Shown: in pieces, positions 1-64,000 of the stretch | How positions within the stretch are numbered: the stretch's first letter is position 1 | How the letters are laid out: every line of letters begins with the position of its first letter | NCBI GenBank assembly: GCA_026986775.1 | Contig: JALSNX010000028.1 | Location: 7,609 to 71,608, forward strand | DNA length: 64,000 bases | Source: a candidate division WOR-3 bacterium | GTDB taxonomy: Bacteria; Hydrothermota; Hydrothermia; UBA1063; CAJXJZ01 | Reading direction: 5' to 3' | Notes under the pieces: model-generated | Told to the model about the DNA's origin: nothing | Database searches by the model: none | Seen by the model: only the letters and a program-made list of their open reading frames with translations | Made by a program: the position numbers and the translations under genes

Positions 1-637
1 AAACAAACGAGCTTTCAATTTTCTTTGCTCTTCCTATACTACCCCCAGAAAGGGAATACAGTGTCAGGACAGGAATCTGCCCCTCAAAAGGATATTCTTT
101 AAACTCCTCAAATTTTAAAGGCCCAAAAGTGAATCTTTTTCCGCGTGAATAGACCGTGGGCAAAATTCTTTCTCTGTGAGATATAACCATTATTATAACT
201 GTTTCATGCGGTGGCTCTTCCAGCGTTTTAAGGAAACTGTTTTGTGATTCTGTGTTCAAATTTTCACCGTTTAACACAAGAACAACTCTCATGCTGGCTT
301 CAAATGTTCCCTTTTTTGAGAGTTCCTTTTCAAGTTCTCTGATTTTATCTATCCGTATATCTTTTGAAATATCAAAGTTGAGTGGCCTTATACCAACAGA
401 AATGTCTATTTCCGGGTCATCCATGGGTTGTACAAGATAAAAATCAGGACTCATAATGGGCTCTTTTTTCCCATCGTACATTATAAGACTGGCAAACGCA
501 TAAGCCATCTGTGCTTTTCCCACTCCCATGGGACCTTCAAAAATAAGAAATGGAGGAATAGAGCCATTTTCATACAGTTTCAAAAGAAGTCTTTTTTCGT
601 TTTCATGACCTATCACTGAAGAAAAAATGTTATCCAT
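1..637 (-). CDS. holB: DNA polymerase III delta' subunit-like clamp-loader AAA+ protein; N-terminal part only, the C-terminus runs off the window
   Basis: Minus-strand translation from the ATG at 637..635 reads [53 protein letters not shown]...[60 protein letters not shown] with no stop down to position 1. The GxxGx[14 protein letters not shown] and SR(C)xxFxF motifs are typical of HolB. A good SD (AAGGGAGGAAC) lies 9 nt upstream. It overlaps the uvrA stop by 8 nt. It is missing from the ORF track because there is no stop codon inside the window. Confidence 0.6.
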
Positions 638-3410
638 GCCTTTCAAGTTCCTCCCTTAAAAACCTGCCTGTATAAGATTTGTCACACCCGGCCACCTCCT
701 CTGGAGTTCCTTCAACAACTACACGCCCTCCCTTTTCTCCTCCTTCAGGTCCGAGGTCAATTATCCAGTCCGCTGACTTTATCACATCAAGGTTATGCTC
801 TATTACAAGAACGGTATTGCCCTTATCAACAAGTCTTTTCAATACCTTTATGAGTTTTCTCACATCCTCAAAATGCAGTCCAGTGGTTGGCTCATCAAGA
901 ATGTAAAGAGTATTTCCCTTCGGCATTCGTGAAAGTTCTCTCGCAAGTTTTATCCTCTGCGCTTCACCACCAGAAAGTGTGGTGGCTGGTTGACCTAATT
1001 TTATGTATCCAAGTCCCACATCTTTGAGTAATTTCAACTTTCTTTCAATAGATGGGATGTCTTTAAACAGTTTATAGGCATCATCCACGCTCATATCAAG
1101 CACATCTGCAATGCTATAACCTTTGTATTTCACTTCAAGTGTTTCTCTATTAAACCGTTTTCCTTTACACACATCGCAGGGTACATAAACATCCGGTAAA
1201 AACTGCATTTCTACCTTGATAAACCCCTCTCCCCTGCAGGCCTCACATCGTCCACCCTTCACATTGAACGAGAACCTGCCCGGAGCATACCCTCTCTTCT
1301 TTGCCTCAGGCAAAGATGCGAACAGTTCCCTTATAGCAGTAAAAGCAGATGTATAGGTTGCTGGATTTGAGCGGGGCGTCCTTCCAATGGGAGACTGGTC
1401 AATATTGATAACCTTACCGATAAACTCAACTCCCTCAATCTCATCGTGTTCACCGACCTGAACCTTTGCACCATAAAAACGTCTTATCAGGGCATGATAC
1501 AGGGTATCTTCAATTAGTGAAGATTTTCCAGAACCTGAAACACCCGTCACGCACACAAAAAGACCAAGCGGTATTTTGACATCTATATTTTTTAAGTTAT
1601 TATGCTTTGCACCTTTGATAGTCAGAAATCTTCCATCAGGCCTGCGTCTCTTTCTGGGCACATCAATCTTTCTTTCTCCCTTTAAGTACTTCCCGGTAAG
1701 TGAGCGCGGATGGGCTTTTATATCCTCAATAGTTCCTTCCGCAACGACTTTGCCTCCACGATAACCTGCACCAGGACCAAGGTCTATTATCCAGTCTGCA
1801 TTTTCCATTGTTTCCCGGTCATGCTCAACCACTATAACAGAGTTACCCTGGTCCCTCAACTTCTTCAAAGTATTTACAAGTCTTCGTGTATCACGGGGAT
1901 GCAGGCCTATTGTGGGCTCATCAAGGATGTACAGCACTCCAACCAGGCCAGAGCCAATCTGTGTTGCAAGTCTTACCCTCTGGTCCTCCCCTGATGAAAG
2001 GGTCTCTGTTGGTCTATCAAGTGTGAGATAGGAAAGTCCTATATCACGTAAAAAGGAAAGTCTTCTCAAAATCTCCTTTACAATCTGCCTGGCAATGATT
2101 TTCTTTCTGCCCTCAAATTTGAGATTTTCAAAAAAGTAAATGGCCTCATCAATGTTCATTTTCGTGATGTCATGTATATTCTTGCCCTCTATTTTTACAG
2201 ATAGCGCCTCTTTTCTCAGTCTTGAGCCACCACAAACAGGACATGTACGATAAACCAGATATTTTTCAAGTTCGTTTTTCATCCAGTCAGACTCTGTTTG
2301 CTTGTACCTTCTCCATACGTACTGAGCCACAGGTTCAAAGGCTATGTATCCTGCATTATCGCCGAATATAATGGCTCTCTTAAATTCTTCAGGTAGCCTT
2401 CTCCATGGTGCATTCAGGTCAACCCCAAACCTTTCAGCAAGACGCAAAAGTTCTTTTCTCAAGAACGGATTTGGCTCACCCCAGACCTTTATTGCTCCCT
2501 CCAGAATACTGAGCCCGGGGTCAGAAATTAGTGCCTCTGGTGACACCTCTATCTTAACACCCAATCCACCACAGGCAGGACATGCACCGTATGGCGAATT
2601 AAAAGAAAAGAGCCTCGGCTCTATTTCTGGCAAGGAATATCCACACACAGGGCACATGAGTTTTTCCGAATAGGTCTTCTCATTTCCATCTTCAGTGAGT
2701 ATTTTCACAAGTCCATCAGCTTCCTTCATGGCCTGTTCTACGGACTCTGCAAGACGGGACCTCGTATCTCCAAAGACCTTTAATCTATCAACTAAAATTT
2801 CTATATCATGCGCCCTGTAACGTTCAAGTTCAGGCGGCTGCTCAACATCATAAATGCTTCCATCCACGCGGACCCTTACATACCCCTTTTTCATTATTTT
2901 CTCAAAGAGCGTTCTGTATTCTCCTTTTCTTCCCCTTACTATAGGTGCAAGAACCATTATTCTTTTGCCATTCTCTTCAGAAATAATCTCGTCAACAATT
3001 TCATCAACAGTACTCTTTTTGAGTTCAATTCCACAGTTGGGGCAATACGGTGTTCCAACCCTTGCAAACAGAAGCCTGAGATAGTCGTAAATCTCGGTTG
3101 TGGTAGCAACAGTTGAACGTGGATTTTTTGAAGATTTTCTCTGCTCAATTGAAATTGCAGGGGATAGGCCATCTATATGGTCAACATCAGGTTTTTGCAA
3201 AAGCCCAAGAAATTGCCTTGCATATGCCGAGAGAGACTCAACATATCTCCTCTGCCCCTCAGCATATATAGTGTCAAAAGCTAAAGAGGACTTACCGGAG
3301 CCAGAAACTCCAGTTATAACAACAATTTTGTCCCGTGGTATTTTTACATCAATATTCTTTAAATTGTGGACTCTGGCGCCCTTTATTTCTATAAACTCTC
3401 TTTTTGCCAT
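630..3410 (-). CDS. uvrA: Excinuclease ABC subunit A (UvrA)
   Basis: 926 aa. N-terminal [69 protein letters not shown]. Two ABC ATPase modules and Zn-finger CxxC pairs. Full-length UvrA architecture. Confidence 0.95.
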
Positions 3411-3416
3411 GCAAAT

Positions 3417-4604
3417 CTACTTCAAAAGTCCCAGTTCTATATGTCTCTCTTTGATTCTATCAGCCAGCTCTGTAATTTTTTCATAATCTTCTTTTCGTGG
3501 ATGTCCTTTAATCAGGAGAGGCTCAAAAACATGTGCTTTTATGTTGGATAAAAGTCCTTTAAGTTGTTCTGTCATTCTTCCTCCCCATCCATATGAGCCA
3601 ATAATACCAATGTTTTTAGTCTTGGGACGAAGGGCATTCATCAAAAAGGCTGCATAAACCGCTTTGGGATGCGCACCTGCAAGAACCTGTGGACTTGCAA
3701 GAATAACGGTGGCAGCATCAACAAGAGCCATGGCCAATTTTCCTGTATCAGTGACAGTAAGATTACAGGGTTTTACGTCAATCCCCCTTTCAACAAGCCT
3801 GTCAACAAGATAGTATACTATCCGCTCAGTGCTACCATGCATGGAAACATAAGGAATAATAACCACATTTTCAACTCTTTCAGAAATCCAGTCTTTATAA
3901 GCATTAACTATGATTTCTGGTTTTTTCCATATAGAACCATGACTTGGCGCAATTATATCTACATCATATTGCTCTATTTTCTCAATATTTCGCTTTATCT
4001 GGGCTCTGAAAGGCATCATTATCTCTGCGTAATACCTCTTGGCATCCTCTATAACTTTGGCCTCATCTCTTACAAAAACACTTGCACCTGCATAATGGGA
4101 ACCAAAGAAATCGCATGTGAACATAATTTTATCCTCTACAAGATACGTGGACATGGTTTCAGGCCAGTGAACCCACGGTGTTAAAAGAAACTTCAGAGTT
4201 TTGTCACCAAGAGAAAGGGTATCACCCTCATCCACTATTATAAATTTTTCTTCATCTACATGAAGCAGGTCTTCAAGAAACATTTTACATTTTTTATTAG
4301 TTACCACCTTCGCCATGGGAAACTTCTGTAAAACATGGGGAATGGAACCAGAGTGGTCCTGCTCAGCATGCTGAGATATTACATAGTCAATTCTTTCAAC
4401 GCCCAGACTTTCAAGGTTTTCAAAGAGAACATCCTTCTTTTGTGGATCAACGGTATCAATCAACGCAGTTTTTTCACTTCCGATGATAAGATAAGCATTA
4501 TAAGTTGTGCCATCAGGGAGAGGTATGAGTTCATCAAATAGCCTTCTATCATAATGTGCAGCACCCACTTCAAAAATTCTTTCTTTTATTTTGTGAACAC
4601 TCAT
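3417..4604 (-). CDS. Flavodiiron protein (FprA/ROO-type O2 or NO reductase): metallo-beta-lactamase domain plus flavodoxin domain
   Basis: 395 aa. HAEQDHSG di-iron ligand motif (HxExDH), beta-lactamase fold in the N-terminal part, C-terminal flavodoxin-like [11 protein letters not shown]. Confidence 0.85.
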
Positions 4605-4672
4605 TTTTCACCTCCGGTTATACTTTAATTTTAGCGTATCTCCTGCGTATGACAAAGCGATTTAAAATTATT

Positions 4673-6340
4673 CTAAAACAGCCCTTCTATGTTGCCATTT
4701 TCATCAATATCTATTTTAAGAGCGGCTGGCTCCTTTGGAAGACCCGGCATGAGCATAATATCACCTGTTACTGGAACAAGAAAACCTGCACCGCTTGATA
4801 TGTTTATACTTCTCACTGTTACAAGAAAATCTTTGGGCCTTCCAAGCAGTTTTGGATTGTCAGAAAGCGACTTCTGGGTCTTTGCTATACATACGAGCAG
4901 CTTTTCAAGTCCTAATTTTTTAATCTTTTTAAGGTCTTTTTTCGCCTGTGATGTGAAATCAACTGCTTTTGAACCGTATATTTCGGATGTTACTGTTTTA
5001 ATTTTATCCTCAATACTCATATCAAGTGAATACAGGGGTTTATAAGTGCCTTCATGATTGGACAGTTCAACAACCTTTTCTGCAAGGGTCACGGCACCCT
5101 TTGAACCCTCGGCATGAGCAGTTACAACAACAGCGCTGCTACCCTTTTCTTCAACAAAGCGTTTTATAACATCTATTTCTTCGTCTGTATCAGTTTCAAA
5201 CCTGTTAATTGCAACAACACTTGGAACATTGAATTTTGCAATATTTTCAAGATGTTTTTCAAGATTTGGAAGCCCCTTTTCCACATGTTCTGGTGATGGG
5301 ACGGTAAGTTCTTTCTTATCCATTCCCCCGTGCATCTTAAGGGCTCTTACAGTGGCAACAAGCACTACAACTTTGGGGTTCAGACCAGAAGACCTTGCAA
5401 CGATGTCAAAGAATTTTTCCGCACCGAGGTCAAATCCAAAACCTGCCTCTGTCACCACATAGTCAGCAATCTTAAGAGCCATTTTCATGGATATAACAGA
5501 GCAGGTGCCCTGAGCGATGTTTGCAAAGGGTCCTGCATGGACGAAAGCAGGTGTGTTCTCTGTTGTCTGAACGAGATTGGGTTTTAAGGCATCTCTCAAG
5601 AGTGCGGAAACTGCACCTTCAAATTTCAGGTCTTTCACATATACGGGTTCATTGTCAAAGGTAAATCCAAGAAGTATGTTCTTTATCCTCTCCTTCAGGT
5701 CCTTATAGGAAGTGGCAAGCCCCAATATTGCCATTATTTCAGAGGCAGCTGTAATATAAAATCCTGTTTCTCTCGGACATCCATTCTGCTTGCCTCCAAG
5801 CCCCACAATTATATCACGCAGGGCTCTGTCGTTCATATCAACCACACGAGGCCACACAACCGTTCTCGGGTCTATCATGGGGTCCTTACGCCTGTGTATA
5901 TGATTATCCACCATTGCAGCTATAAGATTGTGGGCAGCACTCACAGCGTGTATATCCCCTGTAAAATGCAGATTTATATCTTCCATCGGCAAAACCTGAG
6001 AATAACCTCCACCCGTGGCACCGCCCTTTATTCCAAACAGAGGGCCCATTGAGGGCTCTCTAAGGGTCACAATTGAACTCTTACCAATCCTATTAAGACC
6101 AAGAGATAAACCAATTGATACAGTGGTCTTACCCTCTCCAGCGGGAGTGGGAGTAATTGCTGAAACCAGTATTAATCTTCCGTCTTTTTCACTTTTTACT
6201 TCCTCCCAGAAGGAGAGGTTAACCTTCGCCTTATACTCACCATATTTTTCAAGGTATTTCAATGGAATATTCACTTTATCTGCCACTTTATCTATGGGCA
6301 AAAGGTCTGTTTTCCTTGCAATTTCAATATCACTTAACAT
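4673..6340 (-). CDS. fhs: Formate--tetrahydrofolate ligase
   Basis: 555 aa. MLSDIEIARKTDLLPIDKVADKVNIPLKYLEKYGEYKAKVNL...TPTPAGEGKTTVSIGL is a canonical FTHFS N-terminus with P-loop. Confidence 0.95.
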   Translation of the reverse strand: MLSDIEIARKTDLLPIDKVADKVNIPLKYLEKYGEYKAKVNLSFWEEVKSEKDGRLILVSAITPTPAGEGKTTVSIGLSLGLNRIGKSSIVTLREPSMGPLFGIKGGATGGGYSQVLPMEDINLHFTGDIHAVSAAHNLIAAMVDNHIHRRKDPMIDPRTVVWPRVVDMNDRALRDIIVGLGGKQNGCPRETGFYITAASEIMAILGLATSYKDLKERIKNILLGFTFDNEPVYVKDLKFEGAVSALLRDALKPNLVQTTENTPAFVHAGPFANIAQGTCSVISMKMALKIADYVVTEAGFGFDLGAEKFFDIVARSSGLNPKVVVLVATVRALKMHGGMDKKELTVPSPEHVEKGLPNLEKHLENIAKFNVPSVVAINRFETDTDEEIDVIKRFVEEKGSSAVVVTAHAEGSKGAVTLAEKVVELSNHEGTYKPLYSLDMSIEDKIKTVTSEIYGSKAVDFTSQAKKDLKKIKKLGLEKLLVCIAKTQKSLSDNPKLLGRPKDFLVTVRSINISSGAGFLVPVTGDIMLMPGLPKEPAALKIDIDENGNIEGLF

Positions 6341-6354
6341 ACTTACCTCCTCAT

Positions 6355-7239
6355 TTAAATATCAACACCGATTATTTTCCTTGCAAGAATACCTATGGCA
6401 AAGGATAAAAGAGCGACCCCGAAACTTATGAGGAACATTTCCCAGAAAGTTTTTTTGAAGTTTGCCCCCCTCACCACAGACACAAAAAATGTGAAAAAGT
6501 ATATTACAAAGAGTGCGGCAAAGAGTGTAAAGACAAATGCCACATAGTAGTGTTTAAATAAAAAGTACGGAATCACAATCAAAAAGACGGTAAAAATATA
6601 TGCTATTCCTGTATAAAATGACCCTTTTAAGGGATTTTTGTCACCCTCGTGCCTTCTTGAGAGATACTCAGAGGCAGCCATTGACAAAGAGGCTGCAATG
6701 CCCGTAATCACCCCGGCAAGCCCCACTAACTTTGTATTCCTGAGGGCAAAGGTAAGTCCGGCTATGGTTCCAGTTATCTCAACAAGGGCATCGTTTAGCC
6801 CCAGGACCATTGAGCCTATGTATTCTAATTTTTCTTCATTAAGCATATCAATAAGAGCGTTTTCATGCGTAACCTCATCCTGAATTATATGTTCTGCCTC
6901 TTCAATATGCCCCTTTATAGCTTCGTAAGACTTCTGGGCATCCTCCTCTCCCCCTTCCATGAGTTTAACAGCAAAGGTGATACCCATGATCCGTGCTATT
7001 ATGGTGTACAGAAAAACCCTGAGTCTATCGGGTTTTACATCCACACCGGTGTATTTTTTCCATATTTCATAGTGTGCCCTCTCATCCCTTGCTATTTTTT
7101 CAAGCACCTTTCTGTTTTCACCCTTTGCCATTTTTGCAAGTTTCAGATAAAAATAATGTTCTGTAATTTCATTTTTCTGAAATTCAATTATTTTTTTTCT
7201 AAGTCTCTCATCCATGTTGTTGCTCCTTTTTATTCCCAA
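6355..7239 (-). CDS. Ferritin-like (rubrerythrin/erythrin-type) domain fused to a VIT1/CCC1-family iron transporter membrane domain
   Basis: 294 aa. N-terminal four-helix-bundle motifs (ExxH-like: ERAHYEIWKKY, EEAEHIIQDEVTHE). The C-terminal half is hydrophobic with the VIT1 signature LGLNDALVEITGTIAGLT. Confidence 0.75.
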   Translation of the reverse strand: MGIKRSNNMDERLRKKIIEFQKNEITEHYFYLKLAKMAKGENRKVLEKIARDERAHYEIWKKYTGVDVKPDRLRVFLYTIIARIMGITFAVKLMEGGEEDAQKSYEAIKGHIEEAEHIIQDEVTHENALIDMLNEEKLEYIGSMVLGLNDALVEITGTIAGLTFALRNTKLVGLAGVITGIAASLSMAASEYLSRRHEGDKNPLKGSFYTGIAYIFTVFLIVIPYFLFKHYYVAFVFTLFAALFVIYFFTFFVSVVRGANFKKTFWEMFLISFGVALLSFAIGILARKIIGVDI

Positions 7240-9235
7240 GTCTATAAATCACGAATCTTTTATTTTCAAAAACTTTTCTTAATAAAGCCCTGCCACTTAT
7301 TTCAGTATCATCAATCTCCCTGTTGCAGATGATTTCGCGGGGCACAATGAAATAATCAATGTGATATTTATCAGAAAGGACTTCTTCTGGAAAATTTCCT
7401 TTACCCTCAAAGTATTCATCAATTTTCCGTGCTATTTTCATTCTTTTGTACCATTCTATTGCAAACCTTCTGTTAAACACACCTTTTCCGCCGTCAGTAA
7501 ACAGGACAAATACATTTCTTAATAACCTATTTCTTAGCCATACTCCTACAAGGTTATCTCTGTTCCAGACGTAAAAAACATCATTCTCATTGGTATGATC
7601 TTTTATCCATGAGAATACCTCATTTAATAACCACCTGTTTCTGTATTCTGGTAGGTAGCTTTTAATATTAACACTCCGCAAATATGAATTAAATATCTCC
7701 GTTTCATCTCTTAATATGCGGTTTATAGTATCGTCTTTCCCTTCACTATAATTACTCAAGGCATATAGACCGGACAAAAGAATCATTGAGGCAAGTAGAG
7801 TTTTGAAAGCAAAAAGGGAGTTCCTGACACTCCACAGATATGCGAACAATACACAGGCACTCAGAGCAATAACTAAATAAATTAATACTGGGACTGGCTT
7901 TTGAAGTAGAACGAGCCAGGATGAATAAAGAAATATGACATCTCCACTTAGTAAAATAAGGGAAATAAGCCATACCGGCCAATATCTTTTTTTTGAATAT
8001 AATAATAGACCTTTACTTTTTGTAAACACAAACAGTATACCCAGTATACCCGTCAATGGTAAAACCATAAACTCATATACAATATTAAAAATAACCAAAA
8101 TAGTGAGTAACCATAGAAAAATAATATTTTTCAAAAACAAATTGTTGATTTTAAATGAAATTATATTATAAAATGAACTTAAAAAGAGTATTAATAAAAT
8201 TACTCTAAAAAAAATAGTTACTCTGAGCAGTTGTAAAGACAATAATGGCTGAACGGGAAATAGAGAAGAAATAACCCCAATAATTGCACTTAATAATGAG
8301 AATATCACTAAATAGTGTATTTTCAATACATCTTTTTTTGCTAAACTCATTCTACCAGTATATGATAACATTTTGTATAAAATAGCATAAGAAATTATAC
8401 CCACTGGAAGCAATATAAGATATATGATATTATATTGCTGATCAAAGAACAAAAAAAGATAGCCACTCCTTAAGATACTTAGCCATTCACTGTCAACGAT
8501 TTTCAGATTCAAAATATGTACAGGAGTAAAACGATAATTCACTATAAAGTACAACGTCAATAAAATTATACTCCCAGCTAATACAATCAAAAATTTTGCT
8601 CTACTATCAAATTCACAAAATCTTGTCTTATAATAATAATAAAAAACTGCACCAATAATAGGTATAGGTGTAATAACATGAAATGCAAGTGCTACAAGTA
8701 GCATTATACCTGCCAGAACATACCGTTCCTTTCTGTAAAATGATATTGCTATTAGAGAAAGTGCAAAAGATATATTACGTGGAACAAGTCCATAGGGATT
8801 AAACACTCTAATGAAAGTAAATAAATATGGAGTTACAGGAGGGAGGAAAACAAGAGGTAAAAAGAGGCTGAATATTTTTCTTTTAGAAATCCAGTAAGAA
8901 AGGTCAAAAAGTCCCCAGAAGATTATGAACTTGGTGATAATATCCAAAATATTTATTATATTTAGTAGCTTAAGTTTAAATGCCCTGTGAATACCAATTA
9001 TTATATTATCGTATATAGTAAAATTTGTTTGTAAAAAAGTAGTGGTTAAATCGTGATTTAGCAACTTAGGATCAATCTTATGTATTATCTCAGGAAGATA
9101 ATGCCAGGCAAGGTCACCATATAAAGTGTAATGTCCGGGAAGAACAAGAAAACTAAACATCGTATAAATAGCAAAAATTAGTGACAGATAAATAAACCCT
9201 GTAGTGTTTTCTTCCAATTCTCTTAACTTCAACAT
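7208..9235 (-). CDS. Large polytopic membrane protein (about 13 predicted TM helices plus a roughly 200-aa C-terminal soluble domain); function unknown, possibly a GT-C-like or Wzy_C-like glycosyl/oligosaccharyl transferase
   Basis: 675 aa. Very hydrophobic N-terminal 470 aa; the C-terminal domain is rich in W/R/Y (NRWLLNEVFSWIKDHTNENDVFYVWNRDNLVGVW). Last gene of a tightly packed ABC-2 operon. Confidence 0.5.
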   Translation of the reverse strand: MLKLRELEENTTGFIYLSLIFAIYTMFSFLVLPGHYTLYGDLAWHYLPEIIHKIDPKLLNHDLTTTFLQTNFTIYDNIIIGIHRAFKLKLLNIINILDIITKFIIFWGLFDLSYWISKRKIFSLFLPLVFLPPVTPYLFTFIRVFNPYGLVPRNISFALSLIAISFYRKERYVLAGIMLLVALAFHVITPIPIIGAVFYYYYKTRFCEFDSRAKFLIVLAGSIILLTLYFIVNYRFTPVHILNLKIVDSEWLSILRSGYLFLFFDQQYNIIYLILLPVGIISYAILYKMLSYTGRMSLAKKDVLKIHYLVIFSLLSAIIGVISSLFPVQPLLSLQLLRVTIFFRVILLILFLSSFYNIISFKINNLFLKNIIFLWLLTILVIFNIVYEFMVLPLTGILGILFVFTKSKGLLLYSKKRYWPVWLISLILLSGDVIFLYSSWLVLLQKPVPVLIYLVIALSACVLFAYLWSVRNSLFAFKTLLASMILLSGLYALSNYSEGKDDTINRILRDETEIFNSYLRSVNIKSYLPEYRNRWLLNEVFSWIKDHTNENDVFYVWNRDNLVGVWLRNRLLRNVFVLFTDGGKGVFNRRFAIEWYKRMKIARKIDEYFEGKGNFPEEVLSDKYHIDYFIVPREIICNREIDDTEISGRALLRKVFENKRFVIYRLGNKKEQQHG

Positions 9236-10089
9236 TATTCGTTTTTCCTATGATGCTCCACTAGATTGCTTGTGCTTTTTACTGTTCCATCACTGTCAAT
9301 ATAAAATCTCCCACCATAAGGGTCTTGAGGTATTTTTTTCATATACCCCTTTTGTTTAAGTTCATTTAAATCATACGGTAATCTGCCCTCTTTCCTTTTA
9401 AAGGCCTCCACTGCCCTCTCTATTTTAAGAACTCCAAGTAAAGCCTTTTTTCTCTTTAAAAGTTCCCTTTTCCAGTTTTCATCATCTGTATTCTTAATCT
9501 GACCGTCAAGAATATTCAGTGCTATTTCTGTTCTTCCCGAGGCGTAATAGAGTCTTGATGCAAGAGAGGCGAGAAAGGCGCTGCGTTTTAATTTTGCTGC
9601 CTCTGTCATATACTCAGCAGCAAGGTCATATTTCTTCATGAAGTAAAAATAATTAAAACTCAGAAGGAAATACCAGAACCAATCGCTTTTTCTGTATTTT
9701 ATGGCCCTTTTCAAGACCTTTTCCGCATCACTGTATCTTTTAAAATCCCACATCAGATTCAACGAAGCAATATAGTAAATGTCAAAATAATACGGATTTA
9801 AAGCACTTGCCACTCTGTAAGCCTTAAATACAACATCCCCCACCCATTCTGGAAAGTATGGATGCTGTTCAAGTATGGTCGCAAGAAATACACGTAAATC
9901 AAGAGTAACCCAGAAACTTCTTATTCCCTCATAGTCCAGGCTCATAATTTTTTCTGCCTCTGGTGAAAGGAGAAAAAGCCCTGCATTGGCCTTTTGAATC
10001 TTCCTGTATCGGGATATCTCAGGAACCATATAGGAATTTGTAGCAATCAGAAGACCTGCCAGCAAAAACCCCAAAAACACTCTCTTCAT
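9235..10089 (-). CDS. Secreted or membrane-anchored TPR-like protein with a pseudopilin-like C-terminal motif
   Basis: 284 aa. N-terminal signal/anchor MKRVFLGFLLAGLLIATNSY. Helical repeat region. C-terminal KKIPQDPYGGRFYIDSDGTVKS resembles the GspG/pseudopilin C-terminal DPWG...DG motif. Start overlaps the stop of the upstream gene. Confidence 0.5.
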   Translation of the reverse strand: MKRVFLGFLLAGLLIATNSYMVPEISRYRKIQKANAGLFLLSPEAEKIMSLDYEGIRSFWVTLDLRVFLATILEQHPYFPEWVGDVVFKAYRVASALNPYYFDIYYIASLNLMWDFKRYSDAEKVLKRAIKYRKSDWFWYFLLSFNYFYFMKKYDLAAEYMTEAAKLKRSAFLASLASRLYYASGRTEIALNILDGQIKNTDDENWKRELLKRKKALLGVLKIERAVEAFKRKEGRLPYDLNELKQKGYMKKIPQDPYGGRFYIDSDGTVKSTSNLVEHHRKNE

Positions 10090-10859
10090 TTTATCTCTTT
10101 TTTCTGAAAAAAAAGAATGCTCAAAAGGATAAGAATAAAACTGTATATAAGCCCATATAGAAGGACAAGTATGTAATGTCCCGAACCGATTGAAAGCCCA
10201 TAAGAGAGCGATATCTTCATATCAAAGAAGGAAAAATTTGGAAAAATATAATACGCCGATTTTACAAGAAATTTTGAAATTAGAGGAATGTTCTCTGCTC
10301 GTTTTGTCTGAATAAATTGTACAGCATCGTCAAGATTGACACCAATCACGTAAATAAATAGTATTATGAAGGAAATAAGAACAGGCCGTTTACTGGCATT
10401 TATAAGAAAGTAAGCAAGAGAGGTAATAAGTAGCATCATAACCCATAAAAGTGGTAACTGAAGAAAAAGAACAGTTTTGAATTCTTTAAACAACAGGGCA
10501 TTGAGAATAACAAAGCCAGATAGCATGAGCGTGCTTGTAAAAATACCTGAAAAAACTATTCCGAAAACCCTTCCAAGGATATAATCCATTCTTTTCAGAG
10601 GCAGGGACAGCAGGTACTCAATGGTCTTTTTATTGAGGTCCTCTGTCAAAAAAGAAAAAATCAGGAAGAAGACAAGAACCAGAGTCAAAAACTCGGTGAC
10701 TGAAAGGGAATAGGTAAACATTACTTTTGATGCTTCAAACATGGTAAAATCATTTACAATGAAGTAAATAAAAAGCGAAAATAAATACAGAATCAATGTA
10801 CTGTAAAATGCCCTTTCTTTAACAGCCTCTTTAAGCGTGAGATACAGCATCCGCACCAT
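10086..10859 (-). CDS. ABC-2 family transporter permease
   Basis: 257 aa. Six hydrophobic segments. Translationally coupled (overlapping) with the ABC ATPase gene upstream. Confidence 0.7.
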   Translation of the reverse strand: MVRMLYLTLKEAVKERAFYSTLILYLFSLFIYFIVNDFTMFEASKVMFTYSLSVTEFLTLVLVFFLIFSFLTEDLNKKTIEYLLSLPLKRMDYILGRVFGIVFSGIFTSTLMLSGFVILNALLFKEFKTVLFLQLPLLWVMMLLITSLAYFLINASKRPVLISFIILFIYVIGVNLDDAVQFIQTKRAENIPLISKFLVKSAYYIFPNFSFFDMKISLSYGLSIGSGHYILVLLYGLIYSFILILLSILFFQKKEIK

Positions 10860-11580
10860 TGTTCAGTGCCTCCACAAAAATATCTTCAAGGCGTTTATTT
10901 AAAAGCATGTTCCTTTCTATTTCCTTTATGATTTTACCGCGATTTAAAATGAGAATCCTGTCACACATATCCTCTATGTCTTCAAGAATGTGAGATGTAA
11001 AGAATACTGTTTTGCCTTTATTTTTATGTTCAATTATGAGTTCTTTTGCCATCTTTCTCCCCAGGGGGTCAAGCCCGGAAAGCGGCTCATCTAAAATCAC
11101 AAATTCTGGACTACCAAGGAACGCCTGTGCAAGTCCGAGCCTCTGGACCATACCTTTTGAGTATTTCCTTATGGATTTTTTTTCACTGCCCTGTAAACCC
11201 ACTCTAAAAATTAAAGATTCTATGGTGTCTTTAATTTTTTTACTGTTTACCCCTCTCAATCCTCCTACAAAACTCAAAAACTCAACTGCATTAAGATTTT
11301 CAAAAAACACAGGGTTTTCAGGAAGATATGCTATTCTTCTTTTGATTTTAACATCATGTGTATAAGATCCGAACACCCTAACATTACCCTTATCCGGAAA
11401 TAAAAGTCCGAGCATAATTTTTATAGTTGTACTCTTACCCTGCCCATTAAGCCCAACAAGACCCAGTATTTCTCCCTTCTTTACCCTGAAGGATATGCCA
11501 CTGAGTACCTTCTGCATGGGACCACCAATATCTTTTATCCTGAAGGATTTTTCCACCTCTTTAAACTCAACGATTTTCAT
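10831..11580 (-). CDS. ABC transporter ATP-binding protein
   Basis: 249 aa. Walker A GLNGQGKSTT, signature LSGGMVQRLGLA-like motif (SKGMVQRLGLAQA), Walker B ILDEP. Confidence 0.9.
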   Translation of the reverse strand: MKIVEFKEVEKSFRIKDIGGPMQKVLSGISFRVKKGEILGLVGLNGQGKSTTIKIMLGLLFPDKGNVRVFGSYTHDVKIKRRIAYLPENPVFFENLNAVEFLSFVGGLRGVNSKKIKDTIESLIFRVGLQGSEKKSIRKYSKGMVQRLGLAQAFLGSPEFVILDEPLSGLDPLGRKMAKELIIEHKNKGKTVFFTSHILEDIEDMCDRILILNRGKIIKEIERNMLLNKRLEDIFVEALNNGADAVSHA

Positions 11581-11615
11581 CGCATTCTAAATTATAAGTT
11601 GAAAAATGTGGATAT

Positions 11616-11645
11616 AAAAAAAAGGGGGCCAGAGCCCCCTTTTTA
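11616..11645 (-). terminator. Rho-independent terminator downstream of the type IV pilin gene (hairpin GGGGGC-caga-GCCCCC flanked by A and T runs; potentially bidirectional)
   Basis: Plus-strand sequence aaaaaaaaGGGGGCcagaGCCCCCttttt. On the minus strand the stem is followed by an 8-T run, 17 nt after the pilin stop codon. Confidence 0.6.
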
Positions 11646-11661
11646 GCTTCTACAATATTTC

Positions 11662-12168
11662 TTACTGGAGTACCCAGTTGTTACCACTCGGACCTGCTAC
11701 ACCATTAAAGTCATCCTGCTGTGCGACAGAGGCAGGACAGTCACCATCCTGAAGTAGGACATTGACATTTCCGTCAGCCTTATCAAAGTAAATACCCTGC
11801 ACGTCAGAATCTGCACCATAATAGGTATCACCATTTACGTGTTTTGTCACCATGGTGTAACTCACATAATTAGCATCTGTATGTATGGTGATAGAAACCT
11901 TTGTAGAGAGGTTAAATGTCTCTGTATGTGTACCATCACTGATTGTTACCTGGTTAGGTGCAGAAACCACACCGCCAGTGTTGCCATAGCTCTGCCAGTC
12001 AGCAAAGAATGCTTCCTCTGTGGTTCTTGCGTTTCTCAGGTCACTCTCTGCAGAGCCATTGTATGCTCTTATTCTGTATTTTGCGAACTGCGGTATGGCT
12101 ATTGCAGCCAGGATCGCAATGATTGCGATCACGATGAGGAGTTCTATCAGTGTGAACCCTTTCCTCAT
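11662..12168 (-). CDS. Type IV pilin (PilA-like major pilin/pseudopilin) with an N-terminal prepilin methylation motif
   Basis: 168 aa. MRKGFTLIELLIVIAIIAILAAIAIPQF shows the class III signal (G|FTLIEL) and a hydrophobic alpha1 helix. A Cys (DGDC) is in the C-terminal region. Strong SD GGAGGT 6 nt upstream. Confidence 0.9.
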   Translation of the reverse strand: MRKGFTLIELLIVIAIIAILAAIAIPQFAKYRIRAYNGSAESDLRNARTTEEAFFADWQSYGNTGGVVSAPNQVTISDGTHTETFNLSTKVSITIHTDANYVSYTMVTKHVNGDTYYGADSDVQGIYFDKADGNVNVLLQDGDCPASVAQQDDFNGVAGPSGNNWVLQ

Positions 12169-12214
12169 GTTAATACCTCCTGTTTGTTTTTATTTTTCAC
12201 TTCACTAATTATAT

Positions 12215-12231
12215 AGCAATCTATATGCCAA
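12215..12231 (-). promoter_or_regulatory. Candidate sigma-54 (RpoN) -24/-12 promoter driving the pilin gene
   Basis: Minus strand reads TGGCAT-ataga-TTGCT. GG and GC are spaced exactly as in the consensus TGGCACG-N4-TTGCW. It lies about 45 nt upstream of the pilin ATG, leaving room for a roughly 35-nt leader. Confidence 0.5.
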
Positions 12232-12314
12232 ATCAAACCCTTATTTTAAAAGCAATTTTAAGGATAATTTCGCATTTTCCACTTGCAGGATGCAACTCGT
12301 ATTGCATTTTGCAA

Positions 12315-13670
12315 TCATTTAATAAGCACCCCCCTATTATAACCTATATAAACCCTGTTATTAAACTCTGCAACGGCTGTAATCCCTTTTACTTCAGGTT
12401 GACCGGGATCAAATGTCTTCCAGTTGCGATGAGCAAAATCGTACATAACAACTCTGTTTGAAGATGCGAGATACACCGAATTATCAGAAGCAACACCGCT
12501 ATGGATGGATAAAAGGTTAAAGGGACTCTTTATAAGATTAATCTTTTTATCTGAAATTATAAATAGTCCCCTCCTTGCCGGCACGTAAATGGCACTATAA
12601 CCCTGAACAATGTAATTGGTTAAAATGGGTTCGTTTTCATAATCAACCTCATTTAAAACAGTATCTTTCAGGGTATAGAGTTTTCCATTCGCAATTAGAT
12701 AAATATCATTAAAAGAGGCAGTGGCATATTTTATAGGCATGATAGAAGTAAAATAGCGCTTTACAGAACCATCATCACTAACTGTAAGTATGCAATTTCG
12801 GGTTGCTATAAAGTTATAGGTTTCGGTATTGAAAGCACAGACAGCATCACCACAGCCTCCATCAAAAGATGTGAAGAAATACGGGTCACTGAGTGTATAA
12901 AAGCCGTTTTTGTTTAAAAGTAAAACGCTTTCACCGATATATAGAAAATCAACAGGACTGAACCCATACTGAAAACAGTCTGTGGAGAGAGAATTTACAT
13001 AATCATCAGAGATCTTCGTCACTCCGGCGGCATGAAGCACGTAAAGGGTATCAAACACTACACCTAACCGATACACAGGAGGCTCTATATTTATATAGAC
13101 TCTCTTTTTCAACTTCTTCATTCTTCTGTCAAATACATATACCCCATTTGCTTTGGTACCAACATAGTCCAGATCATATCCTCCAGCATAACCTGTTGGC
13201 TCAGAAAAAACGTGACAGGGATTTTCATATGTCCTTGTTTTAAGGTACAGGGGCAGAGAACGGGGCTTTGTTAAAAACATGGTATCTATATAAATAGCGG
13301 GCGCAGGCTGGTTAAACTTTGACAGGTATCGCCTGGTACCGTTCTTGTAAAGAAGCATTATTATACCTGCTGAAAACCCCATACCTACAACGCCTCCAAC
13401 CATACCCACCTTTTTTAACGATTCAAAAAAAGGAGAATATACGTAAAGCATTCCGTCTTTTGTAACAAACGCAATCTCACCTGAACGGGAATCATAAGAG
13501 GCAAGACGAACCCATTTTGTGGCATAGGATGAAACAATACCCTCGTTGTTATCATAAACAAAAATCCCGCCATCTGTTGCAGCACAAAATCCTCTGCCTG
13601 TAAACTGCATAGAATTTACATGGGAGAAATCTGCAAGATACAACGTGGCAAATAAGAACAGTTTAATCAT
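12315..13670 (-). CDS. Secreted hypothetical protein (possible beta-rich or beta-propeller fold)
   Basis: 451 aa. N-terminal hydrophobic signal MIKLFLFATLYLADFS. Many Y/F/G-rich repeats. I recognise no catalytic motif. Confidence 0.55.
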   Translation of the reverse strand: MIKLFLFATLYLADFSHVNSMQFTGRGFCAATDGGIFVYDNNEGIVSSYATKWVRLASYDSRSGEIAFVTKDGMLYVYSPFFESLKKVGMVGGVVGMGFSAGIIMLLYKNGTRRYLSKFNQPAPAIYIDTMFLTKPRSLPLYLKTRTYENPCHVFSEPTGYAGGYDLDYVGTKANGVYVFDRRMKKLKKRVYINIEPPVYRLGVVFDTLYVLHAAGVTKISDDYVNSLSTDCFQYGFSPVDFLYIGESVLLLNKNGFYTLSDPYFFTSFDGGCGDAVCAFNTETYNFIATRNCILTVSDDGSVKRYFTSIMPIKYATASFNDIYLIANGKLYTLKDTVLNEVDYENEPILTNYIVQGYSAIYVPARRGLFIISDKKINLIKSPFNLLSIHSGVASDNSVYLASSNRVVMYDFAHRNWKTFDPGQPEVKGITAVAEFNNRVYIGYNRGVLIK

Positions 13671-15150
13671 TCAAAACTCCCATTGCTTTATGTATGTTTT
13701 CCACAAGGTCATGTGGAACATAGTAGGGACCATTCATCTCCTCATACAGAATATCTCCTAAAAGTGCATGAATAAAGACTCCTGCAAGGAGCGCATTGGA
13801 TAAGTCATCTGTCTGAACCAGAAGTCCCCCTATTATACCTGAAAGCACATCACCACTTCCACCCTTCCCAAGCCCCTCATTTCCAAGAACATTCACGTAA
13901 TTTCCATAAGATGTTGATAAAATTGTGGGATTTCCTTTTAAAACCACTTCAAATCCTGTTCGTTCTCTAAGTTTCAATGCAAACGCAAACCTTTCTCTGT
14001 CAATATCATGTGGAGGCGATTTAACAAGAAGTGCAGCCTCACCGGGATGAGGGGTAATGGCAACCTTATCCCTTTTTTCAATATGTTTTAATTCAGAAAG
14101 AGTCCATATGCCATCAGCATCAACAATCAGGGGCAAATCTTTTTTAGCTAAAAGCATCTTTAAAATGTTTACGGTATCATCCCTTCTGCCAACACCCGGA
14201 CCAAATACCACTCCATCAGGCTCAAATTCTCCAATAAGTCTTTCTATGTCACTATAATTCTCGTATGAAACTACCACAGGGTCTATAATTTTAGCGCTAA
14301 CCTGTGTATATACCTCTTTTCGCACAGCAAGATACACCAATCCCGCACCTATTTTCTGGGCTGCATCTGCCACAAGTTGCGGTGCACCTGTATATCCCGA
14401 TGAGCCTGCAATAACCAGAAGTTTCCCGTTTTTCCCTTTATGTTCATTACCCAGTTTAAAGGGAAGATAAAACTCCTCTTCATCAAGAAGCCTGAAAGGA
14501 GGTTCAAACGGTATATTGTATGGCACACCTATGTCTATTACGTAGATTTCGCCAGCGTAAAACCTTCCCGGATACAAAAGCAATCCTCTTTTCGGAAAAG
14601 CCATTGTTCCCGTAATATCTGCCAAAACAGCGGTTTTACCGACCATGCCTGTAAGTCCATTTACACCACTCGGAATATCCACTGAGACAACACATGCATC
14701 CTGCTGGTTTATTACATCTATCAAATCTGCAATCTCCCCCTTTACCTCACCCTTAAAGCCAGTTCCAAAAATCGCATCCACAATGATATCAGCCTCTTTC
14801 AGATATGCCATGTCAAAATCATGAAGTTTTACTACTTCTCCGCCCAGTTTTTTGAAGAGTAAATAATTTTTCCTTGCCTCACCTTTAAGTTTTGAAAATT
14901 TACCCGTAAACACCACAAGAACCTTATATCCCCTGTTTAAAAGGTATCTTGCAACAACAAACCCATCTCCTCCATTATTGCCGCCACCTGCGCATACTAT
15001 TACCTTATCACCTTCACACTCCGATTCAATTATCTCCACTATACCTCTACCTGCGGATTCCATCAGAGTAAACCCTGGAATGCCAAACTCTTTTATGGTC
15101 CATCTGTCAATCTCTCTCATTTCATCCGGGGTTAAAACAAAAGTTCCCAT
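13663..15150 (-). CDS. nnr: Bifunctional NAD(P)H-hydrate repair enzyme: YjeF-N epimerase plus ADP-dependent dehydratase
   Basis: 495 aa. N-terminal VIVCAGGGNNGGDGFVVARYL (YjeF_N). C-terminal carbohydrate-kinase-like GKNGKLLVIAGSSGYTGAPQL ... GGSGDVLSG. Confidence 0.9.
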   Translation of the reverse strand: MGTFVLTPDEMREIDRWTIKEFGIPGFTLMESAGRGIVEIIESECEGDKVIVCAGGGNNGGDGFVVARYLLNRGYKVLVVFTGKFSKLKGEARKNYLLFKKLGGEVVKLHDFDMAYLKEADIIVDAIFGTGFKGEVKGEIADLIDVINQQDACVVSVDIPSGVNGLTGMVGKTAVLADITGTMAFPKRGLLLYPGRFYAGEIYVIDIGVPYNIPFEPPFRLLDEEEFYLPFKLGNEHKGKNGKLLVIAGSSGYTGAPQLVADAAQKIGAGLVYLAVRKEVYTQVSAKIIDPVVVSYENYSDIERLIGEFEPDGVVFGPGVGRRDDTVNILKMLLAKKDLPLIVDADGIWTLSELKHIEKRDKVAITPHPGEAALLVKSPPHDIDRERFAFALKLRERTGFEVVLKGNPTILSTSYGNYVNVLGNEGLGKGGSGDVLSGIIGGLLVQTDDLSNALLAGVFIHALLGDILYEEMNGPYYVPHDLVENIHKAMGVLND

Positions 15151-15599
15151 ATTCCCTCCTTCTTCAACCTCTTTATCATTAAATCTATATGTGAACCTCT
15201 CCAGTAAATTTTATTGCATACTGGACAGAACTTAAACTCATTGAAGTTCTTATAAGTGAAATAGGGCACTTTACCCCTTACATTTTCATGGGGAATGTCC
15301 AAAAGAGGTGCATTACATTTTGAACATCTCGTAAGTATGCGGGGTTCTCTGATATTAAAATGCTTTATTACATCCTTTAGTTGTTCAAACAGAAAATCAC
15401 TTTCAAGCACATATACATTTTTATAAGGAAGGCGATTGAACTCTGTATTTCTCGTAAGAATAACCCTGTTTTCCGCATCAGCTATTTTTAAAAGTGCATC
15501 AGGTTCATGAAAATGCGTTGATTCTGTGTCCTGCCCGAGAAATCTCAACCATTTTGCAAGTTTGAGGACAGTAGCATCGCATAAAAACTTAAAACTCAT
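15132..15599 (-). CDS. Mut7-C/DUF82 family protein (PIN-like RNase domain plus C-terminal Zn ribbon)
   Basis: 155 aa. KFLCDATVLKLAKWLRFLGQD N-terminus typical of Mut7-C. C-terminal CxxC...CPVC zinc ribbon. Confidence 0.6.
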   Translation of the reverse strand: MSFKFLCDATVLKLAKWLRFLGQDTESTHFHEPDALLKIADAENRVILTRNTEFNRLPYKNVYVLESDFLFEQLKDVIKHFNIREPRILTRCSKCNAPLLDIPHENVRGKVPYFTYKNFNEFKFCPVCNKIYWRGSHIDLMIKRLKKEGIWELLF

Positions 15600-16368
15600 G
15601 CTGAAGTTTTATGAGTATCTCCCTGAATAAAAATGCTGCCTTTGTGGCTGAATTTGTGGAGTGGTCCATAAGAGGTGAAAATTCCACTATGTCCGCTGCC
15701 ATAATGTTTTTAAGTAGCAGTATCTCATCCAAAATTTCCATTATTCCCTTTCCTCCCGGTTCTGGATTCGTAACGCCGGGAAATTCGGATGGATTGATTA
15801 CATCAAGGTCTAAAGTGAGATAAACTGGAGTTTTTATGTTCAAAAGCTCATTTCTGTAGTCTTCCCATGCGTAAAAGATATTTTTACTTTTTTCTTCGCA
15901 CGGTGCCTTTGTTCTAACTCCAACTGTAATTACATTCTCTTTGCCAATGAGTTTTTCCACGTGATACATGAAGGTTGCATGGTTATAAACCTCTTTTTCA
16001 AACTCAGGACGTCTGTCCATGTGTGCATCAAAATGCACCACCGTAAAATTAAGGTCAAGTTCTTCTTTCAAATATACGATTAGAGGGAAGGTAATAAAAT
16101 GGTCTCCCCCCAGTGCAACAAAAGGAGGAAATAGTTTTATGTCTTTTAACTTTTCTATAAGAAAATCCGCAAAATACTTTCCCTTTATATCAAGGGGCGG
16201 ATAAAAGTCTGAAAGGTCGTGGTATTCTTTAAGTTCTCTTTCCTGAATAACAGAGTAGTATTCTAAAGATGAAAGATGGTACCTTATAAAACCTGGTGCA
16301 AGTGCTGCACCTTTCTGGAAATTTTCACTGCCCTCATAGGGTATGCCAAATACACTAACCAATGGCAT
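15589..16368 (-). CDS. speB: Agmatinase/ureohydrolase (arginase family); could be agmatine or N1-aminopropylagmatine ureohydrolase
   Basis: 259 aa. Mn-binding motifs GGDHFITFP, VHFDAHMD, LTLDLDVINP are characteristic of the arginase/agmatinase fold. Confidence 0.85.
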   Translation of the reverse strand: MPLVSVFGIPYEGSENFQKGAALAPGFIRYHLSSLEYYSVIQERELKEYHDLSDFYPPLDIKGKYFADFLIEKLKDIKLFPPFVALGGDHFITFPLIVYLKEELDLNFTVVHFDAHMDRRPEFEKEVYNHATFMYHVEKLIGKENVITVGVRTKAPCEEKSKNIFYAWEDYRNELLNIKTPVYLTLDLDVINPSEFPGVTNPEPGGKGIMEILDEILLLKNIMAADIVEFSPLMDHSTNSATKAAFLFREILIKLQHEF

Positions 16369-17173
16369 TTTTTATAAACTCCGGAAGGGCAAAGAGATGT
16401 TCCTGTATGCTTTTATTGTAGTATTTCAGTCCTTCAGGTATATAATCTCTTTTCACAACAAGTTCCGTATCCGTGGCAATGGTAAAACTCCAGAATCCCC
16501 CTGGATACGTGGGAACTGGAGCAAGATAAAGTTTTACCTCTTTAAAGAGTCTCTTAAGGTTCTTAATCTGCTCTTTTATAACACCAAGATGATACCATGG
16601 AGATTCAGATTGAAAAACTACAATGCCATCATCTTTTAAATTCTTTTTAATGCTTTTATAAAAATCAAGCGAGTAAAGGGCAACAGCCGGACCTACAGGA
16701 TCAGAAGAGTCAACAAAGAGAAGGTCAAACCTTTCATTTCTTTCATTTAAATATTTTACACCGTCCTCATAGTAAATACTGACTCTCTCATCTTTCAGAC
16801 GGGATGATGTAAACTCAAGGTATCTCTCGCTAACTTCAACCACCATCTTATCTATTTCTATGAGCAAAACAGATTCCACATCTGGATATTTAAGTATCTC
16901 TCTTACAGTGCCTCCATCCCCGCCCCCTATAACCCCAGCCTTTTTAACCTGTTCCTTAAAAGAAAAGGCAGGATGAACAAGCATTTCATGATAAACAAAT
17001 TCATCACGCTCTGTAAGCATCACAAGACCATCAAGAACCAGCATCCTGCCAAAAGTTTCTGTCTCAAAAACCTTTATTTCCTGATATGGAGACTTCGCAG
17101 AAAAGAGTTCCCTTTTTATTTTGAATATTATACCCGTTCCTTTATCGTGGAATTCTGTGAAGAACTGGTTCAT
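16355..17173 (-). CDS. speE: Spermidine synthase/aminopropyltransferase
   Basis: 272 aa. VLDGLVMLTERDEFVYHEMLVHPA, VIGGGDGGTVREILKY, DSSDPVGPA. Full SpeE signature set. Confidence 0.9.
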   Translation of the reverse strand: MNQFFTEFHDKGTGIIFKIKRELFSAKSPYQEIKVFETETFGRMLVLDGLVMLTERDEFVYHEMLVHPAFSFKEQVKKAGVIGGGDGGTVREILKYPDVESVLLIEIDKMVVEVSERYLEFTSSRLKDERVSIYYEDGVKYLNERNERFDLLFVDSSDPVGPAVALYSLDFYKSIKKNLKDDGIVVFQSESPWYHLGVIKEQIKNLKRLFKEVKLYLAPVPTYPGGFWSFTIATDTELVVKRDYIPEGLKYYNKSIQEHLFALPEFIKNAIG

Positions 17174-17661
17174 TAAAAAAGCGCCACTCCTGCAAACACT
17201 GACACTATACCTTCTACTTTCCTTGATATGGTTTTCACCTTTATCTCTTTAACCTTTATACCCCTCATTTCCATGGCATCTTCAGCCATTTGAATAAGAA
17301 GTTTTTCCGCATCCTTTTCTGAGAGATACCCCGAATACTCCATTATCACACCATGCTCCATGGAATTTTCTGGAATGGCTACAGAAATGCCAGCGGTAAT
17401 GAGAGTGCCTTCCTCGGAGCTTTCAATACTTCCATAGGCAATTGGTAGCAGGCTACCTGCAGGAAGGGCTATGGAATTTTGCTCCCTTGCGCCTGGTGGT
17501 AAAATGCTGGATACTCTTATGAGATTGTATCTTGAAATACCAGCATCGTGTAATGCTGCATCAAAGGCATTAAGGTGGGTTCTGCCTCTGCCACTGCCTG
17601 ACACTATTATGAAATTTTCAGGCTTTCCAAACATAGGGCTTTTTGTCTGTAATGATAGCAC
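17173..17661 (-). CDS. pdaD: Pyruvoyl-dependent arginine decarboxylase
   Basis: 162 aa. FIIVSGSGRGRTHLNAFDAALHDAGISRYNLIRVSSILPPGA matches the PdaD family including the Ser-Ser self-cleavage region. Confidence 0.85.
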   Translation of the reverse strand: MLSLQTKSPMFGKPENFIIVSGSGRGRTHLNAFDAALHDAGISRYNLIRVSSILPPGAREQNSIALPAGSLLPIAYGSIESSEEGTLITAGISVAIPENSMEHGVIMEYSGYLSEKDAEKLLIQMAEDAMEMRGIKVKEIKVKTISRKVEGIVSVFAGVALF

Positions 17662-18532
17662 CTTCTCTCATACTCTTTTTCATATATGGAGGAAGAACAG
17701 TCTTTGCAAAAAAGTATTCCGGGGTAAAGTAGTGTATCCTGTCCTTCAAAGCAGCAAATCGCTTTATCATGTCGTTTTTTCTCTCATTGAGCGCGTATTT
17801 CTTTGAAGCGATAAGAAATGCCCAGTTGAGCTGGAATGAAAATATATATTCATGATAACCGAATACAACAGGGAAAACCTCTTTCAATGTGGCACTAAGG
17901 GCTGATATAAACTCTGTGTACAGGTATTCTGCACTGCCTGCCTGCGCCACAAATACAGCATCAGGCGACATTCTGTCCTTCAGTATCTCATAAAAGTCCT
18001 TTGTGAAGAGGTATATGGCAGGTCCCTCCTCTACGGGCTCTGTAAGGTCGGATATAACCACATCAAAAGGCTCTCCACTGTATTCTTCCACAAATTTCCT
18101 TGCATCCTGAAATAAAACAATGCTTCTTTTGTCATCAAAACTACCATCATGCCACGAAGGCAGATACTCTTTGCACATTTTTACAAGTTCTTCATCAATG
18201 TCAACCATGTAAACTTTTTCAACTGGATGTTTTAAAACCTCCCTCAGGGTTGCGCCCTCTCCCCCGCCCATTATAAGGACATTTCGCGGTGCCGGATGAA
18301 GAAGCATTGCAGGATGAACAAGCATATCATGGTAAATATGCTCATCTATTTCTGCTGACTGCAATTTCCCATCAAGAAAAAGGGTTCTACCAAATGCAAA
18401 GAGATCAAGTATTTCAGCATACTGATACATTGTCTTTTTACCTGCCACATACCTCTTCACACGATACTGAAATCTTAAACCTTCAGTGTACGGCTCTTCA
18501 AACCACAAATTACTGTCCGGGTCCTTATCCAT
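17618..18532 (-). CDS. Second aminopropyltransferase (SpeE paralog); candidate agmatine, thermospermine or long/branched-chain polyamine synthase
   Basis: 304 aa. LFLDGKLQSAEIDEHIYHDMLVHPA, IMGGGEGATLREVLKH, ISDLTEP. A SpeE fold with a distinct N-terminal region. Confidence 0.85.
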   Translation of the reverse strand: MDKDPDSNLWFEEPYTEGLRFQYRVKRYVAGKKTMYQYAEILDLFAFGRTLFLDGKLQSAEIDEHIYHDMLVHPAMLLHPAPRNVLIMGGGEGATLREVLKHPVEKVYMVDIDEELVKMCKEYLPSWHDGSFDDKRSIVLFQDARKFVEEYSGEPFDVVISDLTEPVEEGPAIYLFTKDFYEILKDRMSPDAVFVAQAGSAEYLYTEFISALSATLKEVFPVVFGYHEYIFSFQLNWAFLIASKKYALNERKNDMIKRFAALKDRIHYFTPEYFFAKTVLPPYMKKSMREGAIITDKKPYVWKA

Positions 18533-18544
18533 ACACTTCCTACC

Positions 18545-18949
18545 TTACACGTATGCTTCTTCCTTAACTGAATCAGCATATTTGTACATGTCCTGCTCGC
18601 GGAAAACTCCACGCTTCATTTCCATTACAGTCATATGTCCCGGTCTGAAGTACTTTTCAAAGAGTTTTAAAGCCACATCTATATCAACATCATCAGAGCA
18701 GTAGAAATAATCTACAGCAGCATAACCATGTTCAGGCCATGTGTGTATTGAAAGATGGGATTCTTCTATTATAACCACACCTGAGACTCCATGTGGCTGG
18801 AACTGATGGAAGAATGAACCGAGGGCGTGGGCATTGGATTTTTTTGCTATATCAAGGAATGCTCTCTCAACCTGATCCTTATTTTTGAGGGTTTCAGGAT
18901 CACAATCATACATTTCTATTATTACATGCACCCCAAGGGCTTTTTTCAA
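18545..18949 (-). CDS. speH: S-adenosylmethionine decarboxylase proenzyme (small SpeH/class 1a type)
   Basis: 134 aa. GVHVIIEMYDCD ... VIIEESHLSIHTWPE contains the ES serinolysis/pyruvoyl-forming site. Confidence 0.9.
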   Translation of the reverse strand: MKKALGVHVIIEMYDCDPETLKNKDQVERAFLDIAKKSNAHALGSFFHQFQPHGVSGVVIIEESHLSIHTWPEHGYAAVDYFYCSDDVDIDVALKLFEKYFRPGHMTVMEMKRGVFREQDMYKYADSVKEEAYV

Positions 18950-18979
18950 TTATCCACCTCCTTTTTTTGTTTTACACAT

Positions 18980-19039
18980 TCACCAGTTATCCAGATAAAG
19001 CCTGCCCAGGTACAAACAGCATCGGGCATACTCACACAT
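18980..19039 (-). CDS. Candidate 19-aa Cys-rich leader peptide ORF (MCEYARCCLYLGRLYLDNW) between the operon promoter and speH
   Basis: ATG at 19039 is preceded by a strong SD (AAGGGAGGTGAtata). The stop TGA falls 30 nt before the speH start. It is located downstream of a consensus sigma-70 promoter. The ORF is too short for the supplied ORF track. Confidence 0.35.
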   Translation of the reverse strand: MCEYARCCLYLGRLYLDNW

Positions 19040-19070
19040 TATATCACCTCCCTTTCTTTGTGAGTATTTT

Positions 19071-19099
19071 ATTATAGAAAACCATGCCTGCACGGTCAA
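19071..19099 (-). promoter_or_regulatory. Near-consensus sigma-70 promoter of the polyamine operon (TTGACC-N17-TATAAT)
   Basis: Minus strand reads TTGACCgtgcaggcatggttttcTATAAT. The -10 is at 19076..19071 and the -35 at 19099..19094. It sits 30 nt upstream of the leader-ORF ATG. Confidence 0.55.
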
Positions 19100-19150
19100 G
19101 GAAACTCTGAAAATACACGTTGTTTAGATCTCAAAAATGGATGTGCGAAT

Positions 19151-20116
19151 TTATTTCGGAAGGCTAACTTTTATACGTTCATGGGTGTAATCCAACTCGC
19201 ACACAGAACATCGCGAAATCAAATGAGAAAGAAGTGTAGAGTCTTTCCCGAGACCTGTTGCAAAGCCTGTCTCTATGGGGTCTACATTTAAAGGATATAT
19301 GCTGTAATGCACTGAGTCTGAGTCAATTTCAACACTGATAAAAGCCCCATTTACACTCCTTGAGTAAGAACCGAATATGAAATTACCAAGAGAATATGCT
19401 ATGAGTTTTCCCTTATATACCTCAACGGGCTGCACTCTATGGGGATGATGGCCATATACAAGGTCTGCACCGTTATCTATACATTTTCGTGCCATTTCTA
19501 TCTGATATTCCTTTGGCGTATCCATTTTCTCTGCACCAAAATGGAATGCTACTATGAGGAAATCAACCTTTTTTCTCATCTTTCGCACCATGGGAAGGAC
19601 ATTGCCGGGATAGCCGGGTGCAATACCGGGCTTTCTCTTTTCAGCATAAAACTCAAGTGGGAAGGTCATGGCAAAATTCAGAATACCTATTTTGAACCCG
19701 TTTTTTTCAAGCACTACTCCTTTTGAGGCATCTTTGAGATTTGCTCCTGCCCCCGCGTAAAAAAGCCCATGGGCTTTTATTGCCCTTATAGTTGAGAACA
19801 TTCCATCTATACCGTAATCAAGCATATGATTATTGGCAAGAAGGAAAACATTCAAACCATGCTTTTTGAACACCTTCATGAACGCTGGAGGGAATTTGTA
19901 AATGTATTTTTTGTTCGGGAATGGAATACCTGTATCCGTTGCAGGTGATTCAAGATTTACCACATTATAATCAGCCTGATTAAGTACACTATCAATATTG
20001 ACAAAAATTGAATCTGGATTTTTTAAAAGTACGTCCGTCACCCAGTTTGCAGGCATGAAATCACCGAAAAGGTTTATCCTTACCAGAGATGCAATAAGCA
20101 GGAAGGCAAAAATCAT
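19151..20116 (-). CDS. CapA/PgsA-family metallophosphoesterase (poly-gamma-glutamate/capsule biosynthesis-type)
   Basis: 321 aa. N-terminal signal. LLANNHMLDYGIDG, FHFGAEKMDTPKEYQIEMARKCIDNGADLVYGHHPHRVQPVEVYKGKLIAYSLGNFIFG are the CapA hallmark motifs. Confidence 0.8.
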   Translation of the reverse strand: MIFAFLLIASLVRINLFGDFMPANWVTDVLLKNPDSIFVNIDSVLNQADYNVVNLESPATDTGIPFPNKKYIYKFPPAFMKVFKKHGLNVFLLANNHMLDYGIDGMFSTIRAIKAHGLFYAGAGANLKDASKGVVLEKNGFKIGILNFAMTFPLEFYAEKRKPGIAPGYPGNVLPMVRKMRKKVDFLIVAFHFGAEKMDTPKEYQIEMARKCIDNGADLVYGHHPHRVQPVEVYKGKLIAYSLGNFIFGSYSRSVNGAFISVEIDSDSVHYSIYPLNVDPIETGFATGLGKDSTLLSHLISRCSVCELDYTHERIKVSLPK

Positions 20117-22197
20117 TTTTTCTCTATTTCTTCAGGTTTAAACGTTTTCTTACATTTCGGGCATCTAAAGTAAACACCTTTTTTGCCTTTTACTTTCTCA
20201 AGAACAGGGTATCCACATGATGGGCATTTAATTGCCACAGGCTCATGACTCAGTGTGAAACGACACTCAGGATAATTGCTACAGGCGTAAAAGGTCTGAC
20301 CTTTCCTGTTTTTTCTTTTTATAAGTTCGCCTCCACAGACGGGACATTTTACACCCGTTTTTTCTGGTTCGTTTAAGGGACGTGTATACTTACACTCTGG
20401 ATAATTGGAACATGCAATGAACTTCCCGTATCTACCCCACTTCACAACTAAAGGTGCACCACACACCGGACACCTTTCATCTATCTCCTTCGTGGCATCC
20501 TCATCCTTAATCTTCTTTATATTTGCTTTAAACTCCTCAAGTTTTACCTTGAGTTTTTCGTAAAACTCCCTTACAATAGACTTCCAGTCAGCCCTGCCGT
20601 TTTCTATCTCATCCAGTTGTTCCTCCATCTTTGCGGTAAAATTTACATCAAACAGGTCAGGAAATCTCGGCACCACCACTTTCTTCACAAGCATACCTAA
20701 TTCTGTGGGATACAGGGTCTTTTTTCTCCTGATAACATACTTCCTCTCTATGAGAGTGGAAATCGTTGGGGCGTAAGTGGATGGTCTTCCCACACCGAGC
20801 TGCTCAAGGGTTTTTATAAGTGTTGCATCGGTGTATCTCGGCGGTGGTTCTGTATGTTTTTCAACTATACTGAGGCTTACTTTATCAACAACATCCCCTT
20901 TCTTCATATCTGGTAAAATAACATCTTCCGGTGTTTTTTTGAGTATACGATAAAATCCATCAAATAATAACCTTGTTCCTTTGCCCTGAAACTTTATATC
21001 ATCATGTCCATGAGGCACTATACTGAAGGTGGTTTCCTGAATTTTCGCACTCTTTGCCTGCGATGCCACTGCCCTGTTCCATATGAGAGTATAGAGTTTT
21101 AAAAGGTCATTGTCTATTTTCCCTGCAAGTTGTTCTGGAGTAAGAAAGATGTCGGTGGGTCGTATGGCCTCGTGTGCACCCTGAACGTTTCTGGACTTAT
21201 CTTTAAACTCCCTTGCAGTTTTCGGAACGTAATCACTTCCATAAATGGACTTTAAAAATGACCTTATTTTTTTCAGTGCTTTCTCTGAGAGCCTCAGTGA
21301 GTCTGTTCTCATATAGGTAATAAGTCCCTTACTCTTCCCATCTATCTCAACGCCTTCATAAAGTCTCTGGGCAAGTTGCATGGTCCTCTTGGGAGAAAAA
21401 CCAAGCAACCTTGATGCATCCTGCTGAAGTGTGGAAGTCTTGTATGGTGGGGGGGGAGCAACATATTTTTCCTTCTCAGTATACTCAGCAACGATGAACT
21501 TGCTATCTTTTATTGCTCTGAGAATCTTTTCAATCTCCTCTTTTGATTCTATCCTCTTCTTTGGCTGATAAACAGCTTCAAATCTGGTTCCATCCTTCTC
21601 AAACACGCCATGAATAACATAGTAAGTTACCTTCTGAAAGGCATTTATTTTTTCTTCTCTCTCGCATATAAGGCGTAATGCCACAGTCTGAACCCTTCCT
21701 GCAGAAAGGCCTTTGGCAATGGCTTTCCATAAAAGTGGACTTATTGTGTAGCCCACGATTCTGTCAAGCGTTCGTCTCGCTTTTTGAGCATTTACAAGGT
21801 TTATGTTTATATCGGTGGGGCTTAGTATGGCGTTTTTTACCTCCTCGGGTGTAATTTCATAGAAAAGTACCCTTTTTATGGGAACATTTTTTACTTTCTT
21901 TTCTATTTCCTCTTTTATATGTTGTGCTATGGCTTCTCCCTCTCTATCGGGGTCACTTCCCAGATAAATCACACTTGCACGGCTTGCCTCTTCCTGTATC
22001 TTTTTTACCACCGGTCTTTTATCTCTCAGCAATATATAATGCGGCTCAAAATCACCATCAAGGTCTATACCCATTTTACTCTTTGGAAGGTCCTTTATAT
22101 GTCCTTTAGACGCAAGTACACTGAAACCGCGCCCAAGATAACCTTTAAGCGTCCTTGCTTTGGTAGGTGACTCTACTATTAAAAGTTTCTTTGCCAT
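20113..22197 (-). CDS. topA: DNA topoisomerase I with C-terminal zinc-ribbon repeats
   Basis: 694 aa. Toprim N-terminus MAKKLLIVESPTKARTLKGYL...IYLGSDPDREGEAIA. Multiple C-terminal CPVCG/CPSCG Zn fingers. Confidence 0.95.
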   Translation of the reverse strand: MAKKLLIVESPTKARTLKGYLGRGFSVLASKGHIKDLPKSKMGIDLDGDFEPHYILLRDKRPVVKKIQEEASRASVIYLGSDPDREGEAIAQHIKEEIEKKVKNVPIKRVLFYEITPEEVKNAILSPTDININLVNAQKARRTLDRIVGYTISPLLWKAIAKGLSAGRVQTVALRLICEREEKINAFQKVTYYVIHGVFEKDGTRFEAVYQPKKRIESKEEIEKILRAIKDSKFIVAEYTEKEKYVAPPPPYKTSTLQQDASRLLGFSPKRTMQLAQRLYEGVEIDGKSKGLITYMRTDSLRLSEKALKKIRSFLKSIYGSDYVPKTAREFKDKSRNVQGAHEAIRPTDIFLTPEQLAGKIDNDLLKLYTLIWNRAVASQAKSAKIQETTFSIVPHGHDDIKFQGKGTRLLFDGFYRILKKTPEDVILPDMKKGDVVDKVSLSIVEKHTEPPPRYTDATLIKTLEQLGVGRPSTYAPTISTLIERKYVIRRKKTLYPTELGMLVKKVVVPRFPDLFDVNFTAKMEEQLDEIENGRADWKSIVREFYEKLKVKLEEFKANIKKIKDEDATKEIDERCPVCGAPLVVKWGRYGKFIACSNYPECKYTRPLNEPEKTGVKCPVCGGELIKRKNRKGQTFYACSNYPECRFTLSHEPVAIKCPSCGYPVLEKVKGKKGVYFRCPKCKKTFKPEEIEKK

Positions 22198-23238
22198 TTA
22201 AAAATCCACATCCACTTCTCGTAAATACCTGGCAGCCTCTTCTGGAATGGTGGGGTTGATATGAAGTCCGGAACCCCACTCAAAGCCTGCTATTTTTGTG
22301 ATCCTTGGGACCAATTCTATATGCCAGTGGTAGTCATACTCTATTGTTGACCAGTAATGCGGTCTTCCAGGACGTTCATGGGTGGAAGGTGCTGTATGCA
22401 AAATCATGTTAAATGGCGGGTCATTGAGAACGACCTTTATTCTGTAAAGCATCTGCTTCAGCGCATAGGCTACATGGTAAAGCTCATCATCATTTAAAAG
22501 TGCAAAATCGTGTAAATGCTTTTTGGGAATAAGCCATGTTTCAAAGGGAAAGGAGGAGGCATATGGTTCCCAGATTACAAAGTGTTCGTTTTCCCATACT
22601 ATCCTTTCTCCCAACATTAGTTCCTGAGCCAGTATATCACACATGAGACACCTTTCTTTTCTCTTAAAGTGTTCCTGAGAGGCGGTAAGCTCTGTTGTTA
22701 CCACGGTTGGCACCATGGGAGTTGCTATTAACTGAGAATGGGGATGTTCAAGAGATGCACCTGCTTCTCTGCCATGATTTTTAAAAACAAGAATGTATCT
22801 GAATCTGATGTCCTTTCTCAAATCACGTATCCTTTCCCTGTATGCAACAAGAACATCTTTTATTTCTTCAACACTCCTGTCAGCCATGTGTGAATCATGC
22901 TTGGGTGTCTCTATTATTACCTCATGAGCACCTATACCACTTACCTTGTCAAAAAGTCCTACTCCCTCTCTTTTAAACTCACCTTCTATTCTCAGTGCAG
23001 GGAATTTATTTGGCACAACTCTTACCTTCCAGCCTGAGGTATTGGGTTCTCTATCATTTTTGTCTGTTATCACAAAGATTTCTGGTGGGGTTTTGTCTTC
23101 ATGACCATAGCAAAAAGGGCATAAAGCTCCCTTTTTCTTCTCTTCTTTAGGTATTTTGAAATCATGAGGCCTTCTACCTCTTTCCGTGGCTATAATAGTC
23201 CACCTTATCCTTAAAGGATCATATCTTATTTCTGGCAT
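22198..23238 (-). CDS. Galactose-1-phosphate uridylyltransferase (GalT) family HIT-like nucleotidyltransferase
   Basis: 346 aa. CPFCYGHE Zn-binding N-terminus and HPHSQ active-site motif. It immediately follows two GH57 genes. Confidence 0.8.
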   Translation of the reverse strand: MPEIRYDPLRIRWTIIATERGRRPHDFKIPKEEKKKGALCPFCYGHEDKTPPEIFVITDKNDREPNTSGWKVRVVPNKFPALRIEGEFKREGVGLFDKVSGIGAHEVIIETPKHDSHMADRSVEEIKDVLVAYRERIRDLRKDIRFRYILVFKNHGREAGASLEHPHSQLIATPMVPTVVTTELTASQEHFKRKERCLMCDILAQELMLGERIVWENEHFVIWEPYASSFPFETWLIPKKHLHDFALLNDDELYHVAYALKQMLYRIKVVLNDPPFNMILHTAPSTHERPGRPHYWSTIEYDYHWHIELVPRITKIAGFEWGSGLHINPTIPEEAARYLREVDVDF

Positions 23239-23239
23239 A

Positions 23240-25279
23240 CTATTCCTCCATTTTCAAACTCACGTTAAATATCTTGTGTTTAAGCGGATAGGTGAATATA
23301 ATACTGCTTCCCTGATACACCATATCCATTCCAGACTCTGACTGGGAAAGAGTGTAAACAGGGTAAACCCATATTCCACATTCCTCTGAACACACAAATT
23401 CTAATTTAATACCAAAATACTCATCTTCTATAACAAGCATATCACCTTTTCCTTCAAACATCTCCGCATTACCATGGTACTCTGCATCTTTTAGCCTGAA
23501 TACAGGTTTTACAAAATGGAGATTGAACTCAACCCCTGAAAGTAAAGTGAATGGTACCCTGCCTTTTGTATTAAGGGTAAAACTCACTGTATTTCCATCA
23601 AGTACAACTTTCTTGGCAACCTCAAATGGATAATTTCCGTTCTCTGTATATATTCCTCCATTTCTGTGAAGATAGATGGTTCTCTTTGCTCTGTCTGTTC
23701 TCAGGTTATACGGCATGTTAACAAAATCTCCCAGTTCTCTGAATTTCATATATCTCAGCATAGAAACGGTAGTATCAGGTGGTAATATATGGAAAAGCAG
23801 GGACCTTCGCTCATACCAGTCATAAACCATTTCCTTTTTGACACGAGAAGACACATACCGTTTAATCTCATGGATTGATTTTGCCTCATCCTGTTTTCCT
23901 TCTTCTTTTACTTCAACATCCTTGTGGTAGTGTTCAAATCTACGCGTAAGTGTGTCCTGAAAATTGATGCCCTTTTCCATGGAGGAAAGTTCATAAATAC
24001 TTCCATCTTTTGCTGTAATGCCTACAGAAAGCTTGCTATTTTTCATATAAACCTCATCATAGCCATCTGCATCCATGTCATCACGCACAAAAATGTCACG
24101 AGAGACCATCTTTTCCGCTGTAAGGAGATTTGAATACACTGCCCTGCGAAGATGTGGAAGGTAAAGCCCACCAAAGACACCATGCCAGTAAGCATCGTTG
24201 GCCTGTCCCCTCATAAGATGCAAAAGTGCCCTGCCCTTTTTGCTTCCCTCATATGAGTTGACCAGATTGGAAACAAAAATCATCTTTTTGTGCATTATGT
24301 TTGCTTCTGTATATTTTACCAGAAAATTCTTCCAGATTCCACCCTTTATAAACATCCTGTTGGCTTCAAACATCCTGTTTTTTCTCAGATAGTCCACAAA
24401 ATCAGTGAATTTAACGGCCACATCTGATGGTAACGACCATTCTCCCATCTCAAAATACGACGACGAGGGAAGATACACCCTGCCCAATGGTTTTCTTTTT
24501 TTCATATATCCTGAATACGTATCCGTCTCTACAAAGTCTGATGCCAGAACCAGCTCAATAAACTCCTTTAACCATCCTTTTTCATAAACCCACTCAAATG
24601 TGCCAGGCCATACGCCAAACTTTTCACCATCATCAAAAATGCATGCAGCATCAGAGGGGGCATTATCCCTTACCCATTTAAGATAATCCATAATTTCCTC
24701 TGGCTTTTTAAAGGGAATGAGATACCTGAGAGTCTGATTAATGGGAAATACTCCTATCTTTTTACCTTCAGACTCCGTATAGTAGTAGCCGAATAGATTC
24801 CTGTCTGATATACCTGCCTGAAGGAAATGGTAATCATCCACAACAACATAGGAAAGCCCTATATCAACAAGCGTCTTCAAAACATCACTTTCAAAAACCC
24901 TTTCCGTAAGCCAGAGTCCTGAAGGTCTTGTTCCAAATTTCTTTTTTATGTATGAAAGTGATTTTTTTATTTGATGACGTCTATCCATCTCCGGAATGGC
25001 AGCAAGAACTGGCTCATAAAACCCGCTTATTACAATCTCAATCTGATTTTTTGCCAGCATTTCTCCAATTATATCCATAAACTCTGGATGCTTGTCCTCA
25101 AAAAACTCCCACAGAGCTCCTGTAAAATGAACGGTGAATTTAAAATCAGGATATTTTCCGGCCACTTCCATGAACGGAAGGTAACTCTTCCTGTAGGCTT
25201 CTTCAAAAACAAAATCAAAATTGCCTACTGGCTGATGGGAATGAAGCCCAAGAAGAAGCGTGACCTTTTTATTCTTCAT
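23240..25279 (-). CDS. Glycoside hydrolase family 57 alpha-glucan enzyme (amylase/4-alpha-glucanotransferase/branching-type)
   Basis: 679 aa. N-terminal LLLGLHSHQPVGNF (GH57 HQP motif), ...WLTERVF... Confidence 0.85.
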   Translation of the reverse strand: MKNKKVTLLLGLHSHQPVGNFDFVFEEAYRKSYLPFMEVAGKYPDFKFTVHFTGALWEFFEDKHPEFMDIIGEMLAKNQIEIVISGFYEPVLAAIPEMDRRHQIKKSLSYIKKKFGTRPSGLWLTERVFESDVLKTLVDIGLSYVVVDDYHFLQAGISDRNLFGYYYTESEGKKIGVFPINQTLRYLIPFKKPEEIMDYLKWVRDNAPSDAACIFDDGEKFGVWPGTFEWVYEKGWLKEFIELVLASDFVETDTYSGYMKKRKPLGRVYLPSSSYFEMGEWSLPSDVAVKFTDFVDYLRKNRMFEANRMFIKGGIWKNFLVKYTEANIMHKKMIFVSNLVNSYEGSKKGRALLHLMRGQANDAYWHGVFGGLYLPHLRRAVYSNLLTAEKMVSRDIFVRDDMDADGYDEVYMKNSKLSVGITAKDGSIYELSSMEKGINFQDTLTRRFEHYHKDVEVKEEGKQDEAKSIHEIKRYVSSRVKKEMVYDWYERRSLLFHILPPDTTVSMLRYMKFRELGDFVNMPYNLRTDRAKRTIYLHRNGGIYTENGNYPFEVAKKVVLDGNTVSFTLNTKGRVPFTLLSGVEFNLHFVKPVFRLKDAEYHGNAEMFEGKGDMLVIEDEYFGIKLEFVCSEECGIWVYPVYTLSQSESGMDMVYQGSSIIFTYPLKHKIFNVSLKMEE

Positions 25280-25291
25280 ATCTTACCTCCT

Positions 25292-27355
25292 TCAGACAAT
25301 CCAGTTTTCCTCAACATCCTCCCGGGATATTAGTCGCAAAATATAGAACCCGCTTGCGGGAAATCTCTCCTGAACAATCTCTTTTACAATAATTTTTATA
25401 GCAAGTGCTACAGTTGTATCATCAAGCATAACCTTGCCAAGTGGGACAGAGCACTCAAATACTTTACCCTTCACACAATCTCCGTATTTTCCTTCAACAA
25501 TTTCAAATATTTTGTGCCCCTCAATATCAAAAAACTCTATTCCAATAATACTTTCCATACTTTCAAGAGATTTTTCGCCTTCCACCCTCAGATAAAGATT
25601 ATTCTCATCTCTTCCAAAGAAGAGTCTTGTAAGCGAGGATTTACCCCTTTGCATTACTCCACCCTGTCCGCTTTCAAGGTCAATAACACCAGCACCCAGC
25701 CATTCAAAGAAGTTGGTTACTTTACCATCAAGAGTAGGAGAAATAAAATCACTCTCCTCCTCTATTACATATGTTCTCTTTCTTGTCACGCGTACTGGTA
25801 CATCAAGAAATCCCGGTACATTTCTGCCCAATTTTCTGTAAATCTCTTTTAGATGCTCTCTAAATAGTACATCAAATGTCTCAGCATAAAACGTGGGATT
25901 GTCATCTCCATACCACCAGAACCAGTCCGAACCTTCAGCATATATAAGCTCCATCTCTGCATGACTTTGCTCTTTTAAACTATCTTTGACTTCGTTCTTT
26001 ACGCGAACCAGGTATTCCCATGCTTTGTTTTTTTCAGGATGTCCTATCCATGTGGTGAAATCTGACCTTATCCATGACCCCGGGTGTAACCTCACAAGTT
26101 TTTTACTTTCATGGTTCAGTAAATCTTCTCCCGTCACAAACTCAACCATACCTGAAGCTTCAAGTGTTGAAAATAGTTTCTTCAAAAAGGGTACTCCACC
26201 GTCTTTATAGTTTTCCCAGGGGTTTTCTCCATCAAGAATAATACTTACAACCTCTCCGCCATGCAACACAATGTTTCTTATCCTGTCCATAAAATAAGAA
26301 ATTGCTTTTTCCTTACTCAATCTGTATAAATCAAAGCCTATGCTATCAGACAGTTCCCTATCTCTAAATAAAATCCTGACACCATTAAACTCATATATTT
26401 TGTAAATTTCTGAGGGAAAGTCTCCATTGCGGATTACGTATCCCAGAGATTTTTCCAGTATACCCTCATCAGTACCCACCCACTTTACATCATGCACCCG
26501 GGCAAGATTAATAAATTTTTCAGAAACACCACCCTCAGCAGGCCACATCCCTGAAGGTCTTTTTTTGAATACGGACTCTATGTAATCCATACCAAGTAAA
26601 AGTTGCCTCTCTGCATTTTTCGGGAACCTCCACCTTGTTTCAGGGAGACGAGTATATGGATTTGAAACTTCTGCACAGGATGAGTCTATAAGTAAAGGTG
26701 AGATCGGATGCGCATAGGGTGTAAATGTTATTTCTATCTTGCCTTCTTCCTGCAATTTTCTATAAAGAGGCACAATACGAGAAAGTAAAGTTTTATGCAC
26801 TTCTAAAACCACAGTCTTGTCTTCCTCGCTGTATCCGTAATCTTTTCTTTTTAACTCACCAAGCTCTGGAAACTCTTTTATTGCATAAACAGAGGTGTTA
26901 TAAAGATAAAACAGAATCTGAAGGTCCCTTATCTCACTCGTGGTAAACCTGCTAACCTTTTTTTCTATATCATAGGGACTACCCCTCTTGTCCAGAAGAT
27001 ACAAATAACGCTTTGAGTTTTTGAGCTTCGTGTTGTAATTTAAAGAAAAGAAGTTTTTCAGAATAAATACTCTCTCTTCAAAAGAAAGTGATTCAGCATC
27101 CTTTTTGAAATGTTGTAGAAACACATCCTCAAAATCGTTATTTATATAATCGTTGAGCTGTTCAATGAGGCTCGGAACAAAATTAATGGTGAGCTTTATG
27201 TTATCAATGTCTTCTATCACACGTGCCACATCGTAATATTCTCTTATTCCGTGCATATAAACCCATGGCATGAGATAAACATTCTTTCCGTCCTTTCTTA
27301 TACGATAAACGGGCTGGTGCATATGAAACAAAAACAGAATCTTTACTTTATCCAT
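25292..27355 (-). CDS. Second GH57 family alpha-glucan-active enzyme
   Basis: 687 aa. ILFLFHMHQPVYRI... GH57 N-terminal motif, GMWPAEGGVS. A paralog of the neighbouring gene. Confidence 0.85.
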   Translation of the reverse strand: MDKVKILFLFHMHQPVYRIRKDGKNVYLMPWVYMHGIREYYDVARVIEDIDNIKLTINFVPSLIEQLNDYINNDFEDVFLQHFKKDAESLSFEERVFILKNFFSLNYNTKLKNSKRYLYLLDKRGSPYDIEKKVSRFTTSEIRDLQILFYLYNTSVYAIKEFPELGELKRKDYGYSEEDKTVVLEVHKTLLSRIVPLYRKLQEEGKIEITFTPYAHPISPLLIDSSCAEVSNPYTRLPETRWRFPKNAERQLLLGMDYIESVFKKRPSGMWPAEGGVSEKFINLARVHDVKWVGTDEGILEKSLGYVIRNGDFPSEIYKIYEFNGVRILFRDRELSDSIGFDLYRLSKEKAISYFMDRIRNIVLHGGEVVSIILDGENPWENYKDGGVPFLKKLFSTLEASGMVEFVTGEDLLNHESKKLVRLHPGSWIRSDFTTWIGHPEKNKAWEYLVRVKNEVKDSLKEQSHAEMELIYAEGSDWFWWYGDDNPTFYAETFDVLFREHLKEIYRKLGRNVPGFLDVPVRVTRKRTYVIEEESDFISPTLDGKVTNFFEWLGAGVIDLESGQGGVMQRGKSSLTRLFFGRDENNLYLRVEGEKSLESMESIIGIEFFDIEGHKIFEIVEGKYGDCVKGKVFECSVPLGKVMLDDTTVALAIKIIVKEIVQERFPASGFYILRLISREDVEENWIV

Positions 27356-29844
27356 TGCTTTATTCTTTTCACATACTCCCTGTGAAGTTTCTCAGCCTCA
27401 TCTCTGTTCAGTGCTTCCACGAACACATGAAAGTAAGGCTCAAATTCATCTGGATGAATCATCACCCACGAATCTTTATACACTATTTTGATACCATCAA
27501 GGAATGAGGCTTCCTCTCCATGAGCAAGTTCACTCATCTTTCTCATAACAGTTCCTTTTCTATCCCACGGACAGGCGACCTTTTCATGTATAAAATATGG
27601 CCTCTTTAAATCACTGTAAAAGCCATTGATATCCTTTCCAACTCCTGCAAGCATTTCCAGTATTTTACCGATTGCAAACATACCATCTTCTGCTATCTGA
27701 AACTCCGGAAAAATAAAGGCGCCATTCCCCGATGCTACAAGTTTCATATCCGGTGTCTTTGCCTCCTGCGCCATAACTCTTGGATTTGTTGCAATAGGTC
27801 TTACTTCAAAGCCCATTCTCTCGCCTTCTTCAAACACAATTTTAGGAGTATAGGGTGGCACTGCAATGACACCATGTTCGCCATAGGAAAGGGTAAGCAT
27901 GGAGACAAAAACCAGAAGGTCAATACCCTCTATAACATTGCCTCTGTTATCCACAACAATAATCTTCTCGCCATTGGGATAAAGATAAAATCCGACGTCA
28001 AATTTGAGAGATTTTACTATCTTCCCAAGTTCTATGAGCCTCTTTTTGATAACCTCTTCACTCTTAGAAATCTTCCTGTAATCACTGTAAGAATTGAGTG
28101 TAACTACATCCTCAACAAGCTCCTCTATCATGTACAAAAATCTTGGGGCGGTTGTTCCATTTGAGAGGTCAAGAACAATTCTAAACTTCCGTTGCCTTAT
28201 TAGCTCTGTGTTAAGAGCCTTTTTAAATCCCTCCTCATAAAAATCCCAGAGCCTTGTTTCAAAGCTAATACTTCCCACCTCATAATGATGGGCACGCCTG
28301 AAGTCTTCCCTGTAATAAATTCTTTCTATGGATTTGGCTTCAGAACCTGATATATCAACACCATTAGAGTCATAGAAATAGATTTCTGTGGATTCAGGCT
28401 CAGTGGGAGACTGTTTGAAGTAAACGCCTCCCATCTCACCAAAAGTTTGAAGTTTATATCTTAAAACAGGTATTGGAATGTTCTGTGCGTCCTTTACCTG
28501 CACTCCCGTGGACGCAAGTCCACCCATAAATGACCTTCTAAGCATTCTTGAGGCAGGATGTGCATCCCTTCCCAGTAAGATGGTTGCATTTCTCGGTAAC
28601 ACTGTTCCGTATGCAGAACCAAGTTTGGTGGTCATTTCAGGCGTAAGCTCAATATTTGTAAGCCCCTTTATAAATGAACCCTGAAACAGTGCCTTTTTCC
28701 ATTTCTCACCCCATACAAGGTTAAAAGATACAACTGAACCCTGCTCTATCTTCTTACTCGGCCATATTTTTATCCCCTCTTTAACAACAGACTCCCTTCC
28801 TATTCTGCACTCATCCCCTATAACCGCACCCTCCTGAATATGAACATTCTCCTCAACATAGACTCCATTCATTAAAACTGCTTTCTCAATTTTTGTGGCC
28901 TTTTTGAGATAAACATTATCCCAGAGTATTGCACCATCAAGAACAACATCGTCCTCTATTACACAATTATTGCCTATAACCGAGAGCCTTATCTTGGAGT
29001 TTTTGCCGATCCTGGTATTATTACCTATGATAATGGTACCCTGAAAGTTTACATTCTTTCCCAAAACCACATCCTCCCCGATACGAACATCCCTTCCTAC
29101 AAGGTCAAGCTTCTTTCCCGGCACTTCAACGTTAACCATACCATTTAAAATATCGTAATTTGCCAGTCTGTATGAATCAGGGTCTCCTATATCCCTCCAG
29201 TACCCTTCTGATATAAAACCAAACAACCTTTTCTTTTCATTCAGAAGTGCTGGGTAGAGATTCTTTGAAAAATCATATTCCTCATCCTGTGGTATCCTTT
29301 CAATCATCTCGTCGGTAAGAAGGTAAATACCGGTATTTATGGTATCAGAAAATACCTCTCCCCATGTGGGCTTTTCCAGAAACTTAATTATTCTACCCTC
29401 TTCATCTGTAATAACTATACCAAATTGAAGTGGATTATCCACTCTGGTAAGACCGATGGTAACATCAGCAGATTTTTTGTTGTGAAAATCAAGCATTTCT
29501 GAAAGTTCAAAGTCAGTGAGAAGGTCACCACTTATGATAAGATAAAGGTCATCAGGAAATCTATCCCTTGCAAACCTTACAGCACCAGCGGTTCCAAGGT
29601 CTTTATTTGGTATAACATAGTTTATCCTCACTCCGAAATCACTTCCATCGCCGAAAAAGTTCTTGATATATTCTGGGTGATAATAAAGGAGCATAACGAT
29701 ATCAGTTATACCATGTCTTCTAAGAAGTTTCACTATATGCTCCAGGACAGGACGATTTACAAGAGGAAGCATGGGTTTTGGAATATTTACGGTAAGGGGC
29801 CTTATTCTGGTCCCGAACCCACCTGCCATTACAAAGGCTTTCAT
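27343..29844 (-). CDS. Bifunctional sugar-1-phosphate nucleotidyltransferase (GDP-mannose/NDP-glucose pyrophosphorylase-like, with a left-handed beta-helix) fused to a phosphomannomutase/phosphoglucomutase domain
   Basis: 833 aa. N-terminal MKAFVMAGGFGTRIRPLT...PKPML. A hexapeptide-repeat middle region. The C-terminal half has alpha-D-phosphohexomutase character. Confidence 0.8.
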   Translation of the reverse strand: MKAFVMAGGFGTRIRPLTVNIPKPMLPLVNRPVLEHIVKLLRRHGITDIVMLLYYHPEYIKNFFGDGSDFGVRINYVIPNKDLGTAGAVRFARDRFPDDLYLIISGDLLTDFELSEMLDFHNKKSADVTIGLTRVDNPLQFGIVITDEEGRIIKFLEKPTWGEVFSDTINTGIYLLTDEMIERIPQDEEYDFSKNLYPALLNEKKRLFGFISEGYWRDIGDPDSYRLANYDILNGMVNVEVPGKKLDLVGRDVRIGEDVVLGKNVNFQGTIIIGNNTRIGKNSKIRLSVIGNNCVIEDDVVLDGAILWDNVYLKKATKIEKAVLMNGVYVEENVHIQEGAVIGDECRIGRESVVKEGIKIWPSKKIEQGSVVSFNLVWGEKWKKALFQGSFIKGLTNIELTPEMTTKLGSAYGTVLPRNATILLGRDAHPASRMLRRSFMGGLASTGVQVKDAQNIPIPVLRYKLQTFGEMGGVYFKQSPTEPESTEIYFYDSNGVDISGSEAKSIERIYYREDFRRAHHYEVGSISFETRLWDFYEEGFKKALNTELIRQRKFRIVLDLSNGTTAPRFLYMIEELVEDVVTLNSYSDYRKISKSEEVIKKRLIELGKIVKSLKFDVGFYLYPNGEKIIVVDNRGNVIEGIDLLVFVSMLTLSYGEHGVIAVPPYTPKIVFEEGERMGFEVRPIATNPRVMAQEAKTPDMKLVASGNGAFIFPEFQIAEDGMFAIGKILEMLAGVGKDINGFYSDLKRPYFIHEKVACPWDRKGTVMRKMSELAHGEEASFLDGIKIVYKDSWVMIHPDEFEPYFHVFVEALNRDEAEKLHREYVKRIKQWIK

Positions 29845-30215
29845 TTTTTTCTCTCCGAAAGAAGCCTTTTAATTTCGTTTTTAAGCTCTGTGAGATCTGC
29901 CTGTTTAACCACGTAGGCATCAGCAAACCAGGACATATAATCTTCCTGATAGGAAACATAAGCAGTACTCAGAATAACAGGTATCTTGAGTTCTTCCTTC
30001 ACAATTTTCTGAAGGGCATCAAGTCCTGACATACCTTTCATCTTTATATCAAGAACTATCAGGTCTATATCCCTATCCTTTTGAAGTATCTCTAAAGCTT
30101 CTTCTCCACTTGATGCAAGCAGTACCTCATACCCTTCTTTGGTAAATGTTGTTTTGTAGAGCAATCTTATGTTGTCTTCGTCGTCCACAAACAAAATCCG
30201 AGGCTTCTTATCCAT
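29841..30215 (-). CDS. Stand-alone CheY-like response regulator receiver domain
   Basis: 124 aa. ILFVDDEDNIRLL...DLIVLDIKMKGMSGLDAL...PVILSTA contains the phospho-acceptor Asp pocket. Confidence 0.85.
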   Translation of the reverse strand: MDKKPRILFVDDEDNIRLLYKTTFTKEGYEVLLASSGEEALEILQKDRDIDLIVLDIKMKGMSGLDALQKIVKEELKIPVILSTAYVSYQEDYMSWFADAYVVKQADLTELKNEIKRLLSERKK

Positions 30216-30279
30216 TTTATTCCTCCCGTTAGGTGTTTTTATGTTAAAGGAAAACAGGTGTTTTTTAAATCTATGAACC

Positions 30280-31854
30280 TTATAAAAGTCCTTTTCTCAA
30301 AGCTTTAAATCTATACATTTCACTATCGGCCTCTTTAATGAGCTTTGTAAGTTTTTTGCCATGCTCTGGATAAATGGCAACCCCATAGGAAAAGGAATGG
30401 GGCTTTTCAGTTTCCCCACCTATCTTTTCAAGGCTTTCCTTTTCAAATATTTCCTTTATCCTTTCTATGGTGCTTACTGCCTCCTCTCTATCAGAACCCC
30501 ACAGTATAACTATAAATTCATCGCCTCCGTACCGCACAATAAAATCGGACTTTCTGAGGTTCCTTTTAAACACTTCCACAAGTAATGTTAGAAGTCTGTC
30601 ACCATAGAGGTGACCCATGGTATCATTTACCCTCTTTAAGGAATCAAGGTCAATAAAGACAAGTGCAAATTTTCTTCGGTCTCTATCTGCTGTTGAAATA
30701 AGCCTTTCAAACTCGTTTTCAAGATAAGCATATGTGTATGCTCCTGTCAAACTATCAATAAAAGCAAGCTCCTTAAGACGCAGCATAACCTCTGCTGCCT
30801 GAAGAACAGGCGCTATCGTACCTGCAACGGCCTCTATGAACTGTCTGTCATACATTGAGAAGGAATCTTTTTCTTTGGATTCTATGTCAATCACACCCAC
30901 CACCTTATTTCTTATGATTACGGGTATGGCAATCTCTGACTTTACATCTTCCCCGGGAGTGGGATAAAATCTCAAATCTCTGGAAACGTCGTTGGAAATA
31001 ACAGGCACCCTGTGTTTAAAAGCGTAAGTGGAAAGCCCCTTATCAGTCGGCATCCTTAAACCAACAACATTTTCGTTTGCTCCAACCTGTGCCACCACCT
31101 TCAGACTATTTCCTTCTGGCACAAGAAGAAAATACTTACCCTCTATCTTCAAAACATCTTTTATAATGAGAAGTACCCTTCTGAAGAAATTCTCAACATC
31201 GGAGAGATTCTTTATTTCCTCACCAATGCGGTAAATCGCCTGCAATCTGAGGATAGGAGCGTACAGTCTCTTTTCCCTTTTAATAATATCTTCATAATCG
31301 GTTGTATCAAATTTAATGGGTTTTAATACCCTGCAGGCAACCTCCACCACATCCGCATCCCACCTTGAACCAACGGACTTTTTAAGTTCAGCCTTGGCTT
31401 CCTTTGAGGTAAAAGCTTTACGATAAGGACGATCTTCTGTAAGGGCAGCATAAGCATTGCACACAGCCAGAATCCGAACTTCAAGTGGTAATGAGAGAGA
31501 TGGAATACCATCAGGATACCCCTTTCCATTGACATACTCATGGTGCCATCTTGCCCACTGCGCATAACTTTTAAGTGCATCTATTTTTCCAATAAGCTTT
31601 TCACTGTAAACCGGGTGTTCTTTCATAATAGCAATCTCTTCAGTCTCAAGATTACGTGTCTTGGTAAGCACCATCTCTGGAATTATAATCTTTCCTATAT
31701 CATGCAGAAAGGCTACATAGTATAGCTCATCGCTGTAAACACCCATGGCCTGAGCAACTTTCTTTGTGTACTCCGCTACCCTGTAGCCATGACCGAGAAG
31801 ATTCGGATGTCTCAGCTCTGGTAAAATTGACAAAAGTTCAACCCATTTTCTCAT
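30280..31854 (-). CDS. c-di-GMP turnover protein: HD-GYP phosphodiesterase domain, GAF domain and GGDEF diguanylate cyclase domain
   Basis: 524 aa. HDIGK...HHEYVNGKGYPDG (HD-GYP). A GAF-like middle region. C-terminal RYGGDEF. Confidence 0.85.
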   Translation of the reverse strand: MRKWVELLSILPELRHPNLLGHGYRVAEYTKKVAQAMGVYSDELYYVAFLHDIGKIIIPEMVLTKTRNLETEEIAIMKEHPVYSEKLIGKIDALKSYAQWARWHHEYVNGKGYPDGIPSLSLPLEVRILAVCNAYAALTEDRPYRKAFTSKEAKAELKKSVGSRWDADVVEVACRVLKPIKFDTTDYEDIIKREKRLYAPILRLQAIYRIGEEIKNLSDVENFFRRVLLIIKDVLKIEGKYFLLVPEGNSLKVVAQVGANENVVGLRMPTDKGLSTYAFKHRVPVISNDVSRDLRFYPTPGEDVKSEIAIPVIIRNKVVGVIDIESKEKDSFSMYDRQFIEAVAGTIAPVLQAAEVMLRLKELAFIDSLTGAYTYAYLENEFERLISTADRDRRKFALVFIDLDSLKRVNDTMGHLYGDRLLTLLVEVFKRNLRKSDFIVRYGGDEFIVILWGSDREEAVSTIERIKEIFEKESLEKIGGETEKPHSFSYGVAIYPEHGKKLTKLIKEADSEMYRFKALRKGLL

Positions 31855-31880
31855 AGTTACATCATAATAATCCTACCCCT

Positions 31881-31909
31881 TTGACCAGTCAAGAATTTAC
31901 TTTTAGAAT
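31881..31909 (+). promoter_or_regulatory. Sigma-70 promoter TTGACC-N17-TAGAAT, giving an apparently leaderless transcript for the Dak2-DegV gene
   Basis: -35 at 31881..31886 and -10 at 31904..31909. The ATG at 31916 is only 6 nt past the -10, and there is no SD. Confidence 0.45.
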
Positions 31910-31915
31910 ATACTT

Positions 31916-33706
31916 ATGACTGAGAAGAAAAAAATACTAAAAGGACCGGACTTTGCAAAGGGTATACTTACTGCAATTGCAAACCTTTTGAAAAGAAGGG
32001 AATTTTTGAACTCAATCAATGTGTTCCCGGTACCTGATGGAGATACCGGTTCTAACCTTTCACATACCCTGAAGGGAGCAGCACCCATACTCATAGAAGC
32101 AGGTGAACAGCTCAAACTGTGTGAAGTTGTCAAAAGATTTTCAGAATCTCTTGTTTTGGAGGCAAAAGGTAACTCCGGAGTTATTCTATCTCAATTTTTC
32201 ATAGAGTTTCAGGAGGCTATAAAAGGAAAAGAATCACTGACTGGAAAGGAGTTTGCAAAAGCCCTGAAACAGGCTGTTGATAATACCTACAGGGCAATAG
32301 AAAATCCTGTAGAGGGAACCATTTTGAGCGTTATGCGGGATTCTGCCAATGCGGCTTTAAAATCCGCTAAAAGACACGATACATTTGTTGATGTTCTTGA
32401 AGACGTATATCACGAGACTTTGAAATCACTTGAAAAGACAAAAAAGGCCATGCTCAGGCTGAAAGGTAAAGAGGTAATTGACGCAGGTGCCTTTGGCTAT
32501 TTTCTATTAATTGAAGGGCTTTACAGATATTTTAAAGACGGACATTATGAAATACCGGATATAGACTTTGAAGACGAGCAAAAGAAAAGCGATTATATAG
32601 AGCAGGAAGAAATTAAAGAGAGATACTGCACCGAAGCTGTTATTGAAGGCGAAAACCTTTCTCAGAAAAAATTAAAAATACTTCTGGCCGCCCTTGGAAG
32701 TTCTCTTATTGTAATGGGAGCAGGGAAACTGTTTCACATTCACGTTCATACCAACTGGCCGGATAAAGTGTTTGATGTTCTGAAAAAAGAAGGACGAATA
32801 ATAAAGAAGAAAATAGACGACATGATTCAGATGAATCAGGAGGCTCAGAAAAAGGAACTGGGAATAGTTGTGGACTCTGCCTCTGACATGCCCATAGACA
32901 CAGCTCAGGAAAAGGACATTTACATAGTGCCACTTACCGTATTTATTGATGGAACGCCATACAGGGAAGGCGTTGACATAACGAGGGAAGAGATTACAAA
33001 AATAATTCTTGAAGGAAAACACGAAATTAAAACCTCACAACCCTCACCCAATGATTTCAAACAGGCTATTGATAGGGCATTTGAGAAATACAGAAACGTT
33101 TTGATAATCACACTTTCGTCCAGTCTTTCAGGTACATTTGGAGCTGCCCAGCTTGCCCAGAAATCTTATAAAGATAAGAGTGAAAGCATATTCGTATTTG
33201 ACTCAAGAATGGCATCCTTAGGTGAGACTCTTCTGGCAATAAGAGCAAGAGAAAAAGCAGAGGAAGGATACTCTCCACGAGAAATAGTTTCATACCTCAA
33301 TAAACTGGTTTCCTACTCAAAGTATCTCCTCGTGGTGGGCGATCTGAAATCCCTTATAAAGCGTGGAAAAATAGGTAAAATAAGCGGCGCCATTGGAACC
33401 TACCTCAAAATAAAACCTATATTAACCTTTGATGAGCAGGGAGCATTATACGCCCAGGAGAAAATCATGGGTCTGGACAGGGCAATTAGAAAAATGGGAG
33501 AAATGCTTGAGGAATCTTTAAGGAAAACCTGGACATATGACTTTGGATTTACTCACTTTGCTTTTGAAGAGGGAATGAAAAAACTTGAAGAATTCGTCAT
33601 AAGCAGATTCTCAGCACATACTGTTTTCAGAACATGGGCTTCACCGGTAATAGGAGCCTATACAGGTCCTGATTCTGTGGGAGTTGTTGCCATACCAAGG
33701 ATATAA
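31916..33706 (+). CDS. Fusion of a Dak2/FakA-like kinase domain with a DegV/FakB fatty-acid-binding domain (single-chain fatty acid kinase-like)
   Basis: 596 aa. N-terminal FPVPDGDTGSNL and AKGNSGVILSQ (Dak2/YloV). The C-terminal half has IVVDSASDMP...VPLTVFIDGTPYREGVDIT...TSQPSPNDF...LSSSLSGTFGAAQ (DegV). Confidence 0.8.
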   Translation: MTEKKKILKGPDFAKGILTAIANLLKRREFLNSINVFPVPDGDTGSNLSHTLKGAAPILIEAGEQLKLCEVVKRFSESLVLEAKGNSGVILSQFFIEFQEAIKGKESLTGKEFAKALKQAVDNTYRAIENPVEGTILSVMRDSANAALKSAKRHDTFVDVLEDVYHETLKSLEKTKKAMLRLKGKEVIDAGAFGYFLLIEGLYRYFKDGHYEIPDIDFEDEQKKSDYIEQEEIKERYCTEAVIEGENLSQKKLKILLAALGSSLIVMGAGKLFHIHVHTNWPDKVFDVLKKEGRIIKKKIDDMIQMNQEAQKKELGIVVDSASDMPIDTAQEKDIYIVPLTVFIDGTPYREGVDITREEITKIILEGKHEIKTSQPSPNDFKQAIDRAFEKYRNVLIITLSSSLSGTFGAAQLAQKSYKDKSESIFVFDSRMASLGETLLAIRAREKAEEGYSPREIVSYLNKLVSYSKYLLVVGDLKSLIKRGKIGKISGAIGTYLKIKPILTFDEQGALYAQEKIMGLDRAIRKMGEMLEESLRKTWTYDFGFTHFAFEEGMKKLEEFVISRFSAHTVFRTWASPVIGAYTGPDSVGVVAIPRI

Positions 33707-33717
33707 AAGAAAGAGTA

Positions 33718-34899
33718 TCAGAAATGTCTATTTTTTACTCCAGCACGTGCTCTGAAAAGCTCAATCATCTCTTTTAAACTTCTTAATGACGCATCGGGGT
33801 CTTTTAGAGCAAGTTTTGTATGATTTAGAACCCTTAAAACCCAGAGTTTAAAAAGAAGCTTTCTCCATTCTTCAATGGTAGGGTCAAAATGTTTCATAAA
33901 TATCTCATAGGACTCATACCATAGTGTCGGATTCATAAAATCGTAATCTCCATCAGAAATTGCTTTTGATACCCTTTCTCTTATATGGGAGGGGAAGTAC
34001 TCTAAAAGCAATGACTTCATCTTCTCGGTCCACCCCTCTTTAAACTCTCTTATAGTACCATCTATATCAAAGGCTATACGGGTCTTGTATTCCTGTGGAA
34101 CCTCCACTGTATTGTCTTTATGGTAAACCATTCTATCCGTATCTATCCTGAGGTTTTTATTTTCCCGTATAAAATCAAAGCACTCCACAGTCATGGTTTC
34201 AAGGTCACTGAGTTTGCCATAGAGTTTATGGTGCTTTCCCTCTTTAATATAAACCTCATACAGTTTAACCCCATATCTTGCAAAAGATATAGTCAAAGCT
34301 GTATCTATGGACCAGTCACTCGCCTCTAAAACAATTTTATCTTTTGCCAGTCGTTCTGCAACTTCTCGTGTAAACCCCAGTTCTCCTCCAAGTGGCTGCT
34401 CTATATCGGGAAGAATTGTATGTGGCCACACATACGCAAAGCCGGTTCTCGTAATATTCCATGTAACCATTGCATCTGTATAGGCTCTCGGGAAAAAGCA
34501 TCTTGATACATGGTATCCTTCATCAAGCCTAAGCTGTACCCTATCAATCCATGTTCTGGAAAAGGACTTTATATCAGCATCGTAAAAGTGCAGAAATTTC
34601 TCTTTTCCTCTCTCAACAAAATATTGAATTGCAGTATTCATCCCATCACCCTTACCCGCTCGTCTTTTTGTTCCAAGTCTCTTCTGTATTATAAGTGATA
34701 TTCTGCTTTTTTCCTCTGCTTTAAGCGTGCTTATAAAATCAGATATACCTCTGTAAGTCTCATTTTCATTATAACCTACCAGAATTACATGCCCCACTCT
34801 TTCATGAGAAAGAGCCTCTTTTATATTATTTTTGAAATCTTCCACGTTTTCTTTTTTGAAGGGAAAACAAACGGCAATGTCTTTTTGCCCCTTTTCCAT
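33718..34899 (-). CDS. GT55-like glycosyltransferase, candidate mannosyl-3-phosphoglycerate synthase (compatible-solute synthesis)
   Basis: 393 aa. GKGDGM and FYDADI (DXD) motifs resemble MpgS. It is near a bifunctional mannose-1-P guanylyltransferase/PMM-like gene. I have no phosphatase partner in the window. Confidence 0.45.
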   Translation of the reverse strand: MEKGQKDIAVCFPFKKENVEDFKNNIKEALSHERVGHVILVGYNENETYRGISDFISTLKAEEKSRISLIIQKRLGTKRRAGKGDGMNTAIQYFVERGKEKFLHFYDADIKSFSRTWIDRVQLRLDEGYHVSRCFFPRAYTDAMVTWNITRTGFAYVWPHTILPDIEQPLGGELGFTREVAERLAKDKIVLEASDWSIDTALTISFARYGVKLYEVYIKEGKHHKLYGKLSDLETMTVECFDFIRENKNLRIDTDRMVYHKDNTVEVPQEYKTRIAFDIDGTIREFKEGWTEKMKSLLLEYFPSHIRERVSKAISDGDYDFMNPTLWYESYEIFMKHFDPTIEEWRKLLFKLWVLRVLNHTKLALKDPDASLRSLKEMIELFRARAGVKNRHF

Positions 34900-34919
34900 G
34901 CCTCTCCTCCATTTTCAAA

Positions 34920-37166
34920 TTAAAACTGAGTGCCGAACTGAATATGGGGAACCCACTTGCCTCCATTGTTATTAAACCCATAGGCAAGGTCAAATCCAAC
35001 AATGCCCAGCATGGGCATTTCCATTCTTATTCCAATACCTGCACCTTTTTTTAGAACAAAAGGACGCATGTAAGATGAGTTTTTCCATGCATTTCCGGCA
35101 TCAAAAAACAAAAGTCCATAGGTACTTTCACTGAATCTATACCTCAATTCCATTGTACCAATCAGAAAAACCCGTCCACCTACGTTCACACCATTTTCAT
35201 GGGGGCCAACACTTCTGAGCTCATATCCTCGCAATCCAAACGCTCCAACATCTCCAAGGAAAAACCTTTCATTGAATGGCACGTCTTCAGCCGCATAAAG
35301 TCCAACCACACTGCCTGTAAATCCACGCAGAGCAAGTATTATTTTCCTCCTGTAGTTAAAGAGCTGTGACCTTTCAACAGTAAGCTTTCCAAAATTGGCA
35401 TCCCCCATGAGTGGACCGCCTGCAAGTTTGGTTGTTACAACAGTTCTTTCTCCATTCATTGCATTAAAAGACCTGTCCCGTGTATCTCTTGTGAATGTCA
35501 GTGTAATGGCAGAGGTTAGAACAGGCTTTTCCTGTGTCCACTCCTCAAATTCGGGCAATGATTTTAACTCGTCAGGAATATCCTTGAGAGTAACCCTTTC
35601 AAGGGTGTAGCCATAACCAAGATAATTGAAGTCACTTATGATTCTCTGACGATACCCCAGAGAGAACCCTTCCTTTTGTTCAGTATAGGAAGGTAAATAT
35701 CTCGTTGTATAATACACTGCTCCAGAGAAAGACCGTCTCTTTCCTCCAATCCACGGAATCGTGTAATTCAGAGATACATTTCGTCTCTGAGCGCCATATT
35801 CAACAATACCACCTACAGTCTGGCCTCTTCCAAGGAAATTTGGCTCCTGAATCTGAAAATAAAAAGATAATCCATCTATTTCAGAATATGTTGCTCCAAG
35901 TCCAAGCTGGCCTGTTGATTTTTCCTCCACTTTGAATGTCACGTCTATTTGAGAAGAATCTGACGTCTCTGAAAAATCCATTGAGACATTACTGAAATAA
36001 TTGAGGTAATAGAGGTTCCGCTGAGACCTTATGGCCATCTTTCTTGAAAAATACTCACCGGGGAAAAGATACAGCTCTCTTCTTATAACTTCATCAAAGG
36101 TCTTTGTATTACCTTTGATATTGACTTTCCTGACTCTGACCCTAACCCCCTCATTGATATAAACGATGAAATCAACCGTATCGCCCCGTACACTATCACG
36201 CGGATATACAGTTGCATAGATATACCCGGAATCAGCATAAAGTGACTGAATATTCTCAAGACTCTTTTCTAATTTCTTCTGAGAATATACCGCTTTTGGC
36301 CGTAGAACCCATAAGAGGTTCAAAAGTCTGCTCTTAAACAATTTGTTACCTTCAAATCTCACCTTACCGGCATAATACTTCTTTCCCTCTGTAATATATA
36401 TCCTTATATAGATGTCCTTTCCTTTTCTATCCACCTTAAACGAATCAACACGGGCATTCATATATCCACGATTTCTATAATACTCCTCTATTTTCTTCAT
36501 ATCATTCTGAAGTTCTTCTCTTTTAAGTTTGCCCGACCTCAAAAAGCCACGTGGCTTATTCTTCATCTTTGCAATCAGCTTTTTATCTTTAAATACGGTG
36601 TTACCAAAGATTTCAACCTTTTTTATGCGCGCTTTAGGACCTTCGTTAATCTCAAAAACCACATCCGTGAGACATCCTTTTCTGTTTCTATAAGAATAAC
36701 TTATCTCTGCATAGGGATAGCCTTTCTCTGTATAAATATCTTTTATGTACGCTACTGTTTCTTCAAGAAGAGCATCGGAAACTGGGTCACCCCTGTGAAG
36801 GGGAAAACGCTTTATAACCTTTTCCTCTGTATTTTCACCAGTGCCAACCTCTTTAGTACGGTCTTTTGTAAGTTCCGAAGTTTTGACCTTCCTGTTGCCC
36901 TTGAATATGATACTATCCACTCTGGGATTCTCAGTAATATATAGATAGATATCAAGGGAGTCTCCATTTCTTACCGCTCTCACTCTCACCTGCTCTGCAA
37001 AGTTATGCTTTATAAGGTCTTTTATCGCTTTATCAATTTCCGGATAGGATATATCAACGTCCTCTCTTAGTCCTGTAAATGTACGGTAAAAATCGGTGCG
37101 GTTGCACATTGCACCTGAAAAACTCACGGTTCTTATTACGAAGGAAACAAGAAAGGCTATCAACAT
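34920..37166 (-). CDS. bamA: Outer membrane protein assembly factor BamA (Omp85) with POTRA repeats plus a C-terminal beta-barrel
   Basis: 748 aa. Signal peptide, repeated POTRA-like modules. The barrel ends ...VPHIQFGTQF with the C-terminal aromatic residue. Confidence 0.85.
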   Translation of the reverse strand: MLIAFLVSFVIRTVSFSGAMCNRTDFYRTFTGLREDVDISYPEIDKAIKDLIKHNFAEQVRVRAVRNGDSLDIYLYITENPRVDSIIFKGNRKVKTSELTKDRTKEVGTGENTEEKVIKRFPLHRGDPVSDALLEETVAYIKDIYTEKGYPYAEISYSYRNRKGCLTDVVFEINEGPKARIKKVEIFGNTVFKDKKLIAKMKNKPRGFLRSGKLKREELQNDMKKIEEYYRNRGYMNARVDSFKVDRKGKDIYIRIYITEGKKYYAGKVRFEGNKLFKSRLLNLLWVLRPKAVYSQKKLEKSLENIQSLYADSGYIYATVYPRDSVRGDTVDFIVYINEGVRVRVRKVNIKGNTKTFDEVIRRELYLFPGEYFSRKMAIRSQRNLYYLNYFSNVSMDFSETSDSSQIDVTFKVEEKSTGQLGLGATYSEIDGLSFYFQIQEPNFLGRGQTVGGIVEYGAQRRNVSLNYTIPWIGGKRRSFSGAVYYTTRYLPSYTEQKEGFSLGYRQRIISDFNYLGYGYTLERVTLKDIPDELKSLPEFEEWTQEKPVLTSAITLTFTRDTRDRSFNAMNGERTVVTTKLAGGPLMGDANFGKLTVERSQLFNYRRKIILALRGFTGSVVGLYAAEDVPFNERFFLGDVGAFGLRGYELRSVGPHENGVNVGGRVFLIGTMELRYRFSESTYGLLFFDAGNAWKNSSYMRPFVLKKGAGIGIRMEMPMLGIVGFDLAYGFNNNGGKWVPHIQFGTQF

Positions 37167-37172
37167 AACTAT

Positions 37173-39611
37173 TTATTCCCTGTGAAGCGTCTCTATCTTT
37201 CTTTCAGGTTCAAACACTATGGCATCACCTTTAACTTTTGCCACAACGTTGCTACCCTCTTTTATCTTGCCCCTCAATATAGCTTCTGAAAGCGGTTCTT
37301 CAATATACTTCCTTATTACTCTTCTGAGCGGTCTTGCACCATACTCTTCATCATAACCCTTTTCTACAAGAAAATCCCTAACCTCATCAGTTAAATCAAA
37401 CCCAATCTTCCTATCTTTGAGTCTTCTCCTCAAATCATTAAGAAGGATGTCAATTATTTTCTTCAAGGATTCTCTGGAAAGTGATCTGAATATTATAACC
37501 TCATCAATTCTATTTAAAAACTCAGGTGGAGCAGTCTTCTTAAGTTCGGAAAGCAAATAGTCCCTTGTAAACCTGTCTTTAACTTCAAGTTTCTGTTCCT
37601 TAAAGCCAAGTTGCGTTTGCCTTCTTAAAAATTTCGTGCCAATATTGGAGGTAAATATGATTACAGTATTTCTAAAACTTACCTTTCTACCGTAGTTATC
37701 CGTTAAAACACCCTCTTCAAGCACCTGCAGAAGTAAATGAAACACATCAGGATGGGCTTTTTCTATTTCATCAAATAGTACCACTGAATATGGCTTCCTC
37801 CTGACTTTTTCAGTAAGCTGTCCGCCCTCATCATATCCAACATACCCCGGAGGTGCACCTATCAGCTTTGACACATTGAATTTTTCCATGTATTCCGACA
37901 TATCAACCTCAATAAGAGCATCTCTATCTCCGAATAAAAACTCAGCAAGCGCCTTGGCTGTTTCGGTTTTTCCAACCCCCGTGGGACCGAGGAAAATAAA
38001 TGAACCTATGGGACGTCTCGGGTCCTTTATTCCCGCTCTTGCTCTTCTTATGGCACGAGCAAGGGCGTTAATTGCCTCATCCTGTCCCACAACACGCTTT
38101 TTAAGCTCTTCTTCCATGTGAAGGAGTCTTTCCTGCTCGGTCTGGGAGAGCCTGCTCACAGGAATACCGGTCCACAGAGATATGATTTCTGCTATATGCT
38201 CTCTCTTAACAACAGGTGCCTTTCCCTCTCTATGGAGCTTTCTCTTTCTCTCTGCAATGAGTACCTTAAGCTCTTTTTCTCTATCTCTGTAATGCGCTGC
38301 TAATTCATACTCCTGATTCTTAACCGCTCTTTCTTTATATCTCCTTACTGTTTCAAGCTCCTTTTTCCACTCTTCAAGTTTTTCATCTGACGCTACAGAA
38401 CTTAACTTCAACTTTGCACCGGCTTCATCAAGAACATCTATTGCTTTATCAGGCAGGAATCTACCCACAATGTATCTGTCAGATAAGCGTGCAGCAGCCT
38501 CAATGGCTTCATCAGAATACACTACCCCATGAAACTGCTCGTATTTTTCTTTAAGACCTCTGAGTATTTCAATGGTTTCCTCAACTGTAGGTGGGTCAAC
38601 AATTATCGGCTGGAATCTTCTCTCAAGTGCCCCATCCTTTTCAATGTATTTTCTGTAATCCTCAAGGGTAGTGGCGCCAATTACCTGAAGAAGACCTCTT
38701 GCGAGAGCAGGTTTAAGTATATTGGATGCGTCAAGTGCACCCTCAGCTGCTCCAGCGCCTGATAGGGTATGAATCTCATCAATGAAAAGAATAACCTCTT
38801 TAGCCTGTGTGGCTTCATTAACAATAGCCTTCAGTCTTTCCTCAAACTGCCCTCTGTACTTTGTCCCTGCCACCACTGCAGCAAGATCAAGTGCAAGAAT
38901 TCTCTTGTCCAGCAAAGCATCTGGCACTTCACCCCTCGCAATCTTTTGGGCAATACCTTCCACAATTGCCGTTTTCCCAACACCCGGTTCGCCAATTAAA
39001 ACAGGATTGTTCTTCTTTCTTCTTGCAAGTATCTGTAAAACACGCTCTATTTCCTTCTCTCTGCCTATCACAGGGTCAAGTTTTCCTTCTCTTGCAAGGT
39101 GAGTAAGGTCAAGGGAGAATGCCTCAAGATTCTTGAGCTTTCTGGGCTTCTCCCGTTGAGAACCGTCAGCAAAATCCTCACTGCTTATAAGCTGCTCCAT
39201 CACACTCTCGTAACTTATGTCAAAGCCTGAGAGTATTCTGCTGGTAAATGTATCCTTTTCTCTCAATATTCCAAGAAGTATGTGCTCCGTGCCTATGTAG
39301 CTTTTCCCCAATTTCCTTGCTTCCTCCTCTGCGTTTGTAATTGCCTTTGCCGCCTCCTTGTTGAGAGGTAGAGGGTCTTGCAACGCAAGAGGTGGAAACA
39401 CGTGAGTGGATGAAAGTTCTTTCTGTACCAGCTTCCTTACCTTTTCAAGCGTGACATTGTGAGAGGTCAGGATGCTGTAAGCAATCCCATCTTCAACCCG
39501 TAGTAAGCCCAGAAGTAGATGCTCTGTCCCAACATACGTATGAAGCAGTTTTTCTGCTTCTTTTCTTGCAAAATCTATAGCCTTTCTGGCTCCCTGAGTA
39601 AACCTATCCAT
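37173..39611 (-). CDS. clpC: ATP-dependent Clp protease ATP-binding subunit ClpC (double Clp_N plus two AAA+ modules)
   Basis: 812 aa. Duplicated Clp-N (GTEHLLLGLLR.., GTEHILLGIL..). GEPGVGKT and GPTGVGKT Walker A motifs. Short M-domain. Confidence 0.9.
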   Translation of the reverse strand: MDRFTQGARKAIDFARKEAEKLLHTYVGTEHLLLGLLRVEDGIAYSILTSHNVTLEKVRKLVQKELSSTHVFPPLALQDPLPLNKEAAKAITNAEEEARKLGKSYIGTEHILLGILREKDTFTSRILSGFDISYESVMEQLISSEDFADGSQREKPRKLKNLEAFSLDLTHLAREGKLDPVIGREKEIERVLQILARRKKNNPVLIGEPGVGKTAIVEGIAQKIARGEVPDALLDKRILALDLAAVVAGTKYRGQFEERLKAIVNEATQAKEVILFIDEIHTLSGAGAAEGALDASNILKPALARGLLQVIGATTLEDYRKYIEKDGALERRFQPIIVDPPTVEETIEILRGLKEKYEQFHGVVYSDEAIEAAARLSDRYIVGRFLPDKAIDVLDEAGAKLKLSSVASDEKLEEWKKELETVRRYKERAVKNQEYELAAHYRDREKELKVLIAERKRKLHREGKAPVVKREHIAEIISLWTGIPVSRLSQTEQERLLHMEEELKKRVVGQDEAINALARAIRRARAGIKDPRRPIGSFIFLGPTGVGKTETAKALAEFLFGDRDALIEVDMSEYMEKFNVSKLIGAPPGYVGYDEGGQLTEKVRRKPYSVVLFDEIEKAHPDVFHLLLQVLEEGVLTDNYGRKVSFRNTVIIFTSNIGTKFLRRQTQLGFKEQKLEVKDRFTRDYLLSELKKTAPPEFLNRIDEVIIFRSLSRESLKKIIDILLNDLRRRLKDRKIGFDLTDEVRDFLVEKGYDEEYGARPLRRVIRKYIEEPLSEAILRGKIKEGSNVVAKVKGDAIVFEPERKIETLHRE

Positions 39612-39612
39612 A

Positions 39613-40329
39613 CTATCCCTTCTTAACCTCCATTAAATTTTTCAATACTTTCATTTCTTCATCAATATCTCCCGGAGTTCCAAGGTTAAACTCTGGAAAC
39701 TCCTCTTTAATCTTCTTCAAAATGACATATGCTTCCTCATACTTCTTCTCAGACTCTTTAAGCTTTGCTGCCCTGTAAAGATAATAAGCCTTTAATGTTT
39801 TAAGTGGGGCCTTCTTAGATGCCTCAACAAGATATGTATATCCTTTTTCCAGGTCTCCTTTTGCTATACTTATGCTTCCGAGGTATGCAAGACTTGATGC
39901 CTGAAGAAGTGGGTCTTTCACTCCACGTGAAAGGAAACTATTGAAATACTGCTCTGCACTATCAAGATTGTTCATCTTAAAATAATAAAGTCCTGTATAG
40001 TACAGTGCCCTCTTGGCCGAAACTGTGCCGTTGTATCTGGTAGTTATTTCATTCAAAAGCCTCAATACCTGAGTGGAATTTGTATCCTGAGGTGAGACAC
40101 TGCTCAGGCTGCTCATCACCTGAATTAACATGAGCTGAGCCTGAGAATTGTACCTTGGCTTTGTTGAATAATAATAGACACCCAGAAGAACGAGTATCAG
40201 TAAGACTATACCGCCTATTTTCTTCTGCCTGTCAGTTGGTCTGAAATGCAATATGTCATTAAAAAACTTCTCTATCGCCTCAGCAACCGGATCATGTCTT
40301 AATTCTTCCTTTGTAAGCTTTTTACTCAT
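39613..40329 (-). CDS. Membrane-anchored tetratricopeptide-repeat protein
   Basis: 238 aa. One N-terminal TM (IGGIVLLILVLLGVYYY) followed by TPR-like helical repeats. Confidence 0.6.
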   Translation of the reverse strand: MSKKLTKEELRHDPVAEAIEKFFNDILHFRPTDRQKKIGGIVLLILVLLGVYYYSTKPRYNSQAQLMLIQVMSSLSSVSPQDTNSTQVLRLLNEITTRYNGTVSAKRALYYTGLYYFKMNNLDSAEQYFNSFLSRGVKDPLLQASSLAYLGSISIAKGDLEKGYTYLVEASKKAPLKTLKAYYLYRAAKLKESEKKYEEAYVILKKIKEEFPEFNLGTPGDIDEEMKVLKNLMEVKKG

Positions 40330-40371
40330 GCCTCTTAACCTCCTATTTTATACACATTTTTAAACGAATTG

Positions 40372-41664
40372 TCAATGTTTTCTTTTACGTTTAAGCTCGA
40401 GATTGATTATTTTTGCTGCTCTTTTGAGAGCTTTATCTACAGGCAACACACCTCTAAGGGCATATTCAAGTCCTTCTGTTGAAAGATACCGTCTTCCTGT
40501 AAACCATGCAGGATTATTTGGCTCAAAATCACAGTAGGCCACCTGTTTCATGGCTTCCTCCATTCCGGGCACTTCTTCAAAGAATTTTTTCATCTCAGGT
40601 TGCTCAAAAGCACTCTTTGTCAGGGGAAGGTATCCTGTATGAACTGACCAGTAAGCTTGATTTTCCGGCCTCAAAAAATACTTTATGAACTCTATGGCAT
40701 TTCTTCTCTGCCAGTCCGGAACATCTCTATAAAGCGTTACATTTGTGCCTGATACAATAACTGTACTGTCTTTGGTTACTGCATCCATGGGAATCCTTGC
40801 AACACCAAGGTCAAAGTCTATCTTATCTTTCATAAAGCTGTAAGACACTATTGTACCCCATACCATGGCCACCTTTCCAGCAGCAAAATCATCCTGATGC
40901 TTATATCCTGTCGTTATGTAGGCACAGCTGTCCTTATACACAAGGTCATAGAGAAACTGCAAAGCCTCTACACCGGCTTTTGAATCAAAAACAGCTGAAT
41001 CATTAACTATGAGCCGACCACCCTTCTGGTAAAGCAACGTTGCAAACATCCAGACATCTATTACAAAAGCAGTACCATAGATGTCAGGTTTTCCATCTCC
41101 ATCTTTATCAATAGTAAGTTTCTTTGCTACTTCTCTGAATTCCTGCCATGTTCTTGGAAAAGAATCTATTCCGTATTCCCTGAAAAGGTCTTTGTTATAG
41201 TAATAAACAGGCACGCTTTTATTAAAAGGGAATGTAACAAGTTTACCATTCCATGTATTGTCCTTTATTAAAGGTGGAAATATATCTTCCAGCAAACTAT
41301 CTGGTATCATGTCCTTATACTCTTCCACTGGCACTATTTTCCCGGCATCCATTAATTCAGATGTCCACGACTCATATACCTGTGAAAATGTGGGGGGTCT
41401 TGAAGAGGCCACAGCCCCCATAATTTTTTGGGATAAAGTTGAATAATTACCAAGGTTAACCTGAACTATTTTCAAAGAATCCGGCACCTGTGCGTTATAG
41501 TTATTAACTATATTCAAAAGCGCCTCCCCGAGGGGACCTCCCATAGCATGCCAGAATACAGTCCTATTTGTATTTTTTGAAACGCAGCCAGCAAACAGCA
41601 GAATAACAAGAAGGATACTACTTCTTGCTTTTTTCATTCCTTTTCTCCTCTTTTTTAGGTCCAA
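40372..41664 (-). CDS. ABC transporter extracellular solute-binding lipoprotein (family 1, sugar-type)
   Basis: 430 aa. Lipobox LLFAGC. SBP family 1 fold character. The transporter permease and ATPase genes are not adjacent. Confidence 0.75.
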   Translation of the reverse strand: MDLKKRRKGMKKARSSILLVILLFAGCVSKNTNRTVFWHAMGGPLGEALLNIVNNYNAQVPDSLKIVQVNLGNYSTLSQKIMGAVASSRPPTFSQVYESWTSELMDAGKIVPVEEYKDMIPDSLLEDIFPPLIKDNTWNGKLVTFPFNKSVPVYYYNKDLFREYGIDSFPRTWQEFREVAKKLTIDKDGDGKPDIYGTAFVIDVWMFATLLYQKGGRLIVNDSAVFDSKAGVEALQFLYDLVYKDSCAYITTGYKHQDDFAAGKVAMVWGTIVSYSFMKDKIDFDLGVARIPMDAVTKDSTVIVSGTNVTLYRDVPDWQRRNAIEFIKYFLRPENQAYWSVHTGYLPLTKSAFEQPEMKKFFEEVPGMEEAMKQVAYCDFEPNNPAWFTGRRYLSTEGLEYALRGVLPVDKALKRAAKIINLELKRKRKH

Positions 41665-42715
41665 GAGGCATTGAATAAGTTAAGGCATATCTTAGATTAG
41701 CACCATTATTATTGAAACTATATATTTTACTGTCATCTGAAACATCAAGTCTGAAATTGCCAATATGGAACCCTACGCCATAGGTTATTCCTTTCCTTGC
41801 ACCTTCTTCGTCCCAAAAATACCCAAATCTAAAACTCAAAAGGTTATAAAAGGTGTATTCCAGTCCACCATGTTTCCATGCCTCGTTTAACACATATCCA
41901 AAACCCTTGTCTTCATAATCCTTAGAGATACCGACCAGTATTTTGTTTATATCCATAGATACTGTAAAACTGTGATAGGGCATACTCATTTTCAAAGCCA
42001 AACCATTTCTCATAAGATAAGGCAATGGGTCTTTTTCATCTGCTGACGATGAATACTTTATTCCCGGGCCGAAATTATCCAGTTGCAGGCCATAGGTGAC
42101 TTTCATTTTAAACCAGCTGGTTTTTGAATGAATCCACTCTTTCTCAAGAACTGTATAAAGCAGAGAGCCTCCAATTGCAAAAGATGCTCCCTTTCCACCA
42201 CCCTCTATGCCAGTGGCTTTTCGCAGAATTTCTGCCGGAGCAAGGAAGGAATAGATAAACTTGATATTAGTTCCCACACTGAGGCGTTTATTTACATCGT
42301 ACGCGTATGCGAGATTTGCAGCCACATCATAGGGGCGCCATTCTCCGTAGTACTCTCCATCAGGCCCATGCCCCTCAAACAATCCATAAGTGGCATATGT
42401 GATAGAAAGTCCTAAAGCTCCCACAGGAAGTGGTCTGGTCAAACCAATAAATTCATAATACATGTCAGGTGCAAGCCCCCTGAGCCATGGGGAATGCATT
42501 AACGTGATTTCAAAGTCTTTTTTAAATGCAATGGCAGAAGGATTATAGTATAGTGCGGTTGCATCATCCGCCACAGCGCAAAAAGCACCACCTAAAGAAG
42601 TGGCTTTGGCTCCGGGATATATTAACAAAAACACTGCACCTGCCTCAAAAGCAGACGCCTGAAGCAGTGTAACAAGGAATAATACTCCCATTATTTTTTT
42701 CACAAATCTATTCAT
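41618..42715 (-). CDS. FadL/OmpP1-like outer membrane beta-barrel; T9SS PorV/LptO candidate
   Basis: 365 aa. Signal peptide. GAKATSLGGAFCAVADDATALYYNPSAIA matches the FadL/PorV N-terminal hatch motif (..AxADDAsaxyyNPAg..). Alternating beta-strand pattern. Confidence 0.5.
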   Translation of the reverse strand: MNRFVKKIMGVLFLVTLLQASAFEAGAVFLLIYPGAKATSLGGAFCAVADDATALYYNPSAIAFKKDFEITLMHSPWLRGLAPDMYYEFIGLTRPLPVGALGLSITYATYGLFEGHGPDGEYYGEWRPYDVAANLAYAYDVNKRLSVGTNIKFIYSFLAPAEILRKATGIEGGGKGASFAIGGSLLYTVLEKEWIHSKTSWFKMKVTYGLQLDNFGPGIKYSSSADEKDPLPYLMRNGLALKMSMPYHSFTVSMDINKILVGISKDYEDKGFGYVLNEAWKHGGLEYTFYNLLSFRFGYFWDEEGARKGITYGVGFHIGNFRLDVSDDSKIYSFNNNGANLRYALTYSMPLGPKKEEKRNEKSKK

Positions 42716-42865
42716 TATATCAACCCCCTTAATTGATACTGTAATAAGTAAAGTCTAACGGATAACTTACAGATGTTCAAATAAAAAGCCCTTATAAATT
42801 AAATGTATACCAAAGGATTTTCTATATTCCATCATTGATGAATTCAAGCTTTTAATCACTTTCCA

Positions 42866-45283
42866 TCACATCCTTCGGGCCCTTCTTAATTTTTCTTCAA
42901 GTTCTTCTATTGTGTCCACTAAAAGCTTTCTGGGTTTTGAACCATCAGGCGGACCGACAATTTCAAGCTGCTCAAGCTGGTCTATTATCCTTGCAGCCCG
43001 TGCAAATCCAATCTTCAGTTTCCTCTGAAGAAGAGTTGCAGATGCTTTTCCATCATAGTAAACTGTTTTAGCCGCGTCCTCAAGCATATCATCAAACTCG
43101 CCTTCCACCTCCTCCACAATATTTTCAGAGGATGAAATCTCCATAGGCAACTGCAGCATTTCCTCTATTGGCGTATAGTAACCTTCACGAATCTCCCTTA
43201 TAATATTCATGGCTTCATTATATTCTGTGCCAATTTCAGCTTCAATATACTCAGCCACCCTCACTGCAAGCTCCTCAAGCCCCGGCTCGTCAAGTCTTAC
43301 AAATGGCATCACAAGACCGTTATCAACTACCCAGTTCGCTATAGAAGAGGCCCTGTTTCCAAAGTACTCAGAAAGTTTAACAGTAAGATATCTTTTACTT
43401 AACGTTCTCGCTATCTTCTGGGTTTCCTCCTCCGAGATAAATGGACCATGAAGTCTTACCGGTGTAGAAGAACCGGGTGGTATAAAGAGCATATCTCCTT
43501 TTCCAAGAAGTTTCTCAGCACCTATTTCATCAAGAATGGTTCTTGAGTCTATTCTTGATGCCACCTTAAAGGCAATTCTCACAGGGAAATTTGCCTTAAT
43601 TGTGCCGGTTATTACATCAACAGAAGGCCTCTGGGTTGCAACAACTAAATGTATTCCTACAGCCCTCGCCATCTGAGCAAGCCTTGCAAGAGGCTCCTCT
43701 ATTTGCTTGCCAAGCGTGAGCATCAAATCAGCAAACTCGTCAATTATAATAACAATATAAGGTAATGTGGGTTCACCCTTTGCTTTTGCTTTCCTGTTAT
43801 GGCTTTCTATGTCTTTTACTCCATCCCTTGCAAAATGTCTGTATCTATAATCCATCCAGTCAACAGCACGTTTTAATACTTCACCTGCTATTTTCCTATC
43901 CTTAACAACAGGCAGGAGCAGGTGAGGAATGCCATCGTAAAAGGAAAGCTCAATTCTCTTTGGGTCAATCATAAGAAAGCGAACATCGTCAGGTGACGCG
44001 CGAAAGAGAATGCTTGTGATAATTGTATTTATGGACACAGACTTACCACTTCCTGTAGCACCTGCAATGAGAAGATGTGGCATCTTTGACAAATCTGCAT
44101 AAAAAGCATATCCTGCTGTATCAACTCCGAGTGCAAAGGCCAATCTGGATTTTAATTTTTTAAATTCATCCGTGGAAACCAATTCCGAAAGATAGACAGT
44201 TCTCCTTCTTCTATTGGGAACCTCTATGCCTATCAGTCCTTTTCCGGGAAGAGGCGCTACTATCCTTATCTTTTCCACCTTCATTCTGAGAGCAAGATCA
44301 TCAGAAAGGGCTACAACCCTTGATAATTTTATACCTGGTGCCGGCTCAAATTCATATCTTGTAACAACGGGACCCGGATAATAATCCACCACCCTGCCTC
44401 TCACTTTAAACTCTGCAAGCTTTTCCTCTATGAGCCTCGCTTTCTCCTCAAGTTCCTTTCTGTCAACCTCTGTATCAAGAAGAGGAGGCCTGTTCAATAG
44501 ACCAAGAAGCGCCTCATGCGATACCTCAAAGCCCGGCGGTGGCAAGTTCCTGTCCTTTTCCTCTTCTTCACTCTTTTCTTTTTCCCTTTCTTTTATCTCA
44601 CTCTGAGGTTCTACATTTTCACGGAGAGAACTATTCTTCTTCTGGAAGGTTTTTCTTTCCCTCTTTCTCCTGTTCTCGGGAACTGGTGTTATATCATACT
44701 GGAATCCATCTTCACCTGCATGTTCATGAGAATCCATGCTACTCTGGACGGGATTTTCTTTCTTCCTCTTAAAAATGTCTATAAGTATATCATGAAAGCC
44801 GGGATACAATGACAGGGCTGCAAATATCACAGAAAAAGTATAGAGCCCACCTGTGCCGAACCATCTTATCAAAAAATTGGCAAGCTCGTGGGATATGTTT
44901 CCCTTTGAAGTTTCAGGAAAAAAGAGACTTATAAAGAAGATGAACATAAAAAGTGAACCAAGTTTAAATAGCCAGTTCTTTCTTATTTTCCAGAATAGCA
45001 TTGAAGAGAGTACAAGGATAAAGGAAACCACAAAAAAGTATGTGAGCACAGGTCCAAGTGAAACAAGAAGAAGTTTTGCCACCCTGTATCCTATAACCCC
45101 CCCCAAATTCATTTCCGGTTGTGAGGTGGAAAAGGTTAAAAGTGAGAGAAATGTTATCATAAAAACTCCAAGTGAGAACCCCACCCCTAACTTAAAGAAG
45201 AACCTCTGGTTCTCAATCTCAGAGAGATAACCTAAAAGTATAAGAAGCAAAACTGAAAATAGGAATAGAAAAGCACCTATCAT
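42866..45283 (-). CDS. ftsK: DNA translocase FtsK/SpoIIIE
   Basis: 805 aa. N-terminal TM helices, an acidic linker, a motor domain with GATGSGKSVSIN, and a C-terminal gamma (winged-helix) domain. Confidence 0.9.
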   Translation of the reverse strand: MIGAFLFLFSVLLLILLGYLSEIENQRFFFKLGVGFSLGVFMITFLSLLTFSTSQPEMNLGGVIGYRVAKLLLVSLGPVLTYFFVVSFILVLSSMLFWKIRKNWLFKLGSLFMFIFFISLFFPETSKGNISHELANFLIRWFGTGGLYTFSVIFAALSLYPGFHDILIDIFKRKKENPVQSSMDSHEHAGEDGFQYDITPVPENRRKRERKTFQKKNSSLRENVEPQSEIKEREKEKSEEEEKDRNLPPPGFEVSHEALLGLLNRPPLLDTEVDRKELEEKARLIEEKLAEFKVRGRVVDYYPGPVVTRYEFEPAPGIKLSRVVALSDDLALRMKVEKIRIVAPLPGKGLIGIEVPNRRRRTVYLSELVSTDEFKKLKSRLAFALGVDTAGYAFYADLSKMPHLLIAGATGSGKSVSINTIITSILFRASPDDVRFLMIDPKRIELSFYDGIPHLLLPVVKDRKIAGEVLKRAVDWMDYRYRHFARDGVKDIESHNRKAKAKGEPTLPYIVIIIDEFADLMLTLGKQIEEPLARLAQMARAVGIHLVVATQRPSVDVITGTIKANFPVRIAFKVASRIDSRTILDEIGAEKLLGKGDMLFIPPGSSTPVRLHGPFISEEETQKIARTLSKRYLTVKLSEYFGNRASSIANWVVDNGLVMPFVRLDEPGLEELAVRVAEYIEAEIGTEYNEAMNIIREIREGYYTPIEEMLQLPMEISSSENIVEEVEGEFDDMLEDAAKTVYYDGKASATLLQRKLKIGFARAARIIDQLEQLEIVGPPDGSKPRKLLVDTIEELEEKLRRARRM

Positions 45284-45298
45284 AAAATTATTTTAACA

Positions 45299-46204
45299 CT
45301 ATACAGACAGCCTATCAAGAAACTGTCTGTCTTTTCTCCACCTTTCATGTACTTTGACCCATAGCTCAAGGAACACTTTTCTTCCCAAAAACGCTTCAAT
45401 TTCCTTTCTCGCGTAAGTCCCCAGTTTCTTTATTTTCAGACCACCTTTTCCAATAATAATGGGCTTCTGGCTTTCTTTTTCCACATAAATTATCGCCCTT
45501 ATATAATCCACACCACCGTGTCTTTCATCTTTTTCTATGAATTCGTCAACTTTTACTGCAGCAGCATAAGGTATCTCCTCGCCATACAGATTATAGAGTT
45601 TCTCTCTTATTATTTCTTCAACCATGAATCTTTCGTTTCTGTCAGTTGTAGTATCTTCAGGATAATAAAACTCGCCTTCAGGAAGATATTTGACTATGCT
45701 ATCAAGGAGTTCATCAACATTGATGTTCATCGTCACGCTCATGGGAAAAATCTCTTTAAATGGATAGAGCCTGTTATAAGTTTCTATTAAAGGCAGGAGC
45801 CTTGTTTTCTCAACCATATCAACCTTGTTAATAGCACATATTACCGGCTTCTCATGTTTTTTAAGAAGTTCAATGGTATACATATCAAGCTCATCAGGTC
45901 CAAAGGGATCTGTTATAAACAACACCACATCTGCCTCTTCAAGAGATTCCACGGCATTTTTTATCATCCTCTTATGCAATTCATGTTTTGGCTTTGATAT
46001 TATGCCTGGAGTATCCAGAAAGAGAATCTGAGCGTTATCAAGCGTGAGTATCCCCAATATCCTATGTCTTGTTGTTTGTGGTTTTCTGGACATTGCTGCA
46101 ATTTTCACCCCGATGAGTCTATTGAGCAACGTTGACTTACCCACATTGGGCTTGCCAACTATACCCACATAACCTGATTTTTTAGAAACTGTATTTTGTT
46201 CCAA
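45299..46204 (-). CDS. era: GTPase Era (TTG start; the ORF-track N-terminal extension is rejected)
   Basis: KKSGYVGIVGKPNVGKSTLLNRLIG G1 motif, DTPG, a C-terminal KH domain. A TTG at 46204 is preceded by the SD GGAAAGGAGG with a 7-nt spacer and gives a 302-aa Era of normal length. Confidence 0.8.
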   Translation of the reverse strand: MEQNTVSKKSGYVGIVGKPNVGKSTLLNRLIGVKIAAMSRKPQTTRHRILGILTLDNAQILFLDTPGIISKPKHELHKRMIKNAVESLEEADVVLFITDPFGPDELDMYTIELLKKHEKPVICAINKVDMVEKTRLLPLIETYNRLYPFKEIFPMSVTMNINVDELLDSIVKYLPEGEFYYPEDTTTDRNERFMVEEIIREKLYNLYGEEIPYAAAVKVDEFIEKDERHGGVDYIRAIIYVEKESQKPIIIGKGGLKIKKLGTYARKEIEAFLGRKVFLELWVKVHERWRKDRQFLDRLSV

Positions 46205-47396
46205 TTTTAAACCTCCTTTCCTTAAAAAATTGCAATTTATCCTGTGTGGTGGGGTCAGTTTCTTCAATTGTTCCGCGGGTGAACAGATGGTGTTCCCAGA
46301 AAAACTGAAACCTTCCCCTCTGATATTCCAGCCTTCCTCCGGCATTGTAAACCCTGCCACTTTTATCCTGAACCTGATATATGCATAAAATAGGGCTATA
46401 TACGAGTTTTCCCCACATCGGTATATGAGCTACTGCCTTTAACTTAGACAATGCTCTATTGGTAACTCCGTATACCGTCAGGAAATTCTCATAATTTCCC
46501 AACAATTTAAAGTATTCTCCCTGAATATCCAGATATTTACCCTTAAACGCAAATTCAACGTCCAGACTTTTCTTAAAAACAGAATCGGGTACTCTATAGT
46601 TAAGGTTGAGTAAAACCGGCTTTTTGTCTATAAGTATACTGAGTCTTCTTTCCATGATAGCCATAATAGAATCCCCTGTAATACCGTCTGGATAGAGATA
46701 TGAGAACAAATGAGGGGTTTTAATATCATACCCGTAATGGAGGTCAAGATATGCTCCTCCTGTTATCAAAACCTTTAAATTAAATTCAGGAATAAGCTTA
46801 CTGGTAAGTCCAAGTGACACAAATTTCCTGTTGCCCATTATACCGACACCAGCTCTGTAAATATCCTCATATCCTCGCCTGGATAGCATATCCGTGCGCT
46901 CAATTCCTGAATAAGTCAACACACCTTCTGTACCTGAATAAACAATGGAGAATGCAATGGGTAAATTGAATACAGCATGAGCTGTACTATCTTTTCTAAA
47001 ATAATGCAGTCCGGGAAGCAACGTAATGTTAGGAATAATTCTACCCCATGAGAAATATAAATCCACTGTATCTCTGAGTATAATAGAATACTGTGACCTA
47101 TTCCTCAAAAGACCATATACTCCATGACTTATGCTAAAGAAGCGCGTCGCTATAAAGTATCTGTTTTCTAATGAGGTAAATGGCTCATAGTCATAGCGTT
47201 CTTCCGCAGCAAAATAAAAGCTCTTAAACTTAATTCTAAAATCAGTATGATACCCTGCTTTTAAATAATCCTTTTCCTGGTTGTAATACACAAATTCCCA
47301 TCTTGGAGGATTAATTTCAAGAGCATTTGTGGGCAGAAATATAGAATCAGGTATATTCAACTTCAAAGATACAAGAATAACCGTCAAAACATTCAT
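46182..47396 (-). CDS. Outer-membrane beta-barrel-like hypothetical protein
   Basis: 404 aa. Signal peptide, alternating amphipathic strands, C-terminal ...GTKYSF ending in Phe (the OMP sorting signature). Confidence 0.55.
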   Translation of the reverse strand: MNVLTVILVSLKLNIPDSIFLPTNALEINPPRWEFVYYNQEKDYLKAGYHTDFRIKFKSFYFAAEERYDYEPFTSLENRYFIATRFFSISHGVYGLLRNRSQYSIILRDTVDLYFSWGRIIPNITLLPGLHYFRKDSTAHAVFNLPIAFSIVYSGTEGVLTYSGIERTDMLSRRGYEDIYRAGVGIMGNRKFVSLGLTSKLIPEFNLKVLITGGAYLDLHYGYDIKTPHLFSYLYPDGITGDSIMAIMERRLSILIDKKPVLLNLNYRVPDSVFKKSLDVEFAFKGKYLDIQGEYFKLLGNYENFLTVYGVTNRALSKLKAVAHIPMWGKLVYSPILCIYQVQDKSGRVYNAGGRLEYQRGRFQFFWEHHLFTRGTIEETDPTTQDKLQFFKERRFKIGTKYSF

Positions 47397-48535
47397 TATT
47401 CACACCTCCTGGCAAGAAAAACGCTTAAAATTCCAAAAAGAACGTTCGGAAACCACATAGCAAGAGCAGGGGAAATGTATCCCCTTCTTGCAAGTTCCTC
47501 ACCACCTATAAGAAAAATATAGTATACCGTAAATACAAGGAACGAAAAACCAAAAGCAGCACCATACCCACCCTTCTTTGTAAGCGTTGCAATTGCCGCA
47601 CCAAGAACAATAAATATAATACCTGCAAAAGGCAGCGAAAACTTCTTGTGTATCTCTATAAAATATCTGTCTTTGATTTTTTTAAGAATGCGTAAACGTA
47701 TGGTGTCTCTGGGGTCCGTTTTCTCTATTTCCTTATCCTTTTCCTTTATGGCTGAAAGAAGCATCGCTACAGTCATTTCCCTCTCACTTCTATACTTTCT
47801 TTCCTTCTCTGTAAGTTTGGTGTCGATCGGTATCCTGATAATCTGCCTTTTAAAACTTATTTCGCGAAAATCTTCATTCTTCTCGCCAGCGCTTTCATAA
47901 ATGCTCCCCTGTTTAAGAACAAGTACAATCAACGTATCACCTTCCGAATTAAGCAGGCCTCTTTTTGCCACTATTGTCCTTACACCACTGTTCTCAGGTA
48001 ACTTTTCTATTATCTTAATATTTTTCAGTTCCCCAGTCCTCTCATTCTTCTTATCAGCATAAATAAGATAATCTCCAACCTTACTGAATACCCCCTCCTG
48101 TATACTCACTGCCGGTTTTTTTGCATGAATACTGAATATCAAATTTTTCACCCGGTGGTTTGCTTCTGGCAAAATCCTGTCATTAAACCAGCACATGAAA
48201 AGAAAAACAAAGAACGCAAAAACAAGCGGCCCAAAGAGTGTTCTCTTAAAACTTATACCAAGAGACTTAAAGGCCATCATTTCAAAATCCTGCGATAATC
48301 GGCCATAAGCTACAAGTGAAGAAATGAGCAGAGCCATGGAGACTGTCATGGCAAGTATAAATGGCAGAGAATACAGAAAAACCTTGAACACCACCAACAC
48401 AGGAACTCCCTTTCTGATAATAAGGTCCATAAGCTGATACACCCGATTTAAGAGTAATAAGATTGTAAACGTAAAAAGACCTCCTGCGAAAGGTGACAGG
48501 TGTTCCCTTATGAGATAAAGGTCAATTTTTCTCAT
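47396..48535 (-). CDS. LptF/LptG (YjgP/YjgQ) family permease
   Basis: 379 aa. MRKIDLYLIREHLSPFAGGLFTFTILLLLNRVYQLMDLI is the classic N-terminus. Three TM, then a periplasmic domain, then three TM. Confidence 0.8.
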   Translation of the reverse strand: MRKIDLYLIREHLSPFAGGLFTFTILLLLNRVYQLMDLIIRKGVPVLVVFKVFLYSLPFILAMTVSMALLISSLVAYGRLSQDFEMMAFKSLGISFKRTLFGPLVFAFFVFLFMCWFNDRILPEANHRVKNLIFSIHAKKPAVSIQEGVFSKVGDYLIYADKKNERTGELKNIKIIEKLPENSGVRTIVAKRGLLNSEGDTLIVLVLKQGSIYESAGEKNEDFREISFKRQIIRIPIDTKLTEKERKYRSEREMTVAMLLSAIKEKDKEIEKTDPRDTIRLRILKKIKDRYFIEIHKKFSLPFAGIIFIVLGAAIATLTKKGGYGAAFGFSFLVFTVYYIFLIGGEELARRGYISPALAMWFPNVLFGILSVFLARRCE

Positions 48536-48747
48536 TTAGACCTTAAAATGAGTGACAAAAGGAGAGTGAGTATTATTGATATCAAAATACTCGTTCCAAT
48601 AGGAAAATAAAACACAAAATTTTTTCCTCTGATTACTATATCAAATGGCAGTTTAAAGCCTGTGCTGCCTATAAGATAAAAGACTCCACCTGCCAGAAGG
48701 AATATCAACCCTGTTACAATAAGAATTGTTCCAATTTCTTTTAACAT
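48532..48747 (-). CDS. DUF2905-family small membrane protein
   Basis: 71 aa. LPFDIVIRGKNFVFYFPIGTSILISIILTLLLSL matches DUF2905 conserved segments. Confidence 0.6.
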   Translation of the reverse strand: MLKEIGTILIVTGLIFLLAGGVFYLIGSTGFKLPFDIVIRGKNFVFYFPIGTSILISIILTLLLSLILRSK

Positions 48748-48782
48748 AATTAAATTTTACGGGTATTTCTGGATAAATCAAA

Positions 48783-48810
48783 GAAAAAAGGGGGCACTCT
48801 GGCCCCCTAT
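48783..48810 (-). terminator. Rho-independent terminator after the propeptide-like gene (GGGGGCcagagtGCCCCC plus T-run on the minus strand)
   Basis: Plus strand reads gaaaaaaGGGGGCactctgGCCCCCtat. The hairpin is nearly identical to the one at 11616..11645. Confidence 0.55.
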
Positions 48811-48817
48811 GTATTGA

Positions 48818-49456
48818 TCAGTTCCTCAGTGGTGGCGCAAAAGCATCTATATCCTCAGGATTTACAACAAAGCCCTTTAGCTGTCCACGAATAAGGTTAA
48901 GTTGATTTATGGTAATTGGATTTACACTTCTGGCTCCTTCCTGATACTTCACTTTTAGAACGAGACTGGTAATAACCCTCAATTCACCACTTACGGGATT
49001 ATATATAACAGGATACACGATGAAAGAAGCAAGAGAGAATCCTCCCATGTTCCCAACTTTGCCAAACTTTACCGGAATTTCTGGATAAAAAGCATCCTTT
49101 TCGTATATCTTTTTATCCGGCCCAATAAATTTCTCGGGAACCTTGAAGGAAATTGGAACCGGTTTCTGCTGTGGTATAACTTTATAGCCTGTACCAATGT
49201 ACTTCGTCTCCATACTCACAATTTCAAAGCCATTGAAACTACTTCCTGCTGGTATAAGCACGGCAACACCACGAGAAGGAAGCATAGGAGCACCAAAAGG
49301 ATTGGTGTAGCCAAAATCTTCATATGTAACCGTAACATATCCCTTTTCCGATCCCAATTTAACTTTAGCAGGGTCAAAAGAGAATTTTATTATTTTTTCT
49401 CCTGCCTGCAGAATCGTAAAGGAAAGAAGCATTATAAAAAGTGTCTTTTTAAGCAT
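48818..49456 (-). CDS. Secreted stand-alone gingipain-type propeptide (Propeptide_C25-like) protein
   Basis: 212 aa. Signal peptide MLKKTLFIMLLSFTILQA. GAPMLPSRGVAVLIP and IYEKDAFYPEIPVKFGKVGNMGGFSLASFIVYPVIYNPVSGELRVITSLVLKV align with gingipain pro-domain segments (G.P.LP.., Y.EDkFfP.E, qYNPV..LRiyt.ivv.V). It has its own SD (AGGAGG) 10 nt after the stop of the C25 gene. Confidence 0.6.
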   Translation of the reverse strand: MLKKTLFIMLLSFTILQAGEKIIKFSFDPAKVKLGSEKGYVTVTYEDFGYTNPFGAPMLPSRGVAVLIPAGSSFNGFEIVSMETKYIGTGYKVIPQQKPVPISFKVPEKFIGPDKKIYEKDAFYPEIPVKFGKVGNMGGFSLASFIVYPVIYNPVSGELRVITSLVLKVKYQEGARSVNPITINQLNLIRGQLKGFVVNPEDIDAFAPPLRN

Positions 49457-49466
49457 AACCCACCTC

Positions 49467-52385
49467 CTACCTTGTCTTCAAAATCTTTTCAATTTTCTTA
49501 TAATCCCGGGCGTTTATATTCACGAAGTAAACTCCAGGCCTTACTGTGGATAAATTAACAGAATGAACACCGATGTTACTGTTCACTGTAAATTCTTCAG
49601 ATTTCACAAGACGGCCATCAACACCGTACACCACCACATCAACTTTTGTGTTTACAGGAGCTTCATAGGCAATGGAAAGATAACCACTTATTATATTATT
49701 TCTGAGAGCAAATCTAATTTTCCTTCCTCTTTCCTGCTCACCTACACCTGTTGTTGGAACAACATAAACGGTATCCTGAGCATAAATGTAGTTATGCTTC
49801 GTGGAGGTAATTACTATATCATTGGTTTCTGCGGCATTGACAGAAAAACTCACAGTTCCTGAAGCGTCTGTGGTATCAACGAGATAAATATCGTAACTAT
49901 CTCCTGAAAACTTCTGAAGCAGCGTAACAACAGCATCGGATACTGCAGCCTTACTCTTAGCATCAGATACAGTTACTGTAATGACCGTGTCCTGTCCCTG
50001 AAGTATGGTATCAGTATTAACAGTCATAACTAAATTCACCGGTACCTCTGTCCATATCTCAAGCGTCGGGTCACCAAGGAGATTTCTTTCATAAAGACAC
50101 CACCTGAAATAATTGTCATTCTGGGCATCAGGCACCATTGAACTCTGCATATTTGCCCAGACCTGACCAAGAATGTATAGTCCATTTTGATGAATGGCTC
50201 TGAAGAAGTACTTACTCTGTTCTCCTGATGGCCCAAGTGCACCTTCAGGTGACGAATAGCCCCAGCCATACCTTGAATTAAACAAAGACGCCACTGTTCC
50301 ACCGTTTGTAGCATTTACAAGATGCTCTGCAAAACAGTCTCCATTTGATACCTCATCCATTGCACCAGCGAAACAGGCTATTGATGTGGTAATTGAGAGT
50401 TTGTCAAAACCGTTGGAAAGGTTGTCTGCATCTGTATTGTTCATCATTGTGCTTGAACCGTTATTATAATAAACTCCATACTCATTACCATGACCTACAA
50501 AGTGCACCAATTGATAACCGTTATTAAATTCACTGTTAACTGAAGACTCCGATACGCCCTCCACATCTTCCCTCATAAATGTATGCGTCCAGTCGGCAGG
50601 GTCAAACTGAACCATGGTATCAGGCATACTGGTACCATGATTGGTATCCCAGAGATTACCCTGAGGGTGGAAGCTTGATTTTATATATGATGCATCCTGA
50701 TAAGGACTCCTCTCAAAATAGAGTAACTTGTTAACAAAGTTCTGGACCTGAGACGTGTTCTTTACAGGTGCTCTCCCAACATAAACATCGGGGTACATAT
50801 CCACATTATCACTCGTTTCTCCATAGGTTCCGTCACCATCACCATCCCACGTTCCATCCAGGTCAGCAAAATACAGATCTGTTATAATGGTATCCTCATC
50901 TGTATAATAACCGGCATTGGACTGGAACACAAAGGCATTTCTCCTTGGCACTATCTCCTCGCCGTTTTCATAGTCACACTGCCCACCAAGAAGGAAATAC
51001 ATGGTTCCATAATTTGCATTCATGTCCTTGATGAAATTCCTTATTTTTTCTGCATTATCATTGCCCGTGTAATTCGCATAAATAGTGTCAAGGGAAACTA
51101 TTCTGGTTCTTATTCCTTTCTGGTTTTTCCAGTCTGCAAGAGGTTCAAAATACGGTGCAAATGAAGAGGATGTGATTATAACAAAATCTGCAGGGCCTAT
51201 GGAGCCTGAGCCACCTCCTCCACCACCACCTGTGCCCCAGGTGTAGGTTTCAGAATGAGAATTATCAGATTCATTGGTTTCTGGTATAGTATTATCTGGG
51301 TCAGCAGTAATCTGGTAGGTGTAGGATCCATCTGTGCTTTCATGTATTTTGTAATTCTTTACATAGACATAATAGCCCGATTGTAAACCCTGTGAATACC
51401 ATCCTGCTATTGCCTGTCCTTCTCTATAAAGATAGTAATATATAGTGTCTGTAGAGGGAATGTCATCAGGTCCTTCATTTATAACCGCCCAGTGCACATA
51501 CTGAGAATCGCCGGGGTTTGTACTGTAATTTCCAGGAGGCGCTGCCGTTGTATCCGAGGAATCAGCAGAAATTACGAGGGATGAATACCATCCTGTAGGG
51601 GTATAAGGTTTTAGATTGGCAGAATAACCAGAACCTCCTCCTGAGGTCTCTATATAAGCAGTAATAAGCCAGTCTATATGAGTACCCGCACCACCGTAAT
51701 CTGCCCACCAACTATCAGTCTGTTCCCAACTGCCGTTGTACATATCATAACAACGATCAGGAGCAATACCAGATGTATCATAAATAAGCCCAAGAGTATC
51801 CACACCAGAAAGTAAAGAATAACCTATATAAAAATCACCGTTTCCCACATTTATACCTAATGATGAAAGGTCAACATATGTACCATGACCGTCGGTATAA
51901 ATATTACTCGTAGATATATCCATATAACCGAGTTCTGTTCCCGGTCCTCCACCATTATCATTCCAAACATGTATTCTTATATTACCACTCCCCACCAGAT
52001 GATAAAACCAGAAAGCAACTCCAACTAGCTGTCCCGACTGTGAAGGAGTAAATTTCACCGAGTAAAGAGAATCATCATAACTATCAGGCTGGTTCCAGTA
52101 AAAATAAGCAGCACTGGAACTTGTATCCCAGTAAAAAACTTTAAGCGTATCACCCTTAGTATACATATCATCAATTACAGGTTTAATTCTAACCAGATCA
52201 CCGTAAGTTCCTTTTTTTGAGCAAATTTTCTTATTGTTTGTTACCGGAAGACTTTTCCCCGTTTTATTCCATTTATCAGCCTTCGCCACTTGAGCCCTGC
52301 CCACTATGGGCACGCCCTTGAGGGGATGTGTCGTTACCACAAGCCCCCCATACATTATCAGGATGGACATTACTATACCATACAT
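49467..52385 (-). CDS. Peptidase C25 (gingipain-like) cysteine protease with an N-terminal CARDB-like domain and a C-terminal T9SS sorting domain; alternatively a PorU-like T9SS signal peptidase
   Basis: 972 aa. Signal-like N-terminus. CARDB-like segment (...PDNTIPETNESDNSHS...). A G7SGS linker. Catalytic domain start ADFVIITSSSFAPYFEPLADWKNQKGIRTRIV. His motif FVGHGNEYG and Cys motif SIACFAGAMD. C-terminal VDVVVYGVDGRLV...RPGVYFVNINARDYKKIEKILKTR matches the T9SS CTD. Confidence 0.85.
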   Translation of the reverse strand: MYGIVMSILIMYGGLVVTTHPLKGVPIVGRAQVAKADKWNKTGKSLPVTNNKKICSKKGTYGDLVRIKPVIDDMYTKGDTLKVFYWDTSSSAAYFYWNQPDSYDDSLYSVKFTPSQSGQLVGVAFWFYHLVGSGNIRIHVWNDNGGGPGTELGYMDISTSNIYTDGHGTYVDLSSLGINVGNGDFYIGYSLLSGVDTLGLIYDTSGIAPDRCYDMYNGSWEQTDSWWADYGGAGTHIDWLITAYIETSGGGSGYSANLKPYTPTGWYSSLVISADSSDTTAAPPGNYSTNPGDSQYVHWAVINEGPDDIPSTDTIYYYLYREGQAIAGWYSQGLQSGYYVYVKNYKIHESTDGSYTYQITADPDNTIPETNESDNSHSETYTWGTGGGGGGGSGSIGPADFVIITSSSFAPYFEPLADWKNQKGIRTRIVSLDTIYANYTGNDNAEKIRNFIKDMNANYGTMYFLLGGQCDYENGEEIVPRRNAFVFQSNAGYYTDEDTIITDLYFADLDGTWDGDGDGTYGETSDNVDMYPDVYVGRAPVKNTSQVQNFVNKLLYFERSPYQDASYIKSSFHPQGNLWDTNHGTSMPDTMVQFDPADWTHTFMREDVEGVSESSVNSEFNNGYQLVHFVGHGNEYGVYYNNGSSTMMNNTDADNLSNGFDKLSITTSIACFAGAMDEVSNGDCFAEHLVNATNGGTVASLFNSRYGWGYSSPEGALGPSGEQSKYFFRAIHQNGLYILGQVWANMQSSMVPDAQNDNYFRWCLYERNLLGDPTLEIWTEVPVNLVMTVNTDTILQGQDTVITVTVSDAKSKAAVSDAVVTLLQKFSGDSYDIYLVDTTDASGTVSFSVNAAETNDIVITSTKHNYIYAQDTVYVVPTTGVGEQERGRKIRFALRNNIISGYLSIAYEAPVNTKVDVVVYGVDGRLVKSEEFTVNSNIGVHSVNLSTVRPGVYFVNINARDYKKIEKILKTR

Positions 52386-52485
52386 ACAAACCTCCCCTTT
52401 TTGCCAAATTTATAAAATTCAATTTTCATAATATTATCCTGAAGCCAAATTAATATTCATTTTTAAACTGTTTCATATACGAACT

Positions 52486-52513
52486 AATTATACACCTTTA
52501 TCCAGAAAAGTCA
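52486..52513 (-). promoter_or_regulatory. Candidate sigma-70 promoter (TTGACT-N16-TATAAT) for the C25 peptidase/propeptide operon
   Basis: Minus strand reads TTGACTtttctggataaaggtgTATAAT, about 100 nt upstream of the C25 ATG in an AT-rich 153-bp intergenic region. Confidence 0.4.
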
Positions 52514-52538
52514 AACTCATGTTCAAAAATCATGTTTA

Positions 52539-53363
52539 TTACTTTATTAACCTGAGAAGTTGGAGCATTTCAAGTGGGTATTGCATGTGTTTTATATTTT
52601 CCTTTCTACATCCATCACGCTGATCCTCATCATAATTATCACAATTCTCTGTCTCAACTACAAATGAAAAAACTATGTCTCCTATGTTTTGCGGTATAAA
52701 ATAAAGATAATGATAGAGATGACCGGCCGCACCTTCTGTTCCCCCTTTTATGAAACAGAATCTAATGGAATTATGTTTCAGAGTAATTATTTTGCTCTCT
52801 ATCTCCTTGTTTTCAGATGGAAAAAAGTCATGGATGAATTTGAGAGATGGACAGGAATCTTTATTTTGTATTATAGAGGAATCCACCTTGTTTACGCTCA
52901 ATCTAACAAAACCAGAAGGCTCAATTTTGCTGAGTATAACAAGACCTGAATTCTTTAAAATATAGACCTTAGAAGTATCTTTAATTTCTGATTTGCGAAT
53001 TACTGCATTTTTGTAAGTCTGCTTTAACGATACAACTCTACATCCTTCGGCACGACACCTCAAAATAGATATTTCATCAATTATTCCAACACTTTCCCAT
53101 TCTTTAAATCCCTCCTTCAAGCTGGCATAAACTCTATAGAGAGAACTGTCAATTTTTTCAACACCTTTTATTGTAAATCCCGTGTATCTAAAGTCACCAC
53201 TTTCTATTAAGGAATACTCAGGATTTAGTGTGTCAGAGGTTGCATCCTTTATAAATCCGCTGTCACACTCTACCCTTGCTCTGTAGAACTTTTCAGCAAA
53301 CCTACGAACATAATTGGAAGGAGAAACTGCAAGTACTAATATGCAAAAGAGTATAGCCGTCAT
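52539..53363 (-). CDS. Secreted Cys-containing hypothetical protein
   Basis: 274 aa. Signal peptide MTAILFCILVLAVSPS. I recognise no catalytic motifs. Confidence 0.5.
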   Translation of the reverse strand: MTAILFCILVLAVSPSNYVRRFAEKFYRARVECDSGFIKDATSDTLNPEYSLIESGDFRYTGFTIKGVEKIDSSLYRVYASLKEGFKEWESVGIIDEISILRCRAEGCRVVSLKQTYKNAVIRKSEIKDTSKVYILKNSGLVILSKIEPSGFVRLSVNKVDSSIIQNKDSCPSLKFIHDFFPSENKEIESKIITLKHNSIRFCFIKGGTEGAAGHLYHYLYFIPQNIGDIVFSFVVETENCDNYDEDQRDGCRKENIKHMQYPLEMLQLLRLIK

Positions 53364-53365
53364 TT

Positions 53366-53650
53366 TTATTCCTCACATATGCATGGTATTCTCCCACACT
53401 TTGGACAACCTTTTTCATACTTTTTTATCGCATCATCAAGGTTAATGTCAAGTAAATTTGCAAGAGAAAATGTCCAGGCAAGGACATCGGCAAACTCTTC
53501 CTCAAGGTTTTTCCTATCTTTTTTTCTTATGGCCTTTGCAAGCTCACCCACTTCCTCACACAGCCATCTGAAGGTGCCCTCCACGCCACGGGCAGAATCC
53601 TTCTTATAGTAAATATCTCCTATCAGTTTCTGAAACTCTTTCATCTCCAT
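53366..53650 (-). CDS. Small MazG-like nucleotide pyrophosphohydrolase with a C-terminal Zn ribbon
   Basis: 94 aa. WLCEEVGELAKAIRKKD...EEEFADVLAWTFSLANLLDINLDDA is the MazG/EEVGE motif. C-terminal CPKCGRIPCIC. Confidence 0.65.
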   Translation of the reverse strand: MEMKEFQKLIGDIYYKKDSARGVEGTFRWLCEEVGELAKAIRKKDRKNLEEEFADVLAWTFSLANLLDINLDDAIKKYEKGCPKCGRIPCICEE

Positions 53651-54897
53651 CAGAGCCTTTCCCTTATATATTCATTCAGTTCTTTCTTAACATCTTCATC
53701 AATACTCCGTTCAAAGGGTAACATGTCAGCATTACCTACAAATTCAATCAATTTACGGGATGCCTCAAAGTGTTTTAATAATCCTTCATACCTGTAATAA
53801 TAGCCTCTATCGTTTTCCGTGTGTATGTGGACTGTGGCACGTCCCTTAACTCTTGCAAGGTTAATAAAAGGTACACCATTTTTCGCAAAGGGTATGCTGT
53901 CACTTGAATATATGCCTTTCTTTAAGTCAACAAAAATTCCCGCTTCTTTCAGCACAGAAGATGCCATATTCAAAAGTCCCTGTGAGCCTGTAACACGGCC
54001 TGTAAGTATACCTATCGGGTCTCCTCCAACATCAAGATTAAGACCCATCACAACATTTTTTATGAAATCAGCATGTTTTTCAGCATAAGCAAGGGAACCT
54101 GTAAGCCCCCACTCTTCTCCAGAGAAGAAAACAAACCTCAGGTTGCGACATACAGGATGGTCCTTAAAATATTTCAAAAGAGCAAACATGGTTGCAACTC
54201 CTGCTCCATTATCAGAAAACCCCGGCGAATATGGGACGGTATCATAATGCCCCGTAATCAAAATGGTCTCCTCTGTATCAGCGATCCCGTGAATACTAAC
54301 CTCAATATTATGCCCTTTTGTCTTAAATGTCTTTCCTTCTCCCTTCATAACAACCGTTTTCCCCACAAAGTTAAGAAGATAAACTGCATCGTCATATTTT
54401 ATGGAACAGGCGGGCAATACATTATTTTCCTTAATGGCCTTCTGCCTCAAATGAAGCGAAGGAAGTTCCTTATCGGGTAACTGGACCACAATAAAACCTC
54501 TGCAACCCCGCTTTTTCAGTGAAACTGTATGTCCGTATTTTGGGGATACTGCAAACATGCAGATACTGTCTTCGAGATTATTTTTTACGGAAAGTGCTTC
54601 TTCAGGATGGTCAAAGTACAAAAGCGTTCCCTCAATTTCATAGGGTACACTCAGCCCAAAAGGCCTTATCTCCATTTCCTTATCGCCTGCCCTTATCTTC
54701 CCTCTGAGCCCTGTGGAAATATAGAGTTCAAACTCCTCTTTTTTAAATGATACACCTATTTTTTCAAGATACTTTCTAAATACAAGAACCGCCCTTTCCT
54801 CTGTTTCTGTCCCTGCAATACGCTCACCTTCAAGTTCCCTGAGAAGGGAAAGGGCGGTCTCTATATAGTCTTTATTTTGCTTTTTTTCCGTACTCAA
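53650..54897 (-). CDS. M28-family metallo-aminopeptidase-like protein
   Basis: 415 aa. ITGHYDTVPYSPGFSDNGAGVATMFAL ... VFFSGEEWGLTGS shows Zn-ligand motifs of peptidase M28. Confidence 0.8.
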   Translation of the reverse strand: MSTEKKQNKDYIETALSLLRELEGERIAGTETEERAVLVFRKYLEKIGVSFKKEEFELYISTGLRGKIRAGDKEMEIRPFGLSVPYEIEGTLLYFDHPEEALSVKNNLEDSICMFAVSPKYGHTVSLKKRGCRGFIVVQLPDKELPSLHLRQKAIKENNVLPACSIKYDDAVYLLNFVGKTVVMKGEGKTFKTKGHNIEVSIHGIADTEETILITGHYDTVPYSPGFSDNGAGVATMFALLKYFKDHPVCRNLRFVFFSGEEWGLTGSLAYAEKHADFIKNVVMGLNLDVGGDPIGILTGRVTGSQGLLNMASSVLKEAGIFVDLKKGIYSSDSIPFAKNGVPFINLARVKGRATVHIHTENDRGYYYRYEGLLKHFEASRKLIEFVGNADMLPFERSIDEDVKKELNEYIRERL

Positions 54898-55402
54898 AGA
54901 GGCAACCTGCTTTCAGAATTTCAACCTGTACCATGGACGGTTTCTTACACTGAAGTTCTGCACCGTCTTCCTTTCTGATAATGCCATTTTCAAAATCAAG
55001 TTCCACGATTTCACCATGACTGAGTTTGCCTTCCTTTATATAGTCCTCAATAAGGGGACATTCTACAATGGGAAATGCAGAATTTATCGCATTTCTCTTG
55101 AAAATTGCTCCAAATGACGGTGCAATTATGCACCCTGTGCCGAGAGCGCGGAAACAGTCAACCGCATGCTGTCTTGAGGAGCCTGCACCAAAATTGTGTC
55201 CTGCTATTATTATATCGTTTTTCTGAGCAAGTTGTGGATAATTTTCGTATCCTTCAAGATTCCCAAGACAGTATTTGCCCATTTCCTTTATGTCAGTTAT
55301 GTGAAGATACATGTTGTGATAAATCTGGTCAGTGTCAATATCTTTAATCAGATTGCCCTCTTTATCTTTAAGAATAAATACTCTGCCCTTTATTTTCATC
55401 AC
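54872..55402 (-). CDS. leuD: 3-isopropylmalate/homoaconitate dehydratase small subunit (LeuD-type)
   Basis: 176 aa. VFILKDKE..NIDTDQIY...IIIAGHNFGAGSSRQHA is the aconitase swivel-domain signature. Confidence 0.85.
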   Translation of the reverse strand: MMKIKGRVFILKDKEGNLIKDIDTDQIYHNMYLHITDIKEMGKYCLGNLEGYENYPQLAQKNDIIIAGHNFGAGSSRQHAVDCFRALGTGCIIAPSFGAIFKRNAINSAFPIVECPLIEDYIKEGKLSHGEIVELDFENGIIRKEDGAELQCKKPSMVQVEILKAGCLFEYGKKAK

Positions 55403-56652
55403 AAAACCTCCCTTGGGTCGGTTATTCTTCCTGTTATGGCAGATGCTGCAGCAACCTCAGGGCTAACAAGGTATGTCTCACCTTTTCCCTGTTTTCCGGG
55501 GAAGTTCCTGTTGGAGGTATTCAGTGAAACCTCACCCTCTCCTGTCATTCCGGGATGTCCCTGTGCACAACCAGCACATGAGGGGTTTGTGATAATGGCA
55601 CCCATGTCAAATAAATCCTGAAGAATCCCTTTCTCCATGAGTTTTTTATAGGCCCTTCTTGTTGCAGGTGTAATGGATAAAATCACTCCGTCCTTTATCT
55701 TCTTTCCTTTAAGTATTTTCCATGCGCTTTCAATGTCCTCCTCACGACCATTTGTGCAGGAACCTATGTAAATCATATCCACCTTAACATCTTTTAACTC
55801 GGACACAGGAAAAACATTATGCGGATGTGGAGGCGCCGCCACCTGGCTCTCAAGTCCGCTCACATCAATCTCTATTTCTTTTTCATACTCTGCATCTGTG
55901 TCCGCATAGAATACCTCAAAGTCATCCCTGCCTGTAAATGCTTTAACTTCTTCAACGGTTTTTTCTGTAAAAGGCACATATCCTATTATCCCACCCATCT
56001 CCGTTACCATGGATAAAAGGGTAATCCTTCCATAAAGTGGAAGGCTTTCAACTGCATCTCCGTAAAATTCTATCGCCCTTCCGAGTGCAAATTCTGTTTT
56101 TATGTGCTTCAGTATGTAAAGCGTCAGGTCTTTTGCGGTTGTAGGGTATTCAAAAGACCCCTTTATATTGATTTTAACCGTCTTAGGCACCTCAAACCAT
56201 GTTTTACCTGTCTTAAAGACAAATGTTATATCTACATCTCCCATGCCCTGACCGAAAGCACCAATAGCACCCACTATGTTATAGTGGCTGTCCGTTCCAA
56301 CTGCTGTTTTCCCCGGCAGAATATGGCCTTCTTCCATAAGGACATGGGTTCCTATACCGTATCCAACATCATATACCTTTATTCCCTGCTCCCTGGCAAA
56401 CCTGCGGCATAAGGATTGATTTATTGCATACTTTATGGTCTTTGCAGGTGCAACGAGGTCAAATGTAAAGAATGTCTTTTTGGGATTATCTACGGGCTCT
56501 GAATCGTAGTGTTCTTTATAGTGTTTTACGACATTGGGGCCGCCAAAGTCTCTCGCACTTCTCACATCAATATCAAGCCATATAATATTGCCCGGCTTGA
56601 CCTCATCTTTTGAATGTGAAGAAAGTATCTTCTCTACAATGGTCTTACCCAT
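55399..56652 (-). CDS. leuC: 3-isopropylmalate/homoaconitate dehydratase large subunit (short, archaeal-type LeuC/HacA)
   Basis: 417 aa. MGKTIVEKILSSHS...GTDSHYNIVGAIGAFGQGMG...SCTNGREEDI carry the Fe-S cluster Cys ligands. Confidence 0.85.
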   Translation of the reverse strand: MGKTIVEKILSSHSKDEVKPGNIIWLDIDVRSARDFGGPNVVKHYKEHYDSEPVDNPKKTFFTFDLVAPAKTIKYAINQSLCRRFAREQGIKVYDVGYGIGTHVLMEEGHILPGKTAVGTDSHYNIVGAIGAFGQGMGDVDITFVFKTGKTWFEVPKTVKINIKGSFEYPTTAKDLTLYILKHIKTEFALGRAIEFYGDAVESLPLYGRITLLSMVTEMGGIIGYVPFTEKTVEEVKAFTGRDDFEVFYADTDAEYEKEIEIDVSGLESQVAAPPHPHNVFPVSELKDVKVDMIYIGSCTNGREEDIESAWKILKGKKIKDGVILSITPATRRAYKKLMEKGILQDLFDMGAIITNPSCAGCAQGHPGMTGEGEVSLNTSNRNFPGKQGKGETYLVSPEVAAASAITGRITDPREVL

Positions 56653-56653
56653 C

Positions 56654-57772
56654 TTACAACCTCTCGGCTATGGCCTTTGCCACATCAAGGGTTGAGGCAT
56701 CACCACCCATATCATAGGTTCTGACCTTACCCTCTTTTATAACTTCCGCCACAGCATTTTCGAGCCTCTTTGCCATATCAAGTTCACCAAGGTAATCAAG
56801 CATTAGTTTAGTGGCAAGAATCATTGCAATGGGATTAACCTTATATTGACCTGCATATTTCGGCGCTGAACCATGAGTGGGCTCAAAAAGACCAAAATTA
56901 TCACCTATGTTACCCGCTGCTGCAAATCCAAGGCCTCCAATAAGTTGTGACGAAAGGTCGCTTATAATATCTCCAAATAGGTTTTCAGCTACAAGAACAT
57001 CATACTCTGTGGGCTTCTTTACAAGCCACATGGCCATTGCATCAACATTCGCCTCTTCATACTCAATATCAGGATACTCCTTTGCTATTTCCCTTGCTAT
57101 CCTTACTGTAAGTCCACCTGTTTCACGCAACACATTGGGTTTTTCAACGAGTGTGACCTTCTTTCTTCCGTGTTTTTTTGCATACTCAAAGGCAGCCTTT
57201 ATTATTCTATACATGCCCTTCTTTGTTGTAATCCTTGTGGACACTGCTATTTCGTCTGCCGGGATATCTTTAAACCTTTCCATATTCTTATTGTGTTTCA
57301 AAAATGCCTCCCTTACCTCATCGGGAAGCGGATAGAACTCCACACCAGCATACATGCCTTCTGTGTTTTCCCTGAAAATCACAAGGTCAATACCCTCTTT
57401 TATTACAAGGGGATTGCCCTCATAGGCCTTTGCAGGCCTTAAGTTTATGTAAAGGTCAAATAGTTGTCTTAATTTAACGATGGGAGAGAAATATACATAG
57501 CCCTTTCCCTGAAGTTCAGGCGAAAGTTCCTTTTGTGCATCGTCTTTGGGCTTTGATGTTATCGCACCAAAAAGGCACGCATCGGATTTTTTGAGTAGTT
57601 CAACCGTTCTGTCGGGCAGGGGATTTCCCTCTTTCTTCCAGAACTCCCATCCGACATCTCCGTAAGTATATTCTGCATCAAGATTTAATTTATCAAGGAC
57701 AATCATTGCAGCATCCATCACATCCTTTCCAATGCCATCTCCGGGCAAAACTGCAATCCTGTATTTTGCCAT
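56654..57772 (-). CDS. leuB: 3-isopropylmalate dehydrogenase family (LeuB / homoisocitrate / isocitrate DH-like)
   Basis: 372 aa. MAKYRIAVLPGDGIGKDVMDAA N-terminus, NLFGDIISDLSSQLIGGLG NAD/substrate motif. Confidence 0.8.
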   Translation of the reverse strand: MAKYRIAVLPGDGIGKDVMDAAMIVLDKLNLDAEYTYGDVGWEFWKKEGNPLPDRTVELLKKSDACLFGAITSKPKDDAQKELSPELQGKGYVYFSPIVKLRQLFDLYINLRPAKAYEGNPLVIKEGIDLVIFRENTEGMYAGVEFYPLPDEVREAFLKHNKNMERFKDIPADEIAVSTRITTKKGMYRIIKAAFEYAKKHGRKKVTLVEKPNVLRETGGLTVRIAREIAKEYPDIEYEEANVDAMAMWLVKKPTEYDVLVAENLFGDIISDLSSQLIGGLGFAAAGNIGDNFGLFEPTHGSAPKYAGQYKVNPIAMILATKLMLDYLGELDMAKRLENAVAEVIKEGKVRTYDMGGDASTLDVAKAIAERL

Positions 57773-57773
57773 T

Positions 57774-58283
57774 TTATGCCTCCCTTTTAATTTTTTCCTT
57801 TACATAGTTTATGAGTCCGCCTGCTTCAACTATTTTTAAAACCTCTTCGGGTAAAGGCGGAAATGTAAATGTCTTTCCTCTCACCCTTATCTCGTTTTTT
57901 TCTGTATCTATCTCCACCTCGTCATTATCTTCTATAAAATCTGCCGCTTCCTTTTGCTCAATAACGAGAAGACCATTGTTTATGGCATTTCTAAAATAAA
58001 TCCTTGCAAAGGATTTTGCTATGACCGCCTTTATACCCGCATATACAAGGCTCGTTACAGCCTGTTCACGGGAAGACCCCATACCAAAGTTTCTACCTGC
58101 AACAATGATTTTCCTCTCTTTCACCTTATTCTGAAATTCTGGGTCAATGTCTTCCATGGCGTGCTTCGCCATCTCATCAGGTTCCATAATTGCGTAGGTG
58201 TATCTTCCCGGAAATATTACATCTGTATTAACTCCATCACCGTATTTTATAACCCTGCTCTTTATTATTTTCTCCATATACAA
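57774..58283 (-). CDS. Second LeuD-type dehydratase small subunit paralog
   Basis: 169 aa. VIKYGDGVNTDVIFPGRY...IIVAGRNFGMGSSREQA. Confidence 0.85.
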   Translation of the reverse strand: MYMEKIIKSRVIKYGDGVNTDVIFPGRYTYAIMEPDEMAKHAMEDIDPEFQNKVKERKIIVAGRNFGMGSSREQAVTSLVYAGIKAVIAKSFARIYFRNAINNGLLVIEQKEAADFIEDNDEVEIDTEKNEIRVRGKTFTFPPLPEEVLKIVEAGGLINYVKEKIKREA

Positions 58284-58330
58284 ACTCCTTTTTTGACAGA
58301 TTAAGTATAAAGTTTCTACTGTGAACCCGC

Positions 58331-58999
58331 TTATACATCATTTTTTTCCATATTTTTGACACATATTTTTGGACAATAATCCCTTAGGGGACATATGTCA
58401 CACTTTGGTCTTATTGGTCTGCAAATGGTCTGGCCAAGGGATACAAGCATATCGTTGTATTCTATCCACCATTTTTTGGGCAAAATCTTTCTGAGTTCCA
58501 TCTCTGTTTCAAACGGCGTCTTTGTCTTCACAATACCAAGTCTATTGGAAATTCTATGTACGTGAGTATCAACGCATATGCCTAATTTTCCATATCCCAG
58601 TGTTATTACAAGGTTTGCTGTTTTCCTGCCAACACCGGGAAGTTTTAAGAGTTCGTCAAGGTCATCTGGAACTCTGCCGTTGTATTCTTTTAACAAAATC
58701 TCCGAAATTTTCTTTATGTTCTTTGCCTTTGTCCTGTAAAATCCCACGGGATAAATGAGTTTCTCTATTTCTTTTTCTGATAACCTTACCATTTTCTGTG
58801 GTGTGTCCGCCACCTTAAAGAGCCTTTCTGCTGCCTTATGCGTTGTTTTATCCTGTGTCCTCAGGCTCAAAACAGTTGATATTAATATTTTATACGGGTC
58901 ATTTGTGCGCTCTTTGATGAGCGTTACAACGGGGGCATTCCATTTTTTGTATTCTCTTTGAAGTATACTGAGAACCTTTTCAAGTGTATCTAAATCCAT
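58331..58999 (-). CDS. nth: Endonuclease III (HhH-GPD DNA glycosylase with a 4Fe-4S cluster)
   Basis: 222 aa. [14 protein letters not shown] HhH motif, catalytic VDTHV, C-terminal [17 protein letters not shown]. Confidence 0.9.
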
Positions 59000-60609
59000 T
59001 AACCTTCTCTTGATGCAGGAATCTTCAAAATCTGGCCTGGCTTTATCCTTGTTGTCACAAGGTTGTTGACCCTTTTAAGTGCTCTTACAGATACTCCAAC
59101 CTTTCTGGCTATTTTCCAGAGAGTATCCCCCCTTTTTACCCTGTAAAACATACCATTCGCCCTTTTACGGCCTTTCCTTTTTGCATATTTCTGTGATTTC
59201 GTTCCATGCGGAACTTTTAAAACCTGTCCCATCTTTATCCTTGAAGTTCTAAGACCATTCAATCTCTTGAGAGTTCTTACAGTAGTATTGTACTGTTTTG
59301 CTATACTCCAGAGAGTTTCCCCTTCTCTTACAACATGATATCCTTTACCTCTTTTAACTTTATCAGAAGACTTTCTTGCATACCTCGCCCTGGTTCCGGA
59401 ACCTACAGGTATTACAAGTATCTGTCCTGGCCTTAAGTACCTTGCATTTCTGATACGATTTGCTTTTTTCAGGGCATAAACGCTCACTCCATACTTCCTT
59501 GCTATCTTCCACAGACTCTCACCGCGTCTTACCCTGTGAGCAAGCGCTCTATACCACTTCTTTCTGGGTGTCCTCTTCATTCTCGCATAGAATACTTTTT
59601 TCCGCCCTTTTGGAACCCTTACAGCAAAGTTCTTGAGATATGGAGGAGTCGCCCATCTTATAAAAGATGGATTAAGTTTTTTAAATTCCCTCACTGATAT
59701 ACCGGCCCACTTTGCAAGCAATGAAATATTCACCTGTCTTGGAACATAAACTGTGTCAAATAAAGGAGCATATTTCTCGTCTGGCATAACAATATTTGTA
59801 TTAAATTTCTCGGGATTGTTTATTACGAGAGCAAGAGCCAGAAATTTGGGGACATATTCCCGGGTTTCCCTTCTAAGATACCTCTTAAGGTCAAAAAAGT
59901 CATCACCGCCAGAACGTCTTAGAGCACGAAGAACTCTACCCTCTCCTGCGTTATACGCTGCAAGTGCAAGGTCCCAGCTTCCAAACATACTGTAAAGGTC
60001 TTTAAGGTACCTGATGGCTGCGTCAGTTGACTTATAAGGGTCAAGACGCTCATCTATCCACCAGTCAACACGCAGGCCATATTTCCTTGCCGTACTCCTC
60101 ATAAACTGCCATATGCCCCTTGCTCTCATTCTTGAAAGTGCATTGTGCCTGAAAGCACTTTCAATAATTGGCAAATAGGCAATTGCCTCGGGCATACCCT
60201 CCTCTCTCAACCTCCTCTTGATATAAGGAAGATAGGGCGCCCCCCTTTTGAGTCTCGCGTTTATTTTCACATTGGCATGTCTTGCAAAATAAAGAGCCCA
60301 TTTCATTACCTCTCTTCGGGTATATGCATCTTCAGGTAAACCAAGTTCCAGAAGTTCCTTTTTATACTGTTCCCTTACATGTTCGTAAACAGAATCCACA
60401 TACTGAGTTGCAAATTCTTCTTTTACGGCATCGTAGCTTTCAAAAAGCCCATCGTAGAGGTCTTCTATATAAAATTCCGGAGCCTGTGGCTTTTTTAGCG
60501 GTTTTACTGCATAGTATAAGTTTTTAGGAGATGTGTATATGGCACATGAATTTATGAGCAGGAAGACGCTAAACAGCAGGATGCGAATATAATTTTTAGA
60601 ATTCTTCAT
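58999..60609 (-). CDS. Membrane-bound lytic murein transglycosylase D-like (SLT domain plus four LysM repeats)
   Basis: 536 aa. Signal/lipo N-terminus. [24 protein letters not shown] catalytic motif. Four LysM units ([42 protein letters not shown], etc.). Confidence 0.85.
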
Positions 60610-60612
60610 TGA

Positions 60613-61095
60613 TTAAAACTTATAGCCTATCTTTCTCAGAAACTCTTTTCTCTTTTCTGTATCCTCCTTACCTTCAACACCAAGGGGCATCTGGCCATCA
60701 ACTACACCTAAAACTGCTCTGCCCAATTCTGTTTCAGCCACTATTACCTCCATGGGATTTGCAGATGCAGCAAAGATCCTTACAACTTCATCTACATCCT
60801 TTATTTTACGGAGCACGTTAATGGGATAGGCATTCTCAAGAATTATGACAAATAGATGTCCTGCTCCGATATTCTTCGCATTTTCTATTGCAAGAGTTTC
60901 AAGTTTCTCATCTGTTCCAGAATGCCTTACAAGCCTCGGACCTGATGCTTCACAGAAGGCAAGACCAAACTTTATACCCGGCACTGTGGTTACAAGTGCC
61001 TCATGAATATCCTCCACGGTCTTTATAAAATGGCTTTGACCTATAATTACATTATGTTCGGGTTCCTTTTTTACTTCAATGACCTTTATTTCCAT
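60613..61095 (-). CDS. Conserved cytoplasmic hypothetical protein
   Basis: 160 aa. No TM segments. Conserved-looking segments GIKFGLAFCEASGPRLVRHSGTD and GAGHLFVIILENAYPINVL. Function not assignable from sequence alone. Confidence 0.5.
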   Translation of the reverse strand: MEIKVIEVKKEPEHNVIIGQSHFIKTVEDIHEALVTTVPGIKFGLAFCEASGPRLVRHSGTDEKLETLAIENAKNIGAGHLFVIILENAYPINVLRKIKDVDEVVRIFAASANPMEVIVAETELGRAVLGVVDGQMPLGVEGKEDTEKRKEFLRKIGYKF

Positions 61096-61155
61096 CCCAA
61101 ACCTCCCTTTTATATCATTATAAAGTTTCCATTATTTTGACCGTTCGGTCAAGCA

Positions 61156-62043
61156 TTACACCCGCTTTTGCTTATCAGTCAACGACGTATGGAGTTGAGA
61201 TACTATCATCCCGACAACCATAAGGACCCCACCAGTAATTTCACGCCCTGTAAACCGCTCAGATAGCATAACATAACCAGCCAGAGCAGCAAAAACACTT
61301 TCAAGACTTAAAATAATTGCGGCATGGGAGTGATGTGTAAACTTCTGGGCCACAACCTGTAGAGTGTATGCCACACCAGAGGAAAGAACGCCTGCATAAA
61401 GCACATATACCATGGCGTTTTTTATATTTGAAAGTCCTGTATGTTCAAACACAAAGACAAGTGGAAGACTTAAAAGAGATGTGGTAAGAAATTGAATAAG
61501 AGACAGGCTGAATGGGTCTCCATGGGTGGTATAACTGTCTATAAGAAGAACGTGGACTGTCCAGCAAAGGGAGCCAAGAAACACTAAAAAATCACCTTTT
61601 TCCATATTGAAGTCGGCTTTTATGGAAAGTAAATACAATCCCACAAGTGCCAGCAAAGCACCTGCAAAATGCCCTGCCACAGATTTTTTACCGACAAACA
61701 TACCTGCAATGGGCACGAAAACAACATAGAGACCCGTAATAAACCCCGCCTTTCCTGCGGTCGTGTATACAAGCCCCCACTGCTGGAAGGTTATGGCAGT
61801 AAACAGCGCAAGCCCCATAAAAAAGCCGCCTGTTATATGAGCTTTGTTAAAAACAAATCCATCTTTTCTATAAAACACCCCCTTAAACAGAAGCACAACA
61901 AAGGCTCCCATTAAAAACCTCAGTGCATTGAATGCAAACGGCCCTATATAATTCATCCCAATACGCTGGGCTACGAATGTGGTACCCCATATAAAGGCCG
62001 CAAGAAGCATCATAAGATCACCATGGGTACTTCTGGATTTCAT
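61156..62043 (-). CDS. EamA/DMT-superfamily transporter
   Basis: 295 aa. Ten hydrophobic helices in two EamA repeats (MLLAAFIWGTTFVAQRIG...). Confidence 0.8.
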   Translation of the reverse strand: MKSRSTHGDLMMLLAAFIWGTTFVAQRIGMNYIGPFAFNALRFLMGAFVVLLFKGVFYRKDGFVFNKAHITGGFFMGLALFTAITFQQWGLVYTTAGKAGFITGLYVVFVPIAGMFVGKKSVAGHFAGALLALVGLYLLSIKADFNMEKGDFLVFLGSLCWTVHVLLIDSYTTHGDPFSLSLIQFLTTSLLSLPLVFVFEHTGLSNIKNAMVYVLYAGVLSSGVAYTLQVVAQKFTHHSHAAIILSLESVFAALAGYVMLSERFTGREITGGVLMVVGMIVSQLHTSLTDKQKRV

Positions 62044-63306
62044 TTAAATGGGTTCTCCTACTGGCGTTGCACCTATAACATCCACAATTTTGACTTCAAG
62101 AATTTCACCTTCAGGGATATTTTTATTGACAACAACGGTTATATTACCCCTTGTCTTTCCCCTTGAAAGGTCAGGATTCTTTTTAGAATGCCCGTCAATC
62201 ATAATTTCGTATGTCCTGCCAATCATCTTTTTTCTTTTTTCTGTCACTATCCTCTGAACGGTATCAACCAGCAATCTGTGTCTTTTTACTGCTATATCCC
62301 TTGGAATCTGAGTTTTATATCTATAATAAGCAGAAGACGGCTTCCTTGGAGAATAGATAAACATATATGCATAGTCAAACTGAACTTCTTTTACTATTCT
62401 CAGCGTATCCTCAAAATCTTCTTCTGTCTCTGTGGGATATGCAACCATGATATCTGTTGAAATTACTATATCAGGCACCATTTTCCTTGCCGTATTAACA
62501 ATGTATAAATACTCTTCAGTGGTATATCCTCGCCGCATTTCCTTTAAAAGCCGCGTGGACCCGGTTTGCAGAGGAAGATGTAACCACGGCATAATATTTT
62601 CATAACGGGCCATAACATCAAATACAGCGGGCGATATATCCCGGGGGTGCGAAGTGGTAAATCTTATCCTCCTTACACCCAGACGTGCCACTTTATCAAG
62701 CAGGTCTTTAAAATCAACCCCTTCATGAAAATAGGAATTTACATTCTGTCCTATTAGCGTTATCTCAATGGTTCCCCTTTTTGTAAGGTTCTCTACTTCC
62801 TCCAGAATATCTTTTGCAGAGCGGGACTTTTCCCTACCCCTTGTAAATGGCACAACACAGTAAGAACAGAAGTTGTCACATCCTGTCATTATAGTAACAT
62901 ACTCCGAGAAAGATACTTCCATTCTATCTTTTGCATACCTGTAGAATCTATCCCTGTGCTTTGAATAATCCGTGAATGCACCATGTTTTCCAATAAGGGT
63001 TCCAATATCATCGTAATCCATGGGACCTATTACAAGGTCACTGAATGCTAAAAGTGCATCTTTATCCTTCTGTGCAAGGCATCCCGCCGCTATAACAAAC
63101 TTTCCTCTGTGCTTATAGTATTTCAAAAGTTCTATCTCTTTATTCTCAGGCTTCTCTCTGACAACACAACCATTTATTATCACTATATCTGCTTTTTCAG
63201 GTGAATCAGTTAACAAAAAACCCTCCTTCTGCAACATATTCCTGATTATAAGGGAATCATATTCATTCATCTGGCAACCAAAGGTTATAATATGGAAAGT
63301 CTTCAT
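62044..63306 (-). CDS. MiaB/MtaB-family radical-SAM tRNA methylthiotransferase
   Basis: 420 aa. N-terminal MTTase domain FHIITFGCQMNEYDS, radical SAM CDNFCSYCVVP, C-terminal TRAM domain. Confidence 0.85.
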   Translation of the reverse strand: MKTFHIITFGCQMNEYDSLIIRNMLQKEGFLLTDSPEKADIVIINGCVVREKPENKEIELLKYYKHRGKFVIAAGCLAQKDKDALLAFSDLVIGPMDYDDIGTLIGKHGAFTDYSKHRDRFYRYAKDRMEVSFSEYVTIMTGCDNFCSYCVVPFTRGREKSRSAKDILEEVENLTKRGTIEITLIGQNVNSYFHEGVDFKDLLDKVARLGVRRIRFTTSHPRDISPAVFDVMARYENIMPWLHLPLQTGSTRLLKEMRRGYTTEEYLYIVNTARKMVPDIVISTDIMVAYPTETEEDFEDTLRIVKEVQFDYAYMFIYSPRKPSSAYYRYKTQIPRDIAVKRHRLLVDTVQRIVTEKRKKMIGRTYEIMIDGHSKKNPDLSRGKTRGNITVVVNKNIPEGEILEVKIVDVIGATPVGEPI

Positions 63307-63314
63307 TTAAAAAA

Positions 63315-64000
63315 TTACAGGCTATAAAGGGGTATACTGGTGTTTATCTGCAAAGCTTTTATTATTTCTTTAGCCTGCCTCATTGCTTTTTCAGCCCCTT
63401 TAAGGTCTCCTTTACTCTTCAATGCTTTCGCATAATCCCTTAAAAACATTGCTTTAATCTTTGAATTTTCAGGCAGAACCCGAAGGACACGGTTATAAAC
63501 CCTTTTTACATGCTTTTTATCTCCTGATACAGCCTCAACCAGCACTCTCAATTTGTAGTACACGGTATAAAATGGTATGATTTCTGTTATCTCACCATCA
63601 ATATTTTCAAGCTGTTCCATCTCCTTTACTATGGTCTTAAATCTATTTAGATTTCTGAGTTTTATAAAGTGAACCATCATCTTCAGGACTTCAAACCTCT
63701 TATCCTTATACTGTGATTTTACATCTATTTTCTTTTTAGGCATGAGGTAATTAATATAGAAATAATCTCTCAATATCCTGGCATACTCTTCAAGTTCAGG
63801 TGCCTCCTCCATGGCAATGGTTACAATACGCTCTACGAAACGCTGACCCTCTTCCACATCAACATTTTCCGCATTAATCAGGGCAAGTCCAAACATGGAA
63901 TTTATTATCGTGAAATGGTCCCTGATTATTTTTGCATATTGCCATGTACTCTTGAAGTAAAGCTCTGCCTTGGCATGGTCTCCAAGAAGGTAAGCAATCC
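63315..64000 (-). CDS. Hypothetical helical-repeat (TPR-like) protein; the 5' end lies beyond the window
   Basis: The ORF stays open upstream of the listed Met (…IAYLLGDHAKAELYFKSTWQYAKIIRDHFTIINSMFGLALINAENVD…) with no stop codon up to position 64000. Confidence 0.5.
   Translation of the reverse strand, partial: IAYLLGDHAKAELYFKSTWQYAKIIRDHFTIINSMFGLALINAENVDVEEGQRFVERIVTIAMEEAPELEEYARILRDYFYINYLMPKKKIDVKSQYKDKRFEVLKMMVHFIKLRNLNRFKTIVKEMEQLENIDGEITEIIPFYTVYYKLRVLVEAVSGDKKHVKRVYNRVLRVLPENSKIKAMFLRDYAKALKSKGDLKGAEKAMRQAKEIIKALQINTSIPLYSL

Follow-up and report, generated by a model that had tools for sequence, protein, structure and literature searches.

The 19-codon upstream ORF (uORF) that precedes speH, the gene for a pyruvoyl-type S-adenosylmethionine decarboxylase (AdoMetDC), in the window (the whole 64,000-nucleotide stretch of DNA analyzed here) is, as judged from sequence comparison, a genuine conserved leader peptide gene and the first cistron of a polyamine-pathway mRNA. 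According to the alignment of the leaders, their conserved determinant is a C-terminal hydrophobic-x-D-N-W-stop and not Cys. The arrangement of promoter, Shine-Dalgarno (SD) sequence, 19-codon ORF, and speH was far beyond chance. On balance, we favor the explanation that the leader acts in cis as a nascent peptide, which would stall the ribosome at its own stop codon, adjoining the speH RBS, and so control the operon. The leaders would then represent a hitherto undescribed family of putative arrest peptides, 14–21 residues long and with an unusual direct-proximity layout.

All of the features described (promoter, uORF, and speH) were located on the minus strand of the window, at the following positions.

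19094..19099, minus strand: −35 hexamer of the operon promoter, TTGACC, matching the consensus at 11 of 12 positions together with the −10 hexamer; spacer, 17 nt.
19071..19076, minus strand: −10 hexamer, TATAAT, 11 of 12 together with the −35 hexamer.
19044..19052, minus strand: SD of the uORF, GGGAGGTGA, with the ATG at 19039, 4 nt further.
18980..19039, minus strand: leader ORF of 19 codons and TGA, encoding MCEYARCCLYLGRLYLDNW; the ORF was kept in 19 distinct sequences.
18983..19006, minus strand: codons of the C-terminal motif G-R-L-Y-L-D-N-W, from the alignment of leaders.
18985–18983, minus strand: Trp codon, which would occupy the P site while the A site holds the stop codon.
18980..18982, minus strand: leader stop codon TGA directly after the Trp codon, the putative stall site.
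18962..18979, minus strand: A-rich, unstructured spacer from the leader stop to the speH SD (fold z = +1.26, without a predicted terminator).
18954..18961, minus strand: SD of speH, GGAGGTGG, whose GGAGG was invariant in the leader-region alignment.
18545..18949, minus strand: speH, pyruvoyl-type AdoMetDC with a TTG start (PF02675 and TIGR03330).
15589..18532, minus strand: rest of the polyamine operon after speH, in which the genes abut or overlap.
18532..17618, minus strand: aminopropyltransferase, directly after speH.
17661..17173, minus strand: pyruvoyl arginine decarboxylase (PvlArgDC) of the polyamine operon.
17173..16355, minus strand: spermidine-synthase-type aminopropyltransferase of the polyamine operon.
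16368..15589, minus strand: arginase-family/agmatinase-like protein of the polyamine operon.

The uORF consisted of the codons ATG TGT GAG TAT GCC CGA TGC TGT TTG TAC CTG GGC AGG CTT TAT CTG GAT AAC TGG TGA (19039..18980, minus strand), exactly as the first-pass annotation had described it, strong SD included; its CGA is the rarest Arg codon of the genome. Two distances in that annotation were correct in part. The SD had been placed about 30 nt after the promoter, a distance that suits the ATG of the uORF, 31 nt past the −10 hexamer, and not the SD, which begins 18 nt past it. Likewise, the uORF stop had been placed 30 nt before both the SD and the start codon of speH, which is right for the start codon, the SD being 18 nt away. 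The start codon of speH, previously read as ATG, proved to be TTG (18949–18947), the codon from which the homologs align (MKKALG...). Transcription probably starts at about 19064, about 7 nt past the −10 hexamer, and the 5′ UTR before the uORF ATG would then be about 25 nt. The SpeH protein matched PF02675 with E = 7.5e-40 and the NCBIfam equivalog TIGR03330 with 135.7 bits (cut-off, 75.65).

The sequence TTGACC-N17-TATAAT, already noticed as a consensus sigma-70 promoter before speH, matched the consensus at 11 of 12 positions and was conserved in 13 of the 15 leader loci. On both strands of the 64-kb window, only five sites reached at least 11 of 12 matches and none reached 12. Upstream of the leader, an 11–12/12 match to TTGACA-N16/17-TATAAT was present in those 13 loci, and TTGAC[A/C/T] occupied the matching place in 13/15, with spacer sequences that diverged. 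The distance from the end of the −10 hexamer to the leader start was 22–40 nt in 12 of 15 loci, and the sequence farther upstream, beyond the promoter, was unalignable among the leader loci. The hexamers, their spacing, and their positional conservation among relatives were those of a predicted sigma-70-type promoter. An alternative extended −10-like element, TGATATAAT (19047–19039), which overlaps the uORF ATG, was rejected: it was not conserved, L002 having GAGATGATG and the distant loci differing.

The first enzyme gene of the tightly packed operon is speH. The gene order after the leader was identical in loci L090, L092, and L097, and in the operon of L087 an Orn/Arg decarboxylase gene replaced that of PvlArgDC. 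The gene upstream of the promoter encoded a PGA_cap protein in the window, and was a glycosyltransferase, an aminotransferase, rpmB, or a divergent gene elsewhere. Because the upstream genes varied among loci, the conserved unit is promoter-leader-speH. The closest public relatives were MAGs labelled candidate division WOR-3, with 95% identical SpeH.

The speH loci were gathered by a genome scan, by a metagenome scan with SpeH alignment, and by SpeH homolog look-ups, and the distribution of the leader was mapped from these speH-anchored loci. Seventeen distinct leaders ended in [L/I][Y/F]x-D-N-W-stop, and two more (L009 and L098) ended in LFFIDDL-stop. The SpeH proteins of the leader loci showed about 50–95% identity with the window SpeH, and all carriers were uncultured MAGs or metagenome contigs. 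A leader was present in nearly all loci with a SpeH at least 53% identical to that of the window; the loci in this range without one were L094, in which speH is inside another operon, L010, and L023. The search of about 65 more distant speH loci yielded no DNW leader; the sole similar small ORF there was the FFIDDL variant of L009, and a search for other conserved small ORFs before more distant speH genes yielded only this L009/L098 variant. The pattern GAY-AAY-TGG-stop occurred 20 times in 819 kb (fetched loci and window, both strands), 19 times at exactly this place before speH and once as a chance match without an ORF. This positional bias confirmed the earlier impression that the arrangement was unlikely to be random.

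The leaders were 14–21 codons long, and every difference in length was a whole number of codons, and the reading frame was kept in each leader locus; conservation of the frame had been proposed as a check on the ORF. The conserved block was flush with the stop codon in all leaders, and the N-terminus was variable in both length and sequence, its half of the peptide being often acidic and often containing one to three Cys residues. In the alignment of the leaders, M1, D17, N18, and W19 were invariant and G12 and L14 were at least 90% conserved, the invariance of the last three codons being partly a matter of ascertainment because a DNW regular expression was used to find most members. The first six loci, the full-length analysis of the close group, and the codons upstream of DNW are free of this selection. 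Asp at position −3 from the stop was the only residue invariant across the DNW and DDL (L009/L098) subfamilies. The stop codon followed Trp directly (Leu in the FFIDDL variant), and TGA, TAA, and TAG all occurred in the family. The start codons of the leaders were ATG, GTG, or TTG, and their SDs were of the GGAGG type in most loci, 4–9 nt before the start in the loci read, and weaker (GAGGT or AAGG) in L012, L092, and L097.

When read by eye, the three closest loci, L001–L003, had this 19-codon ORF too, differing from it by many synonymous changes, including CGA/CGG, TGC/TGT, CTT/TTA, CTG/CTT, and GAT/GAC. Position 8 was AGT, AGC, or TCT (Ser) in the close relatives, compared with TGT (Cys) in the window. 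L004 and L006, with SpeH identities of 57–65%, had a 21-codon ORF at the equivalent place, MRDGEADKRIC..GLLYLDNW-stop. Among the leaders, Leu at −6 was encoded by CTT, TTA, TTG, or CTA, Asp by GAT or GAC, and Asn by AAC or AAT. For the last nine sense codons, nucleotide entropy averaged 0.70 bits at the first codon position, 0.43 at the second, and 1.17 at the third. The pN/pS ratio (Nei-Gojobori) was 0.19 when the five closest sequences were compared over the whole leader; among the 17 DNW leaders together it was 0.14 for the last six codons and 0.22 for the last eight, as against 1.1–1.9 for the other two frames in the same windows. This comparison of synonymous and nonsynonymous change, also among the checks proposed, came out in favor of the peptide, and the pattern of substitution showed that the leader is under purifying selection at the peptide level. 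Conservation peaked at the residues that would adjoin the peptidyl-transferase center with the A site occupied by the stop codon. Two of the features of a regulatory arrest leader were present: a short ORF with its own initiation site, upstream of and, by prediction, co-transcribed with the gene that it would regulate, and amino acid selection concentrated near the peptidyl-transferase center. A conserved C-terminus flush with the stop and a variable N-terminus is also the pattern of TnaC, SpeFL, and PepNL, which stall at termination.

We propose that, when the ribosome reaches the leader stop codon, the entire leader peptide would still be within the exit tunnel, and that its C-terminal residues, together with the Trp-tRNA in the P site, would hinder release-factor action in a manner modulated by an effector. 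A polyamine end product is most likely by analogy with the eukaryotic AdoMetDC uORF, with dcSAM or SAM as alternatives; polyamine is our leading guess and a reasonable hypothesis. Because the family uses all three stop codons, a stall could not be specific to a single release factor. A ribosome held at the leader stop would directly alter 30S access to the speH RBS, since the stall would be 11–21 nt from the speH SD across an unstructured spacer. The distances from the leader stop were 11–21 nt to the speH SD and 23–35 nt to the speH start in all 19 sequences, and an AAAAA run before the GGAGG of speH was nearly invariant in the leader-region alignment. Hindrance of speH initiation is the more likely effect and would amount to feedback repression, which could become operon-wide via tight coupling of the downstream genes; because these abut or overlap, an effect of the leader would spread downstream. 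The P-site-to-P-site distance between the leader stop and speH initiation was 29–41 nt, about as close as two ribosomes can pack or slightly more; interference between ribosomes at this distance is plausible, not certain, and in the loci with longer spacers plain steric blocking need not occur.

The same arrest could serve another end. A ligand-independent arrest or pausing peptide, or one responding to a molecule other than a polyamine (SAM, dcSAM, or MTA), might set the basal level or the timing of speH translation and not provide end-product feedback. Trp at the arrest point is reportedly found also in the SAM-induced arrest of plant CGS1, and the sequence of the leader identifies no ligand. 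PepNL, with 14 residues, blocks release without an inducer (PMC11890864). Nothing spoke directly against such a peptide, which shares all of its evidence with the polyamine-sensing explanation and differs only in the effector. We nevertheless regard it as unlikely, because the metabolic logic and the eukaryotic AdoMetDC precedent favor a metabolite of the pathway.

It is a little more unlikely still that the product is a stand-alone micropeptide of 14–21 residues acting in trans, for example by binding SpeH, another polyamine enzyme, or a transporter, and encoded first in the operon for co-expression. The strong purifying selection on its amino acids would be equally compatible with action in trans, and the strong RBS of the leader itself and its constant co-occurrence with speH could be read in the same way. 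However, conservation was concentrated in the last six to eight residues and ended exactly at the stop, without variation in C-terminal length; the distance to the speH start was tightly constrained (23–35 nt); and a peptide of this length could neither fold nor span a membrane. C-terminal conservation, fixed spacing, and short length are typical of cis-acting nascent peptides.

A passive role, in which translation of the uORF delivers ribosomes to the speH RBS or unfolds it and the sequence of the peptide is irrelevant, would suit the short stop-to-start distance and the weak start codon of speH, which was TTG or GTG behind 17 of the 19 distinct leaders. An irrelevant sequence, however, would not give pN/pS ratios of 0.14–0.22 or an invariant DNW-stop, and speH has its own perfect SD with an A-rich enhancer and an unstructured spacer, which makes this role improbable. 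We rejected the weak start as a sign of obligatory coupling, because, of 66 loci without a leader, 40 also had TTG or GTG as the speH start, and speH begins with ATG in the L009/L098 variant. We likewise rejected a read-through or frameshift that would fuse the leader to SpeH, because spacer lengths differed modulo 3 between loci and stop codons lie in between. Because speH has its own SD, the leader could act only through the proximity of two ribosomes at the RBS.

Searches for a structured RNA at the leader were negative. RNAalifold found 0 consensus pairs among 14 leaders, the transcript of the window leader folded no better than shuffles (z = +1.26), and Rfam gave no relevant match, either for the region at E values up to 10 or for the whole window at the gathering score. 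Thus, neither a covarying structure nor a match to a curated family, as expected of a riboswitch or other structured RNA, appeared in RNAalifold, folding, or Rfam, which agreed with the peptide, rather than an RNA element, that had been anticipated. No intrinsic terminator or attenuator was predicted at the leader, and the codon run with alternative hairpins of a classical attenuator was not seen, there being no codon run, terminator, or consensus structure. Nor was a device found that could couple a stall to the downstream gene, such as a rut site for Rho or a hairpin sequestering the SD: the intergenic region is A-rich, unstructured, and only 23–35 nt long, which leaves no space for a rut site or attenuator hairpin. 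Given this gap without a device, the output of a stalled leader would have to be direct proximity to the speH RBS.

These results left it very improbable that an RNA element (a riboswitch, a hairpin, or a target of an sRNA) is conserved and keeps the ORF open by chance. A short hairpin could be drawn within many leaders (GCCCG...TGGGC in the window; CCGA...TCGG in L013, L008, L095, and L096; CCTA...TAGG in L090), and the rare Arg codon CGA was retained. However, the hairpin shifted in register between lineages and was missing from L012, L092, and L097; the fold z-scores of the ORFs were −3.1 to +0.3; and variation was mostly at wobble positions, with indels of whole codons. We regard the hairpin as a minor feature and not as the principal element.

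The window peptide, MCEYARCCLYLGRLYLDNW, has three Cys residues, two of them adjacent, and Cys makes up 0.62% of the residues in the long ORFs of the window. This triple Cys had been offered as an argument against a random origin; the three residues are there, but the argument was not supported, because the number of Cys residues in the family ranges from 0 to 3, with none in the leaders of L012 and L092. What stands of the earlier regulatory reading is a translated, conserved leader. Although uORFs with Cys runs that sense cysteine reportedly exist in mycobacteria, a codon-run attenuator sensing charged tRNA, such as a Cys-responsive one like the mycobacterial polycysteine short ORFs, was rejected as extremely improbable, because the Cys runs were not conserved, there was neither a terminator nor an antiterminator, and what is conserved is D-N-W-stop, which has only one Trp codon.

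Stalling at the leader stop codon can be set beside known systems. To our knowledge, few arrest peptides that sense metabolites have been described in bacteria (TnaC, SpeFL, and antibiotic-dependent leaders), and each of them has taught how the ribosome tunnel recognizes small molecules. TnaC, the tryptophan-sensing leader of tnaCAB, has 24 residues and stalls at its stop codon by inhibition of release, with a conserved Trp and Asp in the tunnel; the spacing of its residues is W12...D16...P24, Pro is in the P site, and the output is Rho-dependent. Like TnaC, the leaders described here are short and have conserved Trp and Asp residues, and stalling at the stop codon is our proposal for them. 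Unlike in TnaC, D-N-W is contiguous, Trp and not Pro would be in the P site, and there is no room for Rho and a rut site.

SpeFL, the leader that precedes speF in gamma-proteobacteria, is a sensor of ornithine and prevents release at its stop codon; it has 34 residues with rare Arg codons inside the leader, and controls ornithine decarboxylase (10.1101/604074). Its output is Rho-dependent termination in a 257-nt intergenic region with a rut site and a pause hairpin, and its effect is not specific to a single release factor (10.1101/604074). The present leaders resemble SpeFL in being bacterial leader peptides of the polyamine pathway, in having a rare Arg codon inside (CGA in the window), and in that the use of three stops rules out dependence on one release factor. 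They differ from it in that the intergenic region is 23–35 nt, A-rich, and unstructured instead of 257 nt, with no room for Rho and a rut site; by eye there was no sequence similarity, and the ligand of SpeFL is the inducing substrate. PepNL, the leader of E. coli pepN, blocks termination at its stop codon with 14 residues and represses the downstream gene; it works without an inducer, requires RF2 and UGA, and is overcome when Trp-tRNA reads through the stop (PMC11890864). It is likewise a short leader, and blocked termination is a proposal for the family described here, which, unlike PepNL, uses UGA, UAA, and UAG and by eye has no sequence similarity to it. By eye, the present leaders do not resemble TnaC, SpeFL, or PepNL.

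The eukaryotic analogy had been drawn from the beginning, and its layout holds: a peptide-specific uORF was found immediately 5′ of an AdoMetDC gene. The mammalian AdoMetDC (AMD1) uORF, MAGDIS, is peptide-specific, stalls at termination in a polyamine-dependent manner, and prevents access to the main ORF (PMC2811004). Both are very short, peptide-specific ORFs directly before the AdoMetDC coding sequence, and both have Asp at −3 from the stop (MAG-D-IS and ...-D-NW), a resemblance only. Sequence homology, however, was lacking; the lengths are 6 residues there and 14–21 here, and the AdoMetDCs belong to different classes. Because length, sequence, and AdoMetDC class differ, a shared function, if any, would be convergence. 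Moreover, the eukaryotic output blocks cap-dependent scanning, whereas speH has its own SD. By analogy, the leader may work like the termination-stalling leaders and the eukaryotic AdoMetDC uORF, and it appears to be a member of none of those families.

Among the papers listed by full-text literature searches, none described a leader peptide of bacterial AdoMetDC, and none contained LYLDNW, YLDNW, YIDNW, or YWDNW, the strings of the motif. We advance with hesitation, as a proposal that may well fail, that this is the first bacterial nascent peptide to sense a polyamine or dcSAM/SAM, one that would stall at any stop codon and gate AdoMetDC initiation without Rho or a hairpin, as a convergent counterpart of MAGDIS. 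If this were true, the D-N-W-stop leader would be a new tunnel sensor ahead of AdoMetDC, and bacterial polyamine synthesis would gain a translational feedback loop like that of eukaryotes, with convergent uORF control at the equal metabolic step. The output mode, if so, would be a stalled ribosome beside the neighboring RBS, with neither a Rho site nor an RNA switch. The leader also adds an unannotated gene to the polyamine operons of WOR-3 and other uncultured lineages.

The 19-codon leader ORF directly 5' of speH in the window (19039..18980, minus strand) contains a short potential hairpin, and an extended -10-like sequence overlaps its start:

window 18995-19028, minus strand: short potential hairpin within the leader ORF, also found at the equivalent codons in the relatives' speH loci L001-L003, L087, L013, L008, L095, L096, and L090
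window 19039-19047, minus strand: extended -10-like sequence TGATATAAT, overlapping the Shine-Dalgarno (SD) sequence and ATG of the ORF

The hairpin arms were GCCCG...TGGGC in the window, CCTA...TAGG in L090, and CCGA...TCGG in others; in L096, other codons (TCC GAC) supplied the 5' arm. The hairpin included an Arg codon, CGA, which is the rarest Arg codon of the window (3% of Arg codons) and remained CGA or CGG across several lineages. The hairpin with its CGA codon may cause pausing or act through codon rarity, like R12/R13 of SpeFL, the ornithine-sensing leader peptide of speF, or may have arisen by chance. Conservation of TGATATAAT was limited to the closest relatives, and this sequence was probably a by-product of the SD, spacer, and ATG. 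Throughout the 64 kb window (1-64000), there were neither tRNA genes nor any Rfam family at its gathering score.

Two relatives had a variant leader with a GTG start, located 24 nt upstream of a speH with an ATG start:

L009 1925-1972: variant leader, (GTG)MLKCNQKSLFFIDDL-stop
L098 ~1428-1475: variant leader, (GTG)MNKYNGSVLFFIDDL-stop

These variants shared with the leaders ending in Asp-Asn-Trp only the Asp at -3 and the hydrophobic residues before it. The leader was absent from L010 (SpeH 55% identical to that of the window); at ~880-958 of this locus, TTA GTT GAC TGG TAA (L-V-D-W-stop) directly followed the -10 hexamer, and both an SD and a start codon were missing. This stretch may be a decayed leader remnant. 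At 2479-2875 of L094, from a WOR-3 relative (SpeH 60% identical), speH had neither a leader nor a promoter, lay 21 nt 3' of another gene, and was followed by a gene for a 1351-residue protein instead of polyamine genes. This context suggested that the SpeH paralogue serves another purpose there.

In one clade (L096, L099, and L100), rpmB, encoding ribosomal protein L28, was immediately 5' of the leader-speH unit; the leader began with TTG in L099 and L100 and ended with TAG in all three. Because no strong promoter was found upstream of speH in L096 (9/12), the leader and speH may be co-transcribed with rpmB there.

Downstream of speH, the window contained:

15589-18532, minus strand: rest of the operon, encoding two aminopropyltransferases, a pyruvoyl arginine decarboxylase, and an agmatinase-like protein
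15599..15132, minus strand: Mut7-C RNase-domain gene, next after and overlapping the agmatinase-like gene

This gene set suggested that, as in thermophiles, synthesis proceeds via aminopropylagmatine and/or yields longer polyamines. An overlap of 44 nt was present between the listed ORFs 18532..17618 and 17661..17173; thus, the true start of the arginine decarboxylase may be an internal ATG approximately 27 nt downstream of the listed one.

Follow-up and report, generated by a model that had tools for sequence, protein, structure and literature searches.

Proteases of the gingipain family rank among the major virulence factors and are also plentiful degraders of protein in the environment. To our knowledge, all characterised gingipains carry an N-terminal pro-domain in the same polypeptide, and work on how this large domain controls folding, latency and secretion has until now relied entirely on domains that were separated artificially. 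The lipase-specific foldase Lif (LipB/LimA) of Pseudomonas and Burkholderia is a periplasmic, membrane-anchored protein encoded in the same operon as its client, next to lipA. MEROPS families I9 and I29 comprise stand-alone propeptide-like inhibitors, and these are not known to supply the only pro-domain of an enzyme encoded in their own operon.

In RgpB, the pro-domain attaches from the side and places an inhibitory loop, residues 121–135, in the cleft (PMC4138498, PMC4357240). Gingipain pro-domains also function in trans in vitro (PMC3677877, PMC4138498): the recombinant propeptides of RgpB and Kgp inhibit the corresponding mature enzymes, with Ki values of 12 nM and 2 µM, respectively, and are selective for the cognate enzyme (PMC3677877). 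In Streptococcus pyogenes, Spi is a small propeptide-like protein whose gene adjoins and is co-transcribed with that of the protease SpeB, and which is thought to protect the producer (PMC2873492, citing Kagawa et al. 2005). Inhibitor genes likewise adjoin and are co-transcribed with secreted cysteine protease genes in the staphostatin/staphopain and Bfi/Bfp (Bacteroides fragilis) systems, and a periplasmic location is predicted for some of the Bfi proteins (PMC2873492).

Here we describe two adjacent genes of an uncultured WOR-3-type bacterium, found in a 64,000-nt stretch of DNA (the window), which encode a C25 peptidase and, separately, a C25 pro-domain. The original prediction, made from the sequence, knew of no earlier account of this arrangement, and we found no description of a separately encoded C25 pro-domain in the searchable literature.

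Results

A C25 peptidase without a pro-domain

The two open reading frames, of 972 and 212 aa, are as first described, lying 10 nt apart on the minus strand (Table 1). The larger protein matches Peptidase_C25 with 200.4 bits (cutoff 23) over profile positions 1–373 of 374, and its catalytic domain matches RgpB (4ief_B and 1cvr_A) by both phmmer and a family profile. The predicted start of this domain, DWKNQKGIRTR, is present and aligns with RgpB. Across the motifs, LADWKNQKGIRTR pairs with VDWKNQRGLRTE, FVGHGNE with YTGHGSE and SIACFAG with DVACVNG, and the proposed catalytic residues, His632 and Cys671, align with the GHG and ACV motifs of RgpB and are invariant among 19 relatives.

Where other gingipains carry their propeptide, the original prediction placed a CARDB-like domain and a Gly7 linker, and both are there. 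The CARDB domain matches 3idu and 2kl6 (Foldseek, TM about 0.8 on the target), and the poly-Gly linker occurs at the same place in all clade members. The preceding β-sandwich block is modelled by AF2 with a pLDDT of about 80–90. The propeptide itself was said to be missing, and every search of the 972-aa protein agrees: PF08126 matches nowhere in it, hhalign gives a cis pro-domain a probability of 0.1%, a custom pro-domain HMM run with filters off scores −2.7, and a fold search with residues 1–400 returned CARDB and generic β-sandwiches, with no pro-domain (4ief or 5mun) in its top 50. The protease itself lacks a pro-domain.

The C-terminal T9SS sorting domain had been called "textbook". The domain is there, above cutoff for both TIGR04183 (29.7 bits, cutoff 23) and Por_Secre_tail, PF18962 (28.7 bits, cutoff 27). 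A PorV homologue at 41618–42715 shows that a T9SS component is present in the window and, together with the sorting domain, marks the 972-aa protein as a predicted T9SS cargo.

Table 1. Features of the protease and pro-domain genes, in window coordinates and in order of transcription.
Feature	Position	Strand	Basis or remark
Candidate promoter, TTGACT, 16 nt, TATAAT; 11/12 matches	52487..52514	(-)	Consensus match alone
972-aa C25 (gingipain-family) cysteine peptidase gene, no pro-domain	49467..52385	(-)	
N-terminal β-sandwich domain, aa 80–246	51648..52148	(-)	Family unassigned; unlike pro-domain
CARDB domain, aa 288–378	51252..51524	(-)	PF07705, 37 bits (Pfam)
Gly7 linker, aa 386–392, immediately N-terminal to catalytic domain	51210..51230	(-)	
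Peptidase_C25 catalytic domain, aa 401–776	50058..51185	(-)	PF01364
His632 codon of protease	50490-50492	(-)	
Cys671 codon of protease	50373-50375	(-)	
T9SS type A C-terminal sorting domain, aa 901–968	49482..49685	(-)	PF18962, TIGR04183
Coupling junction: protease TAG inside TAGGAGGTG Shine–Dalgarno, 3–4 nt before pro-gene ATG	49457..49469	(-)	
212-aa stand-alone C25 pro-domain protein gene	48818..49456	(-)	Own Shine–Dalgarno, start and stop
Pro protein segment aa 95–111 (PQQKPVPISFKVPEKFI)	49124..49174	(-)	Aligns with RgpB inhibitory loop Lys121–Tyr135
Intrinsic-terminator-like hairpin and T-run	48779..48808	(-)	7-bp stem, 6 G-C pairs

The small gene encodes a full-length pro-domain homologue

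The proposed homology of the 212-aa protein to gingipain pro-domains is clear at the level of the family and of structure. The check first proposed, a search against PF08126, is narrowly missed by this one sequence, at 20.5 bits (E = 2.9e-4) for a gathering cutoff of 22; among its family, the profile is matched by 11 of 11 members (E ≤0.01, best 8e-8), with a precomputed match in 10 of the 11. Searched against the PDB, a profile of the family found only the pro-domains of Kgp (5mun, 8e-5) and RgpB (4ief, 0.0097). An exhaustive search with this profile gave 4,882 hits, the best of which are residues 1 to about 210 of C25 proteins of 700–3,000 aa. The 212-aa protein aligns end to end with residues 1–210 of these ordinary proenzymes, in which the pro segment is followed by Y.IIT...WK..G. 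When its AF2 model (pLDDT 91, pTM 0.81) was compared with the PDB by Foldseek, the only hits at E <0.001 were 4ief chains A, C, E and G and 5mun chains A and B (E from 3e-10 to 2.5e-8, TM 0.52–0.72, probability 1.00); the next hit had E = 0.5.

Residues 1–18 form a Sec-type signal peptide, MLKKTLFIMLLSFTILQA followed by GE, and residues 19–212 the mature pro-domain. The protein has no cysteine and so is not a lipoprotein, and a T9SS tail is absent from it. By sequence and predicted fold, signal peptide included, the 212-aa protein is a full-length gingipain pro-domain homologue.

Separately, P0088 has a pro-domain that Pfam misses; an absent PF08126 hit is thus no proof of an absent pro-domain.

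Positions aligned with the inhibitory loop and S1 pocket

The segment that aligns with the inhibitory loop of RgpB is an irregular loop in the AF2 model, and P95–S103 is the longest invariant run of the family. Here one expectation failed: the original prediction looked for an inhibitory Arg or Lys at the equivalent loop position, and Ile102 is found instead. The position of the P1 mimic (Arg126 of RgpB, Lys129 of Kgp) is taken throughout the detached family by invariant Ile102 (or Ser103), flanked by Lys98 and Lys105, and by Lys in 9 of 21 cis relatives. On the protease side, Asp163 of the RgpB S1 pocket falls on Thr585 or on invariant Gly584, depending on the alignment used, in a weakly aligned segment, and the relatives' alignment has no conserved acidic residue nearby. 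As neither the P1 mimic nor the S1 aspartate can be recognised, the mechanism of latency may differ from that of RgpB, or the enzyme may not be Arg/Lys-specific.

Coupling, selection and gene order

The small gene has the Shine–Dalgarno sequence and signal peptide first ascribed to it. Its GGAGGTG Shine–Dalgarno overlaps the protease stop codon (...ACA AGG TAG GAGGTGGGTT ATG), and this junction is kept in all downstream-type loci. The candidate promoter precedes the protease start codon by about 100 nt, and the terminator-like hairpin begins 10 nt past the stop codon of the pro gene. These signals suggest an operon of promoter, protease, pro gene and terminator, whose two genes would be co-transcribed.

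In a survey of relatives the pair recurred at every related locus examined. In at least nine loci (the window, L001, L002, L003 and L006–L010) the pro gene comes after the protease gene and the 10-nt junction is the same. The flanking genes differ, as between L002/L003 and L006/L007. The split arrangement is a feature of the clade and not a one-off. In the one pair whose synonymous sites are unsaturated, the pro gene has a dN/dS of 0.154 and the protease one of 0.125; in the other, saturated pairs, pN is 0.12–0.42. Protease and pro gene are inherited together and coupled in translation, and purifying selection acts on each. Their rates differ, however: in the same genome pairs, pro proteins share 31–37% identity and catalytic domains 68–72%, so that the pro proteins evolve much faster.

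Other relatives extend the arrangement into an evolutionary series. P0034 has the canonical cis form. P0030 and P0031 are cis forms with about 700 aa, CUB and CARDB domains, inserted between pro-domain and C25 domain; they have the CARDB-plus-C25 core in common with the window clade, at 50–53% identity in the catalytic domain. In their case the pro-domain is already remote from the catalytic domain, yet the whole is a single polypeptide, where the window clade has two. In the sister loci L082–L087 the pro gene is detached but lies upstream of the protease, 2 nt away, and its final two codons, AGG AGG, are the protease's Shine–Dalgarno sequence. The window clade, with the pro gene downstream, completes the series. 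At L004 and L005 an upstream-type pro gene seems to have been cut short by an IS element while the adjoining protease gene is intact, so that the cell may be able to do without the pro protein, at least for a time.

Alternative explanations

A single gene split by sequencing, assembly or frameshift error could mimic such a pair, and splits of this kind do occur elsewhere: short pro-like ORFs at L026, L040, L046 and L054 are frameshift or masked-base splits of cis genes. The small gene of the window, however, has its own Shine–Dalgarno, start codon and signal peptide, and the same two-gene structure appears in independent assemblies from NCBI, JGI, ENA and Logan. We rejected a split-gene artefact, since no frameshift restores a normal gene from the order catalytic domain, sorting domain, pro-domain. 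Error had been held unlikely from the outset; recurrence, purifying selection and gene order exclude it, and the chance we leave to it is negligible. It is also very improbable that the 212-aa ORF is evolutionary debris, a functionless 5′ remnant of a degraded second C25 gene, even though it matches precisely the 5′ end (signal peptide and pro-domain) of a normal C25 gene and its closest relatives outside the family are the cis pro-domains of other paralogues (34–38% identity), not the upstream-type pro proteins. The ORF is intact at 211–213 aa in at least 11 lineages, down to 37% identity, its dN/dS of about 0.15 equals that of the protease, the Shine–Dalgarno/stop overlap, 10-nt gap and terminator are conserved, and 79 columns are invariant across the family. 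These selection and conservation data effectively refute a remnant. Of the three contrary outcomes named beforehand (no significant PF08126 hit, an internal propeptide, an artefact), none holds, the first being judged on the family and on structure.

What a functional pro protein would do is a separate matter. It might be a foldase only, a one-time steric chaperone in the periplasm, like Lif, with no part in latency. The tight 1:1 translational coupling would suit a stoichiometric folding partner, and the substrate-mimicking Arg/Lys of the inhibitory loop has given way to an invariant Ile102. Yet nowhere is the protein better conserved than in the equivalent of that loop, which suggests a specific contact; the solved homologues are inhibitors (PMC3677877, PMC4138498), and the two roles can coexist. 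We therefore consider a pure foldase unlikely. Somewhat less likely still would be a general or defensive inhibitor that guards the periplasm against other C25 peptidases, from the cell's own paralogues or its neighbours, after the manner of Spi, staphostatins and Bfi. Relatives do have further C25 genes with cis pro-domains, such as one of 1,473 aa that precedes the L002 pair by about 1 kb, and adjoining protective inhibitors, some of them periplasmic, are known for C10 and C47 proteases (PMC2873492). Against this, the stand-alone pro gene always adjoins a protease without a pro-domain, in both gene orders and in differing neighbourhoods; none was found beside the pro-containing or unrelated C25 genes examined; and gingipain propeptides are cognate-selective (PMC3677877).

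Discussion

We favour, with a probability of about 0.66, a two-gene operon for a T9SS-secreted C25 peptidase and its pro-domain, the latter made as a separate polypeptide that acts in trans. Judged by homology, the 212-aa protein would serve as inhibitor or chaperone. Protease and pro protein would each be exported by Sec into the periplasm, where the pro protein would dock laterally on the catalytic domain, as in RgpB, with the loop of residues 95–111 in the active-site cleft. There it would keep the protease latent, and possibly aid its folding, until the sorting domain drives passage through the outer membrane. Having no sorting domain, the pro protein would stay in the periplasm, or leave as a non-covalent passenger and then be degraded. 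Probably the pro- and catalytic domains were first moved apart by the insertion of a β-sandwich and a CARDB domain, and the gene then split in two; this may have been tolerated because tight binding in trans is already a property of C25 pro-domains.

We further speculate, though we rather doubt it, that the detached pro-domain is an obligatory and reusable periplasmic partner, which folds the protease, keeps it silent, and is then pulled off at the T9SS translocon or carried through it together with the enzyme. If so, this would be the first natural two-component C25 zymogen, and would offer a handle on whether the pro-domain is a true folding chaperone or an inhibitor only, and on whether the T9SS carries or discriminates non-covalent complexes. 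The non-basic P1 mimic and the absent S1 aspartate might then mark out a C25 subfamily that cleaves with a new specificity and whose plug has co-evolved to match.

Natural separation, two gene orders, cis relatives and the apparently truncated pro gene of L004/L005 make up a ready-made system, which could test the chaperone and inhibitor roles of the pro-domain and show both what becomes of a partner that carries no T9SS sorting signal and how the gene of a multidomain zymogen comes to split. For annotation there is a warning: short PF08126-like ORFs adjoining C25 genes can be real genes.

Among described systems, SpeB–Spi resembles this locus in that a small propeptide homologue adjoins the protease gene, with co-transcription here a prediction. 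But SpeB (C10) retains a propeptide in cis, to which the cytoplasmic Spi is an additional copy, whereas the detached copy here is the sole one and is predicted to be exported; the proteases also belong to different clans, CA for SpeB and CD for C25. Staphostatins and Bfi are lipocalin-like proteins unrelated to a propeptide, and their proteases, unlike the 972-aa protease, keep cis propeptides. With Lif and the I9 and I29 inhibitors the likeness is that of a separate chaperone or inhibitor doing what a cis pro-peptide does in related enzymes, although their folds and enzyme classes are unrelated to those of our pair. RgpB and Kgp of Porphyromonas gingivalis (MEROPS C25) are close as well. They have the catalytic family, His/Cys dyad and T9SS sorting domain of the 972-aa protease, and pro-domains (4ief, 5mun) with the fold, the length of about 200 aa and an equivalent signal peptide of the 212-aa protein, in whose family the inhibitory-loop position is strongly conserved too. 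They differ in that the pro-domain here is a separate product, encoded after the protease (before it in the sister lineages), that an unrelated β-sandwich, a CARDB domain and a poly-Gly linker form the protease N-terminus, that no clear counterpart is seen of the Arg126/Lys129 P1 mimic or of S1 Asp163, and that activation would need no cleavage at a junction.

A compact protease and pro-domain gene pair

On the minus strand of the window, a gene for a 972-aa C25 peptidase is followed by one for a 212-aa protein; both open reading frames were recovered as originally predicted, with an intergenic gap of 10 nt. The junction reads ...AGG TAG GAGGTGGGTT ATG, which places the protease stop codon inside the Shine-Dalgarno sequence (GGAGGTG) of the downstream pro gene. 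That sequence and a signal peptide had been ascribed to the small protein, and both are present. About 100 nt 5′ of the protease gene is the best promoter-like site of the region (TTGACT, 16 nt, TATAAT), and a strong hairpin with a T-run begins 10 nt 3′ of the pro gene. Given these signals and the 10-nt gap, the pair looks like a self-contained two-gene operon. No further C25-like or pro-like sequence occurs elsewhere within the window.

Features of the window and of related loci (window positions unless a locus is named)
Feature	Position	Strand	Basis or remark
Protease gene, 972 aa	49467-52385	minus	ORF
P-[IL]-x-G-[VI]-P-[IL] motif, protease aa 21-29	52299-52325	minus	Alignment A5
CARDB domain	aa 288-378 of 972-aa protein		Pfam
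T9SS sorting domain	aa 901-968 of 972-aa protein		Pfam; NCBIfam TIGR04183 concurs
Pro gene, 212 aa	48818-49456	minus	ORF
274-aa ORF	52539-53363	minus	Between MazG-like gene and protease
404-aa ORF	46182-47396	minus
Era-like ORF	45299-46360	minus
PorV homologue	41618-42715	minus	PF19572, 44 bits
BamA	34920-37166
Mannosylglycerate synthase	33718-34899	minus
GH57 glycoside hydrolase	25292-27355	minus
DDE_Tnp_1 transposase, pro remnant and protease gene	L004:3105-5222; L005:2-1183
P0088	L089:4001-7255		C25 protein listed with PF01364 only

The protease has no pro-domain in cis

Sequence comparison assigns the 972-aa protein to family C25: Peptidase_C25 covers the whole Pfam model at residues 401–776 (200 bits), and His632 and Cys671, invariant across 19 relatives, align with the dyad motifs of the gingipain RgpB. 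A run of seven glycines (residues 386–392) lies ahead of the catalytic domain. Propeptide_C25 found no match in the 972-aa protein by Pfam, and a hidden pro-domain was sought by three independent tests. Protease residues 1–407, compared profile to profile with the small-protein family, gave a probability of 0.1%. A custom pro-domain HMM, run on residues 1–400 with all filters off, scored −2.7; the same HMM gave 177 bits for an upstream-type pro protein outside the training set and 54 bits for a divergent cis pro-domain overlooked by Pfam. The AF2 model of residues 1–400 (pLDDT 73 overall, 80–90 in two folded domains) resembles CARDB structures and generic β-sandwiches, with no gingipain pro-domain among its top 50 fold matches. 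The protease therefore lacks a cis pro-domain, and the original prediction that no propeptide lies within it held under every search. Immediately behind the signal peptide lies a P-[IL]-x-G-[VI]-P-[IL] motif that is conserved in every protease of the clade, whichever the gene order. AF2 renders this segment as a short, low-confidence hairpin, and one relative, P0017, carries it twice; the segment may serve as a docking strand.

The small protein is a pro-domain counterpart

The 212-aa protein had been proposed to be a detached C25 pro-domain, with a PF08126 search as the suggested test. Searched alone, it narrowly misses the cutoff (20.5 bits versus 22), but the family and fold evidence settles its homology. 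It belongs to a family of 211–213-aa proteins, all 11 of which match PF08126 (best E = 8e-8), and the family profile finds only the pro-domains of Kgp (5mun, E = 8e-5) and RgpB (4ief, E = 0.0097) in the PDB. Searched exhaustively against 1.84 billion representatives, the profile gave 4,882 matches, 1,131 of them at E ≤ 1e-10, the best falling on residues 1 to ~210 of proteins of 700–3,000 aa. The AF2 model (pLDDT 91, pTM 0.81) has the same two gingipain pro-domains as its sole significant PDB neighbours (E = 3e-10 to 2.5e-8; next E = 0.5). Profile and predicted fold thus place the protein in the C25 pro-domain family. In alignment, it ends about a dozen residues before the start of the catalytic domain in cis relatives. 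It carries a typical Sec signal, MLKKTLFIMLLSFTILQA|GE, read from the sequence, and has no T9SS tail and no cysteine, hence no lipobox. The 212-aa protein is an end-to-end counterpart of the signal peptide and pro-domain of a normal C25 proenzyme, and in this pair the covalent pro/catalytic arrangement that defines C25 is absent.

The split pair is conserved

The order protease then pro gene, with the same junction, recurs in the related loci L001/L010, L002, L003, L006, L007, L008 and L009, drawn from NCBI, JGI, ENA and Logan assemblies, and its flanking genes differ (L002/L003 and L006/L007). With the partners of P0002–P0009 counted in, about 15 orthologous pairs are known. In the one pair with unsaturated synonymous sites, dN/dS was 0.154 (pro gene) and 0.125 (protease); in the others these sites are saturated, with pN of 0.12–0.42. 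The recurrence across assemblies and these ratios rule out a frameshift or assembly error, which the original prediction had considered improbable, and the pair is neither artefact nor debris. A programmed frameshift or readthrough that fuses the two genes was likewise rejected, since the downstream order would put the pro-domain behind the C-terminal sorting signal, and in the upstream order the protease starts with its own canonical signal peptide.

Stand-alone pro genes made up only 3 of 74 pro-like loci in a scan of species-representative genomes; all three lie within the clade of the window, two of them labelled candidate division WOR-3. The other short ORFs, among them L026, L040, L046 and L054, proved to be frameshift or masked-base splits of cis genes, and two short pro-like hits (P0135, P0140) were fragments of cis genes. 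Two unrelated C25 genes lacking a Pfam pro-domain have no neighbouring pro gene. One of the two, P0088, in fact carries a divergent N-terminal cis pro-domain (54 bits, A3 HMM). PF08126 therefore under-detects pro-domains, and Pfam-based counts of pro-less C25 proteins will be inflated.

Relatives span a graded series

Relatives of the protease range from canonical cis enzymes, through distant cis forms, to those with a detached pro gene. In canonical enzymes the pro-domain immediately precedes the catalytic domain (in P0034, residues 40–193 and 221–589), while in P0030 and P0031 it lies some 700 aa away, with CUB and CARDB domains between. A third group (L082, L083/L084, L085, L086, L087) has a detached gene for a 200–215-aa pro protein upstream of a protease of the same β-sandwich, CARDB and C25 architecture. 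Here the gap is 2 nt, and the final two codons of the pro gene, AGG AGG, act as the Shine-Dalgarno sequence of the protease. Aligned from end to end, these pro proteins are 27–31% identical to the 212-aa protein. In L004 and L005, an upstream-type pro gene is represented by its 3′ two-thirds, a 133-aa ORF without signal peptide and first strands, and a DDE_Tnp_1 transposase gene immediately precedes it. This remnant adjoins an intact 945-aa protease gene (P0028), and nature may here have knocked out the detached pro gene.

The catalytic domain of the window protease is 71–72% identical to the upstream-type partners P0024 and P0025 and 68.5% identical to downstream-type L006, whereas the pro proteins of the same pairs share just 31–37%. 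By these identities, gene order has switched within a tight protease clade whose pro proteins evolve much faster. Downstream-type pro proteins are 34–38% identical to cis pro-domains of other paralogues and 28–34% to upstream-type pro proteins; the proteases show the opposite trend, with 68–72% identity between the two types. The downstream pro gene may have arisen by relocation or by capture from a paralogue; the pro proteins change too quickly for these data to tell the two apart. In L002, a canonical 1,473-aa C25 gene with pro-domain, C25 domain and T9SS tail (L002:1-4091) precedes the split pair by about 1 kb, so these genomes hold both cis and split systems.

Latency and specificity

When supplied in trans as recombinant proteins, gingipain pro-domains are inhibitors of the mature enzymes to which they belong (Ki 12 nM for RgpB, 2 µM for Kgp; PMC3677877). 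That of RgpB binds from the side, its inhibitory loop Lys121–Tyr135 lying in the cleft and Arg126 in S1 (PMC4138498, PMC4357240). By homology, the small protein would be exported by Sec, bind the catalytic domain in the periplasm and keep the protease latent until T9SS export, and it might also aid folding. A homologue of PorV, the T9SS shuttle, is encoded ~6 kb downstream of the operon.

Residues 95–111 of the small protein align with the inhibitory loop and include PQQKPVPIS, the longest stretch without variation in the family. Like Kgp, 9 of 21 cis relatives have lysine at the P1-mimic position; an inhibitory arginine or lysine had been expected in the small protein too, but the equivalent position is an invariant Ile102 (or Ser103). 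Asp163 in the S1 pocket of RgpB pairs with Thr585 or with Gly584, depending on the alignment, and the segment concerned is weakly aligned. Judging from these positions, the protease may have a specificity other than Arg/Lys, or it may be kept latent in another way.

Genomic surroundings

Synteny with L009 and L010 suggests that the window organism is a WOR-3 relative. Mannosylglycerate synthase and the GH57 glycoside hydrolase are both typical of thermophiles, hinting that it may be thermophilic. The 274-aa ORF has no Pfam or NCBIfam match; in the syntenic L001 and L010 the protease directly follows MazG, so this ORF is an insertion specific to the lineage of the window. The 404-aa ORF, which follows lptF and has no Pfam match, overlaps the longest Era-like ORF by ~180 nt. 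Because the Era homologue of L001 is called at 301 aa, the true start codon of Era in the window probably lies downstream of the listed GTG.

Comparison with known systems

The searchable open-access literature yielded no account of a C25 pro-domain that is detached in nature, which is absence of evidence, and cluster look-up gave no names for the split-pair proteins in source databases. The pair is a clean, clade-wide, evolutionarily informative and readily testable case that extends, and does not overturn, knowledge of C25 zymogens. Lif foldases, which are steric chaperones encoded in operons, belong to an unrelated class. Staphostatins and Bfi are inhibitors encoded next to protease genes, but their fold is unrelated to the pro-domain. 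The nearest concept is SpeB–Spi, in which a propeptide analogue is encoded beside the protease (PMC2873492); SpeB, however, retains its own pro-peptide, whereas the window protease has none.
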